Notes: a model not told the origin generated them from the letters alone. Positions 1-64,000 are shown, counted from the first letter of the stretch. The stretch is DNA of 64,000 nucleotides from Thecamonas trahens ATCC 50062 (GCF_000142905.1 NW_013657643.1:142054-206053); one strand, 5' to 3'. Program-made: numbers and translations.

Positions 1-380
1 TTCCCTCGCCGCCGCCCTCACCACCGTCATCGCCACCACTCGCCACACTCCGCTGCACCAGTCCGTCCCGCGCCTCCATCCCTGATCCGCTCCCTGCCGC
101 AGCCATCGGTCCGCTGTCCACCACTCCGCCGCCACCACCGCCCCACCCCCCCGTGCGGGCCTCTCTCACCCAAGTAAGACAATGGCCCACCTGCCGACAA
201 CGCCACGTACTGCCCCCCATCCNNNNNNNNNNNNNNNNNNNNNNNNNNNNNNNNNNNNNNNNNNNNNNNNNNNNNNNNNNNNNNNNNNNNNNNNNNNNNN
301 NNNNNNNNNNNNNNNNNNNNNNACGCCCGCCGACCTCCCTCCCCCCTCCCCCCCCCCCCCCCCCCCCCCCCCAACCCCAC

Positions 381-3300
381 ATGCCCCCCTCCTCCCCCTC
401 CTCCACTCCCTCCTCCCTCTCGTTCTCCTCAGACAGCCGCACCCACTCCCGCTCCAGCTCTCCCTCAAACGACCTGGCTGTCTCGGCCTCGGGCATCCGC
501 CTGTTGGTTATTCGCGACGCAGACGACGACAACGACGACAACGACGACCGCAGTGGCACAGAGCCATCATCGAGTGGCGCGAGTGGTCATGACGAGGCGC
601 CGGCGGACGATTGCAGTAGTCGAGCCATCCCCGCAGGGCTGGCTGACTCGGCACATCTGCTCGTCGACGACGATGGGTCGGATGCAGGCTCGCCCGACTA
701 CTCGTACGCCACAGAGGAGCTGCTGCTGCCGTACCACATCCCGCCGTTGGAGGACTGTCGCCAGCTGGACTCGACGTCCTCAACTTTGGCGTCCGAGCCG
801 GACTCGGAGCCCATCGACACTCGAAAGCTGAGCGATCTCGCGAGACTGGCTCGCGGTAGCGGCGAGAGCAAACCCGCGCTTGACAGCGCTGTCGATCGCC
901 CGCTGCCCGGACCTGACGGCCTTGCCCGCCGCGACGACAACTTTGCCCATCCGTCGTCGTTCGACGGCTTTGGCTCGCGGGTCACCGCCAACTCGACTAC
1001 AACCGCCTCGCAGCGGAGCGGCGCTATCGCCTCGGGCCGCCGCACTGTCTCCTTCCGCGACCGGAACCAAGACAAGCTCGGGACCGGAACCGGAAGCGGG
1101 GCCAACACCAGGAGCGACTTGGTATCTAGCGCTGCCGCCGGCTCTGACGGCAGAGCGCCGGCCCAAGACGAGCAGATCGAGCCGCTGACCTGGACTGGCC
1201 AACTGGAGCGCATCATCGACTCGACCTGGTTTGCGGTTGTCATCGGCTTTATCACCCTCTTTGTCCTTTTTGTCGACGACATCTCAGTCCTCGCCGGTGT
1301 GTCGGATCCCGAGCACGGTGGCCTCGGCTACGCGCTACTAGTCATCAAGGTGGTGACCTTTGTCATCTTCCTCACCGAGCTCGCGGTCTCGTCCGTGGTC
1401 AAGGACGCATACTTTGCATCGTTTTTCTTCTGGCTCGATGTGGTGACCCTCGTCTCGTTTGTTCCGGACCTCGTCCTCCTTTTGTGGGTGTTGACCTCTT
1501 GCTCGCACTCGGAGTCCTCTCAGTGGCCCGCGCCGGCCGTGCCGCGCGAGCTGCGGCCCGGACCCTGTCCTCTTCCGGGTCATGAAAGTGCTCAAGCTCT
1601 CGCACAAGCAGACGGTTAGCGCGTCGATCGACAAGCTCGAAGACCACGCGACTATGTACGACGCTGCCGAGTCGAGTCGACCCGGCGGCATTGTTCTCCG
1701 CGCCATGACTAACAAGGTCACTGCCCTCGTCCTCATTGTCTACATTTCAACTGCCATGTTCCAGACCGACCCTGACTGGTCGCAACACTCGCTCTCGGCT
1801 CTGATGACGCTCGAGGCCGGGTCCGCGGCGGTGGGCTCACCGGCTGCACTCCTGCCAGCCTTCCTTCACCCCTACACTGCGCGCGTCAAGGTAGTCCGCC
1901 TCTTTGTCAACGGCGTGCTGCAGCTTGATGGCCATGTTCCACTGCGGCGCGACTTTCGGACCACCATCTCCACCCCGTCGCAGGCCTCATCGATTCTGCT
2001 CAACATCTCCGAGGACCGCCGCATGGATGCTCTCTTCTCGCTCATGTCACTGGTCGTGGTCATTGTAGGCCTCGGCGTCGGCAATCTGGTCATTTGCCAC
2101 TCGGCCAACAAGCTCGTCGTCATCTCCGAACACCTTATGGCCATCATGCGGCTGCTCACCTCGCACCTCAAGGGCGCGACGTCGACCCGCCGCGGCTCCC
2201 TCGTCGCCTCGGACCTGGCGCCCACCATTCTCTCCGACCTGCCCTCCGTCTCGGTCTTTGGCTACAACGACACCCAGACCACGCTCGCCAAGACCGCGAC
2301 CGATGGGTCGGGCATGTCGCGGCTCCGCCCACCTACCGCAACGTCAGGTCACGGCTCTGGCGGCGGTGGCGCCGAGACTATCATCTCAGCGCTCGCCTTT
2401 TGGGACGAGGCCACTTCGCACCAAGTCGGCTACGTCGAAGGCATCGAGGAGCAGTTGCAGCGGTACCTGGTCGACAATATGCGGGTCGAGCTCGAGGCCA
2501 AACAGGCGCGGCGCCGCGAAGCCGAGCTTCGCAGCCTGGTCCGCCTTGCCGCCTCGCGGCAAGAGCGCGCCCGCGCCCACGTTGAGCGCCTCATCACCAA
2601 GATCGACGCCCTCAAACATCAAGTCTGGCGCTACCGACAGCATCTCTCGCGGACGACGCGCCGGCGTCTGGACGAGGAGGACGCCGAGGACGGCTCCAAC
2701 TCGGCGCTGGCCGAGCTGTCCGACGTCGGCTCGGTGCTCTCGGTGGTGACGCTGCGGTCTGGCGCTCGCATGGCTCGCGACGCCGGCCTCACCCACGCCT
2801 CGGACCCGTCGCTGACCGAGGCGCCGGAGGAGACCCAGTTTGTGTCGGAGCACGACACGGTGTTTGTGGAGCGCCACGACGGCGCCGCCGTTGTCGTCCG
2901 CGGCACCGTCAACGGCCTCATCGAGCAGCTGACCACGCTCTCGGGCACGCCGTCGACCGAGTATCTGCGGACCTTCCTCTACACCTTCCGGCGATACACT
3001 CATCCGCAGCATGTCCTTGAGCGCCTGCTCATCCGGTACTGCATCGCACCGCCGCAGGCGATGCGCCACATGCCACTCAATGCCGGCATGCAGCACTACG
3101 ATCTCGAACTCGGCGACGCGTCGATGAACTGGGCACTCGAAGTCGAGGTCCCCATCCGCAACCGCGTCCAGCAAGTCCTCTACTACTGGGTCACCAACTG
3201 CTTTGTCGATTTTGTCGACTCTCCGCCGCTGCTCGACCTGCTCCGCCGAGCAATCGACAACGTGTTCAACCGGACAACGGCGCCGTTTGCGTCGCGGCTG

Positions 3301-4338
3301 GCGGCAGTCATTGCCAACCAGCTCGACTCGGGCGGGCTCAGCCGCCCGCCTCCGCGCCGCATCCGCTTGTCGATTGCGGCCGTGCCCACACCACGCATTC
3401 CTCTCAGCATCGGCCAGTCGACCGCAGTTGCACCCAGTAGCTCGGAGCCGGCAGACTCGTCGCCGTCGGTCGAGCTCAGCATCACCGACATCGACCCGCT
3501 CGAGCTCGCGCGGCAGCTCAAGCTCCTCGACCACGAGATCTACTGTCAGGTCCAGGTCTGGGAGCTCTTTGACGCGGCTTGGGAGTCTCCAGCACGTGAA
3601 CAGCGCGCGCAAAACGTGCTGGCCCTCGGCAACGTCTTCTCGGCCAGGGTTTTCTGGTTCCGCTCACTCATCCTCAGCGACGGCCTTTCCTCCCGCGAGC
3701 AGGCCCACATCCTCGAGTACCTTATCGAGGTTGGCACGGCCTCGGTTGAGATATACTCGTTTAACGCTGCCGTCGCGGTCCTCGGAGTGCTGAAGGACCA
3801 CGAGGTTGGTGAGTGCTCGTCGGCGTGGCGCAAGATCTCGTCGTCGGCCGCCGCCGACTACGACGCCTTTAAGGCCGTCTTTTCGCGGGCCACCGACTTT
3901 GCGCCGTACCGCGAACGGCTTGTCCACCATCGCACCAACGTACTCGAGCGCGCTGCCGACGACGGCGGCGACCCGACGCTCCCGCCGACCGCTGTCCCCT
4001 ACCTCGGCTTCCACCTCGAGGACCTCTTTGACGCCGACGAGAACAACCCAGACTACACCGACGATTCGCTCGTCAACTTTCAGAAGTGCACACTCATGGC
4101 CTCGCTCATCGACTTTGCGCTGGCTTGGCGCGACACTGCTCCGTGTTTTGTCCCCGTCGACACCATCCAGGACTTTATCCGCGACGGCCAGCTCTCGGCC
4201 GTTACCACGCCATGGGTGCCTTGCACCGCCGGCCCGCTGCTCACCCCATCAGGCGCCGCTGGCTTGGGCGACCCTGCCTTTGATCACGCCGTCCACGACT
4301 CGGACGACGCCATCTCTGCCACCGACAGCGACGAGTAG
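381..4338 (+). CDS. Voltage-sensor-like membrane domain + coiled coil + REM/CDC25 Ras guanine-nucleotide exchange factor (two -1 frameshifts near 1480 and 1567)
   Basis: ORF 153-1619 encodes S1-S3-like helices (WFAVVIGFITLFVLFVDDI; IFLTELAV; FFFWLDVVTLVSFVPDL). The intervening frame encodes VDLLLALGVLSVARAGRAARAAART. ORF 1582-4338 gives LFRVMK, two more TM helices, REM (GTVNGLIEQL, FLYTFRRY, VQQVLYYW) and CDC25 motifs (DPLELARQLKLLD, SFNAAVAV, VPYLGFHLEDL, LVNFQK). The ATG at 381 follows a C-tract; the start is uncertain because of the upstream gap. Confidence 0.85.
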
Positions 4339-4500
4339 CCATGTTTGCCACAGCCCGGCATGTTTGCCGCCATTTGAAGCCACCCGAGTCTGTCCGCTAT
4401 CCACTGTCCGCTTTGAGCTGTGAGCTGCGACAGGCCATTGGCCATTGACCATTGGCGCTGCGTCACTTGACGCAGCGGCAAAAGACAGCCGGAGCAAGTC

Positions 4501-6059
4501 ATGTCTGCCCTCGGCAACCTGGCCAACCTGGTCAATGACCTAGCCAAGACAGACAGCATGCAAGACATTGCCGAGGTACGTCCCTCCTCCCCCCTCCCCC
4601 CCCCCCCTCCCCCCTCCCCCCCTCCTCTGCCGAATCTCCTTCCCCACCCCGCACACTCTGCGCTGTACCCCTTAGGTCGCCTGTCATGCCAATTCGACCA
4701 GAGCGAGCGACAAGGCAAGTAAGCCGCACGGCGAGACCAACCACGACGACCAGACAGAGGCCACAGAGCCCCCCCCCCCCCCTCCCGCACACCTACACTA
4801 CACAGCCACATAGGGAGCCAGTTGATGCTTCCCTCGCCAGTATCAACTACAGCTGTATCCTGCTCGTTCCAGCCAGTGGGGCGGGGGGGGGGGAGGGGGG
4901 GGGGGTGGAAGTGGCTGAAGGTTGTTCTCTCGCCGACCTGCCATGCGAGGCAGGGCGTACAGGCAGGCGTACAAGCAGGTGCCCAGACAGGCGCACAGCA
5001 AGGTGCACGTGGAGGGGGAGAGTGTGCAAAGAAGGGCAGATACTGTGGCTGTGTGCGGGGTGTGGACTGACATGGTTGGCTGTGGTCGCGGTGTACGCGC
5101 GGGTGTGGGTGTACGTGTGACTGGTCTGGTGTGGGTGCGTGTGGCAGTCGATTGCGGACCTCAACCACCTGACGCTCAAGGACCTGGACCTGATCACCCA
5201 GCTCGGGCGTGGCGCTTATGGTGATGTGTTCAAGGTCAAGGTTTTGGAGACGGGGGAGGAGCTGGCGATGAAGGTGATTTCGATGCTGGAGGCAGACGCG
5301 ACGCACAAGTCGCGGACATTGCTGGAGGTACGGACGCTGCATGCGTCGGCGTGTCCGCATCTGGTCTCGTTCCGTGGCGCGTTTGTGGACGGTGACGACC
5401 TGCACATTCTGCTCGAGCTCATGTGGGGCTCGCTGGAGGACTTGTCTGAGCTTGTCCGCGGCGTCATGGGCGACGACTACCTCGTGCCCGAGTTTGTGGT
5501 CCAGCACGTGGCGCATGCAGTGACAACCGCCATGCGCTACCTCAAGAAGGAGTTCAAGGTCATGCACCGCGACCTCAAGCCGGCCAACATCCTAGTCAAC
5601 TCGGCGGGCATGGCCAAGCTCTGCGACCTCGGCCTCTCCAAGGTCCTCACAGACTCGATCACCAAGACCCAGGTTGGCTCCAAGGCCTACATGTCACCCG
5701 AGCGTCTGACCGAACCCTCGTACGACGTCCGCGCAGACGTCTGGTCGCTCGGACTCGTCCTCGTCGAGCTCGTCACCGGGGAGTACCCGTACGCATACCT
5801 TGACCAGCCGCTGCGCATCCTTACCGCCATTGCCGAGGGCGTCGTGCCGGACATGCCCGACTCGCTCCCGTACTCGGACGAGTGCAAGGACTTTATCAAG
5901 ACCTGCCTCCAGCCCGACCCGGCCAACAGGCCCAAGCCCAAGGCCCTCATCAAGCACTCGTTCCTCAAGTCCAAGTCCTCCGACTCGGCCGCCTTTGCCG
6001 ACTGGATGGCCGACTTGACCCGCCAGTACGAGGAGATCCACGGCGAGTCGTTCAACTGA
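4501..6059 (+). CDS. MAP2K: MAP kinase kinase (STE7/MEK family), 2 exons: 4501-4575 and 5148-6059
   Basis: GRGAYGDV, LAMKVI, HRDLKPANIL, DLG, activation loop DSITKTQVGSKAYMSPERL, YDVRADVWSLG typical of STE7 kinases. A phase-0 intron joins MSALGNLAN..DIAE to SIADLNHL. Confidence 0.93.
4576..5147 (+). other. Spliceosomal intron of MAP2K gene
   Basis: GAG|GTACGT donor, GTGGCAG|TCG acceptor, frame preserved, CTGAC branch-like motif near 5067. Confidence 0.85.
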
Positions 6060-6404
6060 CCTGAAACGGCCCACTGTCCTCTGCCCACCCACGACCTCCA
6101 ACCCTGCATCGCGATAAAGCCATCTGCATCCTTGCCCCTCTGACGCCATCCCGTCTCCAACCAGAGAAATAAAAAGAAAGCCCCCCTCCCTGCCCGACCA
6201 ACCGACCAAACAACAGTGACCTCCAAACTTCCACCGCAACACCGTCCCCCCCCCCCCCCCCCCCCCCTCCCCCCCGGGTACCCCCACCGGGCGGGCATAC
6301 TTGTCGCAGCGGCCACGGGAGAGCAAGCACACCTCAGCCTCAGCCTCAGCCACAGCCCATAGCCACCCACCCACCCCATCCATCCATATACAGAGAAGCA
6401 GGAA

Positions 6405-8384
6405 ATGGGCGACAGCGCAGACGGACTGGCCGACGCCCCTCCGCCGCCTGCGTCGTTTGTGGAGGCCGGCAGCGTGCTTGCCGTCGGCGCCGTGGGCGAC
6501 GGAGTGCTGCTGGAAGACGCTCCGCCGCCGCCGCCATCCTTCCTTGGCTCGCCGTCGGTGCTGGGAGGCGGTGGTGGGAGCGGGGTCAACTTCCTGGACG
6601 TGGGCGACATCGATGTCGACACCTTTGGCATGCCCATGCCGCCGCCGCCCGAATGCGAGTTCAACGCAGCACCCGACGACGACGACGACCTCTCCGCAGG
6701 CATTCCGCCCGTCTACGACGACCGCATTGCGTCCATCGAGGCTGCCGCAGGCTCAGACGGCCTGCTTAAGGCTGGCTGGGTCTACAAGCGCGGCGGCGGG
6801 AAGCTCCGCTCGCCGTGGCAGAAGCGCTTCCTCGTCCTCACCCTCGACTCGCTCACCTACGCGCCGAGCGAGACCAAGCCCATCAAGGGCCGCATCAACA
6901 TGGCCCACGTCAAGAAGGTCCGCTACTCGAACGACCCAGGTGAGATGGGCAAGCGTTGCGGCATTGTCGTCGTCACCCTCCCGCGCACCTACTACTTTGC
7001 GCCTGAGACGCCCGACGAGTTGATGGAGTGGATGCGCCTGCTGTCTCAAGCCGCAAAGCGCCACCGCTACCTCCGCATCAAGGCTCGCTCCGAGGCCAAC
7101 AACGAGGAGCTGCTTTCGGCTTCGGAGGAAGACGACGAGTCCGAGTTCTCGGCCTCGTCAGACTGGGCCGCCGAAGAGGTTATCAAGGAAGGCAACGTGC
7201 TCAAGCGAGCACCGGTCAAGATCAAGTGGGCCCCGTGCTGGCTCTCGCTCTCCAACAAGAAGATCACCTACGGCTCGGCCAACAACTCGCGGGTTGCCGG
7301 CATGATCTACACCAAGGACATCGAGGGCGTGCTCAAAACCATCGGGCAGCGCGAGGTCGGCGAGCAAGCCAATTGCCTCAGCCTCTACACGGCCGACCGG
7401 ACCTACTTTTTCTCCGCCCCGTCCGAGGTCGAACTCCACAAGTGGCTCGACGTCATTCGCATTGCCCAAGAGCAGGCGCGTGCCGGAGCGTCCGACTCAA
7501 TCGCCGACGCTGGCGCCGCGTCGTCGGCTACCCCCGCCCCGGCCGGCTCTTCGCCACCCAAGAGTGGCTCGGGCGCCTCGCTGGCGGCGGCCGGCTCGTC
7601 TGGCTCGCTGGTCACCGGCGATGAGGACGAGGATGAGGACGACGATGGCGAGATTGTGCTCGAGGGCCTGCTGGTCAAGCGCGGCGGCCGCCGCTCGTCG
7701 TGGCGGACCCGCTGGTTCACCGTCTCGCGCCAGAAGCTCACGTACTCGGCGTCCAAGGAGAAAGGCCTTAAGGGCGAGTTTCTCATCCGCGACATCAAGA
7801 CCGTCCTCCGCGACATCCCACTCAAGGTCAAGCGCGAGCTCGACAAGACCTCGCGTGTCGGCATCACCGTCGCCACCGTCGATCGCACCTACTACCTGGC
7901 CTCCGACGACGAGCGCACCCTCGACGCCTGGTACCGTGTCCTCCATCGGCTCCATCGCGACCGTAAGAAGGGTCGCAAGCGCCCTCTCGACTTTTACCGC
8001 CAGCTCGGTACCAGTGCCGAAGTCGATGTCGACACGCTCAACTCGGCCGATCGCGCCGCTTTGGGCTCAGCCGAGCTTGACGTGTCAACATCGGCCTCGG
8101 CCTCACCGGCCGCCGGCAACGACGAACCGCCGCCGGTTAAGGTCGACACCGCCGCCACTCCCGGTGCTGCTTCGGACGGCGGTGACGCCGACGAAAGCGC
8201 CAGTGATGCAGATGCGCCCGCCGAGAGTGACCGCAATGGAAACGATGACGCACCAGCTGTCCAAGTGGACAAGGGTGACGGCGGGGGAACCGGTGAGGCT
8301 GCCGACGGCGCGGCCGACGACGGCAACGGCAACAACGCTGCTGCCAGTGACGACAGCGAGTCTTCTAGCACCGACCTAGTTTGA
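6405..8384 (+). CDS. Protein with three PH domains
   Basis: Three repeats of the PH pattern: LKAGWVYKRGG..WQKRFLVL..ELMEWMRLL; IKEGNVLKR..ELHKWLDVI; LEGLLVKRGG..WRTRWF..LDAWYRVL, with acidic linkers. Confidence 0.9.
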   Translation: MGDSADGLADAPPPPASFVEAGSVLAVGAVGDGVLLEDAPPPPPSFLGSPSVLGGGGGSGVNFLDVGDIDVDTFGMPMPPPPECEFNAAPDDDDDLSAGIPPVYDDRIASIEAAAGSDGLLKAGWVYKRGGGKLRSPWQKRFLVLTLDSLTYAPSETKPIKGRINMAHVKKVRYSNDPGEMGKRCGIVVVTLPRTYYFAPETPDELMEWMRLLSQAAKRHRYLRIKARSEANNEELLSASEEDDESEFSASSDWAAEEVIKEGNVLKRAPVKIKWAPCWLSLSNKKITYGSANNSRVAGMIYTKDIEGVLKTIGQREVGEQANCLSLYTADRTYFFSAPSEVELHKWLDVIRIAQEQARAGASDSIADAGAASSATPAPAGSSPPKSGSGASLAAAGSSGSLVTGDEDEDEDDDGEIVLEGLLVKRGGRRSSWRTRWFTVSRQKLTYSASKEKGLKGEFLIRDIKTVLRDIPLKVKRELDKTSRVGITVATVDRTYYLASDDERTLDAWYRVLHRLHRDRKKGRKRPLDFYRQLGTSAEVDVDTLNSADRAALGSAELDVSTSASASPAAGNDEPPPVKVDTAATPGAASDGGDADESASDADAPAESDRNGNDDAPAVQVDKGDGGGTGEAADGAADDGNGNNAAASDDSESSSTDLV

Positions 8385-8420
8385 TTAACATCTATTCTCT
8401 TTCCCCATTCCTCCCTTTTC

Positions 8421-9899
8421 TTACCAAACCAATCGCGTCAACCACTCGCACCAGCTCTCGTCAGGGTTGGCGGCGCGCGGCCGGATCGAGGCTCCGGCGG
8501 CCGACGACGGGACAGAGGCGGCAAGGGCCGGATCGTTGAGTTCGGGCCAGAGCCCGCCAACAACGTCGTGAACAGCGAGTTGGCAACCGGCAGTAACAGC
8601 GAGAACAGAGTCGCTCATAGCGAGCGCAACAGGTCCGGCTGGGAGATGTCCCTGTGGAAGAGTCGCGCACCACGCCCCGGTCTCCAGATCCCACACATTG
8701 ACGATACCCGAGTGGTCTCCCGAGACAAACACCTCTTCGCCCGCGGCCAGCGTCCAGACCCAATCGTCGTGCCCGTCGCAGAGCCTAACGACATCGCCGG
8801 TCTCGGCGTCCCACACAATGACTAGGCCATCGTACGATCCGGTGATGAGCCTCCCCGCGCTCGGCACATAGACCATGTCGCGGATGACGTCGCCGTGCTC
8901 GTCCATGACATGCAGAGGGCGGCCGAGGGCGCGAATGTCGTAGGTAGCGGCGACGCCGGCGCGCGATGCAACATGGACCTTGGTTGGCTTGCGGTCAAAG
9001 ATAACCTTGGTCACCTCGGGCTGCCAGACCTTGACCGAGTGAGCTGCAGCCTCGGCCCGGGCATCATACCAGGTCACCTGCCCGCGATACGAGCCCACAG
9101 CAACCACCGGTGCGCTCCCAACCACCGCCACATCCGTCGACTGGACTGCCCCGTTGCTACCACCCGCCGAGCCGGCGTCCGATACCAGAGCGCCGACCTC
9201 AATGTCGAGCAGCGCGATGGAGCCGTCGTGCAGGCCGGCGACAGCGTGCGGGAAAACGCCCGGATAGCGTGTCGGCGCTGGCGAGGCGGCATGCGGCAGC
9301 CACGACGAGAGCGTGAGGACCGAGGCCGCTAGCGGAATCGCAGCCGAGCACGGGTCTTGCGCGCCCGCCTCTGCCGCCGCCAGGTCCCAGATCCGAACCG
9401 AGGCATCGGTGGAGCCCGAGACGGCGACACCTGCGGCATCCAGCCACAGAGCGGCGTTGATCTTCTTGGCGTGGCCCTCGAGGACAAAGTCAAGAGCCAT
9501 CTCTCCACCGGCCGAGCACTCGCGCGGCCATGAGAAGCGACGCAGCCGCGAGTCGCGGGCACCGGTCAGGACGGCGTCGCCAGCCACGTCGAGCGTCCAC
9601 ACTGCGCGGAGATGGGCCAGGTCCGGGCTCCGCCAGCTCGCGCCACGCAAGCCGCGCCAGCGATCAGGCCGCCATCGTGTCACCGCCACATACGCTGCCA
9701 TTGGCCCAGCAGCAGCAAGGCCAGGTGGGAGAGCCCGCAACGGAAGGGCGTGGTCACGGGCGAGGGCAGCAGCCCAGACGGCACGGTCGGCGCCGACACG
9801 GGCGAGGCGGCGGGAGGCAGCACGGGCGGCGGCGACGTCGGGTGCAGGGGTGTGGGAGAGGATGGAGACAAGGAGTTCGTCGGGGAGGTCTTCGAGCAT
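8421..9899 (-). CDS. F-box/WD40 repeat protein
   Basis: N-terminal F-box LEDLPDELLVSILSH; WD40 repeats GHAKKINA..SGSTDASVRIWD, EHGDVIRD..TGSYDGLVIVWD, GHDDWVWTL..SGDHSGIVNVWD. Confidence 0.9.
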   Translation of the reverse strand: MLEDLPDELLVSILSHTPAPDVAAARAASRRLARVGADRAVWAAALARDHALPLRALPPGLAAAGPMAAYVAVTRWRPDRWRGLRGASWRSPDLAHLRAVWTLDVAGDAVLTGARDSRLRRFSWPRECSAGGEMALDFVLEGHAKKINAALWLDAAGVAVSGSTDASVRIWDLAAAEAGAQDPCSAAIPLAASVLTLSSWLPHAASPAPTRYPGVFPHAVAGLHDGSIALLDIEVGALVSDAGSAGGSNGAVQSTDVAVVGSAPVVAVGSYRGQVTWYDARAEAAAHSVKVWQPEVTKVIFDRKPTKVHVASRAGVAATYDIRALGRPLHVMDEHGDVIRDMVYVPSAGRLITGSYDGLVIVWDAETGDVVRLCDGHDDWVWTLAAGEEVFVSGDHSGIVNVWDLETGAWCATLPQGHLPAGPVALAMSDSVLAVTAGCQLAVHDVVGGLWPELNDPALAASVPSSAAGASIRPRAANPDESWCEWLTRLVW

Positions 9900-9924
9900 G
9901 GAAGGAGGGGTGGGGAGGTGGCGT

Positions 9925-9925
<1 letters not shown>

Positions 9926-9961
<36 letters not shown>
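9926..9961. repeat. (GT)n microsatellite
   Basis: About 18 GT units just upstream of the F-box gene start. Confidence 0.95.
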
Positions 9962-9966
<5 letters not shown>

Positions 9967-10084
9967 GCCAGCGGTTGTGCGACAGGCGCACAGGCCACGA
10001 CTCGCAGGCATCTCGGAAGGCGGGTGGACTTTTGGTGCGGCAGCCGGCCGGGGCATCGCGGGGTATGATTGTGGGCTTGGTCGA

Positions 10085-11860
10085 TCATGATTGGATATCG
10101 GCAGACACGCCGGCGCCATCAAGGCGGTCGAGTTCGGTGGCGAGAAGGGCGAGCGAGGACTCGATCTCGGCGGCGCGGGTGCTGGGATGGGCGCTATTCG
10201 GCCCGGCTCCACCGTCCGTGCCGGGTCGGGCGCGGTCATAGATGCGTGCGACGTGTGGGGCAATGACAGCGTCGACAAAGCCGGAGTTGAACTGAGGGAG
10301 GGTGAGGAGAACGTCGAGCGGGAACGGAATCAGGTTGGAGCGGAAGCCGATGGCGGCGCACTCGGGGTCGTGGCACTTTTGGTAGTAGCCGCCGTGGGCA
10401 AGGTCGGCAATGAGCATGACATTGTTCGACGCGTGGTGCCGCTTGACGTTGTGGCAGTACTTCCACGAGCCAGCGATCTCGCACACAATTCGCTGTGACC
10501 GCGCAATGTAGAACCAGGTCCGGATGCGCCCGCCAGGAGATATCACGTCCTCCAGGTGGCGGAAGACGGCCGGGAAGAGCGCCGCCGCCGGCGTGTGCTC
10601 CCCACAGACTCTGCTGCCTCCAGCTTCGATACGCTCAGCTTCGACCGGCGCCAGGGACAGTCGAGGCCGCGCAACCGACTGGCGGTTGCCGCAGCGAAGG
10701 ATAGTCATCGAGTCGGCACCATCGATTGACGCCGAGACAAGCGAGTCACGAAATAGGCGCGCCTCCGACGTGATTGGAAACCGGGAGGTGCGGGCGACAA
10801 CGAGCGGGGCGCGGCGACCGGCTTTGGACGACTTGTACAGTCGAAAGTTGCGATTCTTGGTGTAGACGCCGAGGTCGACAAGACACCCGGGCGAGCCGTC
10901 TTTGGCCGCCACGTCGACGCATGACGACCGCCCTGCGCGCGTCGCCCGAGCCCGCAGCCGGGCCACAAACGTCGTCATGAACTTACCGACCGAGTACACG
11001 TCCTGAAACGCGCGGCCAGGAACATGGACTATGACGTGCTGCGAGAACTTGGCCGGTGTCGACGAGTCGAGGACCAGTGCGTGGGCGATCGAGAGCGGCG
11101 TTGGAAGCCGGAACACCTTGGAAAGCTCGCGCATCAGCGCTCGAAGCAGGCGTGCCACCCGTGCCTCGCCATCGACTTCAGGGTTGGCGGCAGTCGCAAA
11201 CTCGAGGTCGATGTACAGCCGGCAGACAGCATGTGGCGGAATGACTTCGTAGAACACACGCTCGTCGAGCGGTAGCTCTGCATACTCGCGCCAGAAGGCG
11301 TCGAGGTGAGCGGTGGCAAACCATCGCGCCCCATTGCCGGCGCCCTTGATCTCGGCAGCCACAACCATGGCCCCCGGCTTGCCCAGCGCGTCGTCCAGCG
11401 CTTGCGCCTGCTTGCGGAAGATGGTGAGACAAGCCATGCCTTCAGCCGTCGCCGTCGCCAGCCGGCCTCGCGCTTGCTCGCCCCCCGCACACAACTCTAG
11501 CGCCGCACCTCGGCCTGCCTCGGCCGCAAAGCTCCGCGATCGCCGCTGCGCCATCGCCAGCAGCCTGCGGACCTCGATCTCCATAGCACACCGAGTCCGC
11601 CCGTCATAACCCCCCTCTCCGACCCCATAGAAGGCCTCAGCCGATACCCCCAGCGCACGCGCGCGCTTGAGCGGCGGCAACTCCGGACCACCGTCATTAC
11701 CCGCCTTCCGCCTCCGTTTCCCGACTTGCGCATCGGCCCGTCGACCTGCCTGCCGCGCATCGACCCGTCCGCCCAGCTGCCGCCGCCCACCATCCACCAG
11801 CCCACCGACCACCAGAGGCGGCACGCCCCGTCGCCCCGCCGCCGTCCTCCGGAGCACCAT
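10085..11860 (-). CDS. PRIMPOL: DNA-directed primase/polymerase PrimPol
   Basis: FYEVI..CRLYIDLEF (DxE), KFSQH (SxH), VDLGVYTKNRNFRLYKSSK, C-terminal zinc finger CHNVKRHHASNN..YQKCHDPEC. Start codon uncertain. Confidence 0.95.
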   Translation of the reverse strand: MVLRRTAAGRRGVPPLVVGGLVDGGRRQLGGRVDARQAGRRADAQVGKRRRKAGNDGGPELPPLKRARALGVSAEAFYGVGEGGYDGRTRCAMEIEVRRLLAMAQRRSRSFAAEAGRGAALELCAGGEQARGRLATATAEGMACLTIFRKQAQALDDALGKPGAMVVAAEIKGAGNGARWFATAHLDAFWREYAELPLDERVFYEVIPPHAVCRLYIDLEFATAANPEVDGEARVARLLRALMRELSKVFRLPTPLSIAHALVLDSSTPAKFSQHVIVHVPGRAFQDVYSVGKFMTTFVARLRARATRAGRSSCVDVAAKDGSPGCLVDLGVYTKNRNFRLYKSSKAGRRAPLVVARTSRFPITSEARLFRDSLVSASIDGADSMTILRCGNRQSVARPRLSLAPVEAERIEAGGSRVCGEHTPAAALFPAVFRHLEDVISPGGRIRTWFYIARSQRIVCEIAGSWKYCHNVKRHHASNNVMLIADLAHGGYYQKCHDPECAAIGFRSNLIPFPLDVLLTLPQFNSGFVDAVIAPHVARIYDRARPGTDGGAGPNSAHPSTRAAEIESSLALLATELDRLDGAGVSADIQS

Positions 11861-12206
11861 TGCCGGCCACCACAGTCTCCGACACAGGGCAAGGGCAAGA
11901 GCAAGAGCAGGGGCAGGGGCAAGAGGCACACAGCACGAGCGCACCCACGAGGGAGGGAAGGGGAGAGAGAAGAGTGTCTATCCCTGCGCTTGTCATACCC
12001 GTAATAGCCTTCCCCAGCCCCCCTTCCCCCCCCTCCCCCCCCTCCCCCCCCCTCCCCCCCTCCCTCAGGTCATGTCGCCCCACCCGGCTGACCAACCCAA
12101 CGCGACACGCTCGCCAGCTGCAGTCACCAGACGATGCCCCCCCCCCCCCCCCCCACCCGCCCACTCACCCCACTTCACCACCCCTCCCACATCCCCCCTT
12201 CACAAC

Positions 12207-13211
12207 ATGCTGCGTCTGCATCTGCTACAATCGACGGCTCTCCGGACCATGGCTTCTCCGCTGACACGGCTGGCCATGATGACCCCCTCCTCGACCACCA
12301 CGACCGCTACCAAGGCCACGGCTACGACTACAGCGGCAGGCCTGGCGACGGTGGCGACGGTGGGGCGGATGACCGGGGCAGGCTGGTCGGCGGCGGTGCG
12401 GCGGGCGATGAGCAGCGAAGCGGGTGGCGGCGGGCCACGCGGCATGCGGCTGGACGAGGAGACGGTGCGCAAGCTGAAGAGCGGCGAGCTGCCGCCGTTG
12501 GACTTTGATTTGCTGCACGACATTGTGGACGTCGTGGGCGAGGCGATTGTGTCGGACGAGCTTGGCGATCGGTTCCGCGAGGCCGGCGCCGCGCCTGGCG
12601 TGGCGCTGACCGAGCGCTGGCACATGGTGCAGGGACTGTACGCCATGGCCGAGGAGCTGGTGCTGAAGGAGTTTGAGCTGGAAGGCATGGACGGGCGGGC
12701 GCGATACACGGCATCGATGCACATGTACGTGCTCGGCGACGACGACCACGTCCAGATCCAGGCGCCCGAGGAAGTCCGCGCCGCTGCCGCCGAGGCCGCC
12801 CGCGCTCTGCGCAAGGTCCTCGACCGCAACTGGAACATCCTGCTCAAGACTGTCGGCATCGACACTGACGCGCTGCCGGACTCGTTTACTCTGGACGAGG
12901 TCAAGGCGGTGCTCGACGAGTGCAAGATCCGCGTCGACGCGCCACCGGTCAAGGACCAGCTCGTCGCCCTCGGCCGCGACGCCGACCTCTCGTCCGACGA
13001 CTGGCAGCGCGCGCTCGCCTTTGACATCATGCAGCCGCTGCATATGAGCGTCGTCTCGGAAAAGCACGGCCTGGCTGGCGAAGAGGGCTACGTGCTCTCG
13101 CAGTACTGCTCGCGCCACGTCGCCGGCCACCCGCAGGTTGCTGTTCTCAACATGGAGCTCCAGCAGGCGGCCATGGTCCACCTCGAGACCGGGCTCAAGT
13201 CGCGCGAGTAA
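12207..13211 (+). CDS. Probable mitochondrial protein with two C10 (C12orf57)-like helical repeats
   Basis: Arg/Ser/Thr-rich, acid-free N-terminus ending RRAMSS. The C-terminal half FTLDEVKAVLDE..QPLHMSVVSEKHGLAGEEGYV..HPQVA resembles protein C10. Confidence 0.6.
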   Translation: MLRLHLLQSTALRTMASPLTRLAMMTPSSTTTTATKATATTTAAGLATVATVGRMTGAGWSAAVRRAMSSEAGGGGPRGMRLDEETVRKLKSGELPPLDFDLLHDIVDVVGEAIVSDELGDRFREAGAAPGVALTERWHMVQGLYAMAEELVLKEFELEGMDGRARYTASMHMYVLGDDDHVQIQAPEEVRAAAAEAARALRKVLDRNWNILLKTVGIDTDALPDSFTLDEVKAVLDECKIRVDAPPVKDQLVALGRDADLSSDDWQRALAFDIMQPLHMSVVSEKHGLAGEEGYVLSQYCSRHVAGHPQVAVLNMELQQAAMVHLETGLKSRE

Positions 13212-13588
13212 ACTGGGGTGTAGTAATGTGTGTAGTGTGGGGTATGAGGGAGGGGGGGGGGGGGGGGGGGTAAAGGCAACCGCTNNNNNNNNNNNNNNNN
13301 NNNNNNNNNNNNNNNNNNNNNNNNNNNNNNNNNNNNNNNNNNNNNNNNNNNNNNNNNNNNNNNNNNNNNNNNNNNNNNNNNNNNNNNNNNNNNNNNNNNN
13401 NNNNNNNNNNNNNNNNNNNNNNNNNNNNNNNNNNNNNNNNNNNNNNNNNNNNNNNNNNNNNNNNNNNNNNNNNNNNNNNNNNNNNNNNNNNNNNNNNNNN
13501 NNNNNNNNNNNNNNNNNNNNNNNNNNNNNNNNNNNNNNNNNNNNNNNTGTGGGGGGGGGGTAAAAGCAACCGCTGCAGGCCTCGATGT

Positions 13589-15313
13589 TCATTCGGTCAC
13601 AGATGCGGCCGCGAGCGCAGCATACGACACACCACCGGTGGCGGTCGGGACCGGTGCGGGGCTGACAGGCGCAGGGACCCGCGAGCCGTCGCCGATGGCG
13701 CCAAAGCCGGGCGGGCCGTTGGAGAGAGGCGCGGCGGAGGATGCCGGCGGCGCCGACGACTCGGGCGGCGTCTGCTCAGCCTTGGCCGTGCCGGCCTTGG
13801 CCTTGGCGCCAGCAGCCTTGGCGATCTTGGGCGGCTTGCCGTCCTTGTAGTCGCCAATACGGGCAACGAGGGCGTCGATGGCGGCCGGGACGGCGTCGAG
13901 CTCGAGCGGAGCCTCGAGGCCAACCTTGGCAAAGTCAGCCATGACCTGCGGGGCCATGGAGAGGATGGCCTTTTTCTTCTTCTTGCCTCCGCGCTTCTTG
14001 CCGCCCTTCTTGCGGATACGGCCGTGGCGGCCGATCGAGTCGTCGTCGTCTTCGGCGTTCTTGCCAATGCGGCGGCCGGTCGGCGCGTTGTCGCGGGCCA
14101 CCCGCCGCGGCTTGGGCAGCGACGGCAGGCCGGCAGGCTTGGCAGCATCGGTAGCGTCGTCGAGGCCCGGGACCGAAATGCCCTCGCCGTAGATGAGGAC
14201 CTGGGTGTCGACTGCGGTGAACGGGACCGATGCCTTGGTCAGCGCGTCCTGCAGGTAGCCGATGAGCGCGGAGCAGATCTTCATCTCGGCAATGTGCGGG
14301 ATGAGCTCACGCTCGTCCTCGGCGCGGGCGGCGGCCTCGGCGGCAGCCTCAGCCTTGCGCTCGGCCTCGCGCTCGGCACGCCGCGCGGCAAACATCTCGT
14401 CCTTCCACTTCTTGAGCTCGTTCCAGTACTTGGAGTATGCCTTCTTCGATGCGCGGAAATCGTTGCGCAGCTTGCGGCGCGCATCGTAGAGCGCGTCGAG
14501 CTTGGACTTGACCTCCTTGCGCTGCTTCCACAGCGACGGCGAGTTGCCGCGGGCGTCCTTAATCCGGTTGCGGAGAGAGACAACAGTCGAGTGCTGCTCA
14601 GACTCGACAGCCTTGAGCTCCTTGATCTCAGCCTCCTTTGCCCGCAGCTCCTCGTACAGCGGGTCGAGCGCGGCCTTGTTGGCCGCCACCGCCGCCGTCA
14701 GCGCCTCGTACTCGACCACCGCAGTCCGATCGCGCTTGAGCGCCGTGATCTGCGCAAGGAGCTCGCGCTCGTCGCGCAGCGACGACGCCGTGGTCTCGAT
14801 CGCCGACTCGAGGGCAGCAATACGCGACTCGATCTTCTCCACCGTGTTGTACTTGCCCAGGTGCCGCCGCAGCGCCTCCTGGCTGGCCTCGACTTTCTTG
14901 TTGCGCGCCCGCTGCTCCTCGATGCGGCCCACAATCTCGCGCCGCGCGCCCTGCAGCTTCTTCTGTTGCTTGTGGATGTCCTTGAGCACCTGCTGCTCCT
15001 TGTCGCGCGTCGCCATGATTTCCTTGGACGACGAGTCCTTCGAGTCCAGCTCGGCCTTGATTCGCCGCAGCTCCTCGTGCGCCGCGTCGATGTCGACCTG
15101 GATCACCGCCTCTTCCTCCTTCAGCTTGTCAAAGTCCGGCTTGCGCACCGCTGCCGGCTTTGGCCGCGGCGCCTTGACCTCTGTGCTCTCGGCCTCCTCG
15201 GCCTTGCCATCGGCGACGTCAGTAGCCGGAGCGGCGTCCTGGGCCATGGCCTCTGCCTCGGTCTTGCCGGCCTCCACGGGCTCGACAGCACGCACGTCTT
15301 CGTTGTCTGACAT
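13589..15313 (-). CDS. BFR1: BFR1/proton-pump-interactor-like coiled-coil protein
   Basis: KPD..EE start of coiled coil, IESRIAALE..ASSLRDERELLAQITALK, EMKICSALIGYL, KKGGKK basic patch, ADFAKVGLEAP..VPAAIDAL. Confidence 0.75.
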   Translation of the reverse strand: MSDNEDVRAVEPVEAGKTEAEAMAQDAAPATDVADGKAEEAESTEVKAPRPKPAAVRKPDFDKLKEEEAVIQVDIDAAHEELRRIKAELDSKDSSSKEIMATRDKEQQVLKDIHKQQKKLQGARREIVGRIEEQRARNKKVEASQEALRRHLGKYNTVEKIESRIAALESAIETTASSLRDERELLAQITALKRDRTAVVEYEALTAAVAANKAALDPLYEELRAKEAEIKELKAVESEQHSTVVSLRNRIKDARGNSPSLWKQRKEVKSKLDALYDARRKLRNDFRASKKAYSKYWNELKKWKDEMFAARRAEREAERKAEAAAEAAARAEDERELIPHIAEMKICSALIGYLQDALTKASVPFTAVDTQVLIYGEGISVPGLDDATDAAKPAGLPSLPKPRRVARDNAPTGRRIGKNAEDDDDSIGRHGRIRKKGGKKRGGKKKKKAILSMAPQVMADFAKVGLEAPLELDAVPAAIDALVARIGDYKDGKPPKIAKAAGAKAKAGTAKAEQTPPESSAPPASSAAPLSNGPPGFGAIGDGSRVPAPVSPAPVPTATGGVSYAALAAASVTE

Positions 15314-15655
15314 GGCTGGACTAACCGGTGTGTTCCACGCACGTGTGAGTGTGAGAGCGAGCATGTGTGGACGGGAGTAAGGGGGGGGGGGAGGGGGAGG
15401 GGGAGGGGCTGCGACGGCAAAAAAGTGTCCAAGGCGCGGGATCCCTCCCCTGGGTGGGGCAGGGGGATGGGGAAGGGCGAGTCGGAGGGGAAGGAGTGAG
15501 GGGAGGTGGGTGGGTGGAGTTAGAGGGAGAGCGGCGTACATGTGGGTGGATGGGATGGGTTGTGGGGGATGAGTTGGGATGGGGAGGGGGCGGGGAGAAG
15601 TGGAATCTGGCTTGGTGACGGCCTTGTGGCGTTGGTGGCTGGTGCGGTGGGTCGC

Positions 15656-15722
15656 GGTGGCCTGTGGCCTGTGGCCGGTGGCCGGTGGCCGGTGGCCGGT
15701 GGCCGGCGGTAGCCGGTGGCCA
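15656..15722. repeat. Tandem heptamer repeat (GTGGCCG/T)n
   Basis: About 9 degenerate copies in the intergenic region between BFR1-like and SAM50. Confidence 0.85.
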
Positions 15723-15850
15723 GTTGCATCCGGAAGCCGAAGCAGCCGGCGGCTGTCGGTTACGATGAGTACGACGGTCGACCTTTAACCTTGTTTGCCG
15801 TCCGAGCGTGTGGAGCAGCGTGGTGAAGAGCGTGAACGAAGCAGTATCAG

Positions 15851-17460
15851 CTAAAAGTAGTTGAGGGCGATGCCAAACTGGAAGCCGTGCTGGACACGGT
15901 CGCCGGGCATGGTGCGGAGTGGGACGGTGTAGTTGAGCTCGACAAGGCCGATGGCGGTGCGGAAGGCGAGGCCTGCGCCGACGGCGACGCGGGCCTGGGA
16001 GACGAGGTCACGCGAGGCGAAGCGGCGCGGCGACTGTGCAGCGAGGAGGAGGTTGCCTGCGTTGACAAAGGCCTGACCGTAGATGCCCCAAGTGTCGTGG
16101 AGGCGGTGGTAGAGATGAAGGCATGCCTTCCAGTAGGCGTCGCCGCCGACGGCGTCCGAGTGGTGGGCGTCTGCGGCGGCGACGGGTGCAGCGCGCGAAA
16201 GGAGCTTCCGCGGGGCGTGCGGGCCGATGCCAAAGGTCTGGAAGCCGCGGACGTCCATGGAGCCACCGAGGTGGAAGGCGTCGACGGTGGAGAGCCCGTC
16301 CGCCATCAGTGGCACGACTAGCCCGCCGGCGACCAGGCCGGTCAGCGTCCAGCGGCCGGCGACGGTGACCGACGCCGAGGCCTTGGCCTCATGCTTGAGG
16401 AAAGCAGCCGAGCCGCCGAGGCCGGCCAGCTCCTGAGAGATCTTGAGCGCGTAGCCGGAGCGCGGCAGGACCGGGTCGTCGCGGCGCTCCATGACTGCGG
16501 CGTGGGTGATGGCCGACTTGACCGAGTGGCCCGCCATGGACCGGATGGAGAACGAGGCGTTGTCTGGGAGCTTGCAGACCTCGCGCCAGACGCCTGCGTA
16601 GCCGACGATGTGGTCAAAATACGCCGTGGGAATGGTGTACGTGAGAGTCACGCCCTTGGTCTTGACGTTGAACGACGAGACGGCCTGAAAGTCGGTGTTG
16701 TCCTTAAAAGCGGCGACCTGCCACTCCTCGCCGTAGTTGGCGAGGTTCGGCTTGGTGTACGCGGCCTTGAAGAACGAGGTGACCTTGGTCCCCGTCGACC
16801 AGTCGACCTCCAGCCGCTCGCCGGCGCCAAACAGATTGCGGAGGTAGACCGCAGCCATGACGTTGCCGTCGTTGACGTCGACGGTGGTCCCGGTCTTGGC
16901 CGTCAGCCGGTTGCGCTCCTCGACAACAATGGTGACGTCCGTAGCCTGTGCTCGACCGTGATCGCCCTTGGCCTCGTCGCAGTGAACATCGATCGACTTG
17001 AACAGATCCATGCACGCCAGCCGTGCCTGCGCCTCCACAAGCTCGTTGAGCACCTCCTCCAGTGTCCCGGCCTCCAGTGCGGCCTTGAGCTCGGCCTCGA
17101 TCACGTCCAGTCGCGTCGCGTCGTTGCCCTCCACCGCCACTGACCGAATGTAGAACGGGCGCTTGCCGATGGTCCCCGACGACAGCTGCATACCCGCGAG
17201 CATCGCACCGTGATGGCCGCACATGGTTGGCGCGTGATGGTGAGTGAGTGCGCCTGTGATCCTCCCCTCTCCCCCCTTCTTCTCCCTCCCTCCTGTCATG
17301 TCCAACGTACCCGCCGCAGCAGCTCCACTAGCGCTCGCTGCGAGGCCTCCTCATCAGGCGAAGGCGGCACGTGCCCGCGCGGCGGTGGCACCTCGCCCTG
17401 GTTGTGGCTCTGTTTCCGCCCGCAGCCATAGCACCCGCCCGTCCGCACACATCCACCCAT
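15851..17460 (-). CDS. SAMM50: SAM50 mitochondrial outer-membrane beta-barrel assembly protein, 2 exons (17460-17311 and 17185-15851)
   Basis: POTRA (VAVEGNDATRLDVI), LRNLFGAGERL, AGHSVKSAI, FHLGGSMDVRGFQTFGIGP, ELNYTVPL, terminal FQFGIALNYF. Start of exon 1 uncertain. Confidence 0.93.
17186..17310 (-). other. Spliceosomal intron of SAM50
   Basis: Minus-strand CGG|GTACGT donor and ATGCAG|CTG acceptor, phase 0, CTCAC branch-like motifs. Confidence 0.75.
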
Positions 17461-18160
17461 ACCTCCACAGCGCGTGAGTGTACCACCAACCCCCCCTCCC
17501 CCCCTCCCCCCCCCCCTGTACCCCACCATGCCTCATGCCCTCCCCCCCTCCCCCTCCCCGGTTGCCGCGTCGGACCAAANNNNNNNNNNNNNNNNNNNNN
17601 NNNNNNNNNNNNNNNNNNNNNNNNNNNNNNNNNNNNNNNNNNNNNNNNNNNNNNNNNNNNNNNNNNNNNNNNNNNNNNNNNNNNNNNNNNNNNNNNNNNN
17701 NNNNNNNNNNNNNNNNNNNNNNNNNNNNNNNNNNNNNNNNNNNNNNNNNNNNNNNNNNNNNNNNNNNNNNNNNNNNNNNNNNNNNNNNNNNNNNNNNNNN
17801 NNNNNNNNNNNNNNNNNNNNNNNNNNNNNNNNNNNNNNNNNNNNNNNNNNNNNNNNNNNNNNNNNNNNNNNNNNNNNNNNNNNNNNNNNNNNNNNNNNNN
17901 NNNNNNNNNNNNNNNNNNNNNNNNNNNNNNNNNNCATCCCCCGCTTCTCCCCGTGCGAGGGGGCAGTCCCACTCGTTGCCAACAATACATTACAAAGCCC
18001 CGCGGGACAGTTGTCGGGCTAACGAGTGTGGTCCATCTCGCCTCCCTTAGGTCGCCTCGCCCACTGCAGGCACTGCCATCTACCACTATCACACTTACCC
18101 TGCGCCTTCCCATCCAACCCCCACTCCACCCCACCCCATCCCCCCCCCTCCCTCACACCC

Positions 18161-19771
18161 ATGGACGGACCGTCGGCAAAGCAGCAAAAGTATGACCGTC
18201 AGCTGCGGCTATGGGGCGCCCACGGACAGGCAGCGCTAGAGTCGGCCCGGGTCTGCCTGCTCGGGGCCACCACCACGGGCGGCGAAGTGCTGAAGAACCT
18301 CATTCTCCCGGGCACAGGTGCCTTTACCATTGTCGACGAGGCGCCCACCACCCTCGCTGCCATCGGATCGAACTTCTTCCTCGCTGCAGACGCCGTCGGC
18401 TCCTCGCTGGCGGCTGCCATGTGCGCCTCGCTGCAGGAGCTCAACCCGGATGTCCGCGGCGGCTACGTCGAGGCCGACCCCTCGGCCCTCGCCGCAGACT
18501 TTTTTGACGACTTTGACGTTGTCATTGTCTCGGACCACGTCGCGCCGTCCGCCACTCCCGCAATCGCCGCCGCTGTCGCTGCCCGCGGCGGCCTGCTGGT
18601 CATCGCCCGCGCCTGCGGCCTCGTCGGCTACGTCCGCGTCACCAAGCCGGGCGTTCACTACGTAGTCGAGACCCACCCAGATCATCCCAAGCTCGACCTG
18701 CGCATCACACACCCGTTCCCGGCCCTTGCCGCTGCTGCTGCTGAGCTCGATCTCGACGCGCTCGACTCGTTCGAGTACAAGCACGTGCCCTACCCGCTGC
18801 TCCTCCTCAAGGCGCTCGACGCCTTCCGCGCGAGCCACGATGGCTCTGGTCCGAGGTCGTCAGCCGACAAGCGCGAGTTTCGCAAGGCTGTTCGCGCCCT
18901 CCAGCGCGACCCGAGCCCACACGAGAACGTCGACGAGGCCGTCAAGGCCGCCCTCAAAGCCTGGGTCCCGGCCACCCCGTCTGACGAGGTCCGCGCCGTC
19001 CTCGACGCACCCGAGGCCCAGACCGATGCGCTCGGGCCCGACTCGGATCCGTTCTGGTTTGTCGTCGCTGGCCTGCGCCACTTTGTCGACTCAGGCGTCG
19101 CCGACGGCGCTCTCCCGCTGCCGGGAAACCTGCCCGACATGACCGCCACGACCGAGGGCTACCTCGCCCTCGCCGGCATGTACGCCGATCAGGCCCGGGC
19201 CGAGCTTGACGCTCTCACCGGCCTTGTCCGCGCCGCACAGGCCTCCGCCGGTGCCGCTCCCGACGCCGTCTCGGCCGACCTCATCAAGACCGTCGCCAAG
19301 AACGCCGCCAGCCTCCACGTCGTCCGCTTCTCGTCGATCGCCGACGAGCTTGAGCCGGCGCCATCCGTCGTCGACGTCCTCACCACCGCCCTCACTTCCG
19401 GCACGCCCACTGCGCCACTCTACGTCATGTTCCGCGCCATCGACGCTTTTTACACCGCCCACCAGCGCTGGCCCGGCACCGGCCCGGCTGGCCCAGGCGC
19501 CGACTACGAGGCCGACATCCCCGAGCTCAAGGCTCAGGTCAACGCGTGCCTTGCAACGTGGGGCATTGCCAACGACGGCTCACTCGTTGCCGACGACCTC
19601 GTCCACGAATTTTGTCGCTACGGTAACGCCGAGATCAACCCGGTGGCCACGGTCGTAGGCGCCGTCGCCGCCCAGGAAATCATCAAGATCGTCACCCGCC
19701 AGTTTGTGCCCATGGACAACACCTTTGTCTTTAACGGCATGAACACTTCGGCCGGCGTCCTGCGGCTGTAG
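18161..19771 (+). CDS. NAE1: NEDD8-activating enzyme E1 regulatory subunit (APPBP1/Ula1)
   Basis: KYDRQLRLWGAHGQ, EVLKNLILPG, ELNPDV, DLRI..PFP, HVPY, LPDMTA, HEFCRYG, AQEIIKIVTRQFVP. Confidence 0.96.
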   Translation: MDGPSAKQQKYDRQLRLWGAHGQAALESARVCLLGATTTGGEVLKNLILPGTGAFTIVDEAPTTLAAIGSNFFLAADAVGSSLAAAMCASLQELNPDVRGGYVEADPSALAADFFDDFDVVIVSDHVAPSATPAIAAAVAARGGLLVIARACGLVGYVRVTKPGVHYVVETHPDHPKLDLRITHPFPALAAAAAELDLDALDSFEYKHVPYPLLLLKALDAFRASHDGSGPRSSADKREFRKAVRALQRDPSPHENVDEAVKAALKAWVPATPSDEVRAVLDAPEAQTDALGPDSDPFWFVVAGLRHFVDSGVADGALPLPGNLPDMTATTEGYLALAGMYADQARAELDALTGLVRAAQASAGAAPDAVSADLIKTVAKNAASLHVVRFSSIADELEPAPSVVDVLTTALTSGTPTAPLYVMFRAIDAFYTAHQRWPGTGPAGPGADYEADIPELKAQVNACLATWGIANDGSLVADDLVHEFCRYGNAEINPVATVVGAVAAQEIIKIVTRQFVPMDNTFVFNGMNTSAGVLRL

Positions 19772-20057
19772 GCTTCACACCTCCAGCTCGACACCGTCCG
19801 ACGCCGACGCCGGCGCCGGTGCTGTCGACGTCTGCTTGCCCCCCTCCCCCCCCCCCCGCCGTGCGCAAAACCGTCTCTGCGCAGACCACGTACTTGAAGA
19901 TGGTGAGAAGCGGCTCTGAGCGGGCGGAGGAGAGGAGAGAAGGATGATGGGATGCGAGCGAAATGGTGGCCACTCCACTTCATTCGATCGTGTTAAACAC
20001 GGATTTGACTAGGCCTGGCCTAGTCATGGCGATGGCGATGGGATGGAAGGGGGGTAG

Positions 20058-20924
20058 CTACAAGGTCTGTGGGTGAAAGTGGTCGCGAGCGCGGGCGCGG
20101 GCGCCTGTCTGGCCGGGACGGGAGGCAAAGGTGCGAACAGACTGGACGGGTTCGATCCACTCGACAAGCGGCGCGGACGCAAGGTAGTCGAGGAGAACAG
20201 CGGCTTGGTCCTTGGACGGTGCCGATGAAGTCCAGGTGACGGTGACAACGGCTGACTTGGAGCCTACGGACTTGACGGCGAGCGGGCCGCCGGTGCCGCG
20301 GTGGGCGCCCGCGCCAAAGCGGGCGTCCAGCTTTGCGGCGAGCTCACGGCCGGCATCAGGAGTGGCGCACAGGATGTTGACACCCGGAGCAGCGCCTGCG
20401 GCAATGGTCTCGACCAGATCGGGCATGTGCTTGGCATGCGGTGGGAGGAGGGCGACCCAGGCGACGGCCGGGTGTTCTGCGGCGGCGAGGGCCTCGCTGG
20501 TCGCTGCGGCGACAAGAAAGGCGTTCGGCGGGAGGTACTTGCCGAGCGAGCGGCCTCCAAAGACGGCGGTCTCGACCGCGGCGCGGTCCTTGGGATCGAC
20601 CACCCGGCCTGCGAGCTGGACCACAAACAGATGCAGCTCGTTGGCTCCGGCGCCACGGGCGGCTAGCGCGTCACGGAGCGGCGGGAGATCACGCGGATGA
20701 AGCGGGCCTGAAAGCAGCTGCACCGCCCTCACTCCGCCTTGGCTCCGTGCATCCACCACGTGTGGCGCCTCTGACGGCGTAGCTTCTGCGCCCGTCCGAG
20801 AGGTGGCGCCAGTGGCGACGGCAGGACGGGCCGGAGCCGAGGCCGCCAAGCGGTTGGTGGCGAGCATGGTAGCGGCAAGAGCCGCAAGCGCAAACATGCC
20901 CCAGCGGGCGCGCGACCATCCCAT
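20058..20924 (-). CDS. Secreted protein resembling a subtilase (S8, KP-43/TagC type) prodomain, without a catalytic domain
   Basis: Signal peptide; LFVVQL..LGKYLPPNAFLV..HPAVAWV..PHAKHMPDL and LASAPLVEWIEP; stop about 25 aa later. Confidence 0.6.
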   Translation of the reverse strand: MGWSRARWGMFALAALAATMLATNRLAASAPARPAVATGATSRTGAEATPSEAPHVVDARSQGGVRAVQLLSGPLHPRDLPPLRDALAARGAGANELHLFVVQLAGRVVDPKDRAAVETAVFGGRSLGKYLPPNAFLVAAATSEALAAAEHPAVAWVALLPPHAKHMPDLVETIAAGAAPGVNILCATPDAGRELAAKLDARFGAGAHRGTGGPLAVKSVGSKSAVVTVTWTSSAPSKDQAAVLLDYLASAPLVEWIEPVQSVRTFASRPGQTGARARARDHFHPQTL

Positions 20925-21119
20925 GCGGACGAGTCTGGCGGTGTCGAGAGAGCGGTGTGGTGGGGGGGGGGCGGTGACGTGTGCGAGGCTGTTCCGGGCA
21001 GGACCATGGAACATTGGGTCGACTCGGGACGTCGGTGCGCGTGACTACGGTTCGCCGGCTGTCGAAAAATAGTTTACCAATGTGCCGTCTAGTGTACCGA
21101 GATCAGGAGTGGAAGTACC

Positions 21120-21539
21120 ATGGAGAGACGGAGGGGGGGGGGGGGCGTGCACGTCGGATGTTGGTGGGGAGGGAAAGAGGACAACCAAGTCAAGCAGGCT
21201 TTGCGTGCCCGGCGTTCGGCGGACAATCCTCTGGCTGCATCGACCGCTACCACGCCGTGGACAGCCGAGCGCCGAACCAACTCGGACCTCGACTTCTCCT
21301 CCCTCAACCAACTCGGTGGCCTGCCGCACGGCTTCCACGCCCTCGCGCCACACAATGACATCGGCGGCGCCGCGGCCGACATCATCGCCGCCGACTGCAA
21401 CACCCTCACTCGCGGCCTCGTCAGCCTCGCCCAGATTGTCCTCCATACCAGCTGGCATCGGGCACCGTCGGACGCCCCACCCCACCCCGCCCCGCCCCGC
21501 CCCACCCCACCTCACCCCACCTCCACGGCTCGCCGCTAA
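21120..21539 (+). other. Short ORF or gene fragment of unknown status
   Basis: Segment 21280-21450 has coding-like C-ending codons (LGGLPHGFHALAP..IIAADCNTL), but the ORF ends run into G and C tracts. Confidence 0.25.
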
Positions 21540-21541
21540 TC

Positions 21542-22267
21542 ATGAGCTCCAGCAGGTGGGCGTGGGCGGTAGGTGCGGCAGTGGCGGGCGGGGTGTGTGC
21601 AGCCGAGGTGGCGGCAGGCGCGCAGGTGGCGGCGTACCTCGACGGAGCGGCGAGTCTGGTGGCGGGCGGCGGCGGAGGCGACTCGACGGGATCACTGGCT
21701 CGGCGGGCGCGGGCGGTGGGCGCGGAGCTTGGCGTGGCAGAGCCGGATGCTGTGGCCATTTACGCCTCGCTTGTGCCGGTCTCGTTCTCAGGCGGGATCA
21801 GGGTGCCTTTGCTCGACATCGACTCCCGGTTTGTAGCCCTGGCCGAAATCAAGCTACTTGCCGACGGCGCCCGCCCGGGCGATGCGCTGCCTAGCTTTGC
21901 CACCGCGCATGAAATGGCGCACCTTGCCGAGCACCATCCACTGGTGCTGACGGCTGTGCACAGCTTCAGCGCCGGGGCGGCGGCGGCGGGCATTGTCTCG
22001 GCATGGGCCGGCGGCGGGCGTCCGCTCAGTGCGCGGGTGGCAGCGACGGCGGCGGCAATTGGCTTGGTCGTTGTGGCTGACACGCTTGCGTCGCAGCTGT
22101 GCGAGTTGCGGGCGGATGCGCGGGCGGCAGGCGCAGGCTATGCCGCAGCTGGCATCGCTGCGCTCGAGAGCTATGGTGAGCAGTTCGGCGTCCACCCCCT
22201 GGCATGGAGCCGGCGGCATCCGCCGCTGGCGCTGAGGCTTGCGCTGCTCCGCAAGTATGGCGTTTAG
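21542..22267 (+). CDS. Membrane HEXXH zinc-peptidase-like protein (M48/TMEM177-like)
   Basis: FATAHEMAHL, two hydrophobic helices, then ELRADARAA and HPPLALRL, the M48-type motif order. Confidence 0.7.
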   Translation: MSSSRWAWAVGAAVAGGVCAAEVAAGAQVAAYLDGAASLVAGGGGGDSTGSLARRARAVGAELGVAEPDAVAIYASLVPVSFSGGIRVPLLDIDSRFVALAEIKLLADGARPGDALPSFATAHEMAHLAEHHPLVLTAVHSFSAGAAAAGIVSAWAGGGRPLSARVAATAAAIGLVVVADTLASQLCELRADARAAGAGYAAAGIAALESYGEQFGVHPLAWSRRHPPLALRLALLRKYGV

Positions 22268-22270
22268 TCG

Positions 22271-23368
22271 TCAGCGCCTGGCGCTCGACGACGGAAGCGC
22301 CGACGAGTTGAGCATGGCTGCGGCAGAGAAGCGCGGGACGGTCGACTCGGGGACAATGAGCGGGTACGAGTGCGACTTTGCGCGGTCGAGGATGTTGGTC
22401 AGCGAGTTTTCCTCGTCGGCCTCGGCCGAGTCGCTGGTGATGACGATCTTCATGTCGGGCGTCTCGCCGACGGCGTCGCTGACGTCGAGGCGGGCATGGC
22501 CGTCGATGAGGAGGGCGACGGCGACGTCTTTGTGGCCCTGGGCGCACGCGTGGTGCAGTGCGGTGCAGCCATGGGCGTCGACCTGGTTGACGTCGAGGCC
22601 CTCAAACGAGAGCAAGTACTTGACAATGCGGGTGTGGCCCTGCAGTGTGGCCCAATGGAGTGCGGTCCGCTCAAGAAAGCTCGTCGAGTTGAGCTCGGGA
22701 TAGGCCATGCCGTCGCCATCCGGGTCAAAGCCTTGCTCGATCATCCGCTGGCGTGCAAGCTCGGTGTCGACGAGCTTGTCAGCGTCGACCGCCAGTGGCT
22801 CGCGGGTCAGCTCCGACTCTGCGGCCGAGACGTCAAAAGCTGGCGACGCTCCCGGCGACGCGCCGCCCGACCCGTCGCCGGGCTCTAAACCCTGGGCGGC
22901 ATCGAACATGGCCATGGGCAGCGGGGTGCCGTCCTCAAGCATCGAGACGAGCGTGTCGAGGTCGTCCTCGCGCGCAGCGGCAATAAACTTGGCGTTGAGC
23001 TTGGCCTGGATACCGATCGGGTACCACGGCAGGCCCTCGGCCTCGGTGTAGCCCGGCACATCCTCGAATAGCTCGGCGATCTCGTCGTTGTCCTCGACCA
23101 ACGACCCGTCCCGCGCGGCCATCTGGACCATGACCGCATCCACGTCGGCCACCATCCCGGTCTCTGTCGTCGCCACCTCGGCCAGCCGCTGGAAGACGAC
23201 CTCGTCACCGTCCCCTTTGCCCCGTCCATCGCCAGCATCGCCGCCATTGCCGGCAATGCCCAGCGCCGCCAGCTCGGCGTTGGTGAACTCGTCGCCAGCC
23301 GAGACGGTCCCCTTGCGGCTGTGCTCCACAAACGCACTCACCGCAGACGACCTCCGCGACGACCGCAT
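22271..23368 (-). CDS. Ankyrin-repeat protein
   Basis: RTALHWATLQGHTRIVKYLL, DAHGCTALHHACAQGHKDVAVALL, DAVGETP. Start uncertain (gap upstream). Confidence 0.85.
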   Translation of the reverse strand: MRSSRRSSAVSAFVEHSRKGTVSAGDEFTNAELAALGIAGNGGDAGDGRGKGDGDEVVFQRLAEVATTETGMVADVDAVMVQMAARDGSLVEDNDEIAELFEDVPGYTEAEGLPWYPIGIQAKLNAKFIAAAREDDLDTLVSMLEDGTPLPMAMFDAAQGLEPGDGSGGASPGASPAFDVSAAESELTREPLAVDADKLVDTELARQRMIEQGFDPDGDGMAYPELNSTSFLERTALHWATLQGHTRIVKYLLSFEGLDVNQVDAHGCTALHHACAQGHKDVAVALLIDGHARLDVSDAVGETPDMKIVITSDSAEADEENSLTNILDRAKSHSYPLIVPESTVPRFSAAAMLNSSALPSSSARR

Positions 23369-24083
23369 CCCGCCCTGCAGCCGCTGCTCAGTGCGCCGGG
23401 TGAGGTGTGGGCTGCTTCCGGTGGGACTCGTGGTTGTGGCTGGGGTGGCGTGACATGCCATTCGCCACCAACGCAGTGTGTGGGTGGCGGGGGTGGCGGG
23501 GGGGGGGGGGGTGGGCATTCTGATCAACGGTACTCGTGCATCGCCCACTGAAGGTGCCCACACCAATAGCCATTGCGATGTGTAGGGTGGGTAACCAGGC
23601 TTCTCCCTCTCCCCCCTCCCTCCANNNNNNNNNNNNNNNNNNNNNNNNNNNNNNNNNNNNNNNNNNNNNNNNNNNNNNNNNNNNNNNNNNNNNNNNNNNN
23701 NNNNNNNNNNNNNNNNNNNNNNNNNNNNNNNNNNNNNNNNNNNNNNNNNNNNNNNNNNNNNNNNNNNNNNNNNNNNNNNNNNNNNNNNNNNNNNNNNNNN
23801 NNNNNNNNNNNNNNNNNNNNNNNNNNNNNNNNNNNNNNNNNNNNNNNNNNNNNNNNNCCTCCCCCCGAAACTGTGTGATGCATTCGCCGGTTGCCGGTTG
23901 TTGTCCGGCGGCAGCCGTTGGCGCGCGTGGGAGGGGAGGGGGCAGGGGGCTGGGATAAGGGCTGGGGCTGGGTGAAGGGGTATCACGGTGGGGGGTCACA
24001 ACACTCCACGCAAGCCGTGTGCGGAGGAGGGGAAACAGGTTGGAGACGGCGCGTGGACCAGAGGGAGGGCGCATTCGTATAGC

Positions 24084-27000
24084 ATGCTCGTCACCGTCTA
24101 TGTCCAGGTCAACGAGGGCGACGAGCTGGTGTCGGCCAAGGTGACGCTGAAGGACGACCAAGGTCTAGCGCAGCAGGGCCCGCGGCTCAAGATCAAGTTC
24201 CGCAAGACAGGGCACGACTTTAAGTCGGCTGCCTTCTGGGAACCAGCCGCCGTCTATGTCTGCGATTCGGATGGCAACGTTGTAGGCGCAAAGTACTCGC
24301 CCGACTCTCCGTTGGAGTCCATCGACTTTAACCACCGCACCCAGACCCTTCTCATCTCCTACAACCAGTCGCTAGCAGGCGAGCCTGACCCTGAACCCGA
24401 GCCCGAGCCCGAGCCCGAGCCTGAGCCCGAGCCCGAGCCCGAGCCCGAGCCTGAGCCCGAGCCCGAGCCCGAGCCCGAGCCTGAGCCCGAGCCCGAGCCC
24501 GAGCCCACCCCCGAACCCGAACCCGAGCCCGAGCCTACCCCCGAACCCGAGCCCGAGCCCACCCCCGAACCCGAACCCGATCCCACTCCCGAGCCCGAGC
24601 CCACCCCCGAGCCCACTCCCGAGCCCACCCCCGAGCCCATCGCTGCCCCCCCGCCAACGATCATTGCGGGCGACGCTGACGAGGACGAGTATGAATCGGC
24701 TGACGACGAGATTGGCGGCTCGGTGTCCGACTCGTCGTCGTCGGGTATTGACGTGGCGGGAGGGGTGCTCAACGTGCACGCGCTGTCGGCGTTTGACGGC
24801 AGCTCATCTCTCGGCCCACCGAAGCGATCGTCGGGCCGCGGTGGGTCCACGAGTGCGCGCTCAGAGACGACGTCGTACGTGCCATCGCTCGCCGTCTCGA
24901 CGGCAGCTGTGTCGACTGCGGCTGCAGTCGAGCCCGACGCTCGGCTTGACCATATCTTTGACATTGCCGTCAATGCGGCCGTTGGCCTTGAGCTGCTGCG
25001 TGAGCGCGAAGAGGCTGAGCGCGAATGGATTCAACGCAAGGCCTTTGAAGTGATTGAGTCGCGCATTGCCAACGAGAAGGAGGCCGCCAAGCAGCTGGAG
25101 TCAGACCAGAGCGAGTATCTGAAGGCGCTGCTGCTCCCGCCGTCGCCGGGCTCGCCGTCGCCCATCAAGCGCGCATCGCCTCGCAAACGCATCGCTCCCA
25201 AAGCCCGCGCTGACCAGACCAAGTTCACCGCCGCCATCGACGCCCTCACCCTCCAGTTTGAGAACCTGGCCGAGGAGGTCATGAGCCTCACATCGTTCAT
25301 CGCCGATCCAGGTACAAACCCCAACCCGTACGAGCTGGACCCGGCTGTCCACGCCGAGGCGAGTGCTGCCGCCGCCGACGCTGCCGCTTCCGCCGCCCAC
25401 CGCCCGGCGAACAACTCAACCCTTTACGAGTTTGACGCCTTCTCCGACACCTCATTTGCCCTCGACGAGCTCTCGCCCGACAAGCCGCGGATATCTGGCA
25501 ACCGCTCGCGGTCGCGGCGGTCGCGGTCGCGCTCGCGCTCGTCGCGCGCTCGCGACCCGACTGCGCTCGCTGCTTCGACCTTCTCAGGCTACCTCGATCA
25601 GTCCGGCGACAAGCTGGCGTCGCCAACCAAGCGCTCGCGCCGTTCTCGTCGGCGCGGCAAGCTGCCGGGCGTCGGCGCCGGAGACGATGGCCGCGGTCGC
25701 GCCCTCATGACCTCGTCACCACCACGAGTCCACTCGCTCCATCAGTACGCGTCGGACCTCGCTGCAACCGCCGACGCCACGCTTGCCGACGCCACCCACA
25801 CGCTCCAGTTTCCTGGTGAGGATGACCTTGAGCGCGAGGTCGAGCGCATCTGCCGCGAGAACGAGCGGTATGTGCGCGAGCGCCGCCGTACCGAGCGTGA
25901 CCACGACGTTTCGGCTGCTGGCGCGGCGCCGCCGCACTCGGCACGCGAGGCCAATGAGCGCGCCCGCCGTGAGGCTGCTACCCGTGCCGCGGCCCGCAAG
26001 CATGAGGCGGCTCGGTCAGGAGCTCGCTCGCGGCGGGCCCGCACGCCGAAGCGCTCGCCGCCTGCCAAGCGGGCCACCCCGGTGCGGCACGTCTCACAGC
26101 CGCCGCCAGCGCCGTCGCCAGGCCTTTATGAGTACGAGTACGAGAGCGAGTACGAGGAAGAGGCCGACCAGACACCAGCCCGCGCAGCACGCTCGCAGCC
26201 GGCGGCCCGACGCGGCTCGCGGCGCAGCGGCCAGCCACTCGCAGCCAGCCCGCAAAGTCGGAAGGCTGCGGCCGAGCTCGCGCGACGCGAGGCTGAGCTT
26301 GCCCGGCGCGAAGCCGCACTTGCTGACCGTGTCCGTCGCGAAGAAGAGCGGCTCGCGGCCGAAAAGCGGCGGCTGGTCAAGGCCGCGGCGGCCAAGCGGC
26401 GGCGCGAGAAGGCTGATGCTTCGCAGCGGCGTGCCGCGTCGCGCGGGCGCTCGGCGTCGCGCGACTTGGACGTGACGAGGTCGTCGAGCTCACGGCAGCG
26501 GCGGAGCGCGGCGGCCCAGGTGCACTCGCCGCTCGGCTCGACAGCGTCGGTTGACCTCGAGCATGAGTCGAGCCTCCGCCCGCGGCGCGGGCATCGGACA
26601 GCGACGTCGCCGTCGCGGACCGAGTCGCTCTTCCTCGACTCGACGTCGAGCCGGCCGGCGCGGCGGAGCAACTCGACCAACGCCGCCGCGCTCGGCCCGC
26701 CGGGCGCTCGCATTAGCTCGCGGCCCGACGGCCGGCTTGACGAGTCTGAGCTGGTGTACTCGCCGACCAAGCGCGGAACGTCGGCGACGTCCAAGCGCAA
26801 TGTCCGGACTCCACCGGTCCGGCGCCACATGTCGTCTGAAGAGGTAGCGGCCATGGCGACGCCCGAGGGCAAAGAGGTGGTCTTTGTGGCTGCTGACGGC
26901 AGCGAGTTCCGAGTCCCGATGGCGGCGGCTCTGGCCTGCGGCGCAGTGGCGCCGTCAACCTCCAAGTTTGTGTTCGAGTCGGCGCCGCCGATGGTTGTCG

Positions 27001-27413
27001 AGCTCGTCGCCGCGTACCTCATCGAGGGCTCGCTCGAGCTGCTCACGCCCGAGCTTCTGGCCCGGCTCGGTGCCTTTGACGTCCTCCGCCTCGCCGAGAC
27101 CCTTATGGTTCCTTCGCTCTACGTCCACGTGGCCGGCATCATTCTCGAGACGCCCGGCGCCGACACGGCTCGGCTCGGCGCAGCCATGAAAGCCTCGTTC
27201 CTCACCCGTGCCGACGTCAAGGACCTCAAGCTGTTGGAGGCCCGGTGCGGGAGCCCGATAACAACGCCGGTCTTTGATCTCTTTGTCCGCTACGCCCGCT
27301 CGCGGGCCAAGCGCAAGGCGACGAGGGCGACGACTCCGGTGGCGCGGTCATCGCGATCCTCGCCAGATCTCTCGTCGCGGTCGTTTGGGCGCCGCCGGTC
27401 CCAGCGCAGCTGA
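24084..27413 (+). CDS. Large low-complexity protein with Pro-Glu repeat and C-terminal Skp1/BTB-like domain
   Basis: 1110-aa ORF; (PE)n/(EPTP)n tract; RS-rich middle; [33 protein letters not shown] resembles BTB/POZ. Confidence 0.7.
24381..24637 (+). repeat. Coding hexamer repeat (GAGCCC)n encoding (EP)n/(EPTP)n
   Basis: About 40 hexamer units, with a higher-order 30-bp period in the first half. Confidence 0.95.
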
Positions 27414-27439
27414 GTCCTTTTACGGTAAATCTACTCGAG

Positions 27440-28789
27440 CTACTCGACGTGCGCCGGGACCGGCGCGTCACCGATGAGCGGGACCATGGCAATGGCGGCG
27501 CCTACCGAGAACGTCACCAGCAGTGTCTCGGCCATCGGCCAGCCGTAGGCCTGCACGAGCGCGCCGAGGGGGAAGCCGCAGAGCGAGGCGCCGAGGTAGC
27601 CGACGCCACCTACAATGCCGCACGCCGTCGCCGCGAGGCTCGGCGTCACCTTTTCCGACGCCACCATGCCGATGAGCGTAGCCGGCATGTTGATAGCGGC
27701 GCCAAAGACAAAGACGACGGCCGGCAGCGAGAGCTGAGGCGCCGGAAGCGGGCCGTAGAAGAGCCAGCCGAGTGCAGCCGACGCCACCACCTGGGCCCAC
27801 AGATTGACCTTGGCCCGCGAGCCGCCACAAAACGTATCCGAGATCCAGCCGCAGGTCAGCGAGCCAGACCCGTATCCGACTTCGAGCCAAAAGATGAGCG
27901 CGGCCGCCGAAGCCTTGTCGAACCCGCGCTTCTCCTCGAGCCACATGACGAGCCAGTCGCCGAGCGCGACCTTGACTGCGAGGCAGAAGGCGCAGGCCAA
28001 GTTGAGCCACCACATCGACGGGTTAGTGAGGAGCGCCGAGACCGACGATGCGTTCCCCGACACCGCCTCCTTGACCGCCGCCTTCTTAGCCGTCACCTTG
28101 ACCGGCGATGCTGCCGACTGCTCGCCGGCCGTCGCCGGCGGCGGCGCCGTCCACGCCAGGACGAGTCCGGCTGCAAGGAGCGAGACAACTGACGGGATGG
28201 CAATGGCCATGCGCCAGCCGTAGGTAGCAGCAAGCGGCGGAACGATAAAGGCAAGGAGGGCGCCGGCGAGCGGGCGGGTGGTGGAGACCACGCCCCACCA
28301 CGTCCCGCGCTGGTCAGGCGGGAACCAGAAGATGAGCAGCTTGCCGCACGGCGGCCACCAGGCGCCGTTAAGAAGACCGTTGCCCGCCCACAGGAGCACC
28401 ATCAGCGGCAGCGACGAGACCGAGGCAAAGGCTAGCGCCACAAGCGCGCTGGCAGCCAGGCCACCGGCGAGCATCAGCCGCACGTCCACCGTGTCGGCGA
28501 GCGGAGCGACCACAAACTTGGACGCAGCGTAGGCCAGAATTAGCGCCGACGAGAGCGAGCCAAGCGCAGCCTTATCCACCTCGAGTTCGGCCATGATCTC
28601 TTTGCCCACAAACGCCCACGACTTCCACGCTGTGTAGTAAGCCATGCCCGCCACGCACATGCCGGCCACCGCACGCCTCCGCGCCGTCTCGCTTCCGCAC
28701 TCCACCACGCCTCGCCCGCCCTCACCGCTCCCGCCATCCTTGCCCGCCATCCCAATGCGTCTCCGGTACACCAAGTCCCCACGTGCCAT
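27440..28789 (-). CDS. MFS organophosphate:Pi antiporter family transporter (SLC37/GlpT/UhpC-like)
   Basis: YYTAWKSW, AYAASKF..LAD, WWPPCGKLLIFWFPPDQRGTWWG, GWISD, ATACGIVGGVGYLGASLCGFP; about 12 TM helices. Confidence 0.88.
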   Translation of the reverse strand: MARGDLVYRRRIGMAGKDGGSGEGGRGVVECGSETARRRAVAGMCVAGMAYYTAWKSWAFVGKEIMAELEVDKAALGSLSSALILAYAASKFVVAPLADTVDVRLMLAGGLAASALVALAFASVSSLPLMVLLWAGNGLLNGAWWPPCGKLLIFWFPPDQRGTWWGVVSTTRPLAGALLAFIVPPLAATYGWRMAIAIPSVVSLLAAGLVLAWTAPPPATAGEQSAASPVKVTAKKAAVKEAVSGNASSVSALLTNPSMWWLNLACAFCLAVKVALGDWLVMWLEEKRGFDKASAAALIFWLEVGYGSGSLTCGWISDTFCGGSRAKVNLWAQVVASAALGWLFYGPLPAPQLSLPAVVFVFGAAINMPATLIGMVASEKVTPSLAATACGIVGGVGYLGASLCGFPLGALVQAYGWPMAETLLVTFSVGAAIAMVPLIGDAPVPAHVE

Positions 28790-29040
28790 GCAGTGTCGAC
28801 AAGTGGTGCTTGTGCCTGGTGTTGGAGTTGTTGGGTGGGGAGGCGGCAGTTGGGGCGGAGGGTGGGGGGTGGGGGGTGGGGGGTGAACCACGTCAAACAA
28901 TTTTTTCTCGCCGTTCTTCCCTTCCCCTCCCCCCCCCCCCCTCCCTTTTGAGCCGGGGCTGGGGCTACCCCCCCTGCCCCAACGCCGACCTCCGACACCG
29001 TCCCCCCACCCGATTTCCACTTGTCTTTGCGTCGCGCACC

Positions 29041-31136
29041 ATGGCGCTGACGTCGTTCAAGTTCGCCCAGTCGTTTGGGGACAAGCAGCCCATCGGCGAG
29101 GTGACCGAGGGTACGTGTTGTGTGAGATTGTTGTGGTCCCCGTGTGCCTTGCGCTTGCGCCCTCCTCGCAAAGTGCCGGCCTTCTCCGCCAAAGGGGGGT
29201 TGATCACTTCGTGGTTGTTCGTCTTCGCTGGCTGGGCCGCTCGCCAGCCGCCGAGATTGGTGTGCGCCCGTAGGCCTTTGCAGCGACGTACCGGAGACGC
29301 CAGCCTTGCCTGGTATATCAAGACCATGGATACTCCCCCGAGACACTGTCTGGTGTGGCACTGCGGCATTGCTCCTGCCTGGTGCACCCCTTGCAGGAGC
29401 CGCTCTGAGCAAGTGCCTCGGGCCGCCGACCTATTTTTTGGTTTCGAACGGCCGGCCCCGCTCGCCGCCCCTCGGGGCAGCTTACAAGGCGGTAGCGGCT
29501 TGTACCGACGGCGGAGACCAGTTTGTGCGTGCCGGACGCCTTGCAGTCTTTCGTTCTCCCCCTGTGTATACCTTTTTGAGCTGCCCGAGCTTTATCCCGC
29601 GAGGGGCAATGACTCGCGGCCGCAGGCGTACTTGGGAAATTGCGGGGTGGCTTGGTTGCGAGCCAGTCAGGGTCTGGCAAGAGGGGGAAGGGGGGGGGGG
29701 GGGGCAGGAAGAGCGGGAGGGGACAGAGGGAGAAGCGAAGAAATGGGGGGGGGACTCACAGGACCAAGTGTGCATGGTTGTGCTGGTTGTGGCTGGTTAA
29801 CGGCTGGTGACGGGCTGGTGGTGGGCATGGACTGAACGGCACCGCAGCCGACATCATCTCTACGGTCGAGTTTGACCACACGGGTGACTACCTGGCGACC
29901 GGCGATAAGGGCGGGCGCGTGGTTGTGTTTGAGCGGTCGAACGAGAAGGTTGCGCCGTCGACGTCGTCGAAGCGCAAGTCTGACAAGTACGTGTCTGCCG
30001 AGTACGGGTTCTACGCCGAGTTCCAGTCGCACGAGCCCGAGTTTGACTATCTCAAGTCGCTGGAGATCGAGGAGAAGATCAACAAGATCAAGTGGTGCAA
30101 GCGGTCGAATGCGGCGCACTTTTTGCTCTCGACAAACGACAAGACGATCAAGCTGTGGAAGATCTATGACAAGAAGGTGCAGGAGGTGACGTCGACGAAC
30201 CTCGACGGGCGGCGCGATGCGTCGCTCTCGACGTCGATTGCGACGCTCAAAGTGCCACAGCTTGTGACGACCGACACGGTGGTGGCTGCGACGCCGCGGC
30301 GGATCTACGCCAACGCACACGCGTACCACATCAACTCGATCTCGCTCAACTCTGACGGAGAGACGTACCTCTCTGCCGACGATCTGCGGATCAACCTGTG
30401 GAACCTGGACATTTCGTCGCAGTCGTTCAACATTGTCGACATCAAGCCCGAGAACATGGAGGAGCTGACCGAAGTCATCACCTCGTCCGAGTTCCATCCG
30501 ATTTCGTGCAACATTTTCCTCTACTCGTCGTCCAAGGGCAACATCAAGCTCGCCGACATGCGGCAGGCTGCGCTCTGCGACGTCCACGCCAAGAACTTTG
30601 AAGAGGCCGAGGACCCGTCCAAGAAGTCATTCTTCTCGGAGATCATCTCGTCCATTTCGGACGCGCGCTTCTCGCGCGACGGCCGCTACATCCTCTCGCG
30701 TGACTACCTCACCCTTAAGATCTGGGACGTCCGCAACGAGTCCAAGCCAGTCACCGTCCTCCCGGTCCACGACCATCTCTCGGGCAAGCTGTGCGAGCTC
30801 TACGAGTCGGACGCCATCTTTGATCGCTTCGAGTGCTGCTGGGCTGGCGACTCGGGCAACGTCGCCACCGGCTCGTACGGTTCGCTCTTCCACGTCTACG
30901 ACCGTGACGGCAAGACCGACAACGTTCTCGAGGCCTCCCGCAACGTTCAGCGCAAGTCGTCCTCCAAGAAGGGCCTCTCACGCCTTGGCCGCAAGCGCGA
31001 CAAGCGCGCCGACCACGACATCAACCCGGATACCATCGACTTTTCGTCCAAGGTCCTCCACCTCGCCTTCCACCCGCACGAGAACACCATGGCCGTCGCC
31101 AACGCCAACAACCTGTACGTCATCCACTCGTCGTGA
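29041..31136 (+). CDS. PPP2R2: PP2A regulatory subunit B55, 2 exons (29041-29110 and 29848-31136)
   Basis: [82 protein letters not shown]. Confidence 0.97.
29111..29847 (+). other. Spliceosomal intron of PP2A-B55
   Basis: G|GTACGT donor and CCGCAG|CC acceptor, phase 1, restoring the conserved EADIISTV. Confidence 0.92.
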
Positions 31137-31326
31137 GGCTTTCTATCCTTCCCCTCCCCGTTTGCAGTGAACGATCTATCCGTCTATCCCTTACCCCCCT
31201 CCCCCTCCCCTGACCCCCTCAAAAGCCTCGACAGCCAACGGCGACAGCAGACGGCTGGCCGGCGACCAGGCGACTGGGCGAGAACAGACAGGCAACGACC
31301 ATACTCGACTTCAAAAAATACCAGTC

Positions 31327-32852
31327 ATGGCAGCAGGCGAGCAATTCTCTGATCTGTGCAAGAAGAAGTACTCGGAGCAGGCCGTCTGGTTCCTCAACGG
31401 GTTCTGGAACAAGGGCATGAAGGAGGAGGCCGAGAACGTGTGGAAGTTTGCCCAGAAGTTCATCGAGCTCGACGCCAGCAACAGCAAGGACGGCAACGAG
31501 ATTGACGAGTTCCTCTCGCACAAGGTACGAACGGCGAGTTGCGTTTGCGATGTGGGACAAAGAAAAGGTGGGAGGGGAGGGTGAAGAACGTCGAGCTGTT
31601 TGTCCGCGGACGTGGTGGCGGTGGCTACGGGTCATCTCTTGCTCGAGGTGGCGGTGGTGGAGGTGGTGCGGGGGGGGGGGAGGGGGGGGTGGCGACCGAC
31701 TCACGCACAGCGGCGAAAAAAATGGGCCTTTCTTTGAATACGGCGAATTCGTGGTGACGCGGCGAATGGCGGGCGGGTGGACGTGGACGATGTGGACGGC
31801 ACGTTGTGGCTGGCGCATGGCTCGATGGACATGTTGGTTCGCCGGGGAGGGGGGAGTAGTTCCTCGAGACGCTGGATGAGACCATGACTGTGCTCGAGAT
31901 GCGTAAGAAGCTGCGCGAGATCGACCAGGATGCCAACGGGCACATGGCGCTCCTCGAGTACCTTGTCTACCGCTACGGGTTTGGCGTGGACGAGACAGTC
32001 AACGCGCCGCAGGGCGGCAACCAGGAGGAGATCGACCAGGCGCAGGCCAAATTCGACGAGCTGTCCGAGGCACTGACCGCGCAGGTGCAGGCGGTGGCCG
32101 AGCTCGACGCGGCGGTGGCCGAGCTCGACGCGGCGGTGGCCGAGCTCAAGACGGTGGTCGCCGAGCTGCAGGAGGCTGTTGCGGCAACGCAGGCAGCGGT
32201 TGAAGAGCTCAACGCGGCGGTGGCCGAGCTGGAGGCCGCCGAGGCCAAGCTCCAGGCCGCCGAGGATGAGCTCCAGGCTGCCATCGACGACCTGCACGCG
32301 CAGGAGGAGGCGTACCACGGCGCCATTGCCACCGCCGAGGCCAAGGCCAACGACGACACGCTCGGCGTGGTCAAGCGCAACCGCGCCGCGGCCGAGCTCG
32401 CCCAGCTCAAGGCCGAGGACCCGATGCCGCTTCGCCGGGCCAAGCTGACCCAGGAGGCCTCGCTCCGCAAGGTCGGTAAGGAGAAGAAGATCGTGGCTGC
32501 CAAGCGCGAGGAGCAGGAAGCCAAGCGCACCGAGCAGGAGGCCAAGCAGGCCGAGCAGGAGGCCAAGCAGGCCGAGATGGAGGCCAAGCAGGCTGAGCAG
32601 GAGGCCAAGCAGGTTGAGATGGAGGCCAAGAAGGCCGAGGCCGAGCAGGGCCAGGTCGAGCTCGAGGCCAAGATGGAGGAGGCTTCGGCCGAGCTCGCCG
32701 CCCTTAAGGCCAAGGGTGGCATCGCCGAGGGTGTTCTCTGGTGGATGGAGCGGACCGAGATCGAGGCCGACAAGTACCTGCCGCCCTCCAAGCAGAAGTA
32801 CGCCCACCTTCACAAGAAGGTCGACATCCGTGCCGGCGCCGAGGACGAGTAG
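31327..32852 (+). CDS. Calcium-regulated actin-bundling protein (Dictyostelium ABP34-like; EF-hand + extended coiled coil), 2 exons (31327-31524 and 31860-32852)
   Basis: YSEQAVWFLNGFW, EF-hand-like LREIDQDANGHMALLEYL, GVVKRNRA, GVLWWMER..KY match hallmark ABP34-family motifs. Confidence 0.82.
31525..31859 (+). other. Spliceosomal intron of ABP34-like gene
   Basis: AAG|GTACGA donor and GAGTAG|TTC acceptor, phase 0, joining SHK to FLETL. Confidence 0.85.
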
Positions 32853-33047
32853 AGATCGTCGTACAACCACGAGACCCTTGCCTCGCCATAAACCCAACCA
32901 TAGACGCACGCACCAATGAAAAAGCCGCTTTACGTTCCACTTGAAACAACCGACTACATAGATGTAGCTGGCACGGGGCGGTGATGGGCTGCTTCACCAC
33001 GTCGTGGTCAGCCCCGCATGGCCATGCGATAGATGAACACCGCCTGC

Positions 33048-33890
33048 TCACGGTTTGATGTGGTTCGTCTTGACCGAGTACACAACCACCTCATCAAGGA
33101 GGTAAGTCTCGTCGAAATGGAAAAAGGTGACTTCAGCGTGGATGAACGGCTGGCCATCGGTGTCGACGAGGAACGACGTCACCTCCGAGGTGGCGAAGCG
33201 CCCGCCGGTGGTGACCACCAGCGAGGTGTCGAATCGGGCCTGCGACCACTGGGCCATAATTCCGCGCGCGTACGCCACGAATGCGTCCTTGTCATAGCCC
33301 TGCCCGTAGACGTCGATCGAGGCATCGGCGGCGAGAACAGCGCCGAGCGCGGCCGGATCGCGGTCGGCCCAGGCCTTGAAGAACTCGGCGATGCTGTTGG
33401 CCATGGCCGTGGTGTTGGCAGTCGGCGGGATCGGCGGGTACTCTTCCCACCGGGTAATGAGGCCGGACTTGGTGTCGGCGATGATGACAGCCCAGTACGA
33501 CTCGTCAACAAAGGCGAGCGGAGCGTCTGGCGCCGAGCTCGAGGTTGTGCACGCGAGGCCGACGTCGATGCCAATGGCACACAACTCGTCGTTGCCCGAG
33601 GCAGGGGCAATAGCAAACGGGCGGATGTAGATGCCTGGACACGACTCGTAGAAGGCCTTGAACTTGGCAATGGTCGTCGATGTGTTGTACTCGACGCCGC
33701 CAAACATAGAAGTCACATCGTCAGCAAACATGTCGAGCACCATCGTCGGCGACGGCCCGGACTCGGCGTGGAACGCCGCCACCGCCGCCTCGCATCCTGC
33801 ATGGCTCGCTGCCGCCCGCCCCGCCATTCCCATAACTTCCACAACCACCACCATCACCAGAAGCAGAACACTCACTACAGTCGGAGACAT
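33048..33890 (-). CDS. Secreted protein with tandem SnoaL/NTF2-like domains
   Basis: Hydrophobic signal peptide; VAAFHA..VLDMFADDV..GLITRWEEY and IAEFFKAWADRDPAALGAVLAADA..FHFDE. Confidence 0.7.
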   Translation of the reverse strand: MSPTVVSVLLLVMVVVVEVMGMAGRAAASHAGCEAAVAAFHAESGPSPTMVLDMFADDVTSMFGGVEYNTSTTIAKFKAFYESCPGIYIRPFAIAPASGNDELCAIGIDVGLACTTSSSAPDAPLAFVDESYWAVIIADTKSGLITRWEEYPPIPPTANTTAMANSIAEFFKAWADRDPAALGAVLAADASIDVYGQGYDKDAFVAYARGIMAQWSQARFDTSLVVTTGGRFATSEVTSFLVDTDGQPFIHAEVTFFHFDETYLLDEVVVYSVKTNHIKP

Positions 33891-34195
33891 GCTCAACAAG
33901 CGGGTGAGGTGGGGACTGTGGGAGGGGGGGGGGGGGGGGCTTTGACGGTCAGCCGAAAGGGGAAAAAAAAGCCAGAGTAGCTAGCTGCGGGCAGAAACTC
34001 CGGCCACCAAACCAACCCAGTCGCCGGTGAATGAGGCGGGGCGGGCGGGGCGAATGACGGCGAGTGTGGCGAACAGGCGCGAGCAGGCGAGTTTCCCGCC
34101 ACAGCGCAGAACACCACCGCGGCAGGCGGTGATTCCAGACACGCACCTTCTGGTGGTGGTACCACCCAACTCAGCCCACACCCAACTTGACACAC

Positions 34196-36976
34196 ATGGC
34201 CAAGGGCAGGTCGCGTAAGAAGAAGCGCACCTCGTCAGAGAGCCCCCCTCGGAGGCGGCGGCGGCGGCGGTCGAGCAGCAAGGGCAGGCGGCGGCGCAAG
34301 TCGTCGAACAACAGCAGCGGACGGAGCAGAGGCGGGCGGGAGCGCAAGCGGAGGCGCAAGCGAAAGGTGGCGGTGAGCGTGTCGGATCTGGAGAGTGATA
34401 GCCCGGACATCATCCCCAACGCCCATGTCCAGGTCGCAGTGTATGCCGCCCGCGGCGGGGCGCTCGACAGCGGCAAGCGGAGCAAGCGCTATGCCGTCGA
34501 GATCCGCTACGGCTCGATCTCGTTCACCACACCCGATGAGCCTGTGCCGGTCTGGGGCGTGGCCACCAAGTTCCCGCTCGTCGCCGACGCACCGTACGTC
34601 GCATTTACCCTCTTTGCCCTCCCGCGGCAGCACCGCGGCGAGTCCGCCACCGCCACCGCGCGCAAAGCCCTCGGCGCCGTCGCCTTTCCACTTGGTCGCC
34701 TCTCGCTCGGCGTCTCGACCCGCAAGTGGTGCAAGCTCAAGCGGGCGTCGGGCGAGCCGACGGGCTACGAGCTCAAGATCGGGCTGCGTCTCGAGCACGA
34801 GCTTGCCAACGAGCTTGCCGCCGAGCCATCGGCCGCCCGCCGCCGCTTCCTCCTCGGCATGCAGGCCGCCGAGGCCGTCGAGGGCTACGAGCGAGTCTCG
34901 GTCTCTGACGACGACGCGCTCGATGCTCTCCTGCACAAGCGCTCCATCCAGGCCGTCCTACAGTACCGCGACGAGCTCGAGCTGCAAATCGATGGCTCCG
35001 AGGAGCGCACCACCACTGAGGTCCTGGTTGCGCTCCTCAACTTTCGCTCCGTCCAAGCCCTCACCATCATTATTGGCGCGCCAGTCCTTGCTCCGCTCTT
35101 ATGGCTCGCCATCTTGCTGTGGGCACTCGGCTACGCGCTCGACTCGGCACTCGCCTCGTGTAATCTCTCCCTCTTTGCATGCGTCCCTCAGTGGTGCAAG
35201 TCGACGAGATGCTTCTCGCGTGGCTGCTGCCCTGGCCTCCGCCCGTCGCGCGGCCGGCGCTCCTCACTCGCCTCGGCCCACCGAACCGGTGACCTGGAGG
35301 CCGCCACCCTCTCGGCCACCGTCTTGACCCTCCCGTCCGATGACTCGGGCTGGGGTGGCTCGTACTCGTCGGTCCTCCGGTCCTCGACTACCTCGCGCTA
35401 CCTCACCAGCGATGGAGCAGACTACTCGGAAGCGCAAGAGTCGAGCTCATGCTCGGATGGCAGCGATGCCGGCAAGGGCTCCAGCAAGCGCAAGTGGCAC
35501 CAGCCGCTGCAGTTTGTCGTCTCGCCCGACCAGCCGACCGTCCACTCGTACTGGGCCAAGCATGGCCTCCTCACCACTTTTGTGACGTGGTGGCTCCTCC
35601 CGGTCCCGACAATGGCACTTGCCTCGCTTGCCGTCTACGCCGCCCGCACCCGTGACGTCGGCGTCTCACTCACCGAAGTTCTCCAGCCACTCGCCATGTA
35701 CGTCCTCCTTGTTGCCGTCCTCATCGCCCTCGCCAACCATGGCTTCTTTGTCTACGTCCTCGGTCAGAACGAGTCGGACAAGCTCCTCGAGACCTATGCC
35801 CGCAAGATGGCATACCTAGAGGACTCGCTCGCCCGCGCCCGTGCCGCGTACCCCTCGCCGCCGCCGTCCAACTGCGCCGACTATGCCTACAATAGCAGTG
35901 ACGGCGACGACGACTCGAGCTACAGCGACGATGACGACGATGACTCGGAGCAAGCAGAGGTCGAGGTCGAGCTGGCCACCCCTCGCCGCCGACGTGATCT
36001 CTCGCGCGCCGAGATCCTGACGCTGGTCCAGGCCGACCAGCAGACCGCCACCAACGAGACGGTTGCGTACCGGCTCTTTGCGCAGATCTGCGACGCTGTT
36101 GCGGTGGTGCGCAGACCGGCGTTTGTCGCTGGCGTCAGCGCTGCTGCCTTTGTCCTTGCCTTTGTGCAGGGATTCATCGCGCCCATGTACCGCATGGCCA
36201 AGCGCAATGCCGGCGTCTCGGCATCGACCTCGTTTGGAGGCGGCAGTGGCAACGCCGCCGACCACGTCCTCGTCGCATTTGCCGTTTACTCCGGCTTTGT
36301 CGTCCCGTTTGTCGGCCTGGTCATCCTCGGCTACCACGCCGGTGCGTACTACGAGCACGTGGCGCGGATGGGTCTCTTCCACCGCATCACCTCTGCGGCG
36401 TCACCGTTTGTGGTTGGCCGCTCACGGCGCAAGTGGCAGCTGCACCTTGACAGCCAGCGCAACCTCCAGCTTTGGCTCAAGGTCAAGGAATACCTCGCGC
36501 TGGCCAAGGGCGAGCTCGTTTCGGCCGCACTCACCCCAATGGTCGGCTCGGTTCTTGTCGCCTGGGTCGTCGTCACCGTCTTTACCGTCTTCCGCATCCT
36601 CATCGTCACCTCGACCCTCGACGAGCTCGCCGTCGTCTCCATCTTTACCTCGCTCTGGCTCACTGTCTCCTTCTTTGCCTTTCTCTCGGCAGGCATCAAG
36701 CTCAACGACGTCAAGGATGCCCAGCGCGACTTTCTGCACATGCAGCAGCTCGTGGTCCAGACCCGCAAGCTTGACGCCACAGACGCAGAGTCCCAGTCGG
36801 CCCTCTCGCGCCTCGTCCAGTCCATGGCCGAGCACGCCTCCTGGCTCTCACACACTCCGCCCGAGACCCTTGCCGGCGTCCCGCTCACCGCCCTCGTCCG
36901 CAACAAGCTCCTCGGCGTCGTCGGCACCGCCCTCACCTTTTGCCTCGCCAAGCTCCTCGATCAACGCGGCAGCTGA
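34196..36976 (+). CDS. C2 domain + multi-pass membrane protein with PHTF/7TM ion-channel (GR/OR-like) type C-terminus
   Basis: C2-like VQVAVYAARG..PVWG..LGAVAFPL..RKWCKL. TM region with LFHRITSA..LHLDSQRNLQLWLKVKEYL and terminal TLAGVPLTALVRNKLLGVVG..AKLL. Confidence 0.65.
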   Translation: MAKGRSRKKKRTSSESPPRRRRRRRSSSKGRRRRKSSNNSSGRSRGGRERKRRRKRKVAVSVSDLESDSPDIIPNAHVQVAVYAARGGALDSGKRSKRYAVEIRYGSISFTTPDEPVPVWGVATKFPLVADAPYVAFTLFALPRQHRGESATATARKALGAVAFPLGRLSLGVSTRKWCKLKRASGEPTGYELKIGLRLEHELANELAAEPSAARRRFLLGMQAAEAVEGYERVSVSDDDALDALLHKRSIQAVLQYRDELELQIDGSEERTTTEVLVALLNFRSVQALTIIIGAPVLAPLLWLAILLWALGYALDSALASCNLSLFACVPQWCKSTRCFSRGCCPGLRPSRGRRSSLASAHRTGDLEAATLSATVLTLPSDDSGWGGSYSSVLRSSTTSRYLTSDGADYSEAQESSSCSDGSDAGKGSSKRKWHQPLQFVVSPDQPTVHSYWAKHGLLTTFVTWWLLPVPTMALASLAVYAARTRDVGVSLTEVLQPLAMYVLLVAVLIALANHGFFVYVLGQNESDKLLETYARKMAYLEDSLARARAAYPSPPPSNCADYAYNSSDGDDDSSYSDDDDDDSEQAEVEVELATPRRRRDLSRAEILTLVQADQQTATNETVAYRLFAQICDAVAVVRRPAFVAGVSAAAFVLAFVQGFIAPMYRMAKRNAGVSASTSFGGGSGNAADHVLVAFAVYSGFVVPFVGLVILGYHAGAYYEHVARMGLFHRITSAASPFVVGRSRRKWQLHLDSQRNLQLWLKVKEYLALAKGELVSAALTPMVGSVLVAWVVVTVFTVFRILIVTSTLDELAVVSIFTSLWLTVSFFAFLSAGIKLNDVKDAQRDFLHMQQLVVQTRKLDATDAESQSALSRLVQSMAEHASWLSHTPPETLAGVPLTALVRNKLLGVVGTALTFCLAKLLDQRGS

Positions 36977-37453
36977 CCAGCCGCATCTACGTGTCAGCCA
37001 CATCCCAGCCAGCTGTCAAACGTCCGCCCTCACCCCGCCTTTACCCGCACCACCTCGACCGATGCGCCATCGCTCCGGTCCGCCAACTCTCTGCCCAATC
37101 TATACACTGCCCGGCCTCCAGCACACTTCACCGCTCTAGCCGTGCCTCGGAACCCCCACTTCCGCTCCATCTCGACCACTTCTGTCCCGCTGCTATACAG
37201 ACGCAACGAGATGTCATCCGAATGACGTGTTGACACGAAGATCTGCCGGGACACCCCCACCGAATGGGACAAATTTCATGACCAATGTGCCACAACGGCA
37301 CGAGATGTTCGGTACGGTCGCCCGCAAGCCGCGGGACCACCACCTCCACCACCTCCACCGCTAAACGATCCACCTCTCGCTCTCCCCACGCCACCTTCTT
37401 CCCCACCGCTACCACCCCCACCGCTACCACCCCTGCCCCTACCACCACCACCC

Positions 37454-40400
37454 ATGTCAGCCCTTCTTATTACCGCCATGGTCGTCGTCGTCCTCTGCTC
37501 GGCCCAACAGCTCGGAGCGCAGACGACCAGCTCACCTTACACAGACTCGCCCACTGTGGTCATAGACGTACTGACCGGTGACCCGTTTGCCATTGCTGCT
37601 GCCGACTTTGACCTTAATGGCTACACCGATGTGGCGTACTGCACCATTGGCACAATCCTGTTCAGCACGGACGAACTGTATGTGACCACTACCGATGCCA
37701 CGGGCGTTTGGTCGCGCCACCAAGTCGACTCAAGCCTCCAGCCTTGTACTGCCCTTGCCGCAGGCATGGTCAACGGTGACGGGTACCCGGACCTGGTCAT
37801 GTCCGATGAGAACAACAACGTTTTTGTCTACCTCAATGATGCAGGCACCGGCTGGGATTTTACCGGGCCGACCTCGCCGCTGCCAGCTACGCCAGACGTG
37901 AGCTACATTCGCATCGCTCTCGTCGATGCTGACGCAAACAACGACGTGGTCATCTGCTCAGAGACACGCCCGCGGCTGCCGCTGGTATGCTGGCAACGGC
38001 GCCGGGGGCTTTTCCACCCCAGCCTCCTCGTTGGTTGCCGCATACCCGGCAGGTCACACGGCGGCCGCACTCATCGACATGGACGGCGATTCGGATCTTG
38101 ACATGGTCATCGCCGGCAGGGACGCTTCGCTTGCCGCAGTCCTCGACTATGCCGCCAATGACGGCTCCGGCAACTTTGCCGTCATCCGCCTTGCCACAGG
38201 CACCGCCGTCGCTATGCGGGCTCTCGCCACGCCGCGTCTCGAGGCGGCTTCCCCGCACCGCTCGGTCCTCGCCGTGGTCGGCAACACCGCGCTGCTGGTA
38301 GTCAACTCTGGAGGAGTCTGGGCTACAAGCCCTGTCCCATCCGGCAAGCTCGGGAGTGGGCTCCTCGCCGTCCGCGGCTACACCGCCGACATCAACGACG
38401 ATGGCTGGGACGACGCCATCGTTGCCACTTCGGGTAGTGCTGGCCTCTTTGCCTTTGTATCCAACCGCGCGGGTGGCTTCTATGCACCTTTCACGCCCAA
38501 TAGTGACTTTGTAGGCGCAACAACTCTCGCCATCGCCGACTTTGACAAGGACGGCGAGCTTGACGTCGCCGGCGCGTCGGCCGGCAACAGCATCGTCGCC
38601 TTTGTGTCGGGCACCTTTGCCGCCGGCATCGACATCGGCCCCGCCAAGCCGGCCGTAATCACCATTGACGACGCCGTCACGTCGGCCTTGGTCCTCCTCG
38701 CAGGCGACGTCGATGCCTCCGGCTCAGTCGACCTTGTTGCCGTTGCCGAGTCTGGTGAGGTGACCTGGTACGCCAAAGACCGTGGGGCGGTCTCGTTCTC
38801 CGGACCGCTCGTCCTCGCTACCGCCGACGCCCTCGGGCCGTCGCTCGCCGATGCGGCGCTGGTCGACGTAACCGCCGATGCTGCCCTCGACCTGCTCGCA
38901 ATCTCATCCGCTGACGGCAACCTGCGCGTGGTGGCCGGCGGCGGCGGCGGCATTTTTGAGGCGCCGCGCACTATCGCCACCTCCCTCGCAGCCGGTGTGG
39001 CCTTCATTGTCTCTGACCTCAATGGCGATGTTTTCCCCGACGTCATCGTCGCCTCGGTCTCGTCCGTCGTTGTTCTGGTCAACAATCCGACCTCGCCAGG
39101 CACCTTTTCTGCGCCAGTCACGGTCACGTCTGCAGGCAGCAACTTTGTGTCCATGGTCCTCCTCCCGGGTGACGCAAGCCTCGTCGTTCTCGACGCGGGC
39201 ACAGCCGACGTCCTCCGCTTCCCCGTTGCACCCGCGCCAGCCTACTTTGGTGCCAGCTCCATTGTTGCTTCGGGCGTCGGTGCCGACGCAGTCGATCTTG
39301 TGCTCGTCGACTATGACGGAGATGGACTCGACGACTTGGCGTGGGGTACGGAGACCGGAGGCGTTGAAGTCCTTCTTGGGGTTGGGCCCGGAGCGTTTGC
39401 TGTTGCGCCGCTTGCGCCGGCGCCGCGGGCATCGATCGGTCCAGCTGCTGCCATTTCGCCGCATTCGCTTCTGGGAGATCGCATCCACGCCTCTCACGTG
39501 GCAGACCTGTTTTTCATCTCGGACGACTCGCTCGGCTGGCTGGTCAACATCGGGAGCGCCGGTGCGCCGACCACCCGCGAAGTCACTTGGTCGCTCGCTG
39601 CCCCGCTCTCAGCAGGTGCACCGATGGACATCAATACCGATGGCTACTTTGATCTGGTCTGGGTCTCGGCCGGTGATGGCCTCCAATGGGCACCGTCTGT
39701 CCCAACGCTCTCGGCTTACCCGTCAACTGCCTCCCGCAACCTCGTGTCGTCGCCGCCGCCCGAGTGCGGCGGTGTCCAGGCCACGTTTTCCTGCCTCTCG
39801 GCCATGATTGCCCACTCGCTGCAGGCCTGGCTTACCTTGCCCGGCCACATATCCACCTACTCGTCGTGCGCCCGCGCTCCAGGCAACCCAGGCTACCACC
39901 TCGTCGAGCGCTCTTTTACTCTTCATGGTGGCGGTGCAGTTGTAGACTGCGGCACGGCCGGTGGTGTGCTCTTCAAGGTCACCGGCTCGGGTGTCACACT
40001 CACCATCAACGGCCTCTCCGTCCGCCACGCCTCGTCGACTCTCGCCGCTACCTCGCCGCTGGCGGTCGGGCCGTCAGCCGCTCTCGTTCTCAATAACCTG
40101 GAGCTGGCCGAGTGCTCTGCACGCGCTGACTCGACGTCGGTCCTCGCCGGGCTCGGTGGCACTGTTCTTGTCGACACACTCGGCTCACTCACCGCGACTT
40201 TGGTTGTCTTTGCCAACAACACTGCCGCCGGAGGCGGTGGCGCTGTCGCTGTTATTGGAAGTTCAGCCAAGCTCACCCTCACCAAGTGCACACTCGACGG
40301 CAACGTCGCGTCGGGTGCGGTCGGGAGCTTTGGCGGCGGAGGCGGCGCCCTCCTTGTCCTCGGCTCGAGTTCGGTGACCACTATCACCAACTCGAGCTTT

Positions 40401-43400
40401 GCCAGCAACACCGCAAGCGCAGGCTCTGGTGGCGTCATCCTTGTCGATGCACCCGGCGCTGTTGTCTCGGCCGCCAGGACCGCGTTTGACCGCTCGTCGG
40501 CTCCCCTTGGCGCCGGTGGCGTGGCCTTGGTGACTAGAACCAGCCGTCTCACGCTCACTTTGGCTTGCACTGTCCGCGACTCCTCGGCTGCCTGGGGCGG
40601 AGCGCTCGCTGTTGCGCCGTCTGCTGGCTTCTTTCCGCAGGCCATTGTCTCGACCTCACTGAAAACAGCCTCAGGCACCGCATCAGCCGAGGTGCATCTC
40701 GGCGACACCGCTGTCCTTGCGTCGTCCGCAGCCTACGGTGGAGCGTTTTTTGCCTGTGATGGCGTCGTCAACGCCTCGCGCGCCACCCTCAGTGGGCCGC
40801 TGAGTGCCTCGATTGCCGGTGGCGTTGTCTTTGAGTGTCTTCCTCTCACTGGCGTCGTTGTCGAACTGCCGCAGTCGAGCCCAGCAGCGAGTGTGGGGGG
40901 TTATGGTCCGACGCGGGCAACGCCGCCCAACGCGATTGCTGTCATCGAACAGCTGGTGGCCAGTGTGCCGTCTGGTGGCCAGCTGGGTAGTGGCAAAGTG
41001 GTGCTCTCCGATGCATACGGCTCTGAGGCCAAGGATCCGGGCGTTCTCGTCCAAGGCGAGCTGGTTGCCAACTCGAACGCCGACATCTCCGGTCTCCAGC
41101 AGGGTGTCTCACTCGAGTCGGACGGTTCAGGCTTTTCGCTCGCTGGTGGAGCTGTCTCGGTGGTGACCTGGAGCGACGGCGATGACATCAACGTTGCTGT
41201 CGCTCTCGAGGTGACGCTCAAGGGTTCATCTACGGCGTCGCCGGTTTACGTCTCCACCACCATCACGGCGTGTCCGGTCAACTGGGGCCGTGCTACCGAG
41301 GTTGGCCGGCCGCTTGTCTGCTCGCCGTGTGGCGACAGCCAGTACTCGGACGAGCTCTCGGTCGCACCGTGTCTTGTCGAGCTCACATGCGGTGGTGGTG
41401 CCGTGCCAATCGACGGCGAGTGTCGGCTCTGTCCGGCCAACACCATCCGCAGCGTCGCCTCCAACAGTTCGGATCCGGGTCCGTGCGAGTGTTTGCCGGG
41501 TTTCTGGACGCCGATGCTGGTGAACGACGTGGCCTGCATAGCTTGCCCAAGGGTGCATCATGCCAAGGCAGCAGCGCGGCTCCGGTCGCGCTGCCTGGCT
41601 GGTACCCGACCGGGCCAGTCGAGACTGGTGCGTTTTCAGAGTGTCCCGTCTCGAGCGCGTGCCTGTCAGGCACACTTTGTGACTCGGCGTACGAGGTCGG
41701 GTCCTACATGTGCAAGGACTGTGGGCCGGGCTCGCACCGGCTCTCGGACGGGTCGTGCGCAACTTGTCCGCCCGCCTCGATCGGGCTCTTTGTCTTTTCA
41801 TTGTCCTTGTTGCCATCTTTGCCGTTGTCGGCTTTCTGCTCTCGGCGTCGGCGTTTTCGGCGCATGACAAGGCTGTGTCATCGTCACACGCCGACCTCGC
41901 TCGCAACCGCGGCAAGAAGCTTGTCCCGTACTCGTTCTCGGTCATCCTTGTGTACCTGCAGATGCTCGGCATCCTGGGCGTGGCGCCGTTCAACTGGCCG
42001 TCCAAGCTCACTGCGGTCTTTTCCTCGTCCAACGTTGCCAACGTCGATGCCTCGTACTTTGCGATGGGCTGCACGCTCCGCTCGTTCTACCACCGCTACT
42101 TGCTCAACATTGGCGTGCCGTTTATGTTCGCTGTTGTAGCCGGCATCATGACCGCCGCCCGCGCACTCTGGACTGCCGTTCGGTCGCGGTCGACGGAAAA
42201 CAGCATGTACCAAGCGCAGCTCTCTAGCGGCACCTCGCTCTTTGCTATCCCGCTCCGCATGCTATTTGTCATCGGCCCGCTCCTCTACATTCCGCTGTGC
42301 AAGGCGACGCTCGTGTACTTTGACTGCACCCGGCTGCCCAACGCGAAGTGGTACCTGGATGCTGACTACTCGACCGAGTGTTTTGACACGCAGTGGTGGG
42401 CGCTCCTGCCTGTGGCCCTTGGCGCGTTTGTACTTTATGTGGCGGCGCTCCCGGCTCTCTTCTCGTTTCTCCTGTACACCAACCGGAAGCGACTCGACGC
42501 GCCGCTGACCATCATCCGGTATGGCCCGATCTACAACAGCTACCGCCGGTACTACTACTACTTTGAGCTTGTCTCGCTCGGCAAGCGACTCGCAATTGTC
42601 ACCGTCTCTCTGTTTTTCTCAGAGATGCCTGTCTGGCTGTTCATCGGCTTCTTCTCCATCTTTGGCTGTGCACTGTACATCCAGACCAGAACGCAGCCGT
42701 ACTTTCTTCCGCTCCACAACACGCTCGACAACTCGCTCAACATTGGCATTCTCGCTCTCCTTGTTGCCGGCGTCATGTACTGGGCCAACAACTTTCCCAA
42801 CAGTCTCACAGTTACGCTTGTCGACATGATCTCGGTCGGTGTTCTGTGCGCCTCCTTTGCTATTCTTGGCATGGCGTCAGTGCAAGAGATCCTCGCCAAC
42901 CGGCGCCGCAACATCATCACGCCCCAAGTTCCCGGGTCCGACGAGCGCGTCCTGGGCGTCCGCGAGGCCATCCTCTGGTCTGAGCTCAACAAGCACCTTT
43001 CGGACATCCGCGACTCGGCGCTCCGCACCACGCTCCACGACATCCACGACCAGCGCATCCACATCATTGCGCCACGGTCGTCGTCGACAGGCACACTCGC
43101 CTCAAACGGTGCCGCTGGCTCCGGGGCCGACATCCCGCTCACCGCCGGTATTTCGGCACACTCGTCGGCGTCGTCGTCGTCTTCGCTCTCGTCGTCTTCG
43201 CAAGTCGAGTCGTCCTCGTCACAGCTTCACGACGGGGACGGGGACGGGGACGATGTCGAGCTGGGCTACCACACCCAGCTGTCGAGCACGGTCAAGTCGG
43301 GCACGCCGCCTGATGACAATGGTGCGGGTGTGTCTCCTGGGCGGATATCGCTCGCCCAGCTCGGCGAGAACCTCAGCCATGGTCAGCCACACCGGCAGCC

Positions 43401-44313
43401 GTCGTTGTCGCCAAGGACGACTCGGTCACGACGCAACATTCACAGCATGGGGGGTCAGCGGTCGCATGTGCGGACTCACACGCGGCGTGGCTCCCACGAG
43501 CATCACGCCGGTTCCGGACACACGTGGCGTGGCTCCCACGAGCATCACGCCGGTTCCGGACACACGCGGCGTGGCTCCCACGAGCATCACGCCGGTTCCG
43601 GACACACGCCGCGTGGCTCCCACGAGCATCACGCCGGTTCCGGACACACGCGGCGTGGCTCACACGAGCATCACGCCGGTTCCGGACACACGCCGCGTGG
43701 CTCGCGTGGTGGCGCGCGTGCTGCTATCGCTCCGCTCAAGCTCGCTGCCGTTGCTAGTAAGCGAGCCGAGTCGCTGCAGCAGACCTCGTCACATGATGTG
43801 TCGCTCGAGCTGGGTGGTGACTCTTCGGAGAAGCTCACGCGGCGCGCGTCGATTGCGCACGACTCTCCGTTGGCAGCGGGCAAGATCGACGCCTTGGTAT
43901 ACCGGCCACTCTCGCACCGCGACCCGCCAAGTCGGAGGCACTACCCCGAGCTTGATTCCGAGTTGACGCGAGTAGCTAACTCGGGCTCGTCTCTTGCACC
44001 TGGGCCTGGCAGCGGGCAGCGAGCGGCGACAGCGTCTATGCCACATGGGGTTGGGGGCGGGCGGCGGCGGCGCAAGGCCCATGGCTCATCGGCATTCAAG
44101 CGGCAAGCAACCGAAGGCTCGCTCTCCAAGGCGCGGAGCCGTGAGCACGACCAAGGTACTGAAAGCAGCAAGCGGCATGCGCGGCGGCGGCGGACGCGGC
44201 GATCGGCTCATGGGCTGACGTCGCCGTTTGGCGCCGGACCATCGACCGAGCTCGACGACGTGGTAGAAGCGTTTGTGCGGTCGCGGTCAGAGATGCTACA
44301 GCAAGTTGAATGA
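37454..44313 (+). CDS. Giant surface receptor-like protein: signal peptide, FG-GAP repeats, GGA-repeat beta-helix, Cys-rich repeats, multi-TM (TRP-C-like) domain, disordered tail; three frameshifts
   Basis: Consecutive ORFs 37454-, 37926-, 41270- and 41710- join at about 37965 (+1), 41550 (-1) and 41797 (-1). ADFDLNGYTDV, DMDGDSDLD, DFDKDGELD repeats; FANNTA..GGGAV; CECLPGFW; YLQMLG, WYLDADYSTEC, YGPIYNSY..YFELV, QPY. Confidence 0.82.
43477..43704 (+). repeat. 42-bp coding tandem repeat (HTRRGSHEHHAGSG) x5.4
   Basis: Unit cacacgcggcgtggctcccacgagcatcacgccggttccgga, near-identical copies. Confidence 0.95.
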
Positions 44314-44353
44314 AGAATCCGCTATGTGGGGAGTTCGTTGTGTAGTGTTTAGC

Positions 44354-47300
44354 CTAGTGGCGGAGCGAGCGGTTGAGCTCGTCGCGGATGTGTTCCAGCT
44401 CTGCAGCCATCTCGACCGAGGCGGCCGATTGGCCCTGCTCCTGTAGATGGGCGGAGAGCTGGACGTTGTACGCGCGCCAGTTCTTTGCCATCTTGCGAAG
44501 CGTCTCCTCGAGCTTGGCGTTCTCGGACTGCTCCTGGGCGAGCCGCGAGGCGAGCGCCTTGAGCTCGCGGTCGAGGTCGCGAGCAATGGTATCCTTGGAC
44601 GAGGACTCTGTGCGGAGGACCTTGAGCTCGTCTTTGAGCGAGGCGGTTTCTGCACGGAGGCGGCCGAGCGACTTCTCGGTCCGGAGCAACTCCTTCTCGT
44701 ACTTGACTACATAGGACTCGAGCTTGGCGTTCTGGGCCTCTGCCGACTCGAGCTGGGTCCGGAGCGCGTCGATCGAGTCATGGGCGGCGAGCTCGGCGGT
44801 GCGGGTGAGCGAGGCTGCGGTGGCATTAGCTTCATCAAGAGCGGCATGGAGGCTTGCCTGCGCCCGCTGCAGGTCGGCGATTTCGCGGTCCGCAGCGCGG
44901 AGCTTGCCCTGAAGGACAAGCAACTCGTCGGAGGCGGCGTGCTCTGCGGTCTGGGTGGAGAGAACGCGCTGGCGCTCCGAGGCGAGGAGGTCCTCGAGCT
45001 TGACAACGGCGTCCTTTTCTAGGGCGAGCGAGGTGTGCAGGACCTGGTTCTGGGCGTGGGCGTCGGCCAAGGCGCGCTCGAGCTCGTGAATCTGGGCGCG
45101 AGCCGAGGCCAGCTGGGCGCGGAGGTCCTCGGCGTGCTTGTGGACGTTGGCGGTGAGAGCCTGGGCAGCCTCGACCTCGGAGCGTGCGGCCTTGAGCTCG
45201 GCGTCGCGAGAAGCGGCGGACGAGGCCTCGTCATGGGCTTGCCGCGAGAGCGAGGCCAGCTTGCGCTCAAAGGCACGAAGGTCGAGGACGTAGCCCTTGT
45301 TCTCCTGCTCGAGCGTGCGGATGTGGGCAGCCATGGAGGCAGCCTCCTGGTTGGCAGCAAGGAGCTGGCCGCGGAGTTCGTCACGGTCGGCAGCGTCGGC
45401 GGCGGCAGCGGCGGCGACCCGCTTGTTCTCGTCCGAGACAGAGGCATAGTTGCGGAGAACGTCGTTGAGCTCGCGGTCCTTGGCCTTGACGAGCTCATCG
45501 GCAAAGTGGGCGCGGGCAGTGGCGTCGCTGAGCTGAGCGCGGAGATCCTGGACTTCTGCAGCGGCAGCGGCGAGATCGGCGTTGAGCATCTGGTTCTCGC
45601 GGGTCATGTTGGCAAGGTCCTGGTCAAGCGACGAGACCGAGGCCGACGTCCCGGCGAGCTGCTCCTCCCATTGGGCCTTTGTGGTAAGGGCGTCTTGGAG
45701 CTGTGCTCCGAGTGAGGCGATTTCCGCGTCCTTGCTGTCTGCGGATGCGAGGCAAGCCTGCAGCTGCTCCTGGGTAGCCTCGTGGGCGGAGAGAGCAGCG
45801 TCGCGCTCAGCCTTGGCGGCGTCGACGGCGGCGCGGGATTCCACGAGCGCTGCCTCTTTTGCGTCGAGCGAGGCCTGGGTAGCGCCGACGCGGTCGTCAA
45901 GGAGAGCCAGCGAGTGCTGGAGGTTTGCAATCTGGGCGTCCTTGCGGGCAAGGTCCTTGGTAGCGTTTGCGCGTGCGGTGTCGGCGGCGTCGGCGCGTGC
46001 GGTGGCGGCGTCGACGTCATCGCGTGCGGCAGCAACCTGGGCTAGGAGATCCTCGCGCGAGACGTTCATCTGGTTGACCAGCGAAGACATACGAGAGGCC
46101 TTGTGCGAGGCGGCGGACGAGGAGGAGAGGGCCTCCCCGAGCTGGTCATTGAGGGCGGCAACCTGGTCGAGGAGCGAGGCGCGCTCCGAGTTTGCGGCAG
46201 AGAGCTCAGCCTTGAGGGCGGTGATCTGGGAGTTGAGCGAAGCGATAAAGGCGCCCTGCTTGAACGAGTTGGACGAGACGTGCTCCTTGTCGTCGGTGAG
46301 GAGGAGGACGCGCTGCTGGAGGGAGGCGACCTGCGCAGCCATGGCGGCACGCTCGGCGTCTGCGGAGGCTGCGGCACGCTCGGCGCGCTCGGCCTTATTG
46401 GAAGTGGTGACGAGGTCGCCAGCCTTGGAGGCAAGCTCGGCGTCGCGAGCCTTGAGCTCGTTGAGGAGGGCAGCGTGCTGGCCGCGGAGCTGGTCGTGGA
46501 GCTCAGAGAGCGAGTCGTGGTCGGCCTTGAGGCTCTGCAGCGAGGCGGACATCTCGTTGGCCTGCGACTCGACGAGAGCAAGGGCGTCTGCGAGCTCGGA
46601 CTTTTCAGCGCGGACGGTGGCGAGGGTGGCATGGAGGTGGTCGACCGAGGCGCGGGCGTCTGCGAGTTCGTCTGCGGTCTTCTGCTCCTTGCGGACCATG
46701 CGGTTGTACTCGACGACTTGGGCGGTGGCCTGCTCTTGGAGGGAGGCGATCTGGTGCTTGGTCTGCTCGAAGCGGTCCTGCAACGGGGCGAGCGCCTCTG
46801 TCTCGCGGACCAGCGAGTCCTTCTCGGCCTCGAGCTGCTTGACGGAGGCCTGAAGCTGGGCGTTGGCAAGGCCGAGCTCGTGGACTTCGGTCTTGAGGGC
46901 GGAGAGCTCGTTGGTGAGCCGGTTCTTGTCAAAGCGCTCCGAGTCTGCCGCGGCGAGCGCGTCCTGGGAGGCAGTGTGGGCGGCCTGGGCGTCCGACGCC
47001 AGGCGCTCGACCTCCTTCTTGTAGTAGTCGCGCTCCTGCTCGAGTGCGGCGTACATGGTCTGCAGCCGTTCTTGCGCATTCTGGAGAGACTCGAGCTCCT
47101 CGCCCATCTTGGAGCGCTCGCGGTCGACGGCCTCTGTCAGCGACTTGAGCGTGTCCTGGAACTGCACCTTGGAGCCGAGCTGGACCTTGAGCTCATCGTT
47201 GTCGGCCATGTGCTTTTCGAGGAGCTGGTGGAGGCCAGTGTTGTCTTGCTGGAGGTTGACGGCGGCGGCCTGAGCCTCCTCGCGCTCGACTTGGAGCTTG

Positions 47301-48679
47301 GAGACGTGGAGCTGCAACGTCTTGAACTCTGTGGTGAGGGCGGCGTGCTCGTCGGTGAGGGCGGCGAGGTCGTTCTCTGCGCGGCGGGCGCGGGCCTCGA
47401 GGGTGCGAGCGGCGGCGTCGGCTTCGGCGGCCTGAGTGCGGGCAGCATCCTTGGCAGCCTCGAGCTCTGCAATGATGTCGGCAAAGGAGGAGCGGGCCGA
47501 GGCGTACGAGTCGACGACCTGGGCAACCGACGACGACTGCGACTTGAGCTTGGAAGCGGCGGCCTCGGCGGCGGCGGCCTTGGCGTGAAGGGCTGAGATG
47601 GTCTGCTGAGCAGTGTCAAGCTGGGCCTCCAGCTCGCGGACTCGAGTCGAGGCGGCGGCGGCGGCTGAGGAGTCTGCAGATGAGAGTTGTGCGGCCTGAG
47701 CCTGGAGCGCCTTGAGCTCGTTGACGAGGCGGACGTTCTTGGCAAGGACTTGCTTGTAGGCAACCCGGGCAGCGTCGACCGAGCCCTCGCCGCCCATGGC
47801 GTCGATGCGGGCGTTGGCAGCCGCGAGGGCGTCACGGGCCTTGGCCAGCTCCGAGTTGAGGACCTCGACCTCAAGGCGGGCCTGGGAGAGCTCACGCTCG
47901 TGCTGGGCCTGCTGCGCGTCAAAAGCGCGCCGGTCGGGGGCAGTGCCACGTTCGACAATCATGCCCAGGCGGGCCACCTCCTTCTCGTACTCAAAGACCT
48001 CGTACTGCAAGGCGTCGCGCTCGCGGGTGAGCGAGGCGGCGAGCTCACGGGCGTCGGCGAGATCGCGAGTCAGGGCCTCAATCTTGGCGTTTGCGGCGTC
48101 GAGGAGATCGAGCTGGACAGGGCTTCCGCGCGACGGCGAGGCAGCCGCAGGTGACGCCGAGGGGTTTGCGGCCGGGGCAGCGCGGCGCGGCGGGGCGGGC
48201 GACGAGAGGTGCAGGCCCGGCGAGAGCGGCGGAGCGGCGGAAGTCGAGTCGGCAGCGCGAGTCCGGAGGGCGTCGAGCTGCGCCTCAAGGCGGGCAATGG
48301 TGGCGGCCTGCTCCTCGTTGAGGAAGGAGGCGTCCTGGATGGAGGCGGTGAGGGCGGCGTTCTTTGCAATCCACTCGTCCTCGCGGCGGCGGAACTGGTT
48401 GCCCTGCTTGACCAGGGCGGCATGGAGCTCATTGTTGTCGTGCAGCAGACGCGAGTTCTCCTTGGCCAGCGGCTCGAGCTGAACCTGGGCCTTGCGGCCT
48501 TCGCGGTTGGCCGTATCGACGGCGGCTTGCAGGCGGGCGACCGAGGCCGTGGCCGAGACCAGGCCATCGAGCAAGTCGGCCACCACCGGGGCCGACTCGA
48601 TGCCCACCACATTGTGGTAGCCCAGCGCATGGAGCTTGCTCCGCAGCTCTTCAAAGCCTGTCCGGTCGGGGCCTGTCAT
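44354..48679 (-). CDS. CEP135: Centriole cartwheel protein CEP135/Bld10
   Basis: N-terminal FEELRSKLHALGY..GIESAPVVADLLDGLVSAT and LEPLAKENSRLLHDNNELH, then about 1300 aa of coiled coil including DLANMTRENQ. Confidence 0.9.
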   Translation of the reverse strand: MTGPDRTGFEELRSKLHALGYHNVVGIESAPVVADLLDGLVSATASVARLQAAVDTANREGRKAQVQLEPLAKENSRLLHDNNELHAALVKQGNQFRRREDEWIAKNAALTASIQDASFLNEEQAATIARLEAQLDALRTRAADSTSAAPPLSPGLHLSSPAPPRRAAPAANPSASPAAASPSRGSPVQLDLLDAANAKIEALTRDLADARELAASLTRERDALQYEVFEYEKEVARLGMIVERGTAPDRRAFDAQQAQHERELSQARLEVEVLNSELAKARDALAAANARIDAMGGEGSVDAARVAYKQVLAKNVRLVNELKALQAQAAQLSSADSSAAAAASTRVRELEAQLDTAQQTISALHAKAAAAEAAASKLKSQSSSVAQVVDSYASARSSFADIIAELEAAKDAARTQAAEADAAARTLEARARRAENDLAALTDEHAALTTEFKTLQLHVSKLQVEREEAQAAAVNLQQDNTGLHQLLEKHMADNDELKVQLGSKVQFQDTLKSLTEAVDRERSKMGEELESLQNAQERLQTMYAALEQERDYYKKEVERLASDAQAAHTASQDALAAADSERFDKNRLTNELSALKTEVHELGLANAQLQASVKQLEAEKDSLVRETEALAPLQDRFEQTKHQIASLQEQATAQVVEYNRMVRKEQKTADELADARASVDHLHATLATVRAEKSELADALALVESQANEMSASLQSLKADHDSLSELHDQLRGQHAALLNELKARDAELASKAGDLVTTSNKAERAERAAASADAERAAMAAQVASLQQRVLLLTDDKEHVSSNSFKQGAFIASLNSQITALKAELSAANSERASLLDQVAALNDQLGEALSSSSAASHKASRMSSLVNQMNVSREDLLAQVAAARDDVDAATARADAADTARANATKDLARKDAQIANLQHSLALLDDRVGATQASLDAKEAALVESRAAVDAAKAERDAALSAHEATQEQLQACLASADSKDAEIASLGAQLQDALTTKAQWEEQLAGTSASVSSLDQDLANMTRENQMLNADLAAAAAEVQDLRAQLSDATARAHFADELVKAKDRELNDVLRNYASVSDENKRVAAAAAADAADRDELRGQLLAANQEAASMAAHIRTLEQENKGYVLDLRAFERKLASLSRQAHDEASSAASRDAELKAARSEVEAAQALTANVHKHAEDLRAQLASARAQIHELERALADAHAQNQVLHTSLALEKDAVVKLEDLLASERQRVLSTQTAEHAASDELLVLQGKLRAADREIADLQRAQASLHAALDEANATAASLTRTAELAAHDSIDALRTQLESAEAQNAKLESYVVKYEKELLRTEKSLGRLRAETASLKDELKVLRTESSSKDTIARDLDRELKALASRLAQEQSENAKLEETLRKMAKNWRAYNVQLSAHLQEQGQSAASVEMAAELEHIRDELNRSLRH

Positions 48680-49187
48680 GGCTCCCGTTCGTCAGACGTG
48701 GTGCGGTGCGTGCGGTGTCGTCGTTTTGGCGCCAAAGGCCGAAAGCCAAAAGGCGGAAGGCGGGGAACGATGAAAATGGGGGGGAATGGGCGAAACGAAC
48801 GATTATTGGGGGAAGGGGGGGGGGGNNNNNNNNNNNNNNNNNNNNNNNNNNNNNNNNNNNNNNNNNNNNNNNNNNNNNNNNNNNNNNNNNNNNNNNNNNN
48901 NNNNNNNNNNNNNNNNNNNNNNNNNGGAGGAGATGGGGATCGAAGGGGGAGGGGGGGGAGGGGGAGGGGAGGGAGGGAGGTCGCGGGGTATGGGATCGAG
49001 GGTTTGGGGGGAGTTCTCAAGGTTCAGGCGTTGGCAAGCCGCATACTCTGGGGGTGGGATCAGAGCCATCCATGTCACTGGCCTGCGTTGGGCAGACGGG
49101 CAGATGGGGGTGGCGTCGGTGTCTTGGCTCTGTTGAGTCAATGTCGCGTGCGACGAACTCACCTCACCCGCGTTGCAAACACAGAGC

Positions 49188-49835
49188 ATGTTACGGCTTG
49201 GTGCCCGGTTGGTCTCACATTGGGGAAGGAGGCTCGGCGGAGAGGATGCAGCAAGCAAGGGCCGTGGCTTGTTTACCGGCGCACGGGGGCCTGGGCATGC
49301 CAAGGGCGGCGGCCGAGGTGGGGGAGGCCCGCGTGGCCAGGGCCCGCTCTTTGACTCGGATGCGCCGTTCCTCTCACAGATTGCGGGCTGGCGGACGATG
49401 CTTCCGCTGCTAGTTGTCGGATGGGCCGGCTTCTTTGGTGTTCAGGCGGTGCTGACTGGCCAGCGGACGCTGCGTGCCGCGCCCGCTACCCGCGCCGCTG
49501 CTGCTGCGGTACTCGACTCGGAAGAGGCCGGCGAGGCTCTTGGCGCTGCTACTGCTAACGAGCTGGCGGCGGCGGCCAAGCTCGGTTGGTGGATGTGGGG
49601 AAAGAGCTCCGGGCGGACGACAGCGGTGACCTTTGATGTCGCCGGCGTGCCCGGGACCGCGCCCGGCGGCGCAACGCCCGTGGCCACCGTTGACGCCCGC
49701 GCCATCGACGACGCTGGCATTCTCACCTTTATCGAACTGACAGTCTGCGTCACACCGTCGGCGGCTCCCAGTCCTCCTGCGGGCAAGCACTGCTTCTCGC
49801 TCGTCGACGCTGCCAACGCGCGCGCGCACGCATGA
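49188..49835 (+). CDS. Probable mitochondrial inner-membrane Coa1/Tim21-like protein
   Basis: Presequence MLRLGARLVSHWGRRL, single TM helix, then helix ending EALG and beta strands (AVTFDVAG, ATVDARA, FIELTV). Confidence 0.55.
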   Translation: MLRLGARLVSHWGRRLGGEDAASKGRGLFTGARGPGHAKGGGRGGGGPRGQGPLFDSDAPFLSQIAGWRTMLPLLVVGWAGFFGVQAVLTGQRTLRAAPATRAAAAAVLDSEEAGEALGAATANELAAAAKLGWWMWGKSSGRTTAVTFDVAGVPGTAPGGATPVATVDARAIDDAGILTFIELTVCVTPSAAPSPPAGKHCFSLVDAANARAHA

Positions 49836-49849
49836 CTCAACCTCCCCCC

Positions 49850-51766
49850 TCATATGTGGTGCGACGGCAGCGGCGGTGGTGAGGCGACCACACCGGCCAG
49901 GAGCTGGGCCAAGGTCTCGACCTTGGCCATGACTGGCGCGTCTTCGCCGCCAAGCAAACCACTAAGCTCGGCGGTTCCGACTGCCTTGGCCACCAGCCGC
50001 ACCAGATAGTCCTGCTCGGCGACCTCGGCGTTGAGCTCATCGATCTCGTCTTGAAGCTCGGCAACCGTCAGGTGTTTGTCGCACTCGCTGCTCGTCACCA
50101 GCTGCTCCTCCACCGCAGCCTGGCTCGCCAACGCGCGGTGCAGCCGCTCCTCGAGTGACGCAATGACCTCAGAAGTGTAGGCCACCTGCTCGCGTACCTC
50201 AACCACGACGTCGGCCGCTACTGTCGACTCGAGTTCCCGCTCCTGCTCCGAAGCAAGCTCGCGCCGCAACGACGCGTTTGCACTCTGCAAGCTGTCGACC
50301 TCGCTCTCCAGCTGCGCAACGCGGTCCGTGAGATTAGCCACCGCGGCTGCAGTCGCCTTTTGGAACTTGGCCTCCAGCTGAGAAGTAGCGTCTGCATGCC
50401 GGCGCGCCGCCTCCGCCTGCCGGTCTTTGAGCGCTGCAGTCGCGGCCTCGGCCGCTTCCGCGCGCGCCTCGGCCTCGGCCATAGCTGACACAGCATCGGC
50501 TGCCCGTGCCTCAGCTGCTGCCGCCCTTGCCTCGGCCTCGGTCACAGCATCGGCCTCACTGGCCTCTTCCGCCTCCGCCTCGCCATCGTCGCCTGTATGC
50601 TCAAGCTCGTACGCAAGCCGCCGCCGCGCATCGTCCAGATCGCTCTCGAGAGCAGAAATTCGGGTGGTGGCCTCGGCCTCGGAAGCCTTGTACGCATCGA
50701 CCATCTCCTGCAGTGCAGCGACCTCCTGCTGGAGACGCTTGGCCGAGGGCGCCGCGTCCGGGAGCGGCATCGTCTGCGCCATGGCAGACATGCGTTGCTC
50801 GCGCTCAAGCGCCACCCGCGATGACCGAAGCGCAGTCTCCAGCGAGTCGTTGGTCGCGCGCAGCGCCATGACCTCGTCTGTCAGCGACGAGGCAATGGCG
50901 GCAATGTGCGACTCGTCACCGCGGAGCTCGCGCACAACCTGCAGCTGGACCGCAATGTCGTCCTTGGCGCGCCGCTCGGCTGCCAGCTGAGAGCGCAGAT
51001 CGTCGGCCTCGACCATCGCAGCATTGAGTTCTTGCGAGAGCCGCAGGCTCTGCGCCTCCAGCCCGTCGATCCGCGTCACAAGCTCCAGTCGCTCGGTAGA
51101 GAGCGCCTTGATGTCCCGCTCGTAAATCGACCGCAGCGAGTCATACTCGCGCAACAGCTCGTCCTTCTCCGCAGTCACTCGCGCCAGCTCTGACCGGAGG
51201 ACCAGCTCTGCCCGCGAGTTAGGCGCATCACCGCGCCCGGCCCCCTGCGGCGCATCGCCCGGACCCGGATCCCGGAGGACGGCCTCGGCCGACGCCAGCT
51301 GCGCGTGCAGACTTCGCAGCTTGCCCTCGGCCGCCACCTTGGCGTCCTTCAAACGAGCAATCTCGGTCCGCCGTCGCGCCGCCGCCCCGTCCAACTCCAG
51401 CAGCGCCTCGCGGACTGCCGCCCGCCGGCTCTGCACCGCACCCAGCTGCTCCAGCAGCCGCGCCTCATCGGCCGCCAGCGACGCACGCTTCGCCGCAGCC
51501 TCGTCCGAGAGTCGCGGAATGCGGTCAAACAGGCCCAGTCGCTGCTGCACATCGTCCAACGCCGCCATCAGCTCAGCCTCGTCCTCACGCAGTGCAGAGT
51601 CCTCCGCATGCAGCGCCCGCGCCGCCGGTCCGTCGCCATCTCGTGCCGTCTGGTCGTCCGCCAGCACCGCCAACAGCGCCCGCGAGGCTTCGTCCTTGGC
51701 CCTCGCCACCTGCGACAGCTGCGCCCTCAGGCTGCTCACCGCTGCCACCTCGTCGTCCGAGCCCAT
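49850..51766 (-). CDS. Coiled-coil protein of unknown function
   Basis: 638-aa ORF with continuous heptad pattern, preceded by a sense-strand C-tract. Confidence 0.75.
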   Translation of the reverse strand: MGSDDEVAAVSSLRAQLSQVARAKDEASRALLAVLADDQTARDGDGPAARALHAEDSALREDEAELMAALDDVQQRLGLFDRIPRLSDEAAAKRASLAADEARLLEQLGAVQSRRAAVREALLELDGAAARRRTEIARLKDAKVAAEGKLRSLHAQLASAEAVLRDPGPGDAPQGAGRGDAPNSRAELVLRSELARVTAEKDELLREYDSLRSIYERDIKALSTERLELVTRIDGLEAQSLRLSQELNAAMVEADDLRSQLAAERRAKDDIAVQLQVVRELRGDESHIAAIASSLTDEVMALRATNDSLETALRSSRVALEREQRMSAMAQTMPLPDAAPSAKRLQQEVAALQEMVDAYKASEAEATTRISALESDLDDARRRLAYELEHTGDDGEAEAEEASEADAVTEAEARAAAAEARAADAVSAMAEAEARAEAAEAATAALKDRQAEAARRHADATSQLEAKFQKATAAAVANLTDRVAQLESEVDSLQSANASLRRELASEQERELESTVAADVVVEVREQVAYTSEVIASLEERLHRALASQAAVEEQLVTSSECDKHLTVAELQDEIDELNAEVAEQDYLVRLVAKAVGTAELSGLLGGEDAPVMAKVETLAQLLAGVVASPPPLPSHHI

Positions 51767-51889
51767 TGCTGAGGGGTAGAAGGTGGTGGGTGGGTGGTGA
51801 CGAGCAGGAGGAGGAGGAGGGGTGAGGACGGGGGAAGGTGTGTCCGGAGAGGGAGGGGGGGGGCGCCGAAGCGCTGGGCTCGACCGGGC

Positions 51890-51940
51890 GATCGATCGCG
51901 GTTGGCGATCATGATCGATCGCGGTTGGCGATCATGATCG
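51890..51940. repeat. 23-bp direct tandem repeat in a divergent promoter
   Basis: gatcgatcgcggttggcgatcat x2 plus gatcg. Confidence 0.9.
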
Positions 51941-51977
51941 CGCCCGCCATGGCGACACGCCTCTCCGACCACAGGCA

Positions 51978-53648
51978 ATGCTGGCGGCACAGCTCCAGGA
52001 GTGGTGTGAGCGCCATGAGGCCCCAGTGCCACCGCTGGAGGCGCTGGCAAGGCCTGACGCGCCCGAAGTCCTGCGCAAGCTGGTGGCACACCTGGTAAAG
52101 TGCGCGCCGGCGCCGCTGCCGCAGGCTCCGTCTCCGTCCGGACACGGGAGACGGGCGGGAGAAGGTGGCGAGGGAAGCGGAGCGGGTGAGGGCCAGCATG
52201 CGGCACAGCTGCGGATGCTGCGGGCAGAGGCGGCGTCCATCGATGACGAGCTTTCAGAGGCCGCCGCTGCCGAGGCCGCAGCGACCGCTCGCTACGCCCG
52301 AGCCTCGGCCGCCGCCGCCCTCATGGCCGCTCACAACGCACATCTCGACGTGCTCGACGACGAGACGGCTGCCATGCGCGAGGTCTACGACGCAGCCGGA
52401 AGTAGCCTGCGCCGCATGCTTGCGGCCGGCGGGCGTGATGCAGGGGCCGGGGCTGTCGCACGGCTGGTTGCCACAGCCCGTTCCGGATCTCTCGATCCGG
52501 CTGAGACCCGCTCCCTGCCGCCCGCCGAGCTGCTGGACGGCTTGACCGAGCTGGCGGCGACCGAGACTTCCCGCATGAAGGCCGAAAACGAGCGCGGGCC
52601 GCTCGAGCCGCTTCTCGAGCCGCCAGTGTCAGCCACTGACTCGGTGGCTGCCGTTCTTGCCGAGCTCCGCGACTCGCACGTCCGCCGCTTTGTCCAAACG
52701 GTGGCTGTCGCCGACGATGCTGCCGCGCTCCGGGCCGAGGCCGACGCACTAACAGCCGCTGCGCCGCCAGCTCTGGTGGCCGCAGCAGCCGCCGCTGGTC
52801 TTGTCGCCCGCGCCGACGCGCTCGACAAGCTCGTCGCCTCGTTCGAGGCCGTCCTCGCCAACGAGGTTGGTTCCAACAACGAGCTGCGTGCCAAGGCTGC
52901 TGCCATCGGCGAGATGCAGGAGGCGTACGCGCGAGGTAAGGTTGCGCTCGCTGCAGGAGTTGCCGCCAACACCCGCACCGCCGACCAGCTTCGGGCGAGC
53001 CATGCCCGCCTTCGGGCTGCGGTCAACACAGACCTCGCGCCGATGCCTCGCAGGCTCGCCCTCGCCTCGTCCTCGCTCACTGCGCTCCGCCTCAAAACGC
53101 TCGACGCCCTCGCGGAACACGCCCAGCTGCTAGAGACGCTAACGCTCGCCGGACGCCGTGCCGGCGTCGACCCGGGCGCGCTCGCGCCTGCTCCTCTTCG
53201 CGACCTTGCTGCCGCTGCCGGCTTTGACCCGAGCAGCCAGCGCTGGTCGCTTCTCCCGGCGCACATCAGTGCCCTGCTTGAGGCCAAGGCCGCCCAGGCG
53301 CAGCGTGCTGAGCGCGCCCTGGCACTGCAGACCGAGCACCTTGATGGCGCTCCCTTTGCCGCACTTGCCTCGCTCCCGCACGTCCGCTCGCTCGCCCGCC
53401 GCCTCGCGGATCAGACCGCAACAGGCGACGTCGAGCTCGCCGCCACGCTTTCCGCCGCCACCGCCACCACCCGCGCTGCCGCTGCTAATGCCGCCGACAC
53501 CCACGCCATCCTCGCCGACTGGGCCGACCACCCGGCGCAGCACGCTGTCCCGTGGCGCACTGTAGACGACAGGCCGCTGGACGCCTGGCTCGCCCACCAT
53601 CGCTCGCTCGTCACTGCCTGGGCCGAGCTAGTCTCGACCGTCGAGTGA
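51978..53648 (+). CDS. HAUS5: Augmin complex subunit HAUS5-like
   Basis: N-terminal QLQEWC, helical body, and C-terminal DWADHPAQHAVPWRTVDDRPLDAWL matching the HAUS5 W.EQPA...PW.TVDG..L..W motif. Confidence 0.7.
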   Translation: MLAAQLQEWCERHEAPVPPLEALARPDAPEVLRKLVAHLVKCAPAPLPQAPSPSGHGRRAGEGGEGSGAGEGQHAAQLRMLRAEAASIDDELSEAAAAEAAATARYARASAAAALMAAHNAHLDVLDDETAAMREVYDAAGSSLRRMLAAGGRDAGAGAVARLVATARSGSLDPAETRSLPPAELLDGLTELAATETSRMKAENERGPLEPLLEPPVSATDSVAAVLAELRDSHVRRFVQTVAVADDAAALRAEADALTAAAPPALVAAAAAAGLVARADALDKLVASFEAVLANEVGSNNELRAKAAAIGEMQEAYARGKVALAAGVAANTRTADQLRASHARLRAAVNTDLAPMPRRLALASSSLTALRLKTLDALAEHAQLLETLTLAGRRAGVDPGALAPAPLRDLAAAAGFDPSSQRWSLLPAHISALLEAKAAQAQRAERALALQTEHLDGAPFAALASLPHVRSLARRLADQTATGDVELAATLSAATATTRAAAANAADTHAILADWADHPAQHAVPWRTVDDRPLDAWLAHHRSLVTAWAELVSTVE

Positions 53649-54196
53649 GTCGAGCCCGCCAGTACGACCAGATGCGAGCGGATGGAGCGAGCCGGGGCGT
53701 AGCAGATGCGAGCAGTGGAGGGAGAGGGAGTGGAGCGGAGCGGAGGAGGGAGGATGGGTGTTGCAAGCGACAGGCCCAAAGATCGATGATGTCTTGGCAC
53801 TGCCTGTAGTCCTGGCACTGGATCCATGACACTGCACTGCTCGATGCAGCCCATATGGTGTGTGTGTGTGTGTGTGTGCTGCCTCCCCCTCCCCCCCCCC
53901 CCCCCCACCCTCCCCACAAAAAAAAAAACACTGCACATGCGAGGCTTTTACCGAACGGGTGGGTGGCGACAGGCGGTGGGACGTGAGCGACTTCCAACGG
54001 GCCTACACACAGCTTGATTGGGACGAGGCCACCAGAGGGTAGAGCAAGGCACACCGCAAGTCACGGAAAGAGAGCAACGGAGTTGTGCAACAACAGAGAC
54101 TCTGTGCTGTTCGTGCTTGCCGTTGCGCTTGTGTGTCAGCTGAGCATTGGAAGGACCAGACCGGGCGGCAAAGGCACCGTTTGCTGCAAATCAACC

Positions 54197-55729
54197 ATGG
54201 CCGACCCAATCCTTGGCTATGCCAACACCTTGTACGAATACAATGGCGTCTCGGACGGAGAGCTGTCGTTTGGCAAGAACGCTGTCATCGCCGTATATGA
54301 GGAGGCTGGCGACGACGGATGGATGGAGGGCGAACTCAATGGTACCCGTGGCTTCTTTCCCGAGGCTTACGTCGAATACACTCCTGGCATTGGGAGTACC
54401 TCCTCTGCTGCTGGCCTGGCCATCATCCCGCCGCCACCACCGCTCAAGACCTCGCAGTCGGGCGAGAACTTGGCCCAGCTATCCTCCAATCTCGGCGAGC
54501 TCGACACCATGTACGACGATGACGGCAATGGTGAGGCTGGCTACTACCAGCCCGAGCCTGACTACTCGGACGCAGACTTTGACTCGTATCTCAACACCGA
54601 CGTTGACCCGGCGCTCGCGCTATACATTTCGTCATCATGGGAGTGGCAAGACGCGCTGCCGTACTTTGACGTCGACGTCTCGTCGCCCGATAAGCGAAAG
54701 AAGTTTGCCGGTATGAAGTCGTACAAGGCGTACACCATCACTACCGCGTCCCAGTCGTGGTCGGTCGAGCGGCGGTTGAAGCACTGCCAATGGCTCCGGG
54801 TCCAGCTCGTCAACAAGTTCCCTCTCATCCCAGTCCCAGTCATCCCTGTCAAGGAGCTTGTGGGCAAGTTTGCGCCGCGCGAGGACAAGACCGCCGCTAT
54901 CGCCTCGTTCATCGAGAATGTTGTCCGCCATCCGGTCCTCCGCGCCACCGACGTTGTCCAGCACTTTCTCTCCGTCTCGGCCCAGGCCGACAAGCGGACA
55001 TGGAAGGCCGGCAAGCGGCGGTTCGAGAAGGATCCCATCACTGGGCCCATGTTCTACCGCACCATCGTACCATCGGCGCCGGTGACCGGCACTGACGTGC
55101 CCAACTTTATCGACTCGTTCATGGCCCGTGCAAAGGCGACGGTACCCGCCATGGGCAAGGCCGAGTCTACCATCATCGCTCTTGGCGCCCAGGCCCGAAA
55201 CGTCGCCCAGCTCTACATTGAGTCCGGCCAGTGCTTCCGCGTCCTGGCTGAGACCATGGGCTCGCAGCCGCCGGCCTTCCGCGCAGGCATTGAGGCCATC
55301 GGCGACGCCATGTCCGGCATGGCCATCGAGCTCACCCGCCACGCCAAGACCCAGGACTTGCTCGTTCGTCTCTTTGAGTGGCATTCGACCGTGACCAAGC
55401 TCACAGACTCGGTCCTTCGCGCCGAACAGAAGCAGCGGACAAAGTACCTCGCCGCCGCCGCCCGCGCCTCCAAGAAGATCGTCAACACGCCTGTCGAGGT
55501 CACCCGCCTCAAATCGCAGGAGCAGGTCGTCATGGCCATGACCTCGGTCGCCATGGCCGAAGTCACACACTTTCTCAGCTCGCAGCTCCTCGACTTTAAG
55601 GCTGCACTCAAGGCGTACATCACTCGCGAACTCGACCATCACCGCGCCATGGTCGCCCACTGGGAGACAGCACTCTCTGCCGTCGACGCCATGCCAGCCT
55701 CCAAGCTCCCGGGCAAGCTCAAGCTGTGA
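54197..55729 (+). CDS. SNX9: SH3-PX-BAR sorting nexin (SNX9/18/33-like)
   Basis: SH3 (LYEY..ELSF..GWMEG..GFFPEAYV), PX (KFAGMKSY, VERRLKHCQWL, RHPVL), WKAGKRRFEKD and MAEVTHF BAR motifs. Confidence 0.88.
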   Translation: MADPILGYANTLYEYNGVSDGELSFGKNAVIAVYEEAGDDGWMEGELNGTRGFFPEAYVEYTPGIGSTSSAAGLAIIPPPPPLKTSQSGENLAQLSSNLGELDTMYDDDGNGEAGYYQPEPDYSDADFDSYLNTDVDPALALYISSSWEWQDALPYFDVDVSSPDKRKKFAGMKSYKAYTITTASQSWSVERRLKHCQWLRVQLVNKFPLIPVPVIPVKELVGKFAPREDKTAAIASFIENVVRHPVLRATDVVQHFLSVSAQADKRTWKAGKRRFEKDPITGPMFYRTIVPSAPVTGTDVPNFIDSFMARAKATVPAMGKAESTIIALGAQARNVAQLYIESGQCFRVLAETMGSQPPAFRAGIEAIGDAMSGMAIELTRHAKTQDLLVRLFEWHSTVTKLTDSVLRAEQKQRTKYLAAAARASKKIVNTPVEVTRLKSQEQVVMAMTSVAMAEVTHFLSSQLLDFKAALKAYITRELDHHRAMVAHWETALSAVDAMPASKLPGKLKL

Positions 55730-55809
55730 TCTGTGATCTGTGATCTTCGACATGAGCCCTCACCCATACGCACGCATACACGCATACACACAGCACACAC
55801 TCTCACATG

Positions 55810-55817
<8 letters not shown>

Positions 55818-55878
<61 letters not shown>
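55818..55878. repeat. (CT)n microsatellite
   Basis: About 30 CT units. Confidence 0.95.
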
Positions 55879-55880
<2 letters not shown>

Positions 55881-56123
55881 CCATGCCATCAAACACAGTG
55901 CCGTGATCCTGTCGCTGTGTTCGTGCCGCCGCCGCGCCTGCCGAACGCCACGTAACCGAGCCGCAGGCACAGACACTCCACCCTCCCCTCCACCCTCCCC
56001 CCCTCCCCACACACACACACCACCACCGCCACCACCGCCAGGAACACCACTGAGGTGCCCGCGCAACCCCTCCCCCGCTCACCCATACCAGTGTCCCCAC
56101 CTTCACCGCCACCACACGCCGCC

Positions 56124-57569
56124 ATGGGCGCCCTGGGCGAAGCAGCCATCATCGGTGGCTCGCACGTGGCATTCTTCAGCTTTGCGTGGCTCTTCTTTCT
56201 GTGGAAGCTCTTTCGGGACTACGAGGTGAAGCAGGTCGGTGTCCAGGTTGCCTTCTCGGTCATGTTCACTCTCTCGGCGTCGATGCTCCAGCTGGTCATC
56301 TTTGAGGTCGCTGACGTCCTCGATCCGTTGACCCGGTGGTGGCACTGGAAGACCAATCTGACGGCCATGTTGGTCCTGCTTGTATTTGTCCTCCCGTTCT
56401 ACATGTTCTACATCCTTGCTCGCGACAAGGGTTACGCCCGCGCATCATCCGCCACTTCCGCCGGTGTCATGCTCTCGGCCTATCTGGTGGTGTTTTGGAA
56501 GGTCGGCGATCCGTTTCCCATCACCACCGAGGCCTCGGGCATGTTCTCGATGGAGCAGGGCGTGGGCCGGATCGGTGTTCTAGGGGTGACGGTCATGGCC
56601 GTGCTCTCGGGCTTTGGTGCGGTCGATTGTCCGTATCGGTATCTAGAGTACTTTGTGCGGTCGGTCTCGCCGGCAACGGTCCGGCGGCACGAAGGCCGGC
56701 TGCTGACCACCATCGACTACCTGCTGGCCAAGAAGAAGAAGATGCTGCTGCTCCGGCATGAGCAGAGCGAGTCACACTTTGCGCGACTGTCGTCGCTGCG
56801 GTCACGGCGTGCGGCGGCGGCGGCAGAGCGGGCGGCGGCAGAGCGGGCGTCGGCCTCGCTGGCGTCGTCACTCTGGTCGGCGGCGGCGTCGTTGTGGGGC
56901 GGCAGTGACGAGCGGGCGGCCAAACTCCGCGAGTTGGAAATCGAGGTCGAGGCGCTCAACAAGGTGGCACAGCAGCTCTTTCTCGAGCTCGACGAGCTGC
57001 GCGCCGAGCAAGCGCGGGTGCGGTTCTCGCGGACGCTCCGTGGACGGGCTTTTAACCTTGCAGGCTACTTTCTCTCCGTCTACTGCGTGTACAAGATCAC
57101 CATGTGTGCGGCCAACATCATCTTTGACCGCGTCGCGCACACAGATCCGGTCTCGCGCGGCTTTGACATCCTGCTGAGGTACTTTGGCATTCCAATGGCG
57201 GCGCACTGGAAGAGTCTGGTCACTTTTGTCATGGTGGGCGTCATGATTGTGGCCTCGATTCGCGGGTTCCTCAACGCGCTCATGAAGATCTTTTACTCCA
57301 TTGCGTCTGCCTTTTCATCGAACGTCATTGTCCTCGGCCTTGCGCACATCATGGGCTCCTACTTTGTCTCGTCGGTGCTGCTGATGCGGATGAACCTCCC
57401 GCTCCAGTACCGGGTCATCATCACCAAGGTGCTCGGCTCAATTGAGTTCTCGTTCTACCACCGGTGGTTTGATGTCATTTTCATTTTCTCTGCGGCGGCA
57501 TCGATCGCGTCGATTCTGCTCCTGCGTGCATCGTCGGCAGCGCGGTCCAAGGCGCTGTACTCAGCGTGA
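56124..57569 (+). CDS. GPR89: Golgi pH regulator (GPHR/GPR89)
   Basis: LFRDYEV, LVIFEV, FWKVGDPFP, RIGVLGVTVMAVLSGFGAV, YCVYKI, GSYFVSSVLLMRMNLP, FYHRWFDVIF. Confidence 0.96.
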   Translation: MGALGEAAIIGGSHVAFFSFAWLFFLWKLFRDYEVKQVGVQVAFSVMFTLSASMLQLVIFEVADVLDPLTRWWHWKTNLTAMLVLLVFVLPFYMFYILARDKGYARASSATSAGVMLSAYLVVFWKVGDPFPITTEASGMFSMEQGVGRIGVLGVTVMAVLSGFGAVDCPYRYLEYFVRSVSPATVRRHEGRLLTTIDYLLAKKKKMLLLRHEQSESHFARLSSLRSRRAAAAAERAAAERASASLASSLWSAAASLWGGSDERAAKLRELEIEVEALNKVAQQLFLELDELRAEQARVRFSRTLRGRAFNLAGYFLSVYCVYKITMCAANIIFDRVAHTDPVSRGFDILLRYFGIPMAAHWKSLVTFVMVGVMIVASIRGFLNALMKIFYSIASAFSSNVIVLGLAHIMGSYFVSSVLLMRMNLPLQYRVIITKVLGSIEFSFYHRWFDVIFIFSAAASIASILLLRASSAARSKALYSA

Positions 57570-57579
57570 GCGCAGCGAG

Positions 57580-59121
57580 CTACGCCCACTGGCGGGCGAG
57601 CGCGGTGCGGTGCGCGCTCTCATTGCGTGGAGTGTACGGCACCGCCGCAGCTCCCGGAGCAAGCGTCCCGGTCCTGGCCTGGATGTTGCGCAGCTGCTCG
57701 CGCCACGACAGCTGCGGCACATCGGCGCGAACCTCGCTTCGTGGCGTGGCCACAGCTGCAACTGCGGCAGCGCGGACCGCCCGCGGCGAGGCCGACTGGC
57801 GGAGGAGATCGCCGACGTGGTCATCGTCGCGGTAGACTCTGTGGCGCGGCGGTGCCGGTGCCGCTCCCGATGGTGCGTACGGCGGCCGGGACGGGATGTG
57901 CGGCGCCGGTGCCGGCTGCGGGTCCGGGGCGTGCATAGCGCGGCGGAGTGCACGGACGGGGGCAGGCTGGTAACGCTCGGCCGGCGGCGGTGCAGGCGGA
58001 TGCGGCAGGTCGGGCGCGGCAGTCGGGTGCTTGGCCGGGTCATCGTTGGCCATCAGCCGCCACATGTGGTCGAGCGTGTTGCGGCGGACGTCCGGAATGC
58101 CGCGGCGCGAGATGGCGACTTGCGGGGCGGCGTCGTCGAGGTTGGCAGCGTGGCGAAGGTGGTCCTTTAGCGCTGGGCGCGGGCCGGGCGCGCGGACCGG
58201 GTCCGGGCGGACCACATCATCGTTGGCGTCGCGGCCGGTCACGATGTTGTAGCCGTGGTCCAGGAGGCGGGCAGACGCGAGACGGCGGGTGTGCGGTGAG
58301 GGGGGGTGTTGCGGCGGCGGTGCATCGGTTGAAGCGCCGAGCACGTCGTGGTCGGCCGGGCGGACAGCGCGACGGGTGTGGGCGGCGCGGAGCGAGGCGG
58401 CGTGGGAGGCGTCGGCCGGGTCGGCAACGGCGCCGGTGCGGACCCGCGGGTCGACTGCATCAGGCGCCTTGCGCGGCGACTGCGAAATAATATCATGTGT
58501 GTAGAGCGAGTGATTGGCAAGCCGGCGCGAGGTGAGGGTGTGCGGCTTGGGCTCAAACCTGTGGGCGTTGTTGGCAATGTTGGAGATGATGTTGAAGCCA
58601 TGCGGGTTGGGGTTGGTCTTGAGCGGTGAGATCCGCTTGCCAACCACAGTCTCAGGCGTCGGTGGACGAGCATCGCCCACAGTCTGTCGCAAATGAACCG
58701 GTTCGCCACGGATCATCCTCCGGCCATGCACCTGCCCTCCGTCCGTCCCGTTGTCCAGCATCAGCGCACCAACCGAGTCAGCCTCTTGGGCGAACAGACG
58801 CCGAGTCCGGGGTGCCTCGTACCACTCTGCCCGTCTGCGCTCAGTCGGTACGCCTGCGCCTGCGGACACAGCCGGTCCACTCCCCGACAGGATCGATGCC
58901 GATGACGGCAGAGATACGGCAGAACGAGTACGATGATGAGAATGTGCGTGATGGTACGGATAGCCGGAGCCCGAGGCAGGAGCAGGAGCAGGAGCCGCCG
59001 TAGCCGCAGGCTGACCCGACGCAGTCCTGTAGGAACGGAGGAGCGAGGCATGGGCGTCTCTGTCTACGGCCGAGTGCGGAAGGATGGATGTGGCTGCCGA
59101 GGGGTACTGTTGGCCGGGCAT
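57580..59121 (-). CDS. Disordered protein with repeated (Y/F/H)NII-type motifs, unknown function
   Basis: 513-aa ORF from MPGQQYPS after a C-tract; motifs GFNIISN, HDIISQ, HDVLG, GYNIVTG. Confidence 0.65.
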   Translation of the reverse strand: MPGQQYPSAATSILPHSAVDRDAHASLLRSYRTASGQPAATAAPAPAPASGSGYPYHHAHSHHRTRSAVSLPSSASILSGSGPAVSAGAGVPTERRRAEWYEAPRTRRLFAQEADSVGALMLDNGTDGGQVHGRRMIRGEPVHLRQTVGDARPPTPETVVGKRISPLKTNPNPHGFNIISNIANNAHRFEPKPHTLTSRRLANHSLYTHDIISQSPRKAPDAVDPRVRTGAVADPADASHAASLRAAHTRRAVRPADHDVLGASTDAPPPQHPPSPHTRRLASARLLDHGYNIVTGRDANDDVVRPDPVRAPGPRPALKDHLRHAANLDDAAPQVAISRRGIPDVRRNTLDHMWRLMANDDPAKHPTAAPDLPHPPAPPPAERYQPAPVRALRRAMHAPDPQPAPAPHIPSRPPYAPSGAAPAPPRHRVYRDDDHVGDLLRQSASPRAVRAAAVAAVATPRSEVRADVPQLSWREQLRNIQARTGTLAPGAAAVPYTPRNESAHRTALARQWA

Positions 59122-59952
59122 GGGGGGGGGAGGGGGGAGGGAGACGGGTGTGTGTGGTGGGGGGGGGGGGGGGTAGGGGGGGAGGGGGGGGGAGGGGGAG
59201 GGGGGGGACGGACGGTAACGGACGTGNNNNNNNNNNNNNNNNNNNNNNNNNNNNNNNNNNNNNNNNNNNNNNNNNNNNNNNNNNNNNNNNNNNNNNNNNN
59301 NNNNNNNNNNNNNNNNNNNNNNNNNNNNNNNNNNNNNNNNNNNNNNNNNNNNNNNNNNNNNNNNNNNNNNNNNNNNNNNNNNNNNNNNNNNNNNNNNNNN
59401 NNNNNNNNNNNNNNNNNNNNNNNNNNNNNNNNNNNNNNNNNNNNNNNNNNNNNNNNNNNNNNNNNNNNNNNNNNNNNNNNNNNNNNNNNNNNNNNNNNNN
59501 NNNNNNNNNNNNNNNNNNNNNNNNNNNNNNNNNNNNNNNNNNNNNNNNNNNNNNNNNNNNNNNNNNNNNNNNNNNNNNNNNNNNNNNNNNNNNNNNNNNN
59601 NNNNNNNNNNNNNNNNNNNNNNNNNNNNNNNNNNNNNNNNNNNNNNNNNNNNNNNNNNNNNNNNNNNNNNNNNNNNNNNNNNNNNNNNNNNNNNNNNNNN
59701 NNNNNNNNNNNNNNNNNNNNNNNNNNNNNNNNNNNNNNNNNNNNNNNNNNNNNNNNNNNNNGGGGGGGGGGGGGGGGGGGGGATGATCTGGACGGTGTGG
59801 GGGGGTGGGGGGGGTGGGTGGGGGGCGGATGATCTGGACGGTGTGGGGGGGTGTGGGGGGCATGATCTGGATGGTGTGGGCGCCGACACTGCTCCTCGCG
59901 TGTGCGTCCTGCTGTGTGATTGCGGTCATTCTGCTGCCGGTTACTCCAACAG

Positions 59953-61962
59953 CCAAAACTCAAGGACCGCCATCGACTCAAGGCACCCATTGCAGACTAT
60001 GTGGCGATGGAGGGTGTGACGCCATCGGCATGGCTGGCTACCGGGCCTGACGGATACGTCGACCGGGCAAGTGAGAGCAAGACCAAGCTGCCACACGTTG
60101 CCAGTGCGTTTTGCGACAAGGCCTTGGCCGACATCGCCAACAACACCGGGTACGTCATGGTAGCCAAGCGGAAGAAGAGCCCCGATGGCGACACGGTGGC
60201 GTCGCGGCTCATTCAAGCGGCGTTAGTGCGGACGCTCGACGGCGTTGCGCCGCCGCCCGAGCTCTCGGGCGCGCTCGCGCTGCAGCTGTATATTCACCCC
60301 AAGGGCTCGACCGGCACGGTCTACCGCTGCGAGTACGCCGTCTCAAGCAACCGCAAGGGCTTCACCTCGGTCATTTACAAGTACTACGACCGGGTCGAAA
60401 AGATGGCCGACGACGACCCGCGCAAGTCGGATCCGCACCGCTCTGGCCAGAACGACGAGCTGGTGGTGACCAAGACATTCCAAAAGTCCTCCGCCCGCGC
60501 CATCAACGACCAGCTGTCAGAGCTCTCGCTGCGGATCATCCGCTTTGTCGAGACTGTTCGCAAGGTCCGCATCCACCGGGCCTACTGTGACTTTATCCTC
60601 GACTCGACTGCCGAGCCGCACTTTATCCAGGCCATCAACGTGTTCACCACCCGGCGCGCGCCGCGCCCGCGCCCGCCACCGCCGACCGCCCCAGTCGCCG
60701 ACGCCGACGGCCGTCTCGTCGACGGTCGCGGCCGCAGTGAGCCCTCTGAGCTCGCGCCGGTGCCCGAGGACCTGGCCATGGTCCGCGTCGCCCGCGCCAA
60801 GCATGTTGGCTCGGACGCCAATTGCGCCGGAGACTACTGCGACTACGAGCTCGTTGCTGTCGAGCCCGAGCTCCGCATCCGCCCACGCGACTCGCCGCCG
60901 CCTGGCGAAACCCCACCGCTGCCTGAGTACTTTCACATGGCCAACAAGTCGGTTATCCTTGCCCGCTTCGATCTCCTCCTGCATCGCCCCGAGGACACCG
61001 CCGCCGCCGCCGCCGATGCCTCGGGCATCCGCGCCGTTGAGCTTTACAACGCCACTCTGGCCGCCACGAGCCCGTCAGCCTCGGACGCGCCGTCGGTCCT
61101 GGCCGGCAAGTTCCAGCGCATCTCGCCCGAGGACTACTACCGCGAGGTCGAGGTCTGCGCCTCATGCTACCAGATCTACACCGCACTCGACGGCCAGCGG
61201 TCTGCAGACTTGCGCGCTCGTGACAAGGCCGAGCGCCGCCGACGGCGGCTCCGCCACAAGCAGCATGAGCGCGAACGTGCGGAGCGCAACGCCCGCGGCG
61301 ATGGCAAGGCCTCCTCGGGTGGTCCGCGCGCCTGGGGCGCCCCGCTCCCGCCCGGCGCGTCACCGTCGTCGCTTCCACCGCGCAAGGCCCGCACGCCTGA
61401 GCGCCGCGTCAAGCGCGCCCCTCTTTACACCCCACAGAGCAAGGGCAAAGACGCGCGCCCGCGCGGGGCCCTCGCCATTCCCAAGGACACGCCCAACTTT
61501 CTCAAGATCAACCGCTCATCGTCGCAATCGCCGTATGCGCTGCCAAAGCAGCGGCGAGGTTCGTCGCGCAAGCGCGGCGTGTCCCGCCGCCGCCCGCAGC
61601 AGCAAGACTCGCCCTCGCGCCCCGCTCCGCCGCGCAAGGCCCCGCAGGCTTACGTCCGGGAGGGCGCGCCCACCCGTCGCGCCGGCGGGGCTTCTCCGGC
61701 GCCCACACATGCGTCCGCGTCCAGAGCTGCGCCCGAAGCCTCGCCATCACGCCCAGAGCGCAAGACCGCCCCGCGCGACCCCATCGCCGACGAGGCCGAC
61801 GCGCTTCTCTCACAGTACTCGGGCCACGGGCAGGAGTCCAGCGCACGAGTGGTGAGCGGCTCGCCGGCGTCGGCCTCGTCGTCGGACGACGGGCGCAGCA
61901 CCGATCGCTCCAACGCATCGTCGACCTCCGCCTCGGGCTATGCGTACTCGTCGGAGAGGTAA
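59953..61962 (+). CDS. Unknown protein with degenerate ATP-grasp/TTL-like segment and CxxxxC...CxxC motif; probably 5'-incomplete
   Basis: LQLYIHP, CDFILDSTAEPHFIQ, CAGDYC, VEVCASCYQIY. Possible acceptor CAG at 59950-59952; first in-frame ATG at 60007. Confidence 0.7.
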   Translation, partial: PKLKDRHRLKAPIADYVAMEGVTPSAWLATGPDGYVDRASESKTKLPHVASAFCDKALADIANNTGYVMVAKRKKSPDGDTVASRLIQAALVRTLDGVAPPPELSGALALQLYIHPKGSTGTVYRCEYAVSSNRKGFTSVIYKYYDRVEKMADDDPRKSDPHRSGQNDELVVTKTFQKSSARAINDQLSELSLRIIRFVETVRKVRIHRAYCDFILDSTAEPHFIQAINVFTTRRAPRPRPPPPTAPVADADGRLVDGRGRSEPSELAPVPEDLAMVRVARAKHVGSDANCAGDYCDYELVAVEPELRIRPRDSPPPGETPPLPEYFHMANKSVILARFDLLLHRPEDTAAAAADASGIRAVELYNATLAATSPSASDAPSVLAGKFQRISPEDYYREVEVCASCYQIYTALDGQRSADLRARDKAERRRRRLRHKQHERERAERNARGDGKASSGGPRAWGAPLPPGASPSSLPPRKARTPERRVKRAPLYTPQSKGKDARPRGALAIPKDTPNFLKINRSSSQSPYALPKQRRGSSRKRGVSRRRPQQQDSPSRPAPPRKAPQAYVREGAPTRRAGGASPAPTHASASRAAPEASPSRPERKTAPRDPIADEADALLSQYSGHGQESSARVVSGSPASASSSDDGRSTDRSNASSTSASGYAYSSER

Positions 61963-61972
61963 AGCAGAGTAG

Positions 61973-62362
61973 CTAGGGCGAGGCAAAGGGCCGCGGAACG
62001 CGGGCGGCGATGGGCGACGACGGCGGAGTGGGCTCGGGCGAGGAGGCGCCGGCCGGGTCGGTCAAGGCCTCTGTGGCAAAGAAGGCGGCCTTGGGAGCGA
62101 CGACAACCGCCGCCGTGAGCTCACCTAGCCCTGCGGCAAAGGCGTCCACGGCAGCAGCCAGGGCGGAGACGTGGCCGGCAGTGGCGTCGATGGTGGCGTC
62201 GTGGGCGGCGACGTCGGCGAGCACCGCCGCCATGTCGCTGGAGACCGAGACCGACGAGCTCACCGCGCCTGTGCCCACGCCCTCGGCCGCGCTCCCTGCT
62301 TGCCGCACAGCCGCGCCGCCCACCTCGCACAGCGTCTGCTTGGCCCGCACAAAGGGGTCCAT
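61973..62362 (-). CDS. Small helical protein of unknown function
   Basis: 129-aa ORF from MDPFVRAKQ following a sense C-tract; coding-like codon use. Confidence 0.5.
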   Translation of the reverse strand: MDPFVRAKQTLCEVGGAAVRQAGSAAEGVGTGAVSSSVSVSSDMAAVLADVAAHDATIDATAGHVSALAAAVDAFAAGLGELTAAVVVAPKAAFFATEALTDPAGASSPEPTPPSSPIAARVPRPFASP

Positions 62363-62475
62363 GCTGTGGGTCAGACAGGTGGGGGTGGGTGGGTGGGTGG
62401 GTGGGTGTGCTGCGGCGGGGACGGGAGGCTGTGGCCGGTTTAGTGGGCGCTCACTCACCGCGCGACTGCTGATCA

Positions 62476-62692
62476 TGCTCCGGCTCCGGCTCCGGCTCCT
62501 GATCTTGATCTCGGCTCGGCTCGGCTCGACTTGGCTTGAGTCGGCTCGAATTGGCTTTGTCTCGGCTCGGCTCAGCTCGGCTTGACTCGGCTCGGCTCGA
62601 GCTCGACTCGGCTTGGCTAGAGCTCGACTTGGCTTGGCTTGGCTCCAACTCGAGCTCGACTTGACTCCGCTCGGATCGGCTCGTCTTGGCTC
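62476..62692. repeat. Degenerate pentamer repeat (GGCTC/GACTC/GGCTT)n
   Basis: About 35 units between two small minus-strand genes. Confidence 0.85.
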
Positions 62693-62788
62693 TTCCGCAG
62701 CTGTTCCACGCACGCTCTCTGTCCATGGCACTGGCCATGGGGCCATGGTCGTGGTCATGGGCCGACCGTCGTGCAGCGTTGCCGCAGT

Positions 62789-63244
62789 TTACGCGCTGCG
62801 ATCGCGGACAGCGCGCATGGCCTTCTTGACCCGGTTCTCGGACACCTGGTAGTCGACCCGGAGTCTAGCAAGCATCTCCCGTTTGCTGGTCTCGGGCGCC
62901 ATGGCCAGAGTCTCCTCCACCGCCGCCATCAGTTCGTCGTCGGCGATGACAGGCCGGGCATCGCCATGGCCCGTGCCCGCGCCGACCGCACCCGCACCCG
63001 CACCGACCGTGCCCGCGGGAGTAGGAGCCTCGCCACCAGCGCCCATCTGCGCAGCCACCAAGGCCGTCAGCTGCTGCAGATCGGCCTGCATCGTCTTGGC
63101 CGCCATGACAAAGTCGTCCTGCAGCGCCGCCATGTCCGAGCCGAGCTGGGCGGACTGGGCTCGCAGGCCGGCTAGACGGGCCAGCGCCTCGTCGCGGCTC
63201 AGCTGTATGCTGGTGGTGCTCTTGCTCATGTCCTCCTCCGCCAT
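62789..63244 (-). CDS. Small protein: N-terminal coiled coil plus C-terminal three-helix (HTH-like) domain
   Basis: SRDEALARL..LQQLTALV, Gly/Ala linker, DDELMAAVEETL..SKREMLARLR..VSENRVKKAM. Confidence 0.6.
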   Translation of the reverse strand: MAEEDMSKSTTSIQLSRDEALARLAGLRAQSAQLGSDMAALQDDFVMAAKTMQADLQQLTALVAAQMGAGGEAPTPAGTVGAGAGAVGAGTGHGDARPVIADDELMAAVEETLAMAPETSKREMLARLRVDYQVSENRVKKAMRAVRDRSA

Positions 63245-63854
63245 CACTCTGCCGTGTTTTCAGTCGAGTCTTGTGTGCTGCCCTGTCCTCCCTCCCGCCC
63301 TCCCGCTCTCCCGCTCTCCCGGCAGCTGCACCAGCAGCCACCGCCGGCGGTCCGAGTGACGAGTTGCCGCCGACCAGCCCGGCTGGTTGGGCGCCAGAAG
63401 TCACACGGCGCTGGTGATCGTGACAACATTTAAACTCGTATGAACGTCATATGGATAGATAGAGTGTGTCGAGAGGTACACGTAGGTGTGGATGACTGGG
63501 TCAGATGGTGCGCATTGCAGGAGATATGGCTCCGCAAGTGTGCCATCCGCCGCACAACAAATGATCAACAAAAAATGGTCACTCATGTGTGTTACTCCCA
63601 TGGGACGCCTCCATGACAGCCTGCCACTTGGCTCAGCAGCCATCCAGAGCCAAACCGACCATCCGATGCCACCACAAGCCATCGATATCCATCCATGGCT
63701 AGGATCGAAGTAGCAGTAGCTCTGCACTGCCCCAATCACCTCCCCCCCTCCCCACCACTTGTCGCACTGCCCTGCCACTGCCACGACGGAGCAGCAGTGG
63801 CGCTTCACCTTCTGCACCTCTCTCTCACCCTCCCCCCTCTCTCACACACATACC

Positions 63855-64000
63855 ATGGCCCTCATTACCACTATCGCCACGGCCGTAGCGGGTTGGGGTT
63901 GGCTGGCACCGGCTGCAGTGGTGGTCCTGGCTGTGGCGGTGGCGGTGGTCCGGGCTGTTCTGGCGCCCACCGTCGACGCCGCTACCGTCCCGCCCGACGC
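63855..64000 (+). CDS. 5' end of a membrane-anchored protein (runs off the window)
   Basis: ccATGg after a C/CA tract; MALITTIATAVAGWGWLAPAAVVVLAVAVAVV is open to the window end. Confidence 0.55.
   Translation, partial: MALITTIATAVAGWGWLAPAAVVVLAVAVAVVRAVLAPTVDAATVPPD

Follow-up and report, generated by a model that had tools for sequence, protein, structure and literature searches.

A single intronless gene of Thecamonas trahens (about 1,320 codons, positions 381-4338) probably encodes a voltage-switched exchange factor, in which a voltage-sensor domain would be followed by a dimer unit made of S5, an ectodomain and S6, then by a coiled coil and an SOS-like REM-CDC25 part. We give this reading a probability of about 0.6. 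Positions are those of the window, by which we mean the whole stretch of 64,000 nucleotides that was analysed (strain ATCC 50062, GCF_000142905.1, NW_013657643.1:142054-206053). The features used below are:

223..322: assembly gap (run of N) in the 5' region
381..1226, + strand: predicted cytosolic N-terminal region, low complexity, frame 3
1227..1295, + strand: predicted S1 helix, ending in ..LFVDD
1323..1400, + strand: predicted S2 helix with F-x-x-E (..FVIFLTEL..), which supplies the aromatic and the acidic residue of the charge-transfer centre
1413..1481, + strand: predicted S3 helix, SFFFWLD..SFVPD
1480..1483, + strand: T run, one base short (T4 in the assembly, T5 in the reads of X1 and X2)
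1484..1523, + strand: 40 nt wrongly taken as an intron in the NCBI gene model (P0001); coding sequence for the loop between S3 and S4 and for the first part of S4
1508..1608, + strand: predicted S4 helix, first half (1508-1564) in frame 2, second half (1564-1608) in frame 1
1563..1565, + strand: C run, one base short (C3 in the assembly, C4 in the reads of X1 and X2)
1609..1707, + strand: predicted S4-S5 linker
1708..1764, + strand: predicted S5 helix (TNKVTALVL..)
1765..2022, + strand: predicted extracellular domain between S5 and S6, modelled as two helices and a four-stranded sheet, with an NIS sequon
2023..2169, + strand: predicted S6, one long helix reaching into the cytosol (..VGNLVICHSANKLVVISEHLMAIM..)
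2389..2646, + strand: conserved linker, predicted coiled coil
2893..3243, + strand: REM domain (Pfam RasGEF_N, PF00618; 68.2 bits, cut-off 28.3, E 8.1e-19)
3502..4089, + strand: CDC25-type catalytic domain (Pfam RasGEF, PF00617; 111.6 bits, cut-off 23.1, E 5.4e-32)
4336..4338, + strand: stop codon

One gene interrupted by two assembly errors

The first-pass annotation had seen two separate proteins in the ORF track, had noticed an arginine-rich third frame between them and had taken the whole as one gene. The three-frame layout was read as claimed. Frame 3 (381-1483) carries S1 (..LFVLFVDD..), S2 (..FVIFLTEL..) and S3 (..SFFFWLDV..SFVPD..), frame 2 (1484-1564) translates as VGVDLLLALGVLSVARAGRAARAAART, and frame 1, which translates from 1564 as PVLFRVMKVLKLSHK, continues to the stop at 4336-4338. 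We compared this with contigs of two independent runs: X1, a 2010 sequencing run of T. trahens itself, and X2, a 2025 estuary metagenome whose 2541-nt contig spans 1235-3773 with 6 substitutions. Both place an additional T behind 1479 and an additional C behind 1562, and over 381-4338 the run contigs contain no further indel and no joint. The undercalled T run therefore creates the apparent shift from frame 3 to frame 2, and the undercalled C run that from frame 2 to frame 1. Since the extra T and the extra C are present in both runs, the two ORFs and the hidden frame are a single gene, and both frame changes are errors of the assembly, not features of the gene. Across 1470-1590, the stretch suggested for re-sequencing, the X1 and X2 contigs have T5 and C4 and no joint. 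At the frame-2/frame-1 junction, the described continuation into LFRVMKVLK stands, with one correction, namely that ..AART and VLFRV.. are joined by a Pro. Because of the N gap at 223-322 the true start codon is uncertain; the first in-frame ATG past the gap is at 381.

The NCBI gene model (P0001) bridges the frame errors with a 40-nt GT..AG intron (1484-1523) that joins frame 3 to frame 1 and thereby drops S4 arginines. This intron was rejected since conserved S4 residues would be lost with it, the orthologue is ungapped there, and no contig contains the joint. Public gene models thus hide the sensor, at least at this locus, through homopolymer errors bridged by false introns. A programmed frameshift or RNA editing is unnecessary, as the extra bases are already present in DNA contigs. 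Among runs recorded as RNA, none was found that contains 381-4338, and no T. trahens RNA run was found; run X8, whose kind is not recorded, covers 3673-4338 only.

A metagenomic orthologue (P0002, contig L001) is 1092 aa long, 50% identical and intronless, and it reads the S3-S4 stretch in a single frame, ..LLFTGVDLLLSLGVLAVARAGRAARAAARTPVLFRVMKVLKF... Together, the run contigs, this uninterrupted orthologue and the family-wide motifs show that the S4-bearing frame is not a chance GC-rich off-frame. The idea of a broken gene or of two genes, with real frame changes that leave a pseudogene or a transmembrane protein beside an independent GEF, would fit the three frames of the deposited assembly and the two ORFs of the ORF list, yet it keeps next to no probability and is already refuted at the DNA level, given that two independent read sets restore a single frame, that the orthologue and six paralogues show no break or hardly any, and that the identity to the orthologue extends over the whole length, junction included. 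For folding, profile and complex predictions, P0002 was used as a stand-in for the whole protein, and in searches the three frame pieces of the window gene were submitted separately.

Predicted sensor and dimer modules

Within the N-terminal region, the basic motif RRTVSFRD (1038-1061) is conserved and reads RKTVSFRD in the orthologue. The helices that follow had been described as an S1-S4 unit in which acidic counter-charges accompany an arginine-rich S4, and the family bears this out. The second Asp of S1 is kept in 86 of 94 family members, the acidic position of S2 is Glu in 87 and Asp in 7 (acidic in 94/94), and the Asp of S3 is invariant (94/94). Nine S4 columns contain Arg or Lys in 70-99% of the 94 members. 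In the window protein, the first half of S4 has R at four positions (ARAGRAARAAAR), spaced 3, 3 and 4 residues apart, and the second half has R, K and K (LFRVMKVLK), each at a third residue. The fifth charge position is occupied by Val after Pro, both here and in the orthologue, and by Arg or Lys in the other 93/94 members; this may alter the sensor. Seven S4 charges are left, with FxxE and D of the charge-transfer centre unchanged.

When the family profile was searched against the PDB, all 29 matches were voltage sensors (Nav, Cav, Hv1), with E-values of 5.6e-6 for Nav1.7 and 2.1e-4 for Hv1 and with Cav1.1 also matched; no match extended beyond S4. In these alignments the S2 FxxE, the S3 D and the S4 arginines are in register, the S2 and S3 residues being those of Nav1.7. 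An AF2 model of the orthologue's module (pLDDT 82.9) had the Ci-VSP sensor 4g7v as its best structural match (Z 12.7, 2.9 Å rmsd, 130 of 136 residues), followed by Nav1.7 (Z 11.9) and NavEh (Z 11.4), with SLC9C1 among the fold matches; nearly all of the top 47 rows were S1-S4 domains. VIA-align was needed for this comparison after Foldseek, run with the whole module against the PDB, had returned no match at E <= 0.001 (best Kv1.2-2.1, E 0.019; top rows 6TM channels with TM-scores of about 0.27). As single sequences, the window piece and P0002 score 12.2 and 19 bits with Pfam Ion_trans (cut-off 25 bits), and the relatives P0089 (43 bits) and P0013 (26.6 bits) lie above the cut-off. S1-S4 folds that do not sense voltage exist, for example in TRP channels. 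Judged by family sequence profile and predicted fold, the S1-S4 module is a voltage-sensor domain, and the proposed structural comparison with known voltage sensors turned out in its favour.

Downstream of S4, the motif S.(V/I)G..L lies directly before S5 and is kept across all effector classes, and the S6 family motif G..(I/F)..DA..LV is conserved as well. The two further transmembrane helices around an external domain, as annotated, correspond to S5, ectodomain and S6 at 1708-2169. Homodimer prediction gave a score of 0.46 in three runs, against 0.00 for the best control, with a contact agreement of at least 82% and a partner pLDDT of at least 61. Among solved structures, 21 of 30 homodimers and none of 23 monomers attain the pass mark; the score is a predictor's, and memory of channel-like assemblies may lie behind it. 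In the prediction, S5 and S6 pack together in a two-fold dimer, whose interface is formed by S5, the ectodomain helices and S6 and lies at residues 182-246 and 286-336 of the module, S1-S4 being uninvolved.

Exchange factor, family and known relatives

The cytosolic part had been annotated as a coiled coil followed by REM and CDC25 domains, and all three were recovered after the transmembrane part. The coiled-coil linker is near-identical to that of the orthologue over ..QLQRYLVDNMRVELEAKQARRRE.., its match to the coiled-coil type being weak. REM and CDC25 align to SOS1 and SOS2 with E of about 3e-20. In a Pfam search of the window protein and P0002, only a weak Ion_trans, RasGEF_N and RasGEF were detected, with no Guanylate_cyc and no PTEN-like phosphatase. 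Based on these matches, the REM-CDC25 part is SOS-like, a putative Ras-family exchange factor.

The protein is not a one-off but belongs to a family. T. trahens itself has at least 7 Ras-GEF paralogues in which the sensor module and the architecture are kept, and complete ORFs of the same architecture, derived from transcriptomes, are found in Lithocolla (P0007) and Ceratiomyxa (P0014), so that the anticipated combination of sensor and RasGEF does occur in other protists. In two paralogues, C11 and C65, S4 is degenerate, hence not every member need sense voltage. A first homologue search with the transmembrane region found only 5 matches, and an exhaustive search of representative proteins was needed; it delivered more than 900 proteins that share the motifs. 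Of 153 proteins gathered, almost all from the exhaustive search, 48 have a class III cyclase domain. The whole 6TM cassette is common to cyclase-, RGS-, PDE- and RhoGEF-coupled proteins, among them cyclase-coupled relatives in Crypthecodinium, Ploeotia and Rhodelphis and RhoGEF-PH fusions in all dictyostelids sampled, including a Dictyostelium cf. discoideum protein. In the module tree, the GEF-coupled proteins form a group of 19 rows (SH-aLRT 92) with a Ras-GEF core of 15 rows (SH-aLRT 99), and this group is Amorphean (apusomonads, nucleariids, Amoebozoa). Part of the cassette has already been catalogued, since PF26726 'Helical_RasGEFs' (Pfam 38.1) is precomputed on cyclase-, PDE- and RhoGEF-coupled relatives and on two Atlas clusters; it is unlisted for P0001 and P0002 in the precomputed annotations, and the entry name makes no reference to a voltage sensor.

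Fusions of a voltage sensor with adenylyl cyclase were reportedly described by Weber et al. in 2004 for Paramecium, Tetrahymena and Plasmodium ACalpha. Another is Phytophthora PPTG_13136, in a cyclase family described as restricted to stramenopiles and alveolates (PMC12223298). Protist cyclases resemble the window protein in the homologous N-terminal 6TM module, with LFxDD, FxxEL, SFFFWLD, ARAGRAARA...R..R..R, TxKV and G..F..DA..LV, in the missing P-loop between S5 and S6 and in the C-terminal cytosolic enzyme (PMC3283738); the likeness to the Paramecium and Plasmodium cyclases is by description, and the sequences compared are those of other protist cyclase-coupled relatives. The annotation's phrase that the cyclase is replaced by a Ras-GEF is fair, since the same FFFWLD and ARAGRA 6TM module precedes class III cyclase domains in many protists. 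In contrast to these cyclases, the protein carries REM-CDC25 and a coiled coil in place of a class III cyclase and has no GXG after S6, and the GEF-coupled modules form their own, Amorphean tree group.

Ci-VSP, the best structural match, likewise has an enzyme-coupled S1-S4 sensor and a cytosolic catalytic domain. VSPs, however, have four transmembrane helices only and couple S4 directly to a PTEN-like phosphatase via a short linker, whereas here S4 is separated from the GEF by two extra helices with their ectodomain, by a predicted dimer interface and by a coiled coil. The REM and CDC25 unit, with the blocks ..ELARQLKLLD.., ..SFNA.., ..VPYLG.. and ..VNFQK.., is shared with SOS1/SOS2 and RasGRF. 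SOS is soluble and reaches the membrane through its DH-PH and histone-fold domains, with the help of adaptors and lipids; the protein described here, by contrast, is predicted to be an integral membrane protein and includes a voltage-sensor domain. Hv1 and SLC9C1 are likewise dimers that use an S4-type sensor in a pore-less or non-channel way, Hv1 also with a coiled coil at its C-terminus, but they conduct protons or exchange ions and do not drive a signalling enzyme for a small GTPase. Channels, VSP, the sperm Na+/H+ exchanger, Hv1 and protozoan cyclases are the voltage-sensor users named in a 2023 review (PMC10651576). No publication on a fusion of a voltage sensor with a Ras or Rho GEF turned up in our literature search, in agreement with the earlier statement that no characterised example of a sensor-RasGEF was known.

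Mechanism, alternatives and meaning

The domain order would be a cytosolic N-terminus, S1-S4, S5/ectodomain/S6, a long post-S6 helix, the coiled coil and a cytosolic REM-CDC25. That S4 moves with voltage and is coupled to the GEF is inferred, as are the direction of the response and the GTPase on which the protein acts. Upon a shift in membrane potential, the arginine-rich S4 would move through the F-x-x-E/Asp charge-transfer centre, and the S4-S5 linker would relay this movement to the S5/S6 dimer core, S5/ectodomain/S6 serving as dimerisation and transmission unit. The S6 extensions and the coiled coil would then pass it on to REM-CDC25, where exchange activity, or access to membrane-bound Ras, Rap or Ral, would be altered.

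The strongest competitor, which we nevertheless consider unlikely, is a receptor-type or membrane-anchored dimeric GEF. The six helices would then serve as anchor and dimeriser, and S1-S4 would be an inherited scaffold that has lost its voltage response; perhaps the protein would sense an external ligand via the S5-S6 ectodomain, or lipid or pH. Such a protein would suit the ectodomain, which is modelled as a folded, conserved alpha/beta unit to which no known fold could be assigned, and also the dimer interface, from which S1-S4 is excluded in the prediction. The lost fifth S4 charge with the inserted Pro and the degenerate S4 of some paralogues point the same way. However, seven S4 charges remain, and FxxE and D are intact here and near-invariant in the family, a conservation of the charge centre that is hard to explain for a mere anchor.

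Less probable still is a channel-enzyme, in which the 6TM part conducts ions, either through an oligomeric pore, as has been claimed for the Paramecium cyclase, or through the sensor as in Hv1, and the GEF is regulated by the flux or simply co-localised. In its favour, purified Paramecium cyclase reportedly showed a K+ conductance (Schultz 1992, cited by PMC12414865 and PMC3283738), gating-pore currents can flow through sensors in which an S4 charge is missing (PMC10651576), as the fifth is here, and Hv1 is among the family-profile matches. Against this, PMC3283738 itself considers a channel role of the cyclase family unproven, the loop between S5 and S6 has no re-entrant pore loop and no selectivity-filter motif, and no conserved GXG follows S6. 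In addition, the family profile has no PDB match past S4, S5-ectodomain-S6 modelled alone gave no pore domain and only generic long-helix hairpin matches (Z <= 9.1), and in the predicted two-fold dimer S5 and S6 pack against each other. The description of the module as channel-like therefore holds for the S1-S4 sensor and fails for S5-S6 as a pore domain, as neither a P-loop nor a pore-domain match was found; S5, ectodomain and S6 are predicted to be a dimer interface instead.

We tentatively propose, at slightly under even odds, a conserved Amorphean family of sensor-coupled exchange factors that would convert membrane potential into small-GTPase activation directly, without a second messenger. 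As proposed, it groups the Ras-GEFs of apusomonads, nucleariids and Ceratiomyxa with the RhoGEF-PH proteins of all sampled dictyostelids. In this undescribed family, voltage may switch Ras or Rho directly. Enzyme-coupled voltage sensors are rare, and one wired to a Ras/Rho exchange factor would be a new output class. The same cassette ahead of RGS and PDE domains suggests that voltage-controlled signalling enzymes are far more widespread in protists than has been reported so far; if true, the family would be part of a wider toolkit, with one dimeric 6TM sensor cassette driving cyclases, PDEs, RGS proteins and GEFs. The dictyostelid RhoGEF branch makes a genetic test possible in a model amoeba already used for electrotaxis. 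If the proposal is true, membrane potential would act directly upstream of the GTPases for polarity, motility and growth, and the family would be a candidate for the long-sought link from electric field or voltage to the Ras/Rho polarity network, as in electrotaxis.

Reading frame of the window gene

The window (C37:142054-206053 of the 28.7-Mb T. trahens ATCC 50062 assembly) has a G+C content of ~63%. When 1141-1802 was translated, frame 3 gave three hydrophobic helices ending in ..LFVDD, ..FLTEL.. and ..FFFWLD..SFVPDLVLL; it was followed by frame 2, VGVDLLLALGVLSVARAGRAARAAART, and then by frame 1, PVLFRVMKVLKLSHK, which stays open without a stop as far as 4335. In Pfam, frame 3 matched Ion_trans weakly (E 0.1), and frame 1 matched RasGEF_N (E 8.1e-19) and RasGEF (E 5.4e-32). 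The NCBI model of the gene, P0001 (1211 aa), is named 'Ras guanine nucleotide exchange factor A', and part of its length is 100% identical to the ORF 1582-4338. The first-pass annotation had placed a hidden S4 frame between two ORFs and had called for a check of the sequence across the junctions. This frame 2 is real, and three independent lines support it. First, the frame pieces were searched separately, and an intact orthologue, P0002, was taken as a stand-in for the whole protein. P0002 (1092 aa, intronless, contig L001, metagenome contig ENA ERZ17175005) is 50% identical to the window protein over its whole length and crosses the S3-S4 junction in a single frame, corresponding residue for residue to the three window frames laid end to end, including the proline between ..AART and VLFRV... 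Second, contigs from four public runs were compared with 381-4338. Those from X1 (same organism, 2010; covering 1339-1623) and X2 (estuary metagenome, 2025; a 2541-nt contig covering 1235-3773) both carry an extra T behind 1479 and an extra C behind 1562, restoring one frame, and no further indels or joints were seen in the run contigs over this interval. Since it shows six substitutions, the X2 contig comes from another strain. As the assembly reads T4 at 1480-1483 and C3 at 1563-1565, both errors are homopolymer undercalls. Third, the frame-2 motifs recur as the consensus in a large protein family.

P0001 contains a 40-nt GT..AG 'intron' at 1484-1523, which was rejected as false; it bridges the two homopolymer errors. 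Because it joins ..DLVLLF/GPRRPCRASCGPDPVLFRV.., P0001 lacks the S4 arginines. Public gene models are distorted by assembly indels, as seen from reads at the locus of the window gene and from the deposited assembly alone for two paralogues: on C32 (L013 ~3385-3395) the frame changes in a T run within S5, most of which is missing from the NCBI model P0004, and on C7 (L016 ~2918-2939) it changes directly before S5. Contigs from X8 (same organism label, 2020) are confined to the 3' end of the gene, 3673-4338, and beyond the stop; this would fit 3'-biased cDNA and proves nothing.

Upstream of 381, a 100-base N run (223-322) lies within the open frame, so that 381, the first in-frame ATG behind the run, is a putative start; the NCBI model skips the gap by another intron. 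A basic motif, RRTVSFRD (1038-1061; RKTVSFRD in P0002), ~55 residues N-terminal of S1, looks like a basophilic-kinase site by its sequence, and RRGS after S6 is found in the window protein and not in P0002. The neighbouring genes encode a protein kinase domain (5139-6056, +; Pkinase E 9.8e-57), three PH domains (6405-8381, +, same strand as the window gene) and an F-box/WD40 protein (8424-10088, opposite strand).

The sensor module, its predicted dimer and the GEF output

We searched exhaustively with the transmembrane module of P0002 (residues 61-430) and obtained 918 proteins at E <= 1e-3, 96 of them at E <= 1e-10. The family consensus reads ..ALFxDD.., ..FxxFxxEL.., ..SFFFWLDLxA..SLxPD.., ..ARAGRAARAGxRAxRxxRxxRL... 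When a profile of 42 modules was compared with all PDB sequences, all 29 matches fell in voltage sensors (Nav1.7 repeats III and IV, E 5.6e-6; Nav1.5, Nav1.4, Cav1.1; Hv1, 2.1e-4), with the S2 FxxE, the S3 Asp and the S4 arginines in register and no match beyond S4. In the alignment of 94 modules to the profile, 87 have Glu and 7 have Asp as the S2 acid. The Asp in S3 never varies, that in S1 is kept in 86 modules, and in each of nine S4 columns Arg or Lys accounts for 70-99% of the residues. Seven of these charges are retained in the window protein and P0002, in agreement with the Arg/Lys-rich S4 behind three acid-bearing helices noted at first pass. Only these two proteins have Thr-Pro-Val at the fifth position (window 1564-1572), where the other family members (93/94) have x-x-Arg/Lys; judging from the sequence, this difference may displace the voltage range or create a gating-pore path. 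The expected structural match to S1-S4 sensors was also obtained. AlphaFold2 on the module alignment gave a model with pLDDT 82.9 and pTM 0.76. Foldseek returned 6TM-channel entries only, weakly (best E 0.019), and in VIA-align against 48,161 chains the best match was the Ci-VSP sensor (Z 12.7, rmsd 2.9 Å, 130/136 residues), followed by the sensors of Nav1.7, NavEh, Nav1.5, CatSper, Kv4, Kv1.3, Cav and TPC.

Two further helices around an external loop had been proposed after S4, and the model contains them: a linker leads to S5, next comes an ectodomain of ~85 residues, built of two helices and a four-stranded sheet and bearing an NIS sequon, and last S6, which is predicted to extend as a single long helix into the cytosol. 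No pore domain was found, as S5-ectodomain-S6 folded alone (pLDDT 87.3) matched generic helical hairpins only (Z <= 9.1), and the filter motif is absent between S5 and S6. Alveolate cyclase fusions likewise lack K+-channel architecture, theirs being described as 'radically different', with GXG only after TMD6 (PMC3283738); this GXG has no conserved counterpart downstream of S6 here. The module passed a homodimer test, scoring 0.46 in 3/3 runs against 0.00 for the best control, with contact agreement >= 82% and partner pLDDT >= 61; the mark is reached by 21/30 solved homodimers and 0/23 solved single chains. In the prediction, S5, the ectodomain helices and S6 form a symmetric interface, through which the module would dimerise. 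Class III cyclases must dimerise for activity and the cyclase-coupled relatives carry one class III domain per chain, a need that the predicted dimer fits.

Downstream of the membrane part, a predicted coiled coil and the REM and CDC25 domains were recovered as claimed. The coiled-coil stretch in the linker (2389-2646) is strongly conserved and nearly identical in P0002, and the protein shares with SOS1 and SOS2 a common REM-CDC25 unit (E ~3e-20) with the usual conserved blocks:

2893-3243, + strand, REM domain, matching SOS1/SOS2 together with CDC25
3502-4089, + strand, CDC25 domain, matching SOS1/SOS2 together with REM

Because there are six transmembrane helices, both protein ends are predicted to lie in the cytosol, where the GEF must be.

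Effector classes of the family

The module is present at at least 10 T. trahens loci. It is followed by REM/RasGEF at seven (the window gene and C61, C18, C32, C7, C11 and C65), with EF hands in addition on C7; other loci include one with an SH3 domain and two without a Pfam effector in the open frame. The paralogues on C11 (L017:2720-3850) and C65 (L018:2604-3683) are degenerate in S3 and S4, which carry few arginines or none at all; from their sequences, these members may have lost voltage sensing. Two T. trahens modules belong to a cyclase-type branch: C18b (L015:2450-4966, G000:C18) is identical to the module of P0027, a protein that matches cyclases weakly, and the C53 module (L014:5078-8032, G000:C53) groups with a Ploeotia cyclase. 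The sensor-RasGEF architecture looked for in other protists was found in Lithocolla globosa and Ceratiomyxa fruticulosa transcriptomes and in metagenomes. Dictyostelids have a conserved RhoGEF-PH version, annotated throughout as hypothetical proteins (D. purpureum, D. firmibasis, D. citrinum, D. cf. discoideum, Polysphondylium, Tieghemostelium, Acytostelium).

Pfam on the best 79 of the 918 matches gave Ion_trans in 45, Guanylate_cyc in 14, RasGEF in 5, RGS in 4, RhoGEF in 2 and PDEase_I in 1. A local cyclase profile matched 48/153 proteins, a set almost wholly from the module search, and the full 6TM profile, beyond S1-S4, is common to 118/186 matched proteins. The cassette is also fused to RGS domains or class I cyclic-nucleotide phosphodiesterases (P0044, P0062, P0075, P0082, P0089, P0118; P0093, P0094, P0154). 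These members were confirmed individually, one being from the green alga Cymbomonas tetramitiformis, and no literature on such fusions was found. The 94 modules were also placed in a quick maximum-likelihood tree. Here the Ras-GEF-coupled modules form one group that also takes in two fragments and two SH3 proteins (SH-aLRT 99); Ceratiomyxa and the dictyostelid RhoGEFs are added to it at SH-aLRT 92, and the modules coupled to cyclase, RGS and PDE domains fall on the opposite side. Since the tree is unrooted, with several long branches and a short search, it gives clustering, not event order.

A proposed voltage-sensor-coupled exchange factor

The voltage-sensor proteins listed in reviews are channels, VSP, SLC9C1, Hv1 and protozoan cyclases (PMC10651576), and a 2025 paper presents a sensor-cyclase family as new and confined to stramenopiles and alveolates (PMC12223298). 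We found no report in the literature of a voltage sensor joined to a Ras or Rho GEF. The cassette is partly catalogued already, since module relatives carry the Pfam 38.1 entry PF26726 (precomputed annotation), whose name, 'Helical_RasGEFs', gives no hint of voltage sensing. The first-pass observation is confirmed and its structural reading stands; the domain architecture is nearly as secure as computation can make it. That exchange activity is under voltage control we infer with a probability of roughly 0.6; the main rival is that the sensor fold has been retained as a scaffold in a receptor-like dimer. We judge the window gene to encode a dimeric, voltage-sensor-coupled Ras-family GEF, an effector class that is new among enzyme-coupled voltage sensors, themselves a known kind.
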